Assembly (NCBI RefSeq): GCF_000002075.1
Contig: NW_004797538.1
Span: 692,299-756,298 of the forward strand
Direction of reading: 5' to 3'
DNA from: Aplysia californica
Lineage: Eukaryota
Length of the DNA stretch: 64,000 bases
Shown here: piece by piece, positions 1-64,000 of the stretch
How the letters are laid out: every line of letters begins with the position of its first letter
Numbering within the stretch: the stretch's first letter is position 1
Made by a program: the position numbers and the translations under genes
Notes under the pieces: model-generated
Databases searched by the model: none
The model's input: only the letters and a program-made list of their open reading frames with translations
What the model was told of the DNA's origin: nothing

Positions 1-12573: not shown

Positions 12574-13455
12574 CTATTTATTTGTAACAATGTTGTATCG
12601 GTTCGCTGTCGAGATCGCGGTCTGTTTGAACGAGAATGACCCCGATTCGACTTAAGCATTTGACTTGTTTTTGTGCTTGGTCTTTACGATGGATCTCTTC
12701 TCTTAAAGTATTCTTTATCTTTGCACTTTTTTAAAGCAAATTGCACTAGATCTCAGGGTTGAAAGAGTGACCTGATAAGGTTAAATCCTTTGAAACGCTG
12801 AAAGAACGAGTGACACAGACAGCTCTCCGCCGCGGCCATTTTTGACAAACGTCGGATGATTGTCGACGAGCTAGCTCTCGTAAAAAGGTTAATATTTACT
12901 GGCATTTCTGGTTTTCTGAAAGGATGATAACGTAAAACGCAAGCCCATCATTATAACTTACGATAATTATAATAAAGGGTCGGTTTCTATCAATTATCTC
13001 TGTGAAATTGTCCAATTTCCATGGTTGTAATTTGACGATGTTGTAAGAAGTGTGCAGCTACACGGGGCAAAACCATAGAAAAACTATGTTTCTACAGAAT
13101 ACAAAGAAATATACTCTCTGAGAAAGTCAGCAAAATTAAGTTTTCTGTCTTAGGAAGTAAAAATGGGAGCGATGCATATCTTATAAATGCATATGTTTTA
13201 ATTTTAAGTGATGTCGATGTGGGAGTGAGCGCATGTTTTAACAATAGAAAAATTTGATTTTCGCACCGTGCGTTTCATCATCTCCAAAAAAAGGAGCAAC
13301 AATACCTTGATTAACCATTTACCTAGGCCTGAATGGCTAGAAACTAACAATTCAGTTAACTGCATTTATTTGTAGCCCGAAGATCTACATGTTCTTGCAC
13401 AGATTCGCAGATCAAACGAAATAGCCGACATCGCCGCAGCCAAAAAAATACGCTG

Positions 13456-13528
13456 TGACGTAGATGCTCTCTCGGACGTCCGCGCGAAGTGGTTATATAC
13501 TGGGGCTCTTGCCGAAATTCGTCATTCA
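13456..13528 (+). promoter_or_regulatory. Histone H1 core promoter
   Basis: TGACGT at 13456-13461, TATATA at 13494-13499, histone-type cap motif TCATTCA at 13522-13528, about 28 bp after the TATA box. Confidence 0.65.
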
Positions 13529-13613
13529 ACACATCGTTACGAAGAGACAAGTCTTCTCTCGTTATAAATTCGTTTGCTTCGCTCGTCGCTAGTTCGCAAT
13601 TTTATCCTCCACA

Positions 13614-14189
13614 ATGTCTGACGCTCCCGCTGCTGCCCCAGCCAAGGCTACCCCCAAGAAGAAGGCTCCCGCCAAGCCTAAAGCCCCCGCAGCCCACCCT
13701 CAGTACAAGGTGATGGTCGCTGCCGCCATCTCTGCACTGAAGGAGCGCGGTGGCTCTTCCCGCCAGGCCATCCTGAAGTATATCATGGCCAACTTCAAGG
13801 TCGGAGATAACCCCACTGCCATCAACGCTCGTCTCAAGACTGCCCTCAGGGCCGGCGTCAAGTCTGGAACCCTGAAGCAAGCCAAGGGAACTGGCGCTGC
13901 TGGCTCTTTCCGTTTGGGAGAGAAGAAAGTAGAGAAAAAACCTGCTAAGAAAGTTGCCAAGAAACCCAAGTCTCCCAAGAAGGCAGCAAAGCCCAAGAAA
14001 GCCGCAGCCAAGAAACCAAAATCTCCCAAGAAGGCTGCCGCCAAGAAACCTGCTGCTAAAAAACCTGCTGCCAAGCCCAAGAAGGCCAAGAGCCCTGCCA
14101 AGAAAGCCGCCAAGCCCAAAACCGCTGCCAAAAAGCCAGCTGCCAAGAAGGCCGCTGCCAAGCCCAAGAAGGCCGCTGCCAAAAAGTAA
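13614..14189 (+). CDS. H1: Histone H1 (H1-delta/'orphon'-like linker histone), intronless, 191 aa
   Basis: Winged-helix globular domain [37 protein letters not shown]...[15 protein letters not shown] with K/A/P-rich tails containing KSPKK motifs. Confidence 0.98.
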
Positions 14190-14224
14190 GAGCTGGTTTT
14201 TCAAATCCAGCCACATCACAATAC

Positions 14225-14240
14225 GGTCCTTTTCAGGACC
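14225..14240 (+). terminator. Histone mRNA 3' stem-loop (SLBP site)
   Basis: GGTCCT-TTTC-AGGACC followed by ACCCCA, 35 nt after the stop. Purine-rich CAAGATGA downstream is a possible U7 histone downstream element. Confidence 0.95.
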
Positions 14241-14737
14241 ACCCCATTTGTCAAGATGATTGAATCTTCGATCGAAGTTAAAACCAAATTTCGATGCTGC
14301 TCCAGATCTTGATCTATTCTGACTGCCTTCTCTAATTCTAATCTATACACATATGCCTTCGTACTTATTTTCTCTTCTTTGTACGTTGTCCTCTATATAG
14401 ATGTAACTAATCTAGTACATGTAACTGGTTGCATGTAGACCATAGTGCTATGCATCGTGCCTGTTCATGCTTCTGCTTGCACACTTGCACAATACATGTA
14501 CTACTAGTACTGGTTACAGTGCAGTGGTCACCAGTGCTCCATAACTTCCGGGGCATGTATGGGGGACTGCTGCTTTTTCTTTCCTTCCATCCCTACTACT
14601 ACATGTACATGATATGCATGTAGTATGTAGGCTACTTTATATCGTCCTTTTCTTTCTAATTCTTTAACTTTTTCACTCTTGTGAACTAGATCTACATGTA
14701 TTTCCGGAACTTTGTACAGTTGAGCCGAGTTGCAGGA

Positions 14738-15116
14738 GGGGGCTCTCGTTGTACAGTAGCCTACTTGTCTTGTAGCCTACATTATTTTGAGTCTTCTCGC
14801 TCATTCAAAGAGGCCCCTCCGGGTATCAACGGGTAACATTTTCTTTTAAAATTGTCTCCTTTCAGTTTTCACCTTCACCTCCTCCCTTCTCCTATCTCGG
14901 AGAAGGACAAAAAATCTCAGCAGAGGGCTCGTGTACAAATTGTGCACGTTAAAGTTAAAGATGATAGATCCCTTGGTCTAAAATCGATAAAGAGTAGGCT
15001 TCGGCCGCCACCCGAAAATTCACTACTGCATGAATGCACGACCTCAACAGAAAAAGTTCAATATTCCGCGCGCTCATATGACCTTAAGCAGTTGTGGGCG
15101 CCGTAAAACACTAACC
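14738..15116 (+). mobile_element. SINE family 2 copy (degenerate head, internal deletion)
   Basis: GGGGCTCTCGT head, then AAAATTGTCTCC, GTGCACGTTAAAG..GATCCCTTGG and GAGTAGGCTTCGGCCGCC shared with the 8521 copy. Confidence 0.7.
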
Positions 15117-15504
15117 TGTCCCCGTGGTTTTATGCACCCCGCATAATTAAGCAAATTTTAATCTTTTTTTTTCTCATAATTTCTGATTATTTTCTTTTAT
15201 CCTTCTTTGCTACAATTAGCAGAATTGCATAATTTCACACTTTTGGGCTCAGTTTGCATGACTTCAGAATTTTTTTTTGGCATAAAACTAAAACTAAAAC
15301 GACGGGGACAGACTTGCCGTACTCCCCCCCCCCCAAAAAAAAACCCCAAAAAAAACAACATTTAAAAAAAAATTAGACTTGCATTATATCTTATATGTTT
15401 ACATTGTGTTACGTGCATTACATGTATTATATTCGATTTTAGACTTGACCTATGGTCAATGGATCCTATTCATTAAGTGCGCAATTTGCATTTGAGACCT
15501 CCGA

Positions 15505-15906
15505 GATTTTTCACTCTTTTTAGTCCGAGGAGAAGCCTAGATCTAGATCTTTCCTACTACAAATGTAGAAGATCAGGGGTGTGGCTGAAGTGCAAGACAG
15601 CAGTTTAAGTTTAAGGAGCCAAAGAGGAGCAGTAGCAAAGATGCTACACCCTACGTAGGCTGTACTAATACTATCTTTGGCCGTAGAAAGGCTGCAGACT
15701 GCAGAGCAGAAAGAGTCAGGAGCCCAGAGGAGGAGGCAAAGTAAAGGAGGTGGGGGCAGAAAGAGGAGACGAAAGCAGACAGACCATTGTTAGAGAGCAG
15801 GAAAGGAGACAATTTTAGAGAACATTTTTCGGTCACTACCCGGATTCGAACTCGGAACCTTTGGATACGAGGATAACACCTTAACCTCTAGGTCACGAGA
15901 GCCCCC
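15505..15906 (-). mobile_element. SINE family 2 copy
   Basis: Reverse strand reads GGGGCTCTCGTGACCTAGAGGTTAAGG...GAGTTCGAATCCGGG (A and B boxes) followed by the family body. Confidence 0.75.
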
Positions 15907-17235
15907 GTACTATCTATACTACTATACCATGTACATTAGACCTATACTTGGTATCATGTTATTAAGGAATTTTCTAGAATAGAGCTGCAGGTGTTTACAA
16001 AAAAATATTGATCTGTTAAAAAGACACATTGATACAAGTCACTTTGCAAAAGCTGGAGAGTTTATTTTCGATAGAAGTTGAGGAGACATTTGACAATAAG
16101 TAGCGCCACGAATTTTTGACCACTCTGACTTAACTAATTTAAAAAAATCCCAGTCGATGGTTTCTACAGACTAGATCTAGATCTAAAAATCTAGATCTAG
16201 ATTTTTTTAAAATTACAGCTCAGAGCAGACAATATCTTTTACTTTCAAAAGCAAGTCTTTTTTTTTTCTTTCTAATCGCAACATTATGCTTATCCTCTAA
16301 CGTAACAATAGTAACATGTATGTTTATGGAACCAATGGTGCAAAAAATGTGTCCACTATAAAATTATTAATTTCTTGTGAGAAGTTTTGCCACAAAAAAG
16401 TGTCACTGGCGAGTTGTGACGTAGGCCATTTATAATACATGTATATATGCGTAAAATGTGTGCGAGAAACGGGCTTCAAACGGGAAGTGCTGTGAAGTGA
16501 ATAATCATATTATCCGCGTGATGGATATTTATTGTATTTTATAAATTTACAAAGAAAAGTTTTTTATTCGAGCCTCAGTTGTTGTGGAAAATGTGATTAA
16601 GCTAAGACAAATTGATACAAACTGCTGTGCAACGTATGGGTGACACTGATTCACATTAAAAAGAGATATTTGAGGATATTTGCGCCACGATTTTTTTAAC
16701 ACACTATTGTACAAATTTTGTTGTGTAAATATGAGAGAACCCAACACCGATGATAATAAGTACATGTGTGTAGAAGTCTACTCGGTGCTTCAACAACGGG
16801 ACGTCACAAATTTTTTTTCGTAATAATACATTATATTATGTCTAAAATGAATAGGTTTATGTTTTGAAGCAGGGCCTTCAAAGTCGCAACAGAAAATCGT
16901 TCTCCATTTCTCTACAGTTTGACACAGGCAGTAAAACCAACAGCCACTCCTTTTGATATTTGTCCTTCACCCAGGATCATTTCCCTTGTCGATGAAGTGC
17001 CAGATCCGCGTCAGACCACATCCGTGCTACATTGTAATTGTACATATGTATTTAATTTTTGTGTGTACATGTAGTAGATCTAGTATCAGATTACCCCGTT
17101 ATAAGTTCGCCAGTTCCCCATTACCGCCATTAATAACAATGTAACGGGTATGTCTGTATATGTATAGCATAGATAACAAGTTTCCCCGCTTCACCTATCC
17201 ATCCATCTATCCATCCATCAATCCATCCATTCTAA

Positions 17236-17268
<33 letters not shown>

Positions 17269-19273
17269 CCGGAGCGCTACAATACAAAGACACTCTGAAA
17301 ATTCTGAAAAATCTATCTGAAAGTTCCCAACATTCGCCACCATACTGATACTATAGAGAGCCCAGCTTCTGAAAACCCCAGTTGGAGAGCACAGGGCAGC
17401 AATTCTTTACTTCTTGAACTAAAAATGCCGCGAGAACCGCGCAAGTCGCACACCTCTCCTCTCTACGAGTGGAAATGACATTTTTTAGATGCTCAAAATT
17501 AATGGGGCAAGCCCTTATTCGTCTGCAAGATTAAGGTAATTCTAATTGGCCATAGCAGAAGCTAGAATCATCTTAATATTCTTAACCTTTATTCAATGTT
17601 TTCATCTATTTTTAAAAAAATCTCGTCTTGAAATGCAAAAACCGCAAGCCATGTAGATCTAGTTTGACCCCCCACCCCTCAAAATCTTTTTCGCTCTCCG
17701 TATTTCTCTTCTCCTGTGTCTTGTTGAGGAGCCGAATACCTGAAACTGAAAATGAATTATAGTATTAAATGGGGGAGTTATCAATGAAATTAATATGCTG
17801 TTTTTAACCATACAACCCCCCCCCCTCTTTCTATCTATATCTCTCTCTCTGTCTCTCCTCTGTGCCCCCCCACCCCCGTTGGAAGACGAGTCGAGACTGA
17901 TTACAGGAAGGGAAAGGGTAGCCTACGCAAAACAATCCCGGGTTCTAAAACTGCTTGGTCACCGTCCAGGATAGCAACAAAGGGTGAATGTCAGGGTCGT
18001 TTGGAAGACAACACCGGATGTTCCCGTAACGCTGAACTTGAAGTTGAAGAGAAGGTGCATCGATGAACTAACGTAGACCCGGTATCTGAGCCGTTTTCCC
18101 TCGAACTCGAAGTATGACTGTTTCAAACTGTCTGATGTTTAGAATCTAGAGCTGTTTCTCATTTCATCGTACTCCCATTACTTTATTCACACCCACAGTA
18201 AGCAGTTGATAGCTGTTTTCCTGTATCAGTTGGGCCTTCTGTTTTTTTTTGTGCCGGTGGAAACTGGTGTCTTTCACTTTCAATACAAATTTTATGTCTA
18301 GAATCTAGATCTAGTCTAGAGACCTAGAGGCTACCGATCTAGAATCTAGACGTCTATGTTATTATGTTGATTGTTGATATATTGACTTATTTTTATGTCA
18401 TTGTTATTACTTTGTTATTGCCAATATTACCGATACTGTAGTACTAAACTTAGAAAGTGGCTATTCTCACCCGCCCGGAAGTTCTCGCAAGATCAACTCC
18501 TCCCCTCTTCTCTCTCTCTCTGTCTCTTTCTGAATACTGTCTATCGGTGTGGACGATCAAATTGACCAAAACAAAGTTAAAAAATGATGTTAAAACACAA
18601 AAGTAAATTAATTTGGTTGTCTACAAAGATGCTACGGCTATTTAACTTTTCGAATCGAGCCAAACTACGCGGGTCGCCATTTTGCTTTGCCCGGAAATTC
18701 TCGCGCTAGGCTCTCTCTTTCTCTATCTCTCTCCACTGCCCACAGACAAAATTGTACGCTTTTAGTAGGCTACAGTTGTAAAGGAACGTTTGTTCACGGC
18801 ACAGAATTCTACAATTTTTCTGTTATCACAGTGTAGAATTCTGTGGTTTAGGGTGAACGCAAAATTTGGTGAACGTGCACTGGGTGAGAATAGCCACAAG
18901 ACTCGCCTGCACTGTTCTCACTCTGAGTGAGAATAGAGGTGGCCCTAAACTTACTACTTGCTCAAAAGAGAATCTGGCCCCAGGCCGGAGAAAATGACAT
19001 TATAAATGGGCGATCGTTGATTCCCGTTTTTAATTCTGATTTGCGTTAGGGTTAGGGTTAGGCCTTGGGACCAAAGCAAAACTTGCCTGAGGCTATGAAA
19101 AACACAAACCGGAATTAAACGCGGGAATCTGAACAATTGCCTATGAATGAATGTTACAAAAGTTAAGCCAACTATTAGCCTGCTAATTGTTACTGTACTA
19201 CCGGATAGCCTACACTCTACACAACTTGCACAATCTAAACAAGTTAAATTATCTGCTATTCTTTAATTAAATA

Positions 19274-20058
19274 CAGTGGAAACCTGATATAACAGGGATG
19301 GTGGGAGTAGAGAAAATGTCCTGTTATATCCGATCCCTGTTAAATCAGAAATGCAAGGAAAGTAAGCATTTGTGGATTAATCCAGCAGTACTTATTCATG
19401 GGTAGTTGCCCTTGCCACAAGTACCCACGAACAGGGGTTTTGGCACCAACTTTCTCCTTGCCTCCTTAAACCTAAACCACATCAGAAAAGCTTGGTCCAC
19501 AGCATCTGCTTCGGCTAGTCTCATCTTCTTTCGATCCAGAGCAAACTTTCCATTGGAGTATCTTCTCTCTATCCTTGATAATGGTGTGAATCAACCCTTG
19601 TGGAATGTCGAACTGACGACGAATCTCTGCCAGTGTAGCTTGACTTTTTGTCAACAGCCTGGAATATTTCGTATTTTTTGCCAATTGAAAGGCATTTGCT
19701 CTTGCGCTTGACATCGATGGTGACACATTACGCGTGCGTGTTGCTAGGTTTCGGGCTTGATCGAGGTCTGCTGCACACCGCAGCCCTCTCTTGCTTCACA
19801 CGCTGCGTGAGCTCGCAGTGGCATGCCTTGCATGGGCTTGCTCCATCACTGCGTCACTCTATCTCTCTCTCTCTCTTACTTTTTACACATTGTTAACGAG
19901 CCTTTGTCCCTGCTATAACCGGTTGGGCTCCAATGAGGCCCTGTTATAGCCGATAACTTTTAATAGAGACAAAGAGTAGAAAAAAACGGGGATTTTAAAA
20001 ATCCCTGTTATTACCGGATCCCTGTTATTACCGGGCCTGTTATATATGGTTTCCACTG
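19274..20058 (-). mobile_element. Internally deleted pogo/Tigger-like DNA transposon
   Basis: 23-bp TIRs CAGTGGAAACC(TG/AT)ATATAACAGG with TA target duplications at 19272-73 and 20059-60. Frameshifted minus-strand remnant of the HTH-psq/CENP-B N-terminus (EIRRQFDIPQGLIHTIIKDREKI; RKKMRLAEADAVDQAFLMWF). Confidence 0.88.
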
Positions 20059-20079
20059 TACTACATTACTTTTATGTAA

Positions 20080-20325
20080 CCCTATCCGTACGTCGTGTTT
20101 TACTATCATTGTATCCGTACCATGTGGGGAATTCTGTGCCACCACTTTCCATAGAGAGGAATTTACTCATTAATTCGATCCGTACGCTTTGCATAGCAGT
20201 CTGTCAAAATCATTTTTTGAGAAATACTGAAAGTTTCAAAGAAATCTTCGTACCTGAAGTATTCTAAAATGTGAAGAATACAACCCCAGGGGTACAAAAT
20301 TACCCCAGGACATACGGATAGAGGG
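20080..20325. mobile_element. piggyBac-like MITE, opposite orientation to the 23016 copy
   Basis: Ends CCCTATCCGTAC ... TACGGATAGAGGG|TTAA; body homologous to 23016-23251. Confidence 0.75.
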
Positions 20326-20801
20326 TTAATTACTTGAATGAAAAACTGGGGTCTTAGGAAGACGGGGTGCTCCACACTTCCTCGCCTCTCTTCATAAGGG
20401 TCCATTTCAGTGTGGGCAGGTTGATTGTCTCCATCATCAGTTGGTTGTTGCTGGTACTTTTATATAAACATCTAACTTCTAAGCTGATACCTTACCCTTA
20501 CAATTACTATAAATTTAAACTAATTATTTTATTCCCTAAATAAAGAATCTAAGTCAAAATACTTTTTGATCAGATGAAGATCGCAGGAATTACTTGAAAA
20601 AGATCAGATGTAAGTCTTCGTCATTACTTTCTACTCAGATCAAGATCTCCATTCTAGAAGATCTCTCTATGGAGATTTATTCTTATAATGATGTAATTAT
20701 TCATTAGATTGATACAGTTGGTAGGGCTTAGTATTTTATGATATAATAGTGGTAGTTTCCACTTTTGCTGATTCGAGTGTCTGTATGTCTGCTTCTTTTA
20801 G

Positions 20802-20865
20802 GAATCTTAAAACTGACAACTGAACAACGGACAGCTGAAAAGGGAAAGCAAAGGCACACAACAAG
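20802..20865 (+). other. Probable upstream exon of nocturnin (5' UTR or N-terminal extension)
   Basis: Acceptor gcttcttttAG and donor AAG|GTAAAT. A further candidate exon lies at 20574-20609 (donor GTAAGT). Confidence 0.5.
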
Positions 20866-21585
20866 GTAAATCATTGCTTACATATATACTTTAATACTAG
20901 CCTACTTGAATTAACAACATGGGGAAAACCCAAAATCAAATTATACACTATAGGGCTTGACATCATCATTAAAGTAAGGTACTCAGTTCCTCTTGAACTC
21001 TTCACTCTATACAGGGAAAGACTGAAACTTTTCTTTGTAAATATTGGTAGCTCCTGTTGTTCTTCCATTCAGCCTATTATTTATTTCTTCTGTCAGAAAA
21101 GGAAATCTGATGTTGGTTGATAAATACCTAATTCTGTTACCGTGACCCATTCTGTTGGCTGTCATGGTCTAAGAGGTACAGGGTTTGTCTGTCTCTCAGT
21201 TAAAATAAAGATCCCTGGATCAAACATGCTAGAGAAGAAAATATTTTATACTCCAAAATTTTCTCATTTTTCCTCCTTTTCTGTTCCTTAGTTAAGTTAG
21301 TTGTGCTCTGTCATCTGCCTTCCTCTTCACTCTCCCACCCCTCCCCCACCCCCACCCGTCTCCGTCTATGCTCCTCTCTTATTCCTCACTTTTTCTACTG
21401 CTACTACTCCTGACTCCTTATATTTTTTTGTCAGCTGTCTTTCGGCAACACCCCTGATCTTTAGATGGGTAAGATCGAACACCTAACTTTCTTGGATAGG
21501 TGTGAAAAATCTCTGTGTTGTTGTTGTTTTTTTTCCAGACTTCTTAAAAGCTAGCCCACTCTTTTGCTTTTCAGCTTGAGCCAGT

Positions 21586-21793
21586 ATGACTGAGACAAAA
21601 AATTGCCAGCAGGTTCTAGCTGAGATACAAGAGCAGAGTCGGACGTTTGATGGTCCGGCCTTACTAACTCGAAGATTTGTCACTGTGACCAATGGGGCAG
21701 CCACATCTAGTCAGACAGAAACTGCCGAAGCTCCTACACTGGAGAAGGCTGAGGGAGCAGTTCGCATCATGCAGTGGAATGTCCTTGCCCAAG
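21586..21793 (+). CDS. NOCT: Nocturnin (CCR4-like EEP-family NADP(H) 2'-phosphatase), coding exon 1
   Basis: ATG 21586 with in-frame TGA at 21577. Ends VRIMQWNVLAQ (nocturnin MQWNILAQ motif), donor G|GT at 21794, phase 1. Confidence 0.85.
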
Positions 21794-22471
21794 GTTTTTA
21801 TTTTTAAACTAAATTACATGTGTATACTAAATTCTTCCTGATGCACTAAGACAGGCAAGTGAAGAGCTGTGCTATACATGGATACACTGTTTGACTTCTT
21901 GTTCACAGATACATTTTGTGTGTGGCAGCCTAGGGACAAACCAGAATGGGATGCCTTTATCAAAATCGAGCTACTTTTAAGAAAAAAGGATCAATTGTTA
22001 GGCACTGGAAAAATAAAAAGGAAAGCAAATTAATTTTGAATATCTTTTCTTTTTAAATGCAAAAATTTTACTTATAATAGTGTCTTTGAATGAGTTGTTT
22101 TCAATAATTTTGTTTTAACAAGTCCAAAGTTTTTCCTGTACTACCAAACATTGTATTTGTGCCTTTATTGGTTGAAGCTTTTTGATTTCCTTAATAAAAG
22201 ATCATGGAAAATTAGTAGACTGTTGAAGAAATTTTAACGAAAATACACTTGGAATAAAGTTCAAGTATTGATTAATATTTGAAATCAGTTTAAGCTCAGT
22301 AGGTGTTTAGTTTAGTGCTATGTTATTTACTGATTAGCTCACAAGGCATATGTATTCAGGTACAGGTGTGTGATTGATTTTCTGACAGATTTGTTGATTG
22401 TTGTAGACGCCTTTCCTGATTTGACATTTTAAGACCAATTGAAGCAGTTAAGACTGGAAAAGTAAAATATA

Positions 22472-22910
22472 TGTGAGACTGCATGTTGAAATCAGGCTGT
22501 CCTCAAAATAATGAAATAAAAGAAAATGGCATTTTTACCGCCAGTTGGGCAATAGTTATTGAATTTTTGTTGTTTAGCTCAACATAGTTTCTGTCTATTT
22601 AAAAACACATCTTTGGGTGGATTTCACTGAAAAACTTTGATCAGAGATACAAAAATGTAAATTTGCAGTTTCCAAGGTCTCTCAAGCTGTGGAACTTGCC
22701 AAAGTTTGGCAGCCTTTTACACACTAATTTTACCTTTGCTTGCAGTCAACCCCTACCTCCTTTAAATGCAAATAACTCGACTTTTATTCAAGATAGATGG
22801 GTAATTCTTTCACCAAAAGCAAGGCAAATCAAAAAGCTATATAAGGTTAAACCAATGACTCCATGTGTCAAAATATTTACGAGCACCTGTTTCCGCAGTG
22901 CCGTTACACA
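22472..22910 (+). mobile_element. About 435-bp TIR MITE monomer (TGTGAGGC... family), degenerate
   Basis: Termini TGTGAGACTGC..GAAATCAGGC and GAGCACCTGTTTCCGC..TTACACA, TA flanks; homologous to 38526-38961. Confidence 0.6.
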
Positions 22911-23015
22911 TATCTCTTTGCCATAGAATGTACTGTTCACTTACATCTATTTTGCATGGTGAAAAAAAGAAAAAAGATTAAACAGAAAACAAGAAAGTTG
23001 GCTCGAACACTTTAA

Positions 23016-23251
23016 CCCTATCCGTACACCCTGGGTCATTTTGTACCCCCGAGGTTGTATTCTTCACATTTTAGAATACTTTTAGGACAAAGATCTCTTT
23101 GAAACTTTCAGTATTTCTCAAAAAAACATTTTGACAGACTACTATGCAAAGTGTACAGATCGGATAAACGAGTAAATGTCCTCTTTGGAAAGTGGTGACA
23201 CAGTTTCCCACGTCGTATGGATATGATAGAAAGCATGACGTACGGATAGGG
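23016..23251. mobile_element. piggyBac-like MITE in the nocturnin intron
   Basis: TTAA|CCCTATCCGTAC ... GTACGGATAGGG|TTAA: perfect 12-bp TIR and TTAA target duplication. Confidence 0.85.
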
Positions 23252-23340
23252 TTAAGCATCAAGAAGCTTTGTTGTCAGGCTTGAAGTTGGTCTGTCACCT
23301 TGAAATATAATGTAAATCGTTTGAGTGAAAAGATTTGACA

Positions 23341-23510
23341 GGTGGTCTGGTGTGGTTTGCTCCTTCTTTCCTATCAACAAACATCTATCGTCCTTAAATC
23401 TCTTTCCTCCTTCTTTTGTGTGTTTGTTACTCTCTTGTAACACCTCTGTTCTGTGGCATTTATATATGACTATTTTCCTAATTATGTTGTAAGTGCCATA
23501 AAATGCTGAT
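23341..23510 (+). repeat. Dispersed repeat family A (about 170 bp, ACTAAAACTAAA tail; probably a retroposon 3' end)
   Basis: Consensus GGGTGCTCTGGTGTGGTTTGCTCC..TTCCTATCAAACATCTATCGTCCTTATCTC..GTTACTCTCTTGTAACACCTCTAATCTTCGGCAC..GTTGCAAGTGCCGTAAAAC. Copies near 28470, 30383, 37530, 39325 (+) and 43540, 44083, 46950, 54976, 62010, 63955 (-). Confidence 0.85.
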
Positions 23511-23585
23511 CAATTTAATCATAGTGAATGAGAAAACTATTTCCATGAAATCAAAAATGTATATGTTTTTGTTTCCCTGCGCTAG

Positions 23586-24418
23586 GTTTGTGCCTGTGTA
23601 GTGACAGCTTTGTGCTGTGCCCTCCCGCCGCCCTGGATTGGAGTCGGCGGAAGAACTACGTGATGGAGGAGTTGCTTACATACGACCCTGACATCTTCTG
23701 TCTCGAGGAAGTGGATCATTTTGACTTCATCTCTCAATACCTCTCTCCGCTCGGATTCCAGGGTCTGTTCTGTCCCAAACCTGATTCCCCGTGTCTTTAC
23801 GAGGAGAACAACAGTGGCCCAGATGGCTGTGCTGTATTCTGGCGAAAATCGCACTTCTCTCTGACATCTTACGAGAATGTTGTCTTGCGAGATGACCGGG
23901 AAAAAGAAACCAACCAGGTGGCGCTGTTGTGCTGGCTTCGGGGTCTTTACGGTAGCTCCAAGGGCAAAGATATCCTGGTGGTTGCGACTCACTTAAAGTC
24001 AAAGAAAGGCTACTCAGAGCTGAGATATCAACAGGGCAAGTTTTTAGAGCGGGAGTTGATGAAGCAGGCACAGGGGAAGCCTGTTGTACTTTGTGGAGAC
24101 TTCAACGCCGAGCCGGAGGAGAAAGTAATTCAGGTGATTAAGTCCAGCAAGTTGCAGCTGATGAGCACCTACACACTGTTGTCTCCCAGCGGTGCGGAGC
24201 CCGAGTACACCACGTGGAAAGTGCGCAGCGGGAAGCACGGAGAGACGATGGAAGAGTCGTGCCACACGATAGACTACGTCTTTGTCACCAGGAACAACAG
24301 CAAGTGTGTGAAGCTCCTGCAGTTCCCTACGGGTGCGGAGCTGGGAGACGGTTTTTTGCCTTCGTTTTCCTACCCGTCGGACCACCTGTCACTGGTTGCG
24401 GACCTAGTTTTTACCTGA
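23586..24418 (+). CDS. NOCT: Nocturnin, coding exon 2 (346 aa spliced)
   Basis: Acceptor ctAG at 23584-85. Motifs SFVLCPPAALDW, PDIFCLEEVDHF, PKPDSPCLY..NNSGPDGCAVF, VATHLKSKKG, LCGDFNAEP, EPEYTTWKVR, HTIDYVF and YPSDHLSLVADL are diagnostic of nocturnin. Confidence 0.95.
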
Positions 24419-37631: not shown

Positions 37632-37754
37632 TACGCGGTACCCACTACGGCTGGATCGGGCCGGTCGCCTGACTTGGTCGCCTGAAACTGAAAACAAACA
37701 CGTTTGTTTTTAAGGCTCTCAATCGGCTGATCCCATGCCTAGTGGTACCCTGTA
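37632..37754. mobile_element. 123-bp TIR mini-element nested in a family A repeat
   Basis: TACGCGGTACCCACTA ... TAGTGGTACCCTGTA, flanked by TAA on both sides, interrupting the host sequence CTGTAA|CACCTCT. Left part is homologous to about 12101-12170. Confidence 0.7.
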
Positions 37755-38525
37755 TAACACCTCTAAACTTCAGCACTTATTTTACAGGATCTTGTTGTAA
37801 GTGCCATTAAAAACACTTACTGAAAACTAAAGCTTTTTTTCTCCCCTCTTGATTCCGTTTTTTTCCCCCCCCCACCTCTCTCCGCTGAATATGCGTCCCA
37901 ATTGTTGGCAAGACCAGTTTCCATGTTGCTTGAGAAATCTTGTATTGGCATTTTGTACCTACATTATATTTAAGTCAAATACATTTTTTATCAATACAAG
38001 AATTTTCTTTATTTCATTACTCTCATTGTGATTGTGTGTGTCTGGAATGTCGGTTAGTGGGACAGTAAGTCACAGGAGTCTCCACTTAAAACTGATCATG
38101 GTTGATTTGAAAACAGTGGTAAACCGATAAAAAAAAAATTCCCGATTCTTATTTCCTTCTTCTCCGGCAACCTTTCTGAACTGAAAACCCCGCTAAAGTA
38201 AAAGAAAATCCGGCGGTTCTGCGGATTTTTGTTTAACGCTTTACCGCCTCCTCTGGCCGATCCGCGATGTTTGCCTCCCAGTTTCTTTGAATTTTCCCCG
38301 CGAGTTTTTACTATATATGAGCCTTGTGATGGTAGAGTGTTAAGCAGACTCCACTACTGTCAGTTGTGTTTGAGAAAGGAAGGGAGAGTTTTTCTTTACT
38401 TAAACATTACATTCCTTCTAAAGCACTAGTGTATGGCCTCACAATTTTCAACGAAAACAATATATAGTGTTTGTAAAGAGCAAATTCTAGCTCAACTGCA
38501 AGCTTCATGCGTTTTACAATCTATA

Positions 38526-38961
38526 CGTGAGGCATCATTGTGAAATCAGGCGCTCGTCAAAATAGTGAAATTGAAGAAACTGTCATTTTTCTGACAGTTC
38601 GGCATTTTTATAGAATTTTTGTTTTTCGGCTCTACACCTTTCATTATTCAGGTAAAAACACATTTCTCTGTGGATTTTACTGAAAATTGACTAAAGACAC
38701 AAAAAAGTAAATTTACAGTTACCAATGACTCTCAAGCTCTTGAAGCCATCAAACATTGGCTGCCATTTTCTCACAAATTTTACTCCTGAAACCTGACAAC
38801 CCCCACATCCTTCAATCGCAAATTCTAGACTTCTATTCAAGATATATATATGGGTATTTTTTGCACCAACAGCAAGACAAATACAAAAGCTTTTAGATGA
38901 TGTCAATAATTCCACATGCCCAAAAATTGATGAGCACCTGATTCCACCACGTCGTGACACA
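38526..38961 (+). mobile_element. About 435-bp TIR MITE monomer (same family as the foldback); reverse copy at 60865-61298
   Basis: Left end GTGAGGCATCATTGTGAAATCAGGCGCTCGTCAAAA, right end TTGATGAGCACCTGATTCCACCACGTCGTGACACA, TA flanks. Confidence 0.85.
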
Positions 38962-40020
38962 TATTACTCTAGCAGACCTGATAACATTCTGAGACGTTCT
39001 CAACTCTCTGAGACTAGCTGCCATTTTTCAAGCGCTGAAACACTAAAAATACTGACAATATCTTTCACTGTCTATGGGTGGGTGTCAACATTTGTGTGCC
39101 TGACTGTCCCCAAGGACACAACAGTGAGCCGAGCCTTGAGCCCCTGAACCCTCAACTTCACTTGGTTGCCTAACCACATCATAAAACTACCACTTTTGAA
39201 GGGCCTGCCTTTATAAAAAAATTTTTGCAGGTGGTTGAAATGTGCCACTGTTCGGTAGGTCCCAGTTCTTTCCTTTCTGTGTCATTTCTTTGTCTTTATT
39301 CTTTCCATTTAATAAATGATCGGATCAAGCGGGTAGAATGCTCTGGTGTGGTTTGCTCCTTCTTCCCTATCAAACATCTATCGTCCTTATCTCTCTCCAA
39401 CTCCTTTTGTGTAACACCTTGTAACACCTCTAATCTTTGGCACTTGCACGAACTTATTCTGTTGCAAGTGCCGTAAAACTCTGACTAAAACTAAAAAGAT
39501 AAGATCATGACAACGAACTTCTCTTAATTTTAAACACTTTTTGAAGTATGAAGTCTGTCAAAAGCAGACGTGGGTACAATTCTTGTGTGGGAAAGTTTTG
39601 TATCAAACATCTCCGTCTGTCTGCTGAGATATTGTCCCCCCACTCAGCATCAGTTGACCTTGACAGAGTCGAAGCAGCCCGCCTCTTAAATAATCCAAAT
39701 TGTGTCTATGGGTGCATAAAACATTACAATAATTACACATAATCCGTGTGGAGGAAACTTGAGTCAAAAGCTTATTGGATCAAGTAACCAATCCATGATC
39801 TTGTCTACACTACTACACACATATAGAAGAAACACAACAAGGCAAAAGTCTGCGTCTGTAGCTATCTGTAATTTATTTCTACATGACAAGATATTTCATC
39901 GCGAGGTAAAACATTTTACAAAAAAAAAAAAGCTGTTACCATGAAACAGCACATTACATAATAATTCATAATATGCATGAGAAACCACAGCGAAAACACA
40001 GAGAACATACAGTCATGGCC

Positions 40021-40135
40021 GAGAGACTGAGGCGAGCCGTCTCCTTGGCGCTAAAACACACCACACCGATCGATGGAGAGACTGAGGCGAGCCGTCTCCT
40101 TGGCGCTAAAACACACCACACCGATCGATGGAGAG
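40021..40135. repeat. Perfect 55-bp tandem duplication
   Basis: GAGAGACTGAGGCGAGCCGTCTCCTTGGCGCTAAAACACACCACACCGATCGATG x2. Confidence 0.95.
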
Positions 40136-41366
40136 ATGGGCGACAATAACCACTACTTCTACAATGAGAGTGAGTGAGGAACATCTTTGCAAAACTTCTA
40201 CACACTGACGGAACAACAGGACATAGAAAGACATATCTAGCTAGGTCTATGTGAGGAAAAGGGAAAAGGAATCTTTTGCCAAGTCTGAGAACTAACTCCA
40301 CAGACAGAGAAAAAGAAGCAAGACTTATGACAACATACGACCTCCCCAAAGCTATTGTGTGTCTGCACTTCGTGTTGAGCTCATTCTATATATATAAATA
40401 TAGAATAAATTACGGAAAATTACCCCATGCTTGAGTTTACAAACAATTATCCCCGATACCCTTTTTTCTCTCCCAAAAGTAAAGTCTGAAGTCGCTTTCT
40501 TGCTGAGTAAAACCCCAAAGCCAACTACAAACTCCTTGAAACCCCTATATACCACAGCTTGTCTTGTACAAGTAGTAGTTCAGTGATTTTCTCTCTTTGA
40601 AAACTACAAGCCCCAAAAAGAAACTGGATAGATTTATATAATTTTATATAAGCTCTCCATTTCTAATGTACCGTAGGTGTTTTACATCCCCATCCACACA
40701 ATTTAGATAATTCAGGAAGCGGGCTTTGACCTGACCAGTCAGGGCTAACTAGAACTGAGAGGGACACACAGCATCCCAACAGAAAGACCCAATTTGCTAG
40801 ACAAAAACTCTCTCCTCTCAGGAATCAAACTCGGGTCTTCTGCGTGCGATGGCGAAGTGCCTAACCGCTACACCACAGATCCTGGTGCTCTTTTCACTTC
40901 AGACAAAAAAGCTACCAAGTAACAGATCCAACAGAGGCTACACATTCAACAATCAGCTACACTAGAATTTAAAAAATACAGTCGAGCACGGACAACTCAA
41001 ACACGTAGGGGATTGGCAAATTACGTGTTTGACATACATCTAAAGTGTTTGCCATACATCTATTATTTCGGGTATGGTAAACAGTTTAACGAAACATTAA
41101 AGAGATATCTAGTTGGGGAATGGCATATTGTAAGAGCTATCCCTGATTTCCAATTTTCTGTGTTTGTGTCATCAGTGCTGACTGTAGAATGCACATGAAA
41201 AATGCATAGATTTTTTTCCGACATCCCCAGTACTAGTGAAAGCTAGATGGAACAGTTGTTGAGAGCTTTGCATGAGAGTCAGGCAAAGTAAACAAAACAC
41301 GAGAGTGTGGATCTCTCCAGAAAATTATTGACATGACAACGGTGAAGTGAACAGTCCTGTCTACAG

Positions 41367-41403
<37 letters not shown>

Positions 41404-43719
41404 CACACACACTAAATGCATATCAGCCCGACAAATGAAGAGATGTTCTAACCACACATTCTTGTTTTGGCTTCAATAAAAACATGCAAGGCCATACCCA
41501 CACATGAAGGAAAATACTGTAAAACACAGATTGCTTCGATGAAAATGTCTCAATTTAAAAAAAAAAAAATCACCAATCCCATGTTTCCTACAATGGTCAG
41601 CATGTAATGGAAACAGTCACTCCCTTAAGCCGTCACTTTCTTTCCTTACACAAAAGCATATTTAAAAAAATGTACTCTCGCTGAAATGGAATTTAATGCT
41701 GATTTGAAGCTCTCCACAGAGACAAAGACCGTGAAGATGCGAGCGTCTTTGGCTTCTCTGAACTCATTATCTAGTCACCACATAATGAACGGCCAGTGTA
41801 AGATTCTGTCACATGTCACTTTTCAAAATGGTTCACGCCGCAGTCTTCTACAAAACTGCCGATAAGAGCTCCAGTGTGAATGTGAACAGAAGGACCATTA
41901 TGGTAGAAAGTCTGCGAACCTCCCCCTCTCTTCCCCCATATCATAGACAAGTGAACAAAAGAAGCCTGTCCCTGTTCCTCTCTGTAAGTCATGTGTGGAA
42001 AATCAGGGGGAGGGGAAGGCGCCAAATTAGGAAACGCGCAAGCAGTCAGTTTTAATGGGAGAAAACGCTTTGTTCAAACATTTTTATAGGTGAAAAATTA
42101 GAAGTCATTCTTCCATAATTAAAAATACTGTACCAAAGTGTACTTAACCCCCTTGTCAGATCTGTGAATTAAAAAAAAAAGATATTAAAATAAATAGAAG
42201 CATAATTAAGAACGTCGTTAGCGTAGCAAGGAAAGACAACGACAGATGTGCACAGTGGTCAAAGTGGCAAATAACGACAAACCTACTACCGTACCAGTGC
42301 AGATTTCTGCATAGAACCCAGACAAAAATGTGCAGCTCGGTGAAAAAGACGGGTAAAATAAAGCAGTACATCTAGTAGAGCCCCGAGAGTCGGGAAATAG
42401 GAAACATCAGCATAAACAATCAAAACACTTGTCATGGCAGAAAATTCCATCATATCAAGGTACAATGTACAAAATGAGAACAACCAAAAACAATTGCTAC
42501 AAAACGTAGCAACAGATCTGACATAATACGGTAAAAAAAAAAGAAAACTGCATAGACTTCTTCTCCATGAGAGTGAGGACTAGACTCGCGTCAGACAGGC
42601 ATCTACAGCTCCAGGACGGAGCTACACGGCAACAGAACACCAGAGAACACTTTCCTAGGAACAGACGACAGGGGAAAGAAAGTGAGGTGGTCTGGGGATT
42701 TCATCATCAAAAGTTCCATTCAACGTCAAGCTATTAAAAAATCTCAGGTATAACGAGAAATATCCTCATTGTCATTGAAAAAATGAGTAACTGCACCCGT
42801 TCTGACCCCACTTATTTAAAGTAGGGCGAGTTTGAAGAATATCGGAGTTACTCACTTTTTCTTTTTTCTTTTTCGACAGCGACGTTATGAAAGAGTATAC
42901 AGAGCTGCCATATCTAACAAATGATACATAGACATGAATGCATTAGAACTAGCGAAGACACACATTGAACAGGTCTGTACAAACTGACCAGCAAACAGTG
43001 GACCACAGTCAGTCGGGAACCCTCACACAGCTATTCCCCGCTCAAAGACGACTCATAGCCTCAAAGACTACATGTCAAAATATTCTATCTTCACAGAAAT
43101 TTGAAAAAAGACTGAAAAGCCCTTTCATCTTAAGCAATAGAGCTACCTGGAATGAAAGGTTTTTATTCCAATTGGGCATTTTCTGGTTCAATTTTGAATC
43201 TGAACTTACTTACAGGAAAATAAAAGAAGGATCATGCCAGTGGCAGAAAAAGTAATGGGTCAATTTCAAATGTAGAGAAAAGAGGACGTAAAACGCTAGC
43301 CTTCAAAGAAGAGCGAGGGAAGAGACCAGGATGAGACAGACAGATATTGGCCAAGTGCGGGTAACATTCACTTAACACAGTCAAGTATAACAGATATAGC
43401 AAAACATTGACACCTTCAGCCGTCCCCTTCTGGGACATACTCTACAAAGACTACAAAGGCAAGTCACTTGTGCTGCTTTCTACTCCATCCTCAATTCATT
43501 CCTTAAAGATGAATGAAAAGAAAATGTACACAGTTTAAGTTTAGATTTAGTAAAAGTTTCACGACACTTGCTACACAAATAGATCATGCAAGTGCTGAAG
43601 ATTAGCCTAGGGTGGCCAGACTGCATGACAATGGTCACATTTCCCCTGGAACTTTAATTTGAGTAAAGAGAAGCTCATCAGTGTTATAACAATCAATAAC
43701 AGCTTTGAAAAAAAACCCC

Positions 43720-43786
<67 letters not shown>

Positions 43787-44558
43787 AAGAATCAGGGGAA
43801 AGACAAGAAGTAGGACCCACCAGTAGCATCCTCCAACCACCCACTCATCAGTACAGACTAAAACGTAGCGACAGAGAACAGAAGTGGAAGAGACACTCTG
43901 AGACAGAACAACACGCCAGGGTTCTCACGACAATCTAACTCAGTGGTTGAAACACAAGGCGTCCACAGAGAAATACACACAGGATGGCCGGCCCACCCAA
44001 GCATGGCGTGAAGATAAAACTGCAAGATAGTCAAAAGTGTCATGGCAAACTCTCCAGTTGTTCCATCATCAAGCACATGTACAGTTTAGTTTCAGTAAAA
44101 GTTTTACGGCATTTGCAAAACAATAATGTCATATATAAGTGTCGAAGATCATAGGTGTTATAAGAGAGTAACAAACACAGAAAAGAAGTAGGAGAGATCA
44201 GGACGATAGATATTTGATAGGAAAAAAGGAGCAAACCACACTAGAGCACCCGCCAACCAACCTCATATATGTATAGTTATCGTGGTGAGCACAAAAAAAA
44301 AAGCCGAAGAGGCTCAATAAATAACGACATTAGCGACCCTAACCAAATTACCAAATTAGAAACACACAAGGGAAGACGGGGGGGGAATGAAAGAGAGAAT
44401 GAGAGCAGTACCGTCAAAGTACAGACGAACCTGCTCTGACTGCCACCTGTCCAAGACAACCACGCACAACCTGTACAAAGGACCTCTTCTCACTTCCCCC
44501 TTGCTCTTTTTCTACACCACAGCTACAGATATATATATATATAGATATAGATATAGAT

Positions 44559-44617
<59 letters not shown>

Positions 44618-47600
44618 TATAATATAATTGTTTAGCTCTCAAGTCCAGTATCAGCTCTTAGAAACTTTTTTACAGTTTGTTTTCAGTTAGAAAAGCAGAT
44701 CTATAGGGGGGGGGGTGGGAGTAGAATGAAATAAAATGTCACAGCTTTCTGATCCGTGCACTTTGAATTTAGGCCGAGAGAATGGGACAAACTTGTACAC
44801 AACTCAATACATTCACAATACGAGGTACACTTTCAGGTACAGGTACCCACAGGAACAGACAAAAGTTTTCCTGCCACTAAGACAAGTGGTTATCTAAAGG
44901 AACAGACTCACTTCTACTTCTACATCTACTATGCCCCACATCAAACAGAATACAGCGGAATGGATACAGAGATAAATTATGGCAAATCATAAAGAAATGA
45001 ACAAAACAACAAAGCAAATCATTGACCAGTTGGTCAGATGTACTAAGCCCAAAATTTTGATTAAAAAAAAAAAAAAATTGCATCAGCCCAAAATAAAAAA
45101 TTAAGGTCCTTTCTTTTTTCCCCAGTAAATTAACTCTTTATCTGTGTCGGCGACAGCGGCTTGGGCACATTCCTTTACGGCGACTTCGACATTAAATTAC
45201 ATTTCGGCAATTGCCGAAAACAGGTCTGTTTTACAGGAAGTTCATTCATTAGATGAAGGACTATCAAAATAGGTTTGCTAGTTTCGATTTAATGACGCTT
45301 TTGTCATTTTTAGATTTTCACCAAAAACAGGCCCTGGCATAGTGGATTTACCGCCCTCGGAGATAAAAGAGTTAATACGTGGTATTGGTTGCATGTGCTC
45401 CAAAAATATTTTGTCCGAATTAAAATTCCAAATGTGAAAAAAAAAGAAAAGTAACAAAAGACTCACGCTTCAAGAAAGAAGCAGCTTTTTCTCTCTCCTG
45501 ACACAATTGTGCTCTGTGAGCTCAGTACACTTGACTAGCTCGCTGACAAAGTTTGACCGTCAGACGTCTCCACGGCCGGCCCAGGACTGGGATTGTCCTA
45601 CACACCAGCACCCAACAAGACCTGTGTTCTGAGAACATACTGGAACAACCAGACATCAATTATATATATATATATGTATAAATATTATATACACAATACA
45701 GTCTAGCACGCACATAGTGAACACCGTGTTAGCGAAAAAAACGCATATAACCAACAGATTTTCAAATCCAGAATTGTTTCTCACACATGTGTATACATAT
45801 AGGCCTAATTCGTACATAGTTAACAGACTTCTGTATCCCACCGATTTCACTATGTTGGTACTAGACTGTACAGTTAAATGCACCTCTTGAAGTCAGTTCT
45901 GTAAAAGATATTCATTTCTGAACAGAAAAAACAAAACAAAAAAATCCTCAGCATCTAACCTTCTGCATTCTCAAGACTAAATTACTAAACAAAAAAAACA
46001 ACAAACAAACAAAAAAAACCCTGATGAAAAACACCCAAACCATTGGGCAATATACATTTTATCATGTCTGTACCAGTCTTCCTCATTTTAGGCACATCTG
46101 CTTTTCTAAAACAAAGCAAAATATGGGTAGTTCAAACGCAATATAAAGAGTACCCCCAGTCACAGCCTTGTGATAGCAACGACATCACGAGAAACCAGCC
46201 ACTAAAATATCGGGAGAACTCAAAAGGTAAAAACATCCATCAGATCTCATCTCGCTGCTCACATCTCTGAGCACAACACAAGTTTACCAGTATAGGACCC
46301 CAGCCTCCACCCACTCATTCAAAGCTTTGACAGGTGTACACAATCTCAGGCATCCTGCACACTCCCATCTGAACACGCTCACTTACTAAACAGCCAGGTA
46401 CAAGGCGCACCACACAGTAACAAATATAAGCCCACACATTACTCACTTTCTCACTTACAAAAGGTCTAAACAACCTGAGACGTGCAAGTTATAATGAAAC
46501 TTTTCGTCCAGAATATACCATCAACACTTAGGCAGACAGTCAAAAAACCCAAATGCGTGGCCACAGAATGAAAATAAGAGACACAACATATCAAATTCAG
46601 ATAGTCGAACAAAATCAATCTGCTTGAAAATAAAAAAGATGCACTTTTGTACAGAATCGCGTACACCTTTTTCCTTGTCAAAGACTAGACAGACACAATG
46701 AGAGGACTGCAAACAGTGACGACTGCTAGTACATGTATGTTTATCAGTCTGTTCGCTGCTCAACTTCCTCCTTCTGGCCAAATGTCAGGGAAGTAGAATG
46801 TGATGAAGATTGAGCAAAGAGAAGCATATTGAATTGACACAATAACAGAAAGGGGAAAAGAGACAGAGAGAAACAACAGAGTGGAAAGAAATGAAGTAGG
46901 ACCTCTATCAGTGGCGTCCTCCAATCATCCACACAGTAGAATGTGTCATTTAGTTTTAGTTTCAGATAGAGTTTTATGGCACTCGCAACTGCATAAGGTC
47001 ATATGAGCGCCAGAAGATTAGAGGTGTTACAGGAGAGTAACAAATATAAAAAAGAAGAAGGGGAGATAAGGACGATAGATGTTTGATAGGAAAGAAGGAG
47101 CAACTGACGAGGACAGTTTCATGGTACAAGCTACAGACAAAATACAAACTAGAATCTACGTTAGCCTTTCTTTTGTGTGTTTGAGTAAAGAGAAGAACAC
47201 ATGAACACAACAATGGCCAATTAGTGCTGGGAAAGTGGAAAGGAAAAGGTAAGACAGGCAACCAGAAATAACCATAGGGGGGGGAAGAAAAGAGGTCGGA
47301 CATACTAGCAGCACCCTCCAACAGCCTTGCCTGCCACATCATCTGTTTAGAATGGAGACGACAGGACACAAGCTAAACACAGCTGTATAATTCATCAAAG
47401 AGAATACCAGAAAAAAAAGTTGTATAAAATACAGATCAGGATGAGAAGATAAAGAACAAAGAGTAAATGCAAAGGCAAAAAAAATATTTAAAAAGTTAAC
47501 TGTTGAAACTACTGAACCAGTTCTCAGATCTGAAGACCGTACTTTTTACCATAAAATACACATTGGGACATACAAAAATAATGAACACTGCACTGAGTAA

Positions 47601-47837
47601 ATGCAAAGAAAAAAAAAAAGGTAACTGTTGAAACAATAAAAAACAGTTCTCAGATCTGAAAGGAATACTCTCTCACATAAAATACAGATCAGCGGTACAG
47701 CCACCTCAGGCCAGTTTACAATGGAAATAAAAACAACAACATCAAAAGGCAAAACCAAATGTCCAGGTGGAGTGAAGATAGAGAAACAAACTTGCATTTT
47801 TCATCTGTAGGTAAGCTACAAACACCAACCAATGTGT

Positions 47838-47889
<52 letters not shown>

Positions 47890-49413
47890 TTTGGAATGTG
47901 TACAACTTACATAGAATCAAGACCGGAGGGTTTCTTTGCACATCATCACAGCCTGACACAACATCATCCTAACCAGACTGGATCATCATCAAAACTCCAC
48001 AGACTCTCAACCACACTTGCACACATCCATCACATCTGCCATCAGTAGACGCACATAGCAGAATAAGTTATAGTCGCAGTCTATGCCTTAGCAAAAACAG
48101 CTTTTCACATCTCTGACATGCCTTACCAGAATGTCTCTTTACCCCCCCCCCCTGCCCCTTCCAACTCCCTCCAAACTCAATTTTAAAAAGATGAACAGAA
48201 CAAGCAAAACAACACCTAAAAGTAAAAAAAAATCAGTGTCATCCTAATTTCAGATTTTTAAAACTTTCTGGTCAGGATATGGGCTTCATAAAAAAAAGAA
48301 ACGTTCATCCAGAAATTTCAGGAAGTAGGAAAATTACCTCATAACAAATTCACAGCCCAAGACGCACTCTTTTAAAAAAATTTTTTTTTAGCAGAGGGTT
48401 TTACGGCGCTCGCAACTGCACAAGGTCATATGAGTGCCAAGGGGTGGGTGTCAACAGAGAAATCCTTACACGAAATCAGACTTACTCTGCTCACCTCTCT
48501 AGATTCAACAGCACAAAGTCTGCTTCGACTATCAAGAGACACACACTCGCTTCAGTCACTTCTTCCAATATCATAGCACAGGGCACCAGGTCAGTGATGG
48601 AACAACAACCCTGCACCACCAATACGACACACGTACACAGTCTACCACGGCGCTAACACACAAACTACACACTTAGAGCTGGAACACACCTCATGTACAG
48701 CTCTTAACACACCAGTGCATGGCTCTACAAACACAGGTACAATGCCTTCTAACAAACTAGGACACACACCATGGAAGCATCTAGGTGAGAATCTGTCTCT
48801 AAAACCTTTCTAAACACTTGAGTAGCTACATGGGGGGGGGGGGGGGGGGGGGGGACGACCCTTCACATTGGAACCTTCCCTAAGTTTTCTCTCAGACAGT
48901 CTGTATTAAGTTTTCTCTCAGACTGTCTGTATCCTACAACAGTTCCTCAGCAATTTGATTAGCAACCAAAACAAAGCCATCTTTTATACAACCTGATTAA
49001 TTGTGGACGGTCTGAAATAGACAAAGTCACATTCTAAGTTTCCAATTTCATTTTTGCAACCGTTAACTTCTGTGTAACAACTTTCTCAGAGCCTCTTGAA
49101 AGTTTTAACTCTGAAAATTACGGTGCAGTACCACTGCAAGATATAGCCCTCTAGGATTTTGTAGTTATTGGACTCAAAGTTTGTCATTTTTTTTCTTCTC
49201 TTCCTCATCCCCATTGTGGAAAAGTCTTCCCTGAAAAACGGGAAATCACTCAAAAAAATTCTCGCACCGCCTCTCACACAGCACCCCCTCCGAGGACAAA
49301 AGCTACCCATGAAGCAACCACAAACTAACAACCCACAGGGACACCCTTCCACCCTCCCGCAACGTTCCACACAGAGTTCTGGAGGTAGCCTCGATTGCCC
49401 ACCAACGCGTCCG

Positions 49414-49515
49414 TCAAACAGCGAGGTCAGCGGTAGGTGAGAGTTGGACATCTCGTGCCCAGTCACGCTGGAGGTAAAAACACCATGATTGAGGTACGGC
49501 AGACAGCCAGCCAAG
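49414..49515 (-). CDS. Candidate distal alternative last exon of the minus-strand gene (phase 0 gives LGWLSAVPQSWCFYLQRDWARDVQLSPTADLAV*)
   Basis: Strong acceptor gttcttgttgttgctgttgttgcAG at 49517-49516. Reading frame is inferred from the phase-0 donor at 56209; it could instead be a UTR exon. Confidence 0.35.
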   Translation of the reverse strand, partial: LGWLSAVPQSWCFYLQRDWARDVQLSPTADLAV

Positions 49516-50224
49516 CTGCAACAACAGCAACAACAAGAACAACATATGCTCAGCCTGAAAATGTCACAGCCAATCTCGTAATAACCAAAGAATGAGCAAA
49601 CGTATTATGCAGGCACATATACATATTTATATGCAAGTGCGCACATACGTAATCCAACATGAGCACCGAGCTTATACGGTGTCTACATCAACATTTGTGA
49701 GGTGAAAACAGCTGCTGCAGCACAATTATAGAACTGATCCTTTCTCAGAATTCGATAGAAGGCCACACAGCCCTTTCCTTCACCGCACTCTTCCTCAGCA
49801 TCCCGAAGAGCTGCCTTTGTCTTACTCTCAAACAGGAAGACAAAATACACACAGGAAGCGGAGACTCAAAGGAGGCCAAACCCTCATTCCCTCATGAATT
49901 CAAAGTAGGTGGAGGAGCATTAAAAGCCCTTATTCTTCACACTTGAACAGAAAGCCCCCTCTCCCACTTTGAACGGACAAACCAAATCTTTCCTCTCCTC
50001 CATATTGCACAAAAATCTCTTGCTCAAACCCTGCTGCCTGCCCCTTCCACATCGGGTCAACAATCCTGCCTGCAACAGACGAGCCACCCCTCCCAAATCA
50101 GATTGGCGACACCTCTCAAACAAATCTTCCCACGTCCGACCAAAGGCTTGACACCTCAAATAAGACCAAAGACTTCCTAAATCATACCAGGGATCATATT
50201 GGAGACTCGGAGACTCCTCCCACA

Positions 50225-50520
50225 TCATATCGGAGATTTCTCCCACATCATACAAGAGACTCCTTCCATATCATATAAGAGACTCCTCCCACATCATATA
50301 AGAGACTCCTCCCACATCATATAAGAGACTCCTCCCACATCATATAAGAGACTCCTCCCATATCATATAAGAGACTCCTCCCACATCATATAAGAGACTC
50401 CTCCCACATCATACAAGAGACTCTTCCCACATCATATAAGAGACTCCTTCCACATCATATAAGAGACTCCTCCCCCATCATATAAGAGACTCCTCCTACA
50501 TCATACAAGAGACTCCTCCC
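50225..50520 (-). repeat. 23-bp tandem array (13 units) derived from the terminal codons and stop of the 51718-50501 exon
   Basis: Unit TCATA(T/C)AAGAGACTCCTCCCACA starting at 50225, 50248, ... 50478, 50501. Confidence 0.95.
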
Positions 50521-51718
50521 CTTCCTCCCAATCATCATCCGTGTCCTCATTGAAACAAAGCGGTTTCTTGTCTCCAGCCCCGCGATGTCGCGTCAGAGAC
50601 GAGGCGCCGACGGCTTTGTGCTGAGCACCGTGGCTCTGGCCGGGCGACTGTGGCTGGGGTCTGTGCTGGGGGGACGGCTGATGTCGATGAGCGTACGGCT
50701 GGGCGGGGTGGGGAGTGGGTTGGGAGTGGTACAGCTGTGCAGGAGGGGCTTTCACAGGAGTGGAGGGGTAGGAAGAGGAGGAGGAGGGGGAGGAGTGTAG
50801 CCGGTCCATGGCACTCTGGTTCTGCCTGGCCATCTCAGTCTGCACGTACAGCAACAGCTTTTCTTTCAAATCCAAGGCGGAGGTGGACTCCTTGGCCTTC
50901 TCTTGTTGACCCAACGGGAACAAGCCGAGACTTGCCAGGTCGAGGTCAAGGTCTCGCTGTGAGAACGCCAAAGTCTGAGGGGGGGCAGCTGCTGAGGTCC
51001 GGGGAATGCCGTGGCTGCTGCTGCTGCTATTCAGGGAGGACTGTTGTTGATGCTGCTGCTGTTGCCTCTGGTGCTGCTGCAGCATCTGCTGGTGGTGGTA
51101 CTGGTGCTGCTGGAGCTGATGCAGCTGGTGAATCTCTTCCAGGGAGTGCTGCTGGTACGGACTGGGCTGTGAGGACTGAGGAGGGAGGCGTGGGGCGACC
51201 GTCGTCACAGACGCCATAGTCAACTGTGAGTTCTGTCGGCCATGGGGAGGGGTGAGCCGCAACTGCTGCTGCTGCTGTAGCTGCCATCTCATCTGCTGCT
51301 GTTGCTGAAACTGCTGCTGCTGAATGCAGTCGCTGTTCACTCGCCAGCTGAGCTCTCCCTCTGTGGTCGCGGGCTGGTCTAGTCTGTTGGGCAAAGACTT
51401 GTGTCGGAGGATCGGGCTGATGCGCTGGTGGGCAGGGAGGGTTGGGGCCGCGAGCCCGTCGCTGCTCAGGGTGACCTCTGCCAGGTCGGAGCTTGGGGAA
51501 CTGTCCAGACTGGGGAACACCAGGCTGTCCTGGCTGAGGGAGATGTGTGGCTGGGGCAGCAGTGGCTGCTGGGCGGAATGCTGCTGCTGCTGTTGTTGTT
51601 GTTGCTGTTGTTGGCTGATGATGGTGGTGGTGGTGGTGATGGATGGAGGAGTAAAGGGCTGGCCATCTGCCTCTGATCTCTCACTACGACCGTTGGTGAA
51701 ACGAACTCGCTTCTCGTA
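50501..51718 (-). CDS. Large terminal coding exon (405 aa, Q/H/P/S-rich, ends EEGEESLV*) of an unidentified gene whose 5' part lies beyond the window
   Basis: Acceptor cctctgtccccAG at 51720-51719. Open frame from YEKRVRFTNGRS... through ...LKEKLLLYVQTEMAR... to DDDWEEGEESLV*, GC-rich coding-like composition, class I PDZ-ligand C-terminus. Confidence 0.75.
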   Translation of the reverse strand, partial: YEKRVRFTNGRSERSEADGQPFTPPSITTTTTIISQQQQQQQQQQQHSAQQPLLPQPHISLSQDSLVFPSLDSSPSSDLAEVTLSSDGLAAPTLPAHQRISPILRHKSLPNRLDQPATTEGELSWRVNSDCIQQQQFQQQQQMRWQLQQQQQLRLTPPHGRQNSQLTMASVTTVAPRLPPQSSQPSPYQQHSLEEIHQLHQLQQHQYHHQQMLQQHQRQQQQHQQQSSLNSSSSSHGIPRTSAAAPPQTLAFSQRDLDLDLASLGLFPLGQQEKAKESTSALDLKEKLLLYVQTEMARQNQSAMDRLHSSPSSSSSYPSTPVKAPPAQLYHSQPTPHPAQPYAHRHQPSPQHRPQPQSPGQSHGAQHKAVGASSLTRHRGAGDKKPLCFNEDTDDDWEEGEESLV

Positions 51719-51889
51719 CTGGGGACAGAGGAAGCAGGAATCATTTCAGAGATTCAAACGTCCGGCACAATACAGACATACACTCCAAGAAAAATCTAGC
51801 TGAACAACAGGCTTTATGTTATTTTGACGCCCACTGGCATCAAAGTCAGTAAAAGCACACGCTCTTTATAATAACATGCCACAACTTAA

Positions 51890-64000: not shown

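Follow-up and report, generated by a model that had tools for sequence, protein, structure and literature searches.

Minisatellites have repeat units of roughly 10-60 bp. Tandem repeats in general cover 4.3% of eukaryotic genomes on average and are depleted near stop codons (PMC12418385), and the closest described relatives of the locus reported here are the minisatellites and VNTRs found at the 3′ ends of genes, such as the VNTR in CEL exon 11, in which single-base deletions are pathogenic. The present array, found in a 64,000-nucleotide window of the Aplysia californica genome (contig NW_004797538.1, positions 692,299 to 756,298 of the forward strand), resembles these in its variant head-to-tail copies, its decayed end and its contact with a last exon. 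It differs from the CEL VNTR in that the Aplysia unit itself contains the stop codon and, as its length is also not a multiple of three, only one copy can be coding.

Two further systems invite comparison. Genes with programmed read-through (the Drosophila SCR genes, AQP4x and OPRL1) share with the locus a UGA stop, a predicted structure downstream and a short extension that ends in a motif, but the Aplysia stop lacks the UGA-C context and its extension is explained by repeat arithmetic. The reservoirs of silent cassettes exemplified by Borrelia vls share the layout of one expressed copy beside silent near-copies, whereas the proteins encoded by the Aplysia copies hardly vary, with V or I at a single position. 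The motif at issue is the class I PDZ ligand, with the consensus X-(S/T)-X-(V/I/L), of which mammalian examples are the ESDV end of NR2A/B and the ESLV end of PTP gamma/zeta (PMC1978516); Nav1.4 also ends in ESLV (PMC6259924). A literature search at the level of titles and abstracts returned no published minisatellite with a unit made up of a PDZ tail and its stop, which is weak evidence of absence.

The 23-bp array and its extent

The array occupies positions 50210-50520 of the window (23-bp unit, 13.5 copies, 91% matches and 0 indels by TRF) and is a real minisatellite, with head-to-tail copies and a unit size within the minisatellite range. Direct observation covers the array and its unit, the decayed sequence at its 3′ end, and the overlap with the terminal codons of a frame that has a strong coding signature. 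The features at this end of the gene are as follows.

50501..51718, minus strand: predicted terminal coding exon B, Gln/His/Pro/Ser-rich, 405 codons plus stop, ending EESLV* (frame asymmetry, codon bias, acceptor)
50499..50530, minus strand: coding copy of the repeat, 32 nt, from the Trp codon to 2 bases past the stop (stop at 50503-50501)
50246..50498, minus strand: 11 untranslated copies of 23 bp, all intact and reading (E/K)ESL(I/V)* in their respective frames, with 0-3 differences from the consensus
50190..50245, minus strand: degenerate copy 13 (4 differences) and rearranged copy 14, then a 12-nt Ser-Leu-Val-stop relic at 50193
50050..50190, minus strand: decayed tail of older copies, with moderate support from tile scores against shuffles

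On the minus strand, 50522-50224 holds 13 full units, namely one coding, 11 intact untranslated and one degenerate. The first-pass annotation had the PDZ-ligand codons and stop amplified 13 times into the 3′ UTR; the array is as described there, with 12 rather than 13 extra copies behind the stop. It had also begun the array at 50520, while the coding copy reaches further upstream, its first codon being the Trp at 50530; a 9-nt duplication that keeps the frame brings this copy to 32 nt. The reading of all units but the last as (E/K)(E/K)SL(I/V)* agrees with the 11 intact copies, in which the second position is E throughout (11/11) and the last residue is I in nine and V in two.

Beyond the intact copies the repeat grades into decayed sequence. 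The 50-nt tiles starting at 50200, 50175, 50150, 50125 and 50100 score 33, 27, 20, 37 and 28 against the unit, and the same or a higher score is reached in 0, 12, 79, 0 and 3 per 1000 shuffles, respectively; none of 1259 background tiles scores 31 or more. The nhmmer signal in this tail is weak (E=3.5, at 50115-50089 only). The relic at 50182-50193 on the minus strand encodes Ser-Leu-Val-stop and matches the coding copy except for synonymous changes at two third positions, where it carries the Ser codon commonest in exon B and a Leu codon with one of the two highest counts there. All 12 matches to a 20-nt core of the unit at up to 3 mismatches fall within the array (no shuffle of 100 reaches 12 matches; shuffle mean 0.00), and neither core matching nor tile scoring found the unit at any other place in the 64-kb window. 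An array carried by a transposon was considered and rejected, as none of the 11 inverted pairs in 49000-52500 brackets its ends. A small non-autonomous element lies nearby at 51885-52448, with perfect 16-nt terminal inverted repeats that begin TTAACCC, which we take to be piggyBac-like ends, and encloses a 43-bp minisatellite of its own at 52160-52433.

Coding status of exon B

The frame from 51718 to 50501 ends in EESLV* as first annotated and appears to be translated, judging from its coding signature and from predicted proteins in the databases. It runs for 414 codons without a stop, against 8-12 stops in each of the other five frames, and a stop-free run of 400 codons arises in 0 of 1000 shuffles. 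GC3 is 0.72, beside 0.67 and 0.63 for the nocturnin-like and linker histone H1 frames in the same window, and Gln is encoded by CAG 59 times and by CAA 13 times. The acceptor at 51718 is good and the best-scoring of the sites checked, and no splice donor scoring at least 2.5 was found within the exon.

A RefSeq protein of 349 aa (XP_035826330.1) and an older record of 409 aa match exon B at 99%, and both end in EESLV. The two models differ in their first exon, with six codons at 52498 in one and four codons at 54063 in the other, each with a GT donor directly after it; the discordant starts look as if a gene predictor had furnished an orphan last exon with a first one. The protein name given to XP_035826330.1, 'putative cyclin-dependent kinase DDB_G0272797', has no kinase domain behind it in a Pfam search of exon B, in which no family reaches E<=0.1. 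The record probably covers no more than the final exon of a larger gene whose two endings are of PDZ type, and its annotation would merit correction, Aplysia being a model animal in synaptic research.

No orthologue of exon B was found in protein, profile or ESM Atlas searches. Phmmer against 1.84 billion representatives returned one match, the same Aplysia protein, which was also the single match among 8000 proteins of 222-709 aa scored against the whole exon; residues 240-405 gave 0 matches among 853 candidates of 710-2025 aa. The PDB search returned two chance Gln/His matches only, the best ESM Atlas score was 0.79 with no usable match afterwards, and exact look-up of eight frames from the window (one begun one codon late) found none. 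A literature search returned no mention of the exon peptide motifs or of XP_035826330.1. Downstream, AATAAA is absent for 7.3 kb past the stop (43167-50500, minus strand) and only variant poly(A) hexamers occur, the first at 49934, so that either the 3′ UTR is long or a non-canonical polyadenylation signal is used.

PDZ-type endings and a candidate sister exon

The last four residues of exon B, ESLV, fit the class I consensus, and the first-pass description of this end as a class I PDZ ligand agrees with the motif as given in PMC1978516. A second frame on the same strand, 9.5 kb upstream, ends in ESDV*, and the candidate exons that could join the two endings are as follows.

62690..62713, minus strand: candidate exon of 24 nt that would keep the frame, located upstream of either ending
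60002..60534, minus strand: candidate alternative terminal exon A, His/Gln-rich, ending ESDV* (223-codon stop-free frame; AG-free zone)
56210..56253, minus strand: candidate exon of 44 nt that would be spliced to exon B (entry in phase 1, exit in phase 0)

Each candidate begins behind a long AG-free zone. On the minus strand the longest such zone (233 nt) ends at 56253 and the third longest (179 nt, 84% pyrimidine) at 62713, and the acceptor of exon A closes the fourth longest (160 nt) among 4089 minus-strand AGs. The 24-nt candidate is followed by a GTAAGT donor; the 44-nt candidate has a donor score of 7.9 and a poor near acceptor (-2.3). The phases are compatible, with phase 1 leading from the 24-nt candidate into the exon at 60534, whose length fits such an entry, or into that at 56253, and phase 0 then into 51718. 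In human genes long AG-free zones mark exons with distant branch points, which are often alternative (PMC1431707), and the three candidates here likewise stand behind zones of 160-233 nt, although those data are human and the Aplysia exons are predicted only. The exons at 62713, 60534 and 56253 were first picked by eye, partly from their pyrimidine tracts, so the ranking of AG-free zones is not fully independent, and it is this ranking that supports them, the candidate micro-exons not having been recovered in strict and then relaxed splice-site scans.

Among the N-free frames of at least 150 codons, two of 16 end in E-S-x-V. A background set of 4983 stop-ended segments contains this pattern 3 times and the wider pattern [ED][ST]x[VIL] 10 times. 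By our own arithmetic such an ending would arise by chance in one of the remaining 15 long frames with a probability of about 1-3%. The model suggests that exons A and B could be alternative last exons of one larger gene that begins upstream of the window. Their last four residues are identical to those of NR2A/B (ESDV) and of Nav1.4 and PTP gamma/zeta (ESLV), while homology between these proteins and the Aplysia exons was not found, and the Aplysia ligands are putative. Exon A had no match among 8000 scored proteins of 392-2000 aa, and its Pfam search gave only DUF7380, below threshold. Two candidates for the host gene were rejected: CaV2, an idea that came from a DDDW stretch, as the tail of ApCaV2 differs and ends in DDWC (PMC10657410) and five motifs of exons A and B have no match in the supplement of that paper; and molluscan Nav1, as that protein ends in SGVVA (PMC6259924).

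Origin of the array

The account that fits best, and that we consider moderately probable, is an ordinary locus-specific minisatellite that arose neutrally, by slippage, at the end of a real coding exon and is anchored on a real PDZ-type tail; it corresponds to the last alternative offered in the first-pass annotation. Selection would keep the PDZ-type end of class I. The segment first duplicated would have been 23 nt long, running from the Trp codon to a point just beyond the stop; near-identical GAT/ATGAT runs on both sides would have helped its duplication, and expansion would have followed. Only the 5′-most copy would be translated, the remainder serving as 3′ UTR, where copies would drift freely and be periodically homogenised while the older ones decay at the far end. 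An ESLI ending after read-through or a late deletion would be a by-product of a unit length that is not a multiple of three.

Several observations speak for neutrality. Nine of the 11 intact copies carry I rather than the V of the coding copy. TRF arrays cover 6.1% of the window (3.3% for periods of at least 10 and at least three copies) and, minisatellites being common in it, some stop codons must fall inside one. A loose class I pattern is fitted by 234 of 4983 random window ends, and from this frequency together with the array cover several such coincidences would be expected per genome. Against a neutral origin count the reported depletion of tandem repeats near stop codons (PMC12418385) and the fold of the array RNA, which is more stable than that of most column-permuted arrays. 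If neutral, the locus is a tidy case in which a C-terminus under selection anchors a minisatellite.

A different history, possible but unlikely, is that the tail came from the repeat: the frame, having lost an earlier stop, would have run on into an older minisatellite in the 3′ UTR, and ESL(V/I)* would thereby have become the C-terminus. The last three sense codons are rare further upstream in exon B (Ser 4/52, Leu 2/39, Val 0/9), the old decayed copies downstream point to a repeat long resident here, and unit-like sequence continues for some 30 nt more within the coding frame, over acidic codons (scores matched in 19/2000 shuffles and 3/1660 window tiles). Asp and Glu codons, however, resemble the unit anyway, and codon bias weakens before the repeat starts, with GC3 already at 0.52 over the last 27 codons. 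The unit has no second copy elsewhere in the window, and a random repeat seldom gives E-S-x-V (the 3 of 4983 segments noted above), yet the sister frame ends in ESDV*. This sister ending suggests that the tail itself matters and thus favours seeding of the repeat by the tail over donation of the tail by the repeat. Both directions had been proposed in the first-pass annotation, and seeding is the likelier of the two. The relic might be brought in on the same side: its synonymous differences lean towards codons preferred in exon B, as expected if the coding copy had changed silently and re-seeded the array, but the argument is weak and post hoc, at a chance level of about 0.08 by our own arithmetic.

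It is improbable that the array is a functional 3′ UTR RNA element, in which a G·U-rich hairpin would act on stability, localisation or translation independently of coding potential. The consensus unit is predicted to form a G·U-rich stem of 9 bp with a 4-nt loop (-7.7 kcal/mol), and the full fold is available to seven of the 13 units. For copies 2-12 together the predicted fold has -104.8 kcal/mol as mRNA and -25.0 on the other strand, and column-permuted arrays average -68.1 kcal/mol, with nine of 300 as stable as the real array; a z of -7.9 obtained from plain shuffles was set aside as inflated, because such shuffling destroys the tandem structure. This predicted stability stands against the loss of the hairpin in three of the 11 intact copies (-1.3, -1.9 and -3.0 kcal/mol), the ease with which G/U-rich units pair, and the Rfam search, which found no family in the window at gathering score. 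Expansion driven by a hairpin in the DNA was rejected, 53 of 150 permuted arrays folding equally well under DNA parameters.

Still more doubtful is the view that the frame is not translated to its EESLV stop or that the array is an assembly artefact. It could draw on the disagreement of the database models over a first exon of only 4-6 upstream codons, on the failure of the searches run with exon B to return relatives, a Pfam family or a PDB match, on the missing AATAAA, and on the probable origin of the database proteins in the same assembly. Against it, the gaps of N that were seen lie near 29 and 31 kb of the window, and the array, with its distinct variants and its gradual passage into decayed sequence, does not look like the product of an assembly that collapsed or stuttered. 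The codon bias and frame asymmetry of exon B and its lack of an internal donor scoring at least 2.5 argue likewise; non-translation had been named as a refuting condition, and exon B has a strong coding signature and matches predicted proteins.

Proposed use of the extra copies as a backup of the PDZ tail

The proposal that the array is a selected reservoir or backup, whose copies would be used in read-through, late frameshift or unequal crossover to keep or vary the PDZ tail, gained no support from arithmetic, codon, frameshift or stop-context tests, and we regard it as very improbable. Its factual premises are correct as first described: read-through of the stop regains a class I ligand through a 22-residue extension ending KESLI, and a shifted frame ends in GEESLI. 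However, when random gene ends were amplified as a 23-nt unit, 2595 of 5000 regained the same last four residues after a read-through of 22 codons, so the regenerated ligand follows from 3x23 alone and is no evidence of design. Single-base deletions in exon B are rescued with an EESLI ending in 92 of 1215 cases, whereas a class I ending results from none of the 1215 insertions: in this third frame copy 2 replaces the Trp codon with a stop. Among the distinct variants of copies 2-12, five of six keep the motif in their own frame, with 67-70% expected by chance (P=0.35-0.41); the copies are thus under no detectable codon-level constraint, at the low power that six variants afford. Unequal crossover could exchange V for I as had been suggested, but this is the only swap that the intact copies offer, since they vary only by V/I and by one E/K upstream. 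A ribosome can reach at most three copies, which leaves ten superfluous as backup.

Read-through itself is a related matter. The stop context of exon B is UGA-U-G and not the UGA-C with A at +5 that characterises leaky Drosophila stops (10.64898/2026.06.10.731275). The predicted stem starts 3 to 12 nt past the stop, depending on where the fold begins, and Drosophila genes with read-through are enriched for structures close to the stop (10.64898/2026.06.10.731275), so that stimulated read-through keeps a small chance; PDZ motifs are also predicted in some validated read-through extensions (PMC4999894). The duplicated stop region might then act as a recoding cassette, in which the G·U hairpin would stimulate read-through, 3x23 would restore the frame, and a longer isoform (ESLI) would end 23 residues further out. 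We rate this as a long shot. It would give a third ending to a gene with ESDV, ESLV and ESLI tails, tunable by repeat variants, and would provide a route to read-through isoforms that keep their C-terminal motif from day one. More generally, if the extra copies were used, the locus would show that a read-through isoform with its short linear motif retained can arise by duplication of the region around a stop.

Other features of the window

Three further coding-type frames were recorded on the plus strand. A hydrophobic 280-codon frame at 5331-6173, apparently a multi-pass membrane protein, has no Pfam family at E<=0.1. The frame at 13614-14189 is a single-exon linker histone H1 (PF00538, E 6.5e-29), and that at 23549-24418 belongs to the exo/endo/phosphatase family (PF03372, E 9e-18) and is presumably a nocturnin exon. 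Other minisatellites lie at 35146-35836 (period 42), 36847-37246 (period 37), 54155-54363 (period 113) and 61483-61612 (period 31), and such arrays are therefore common in the region.
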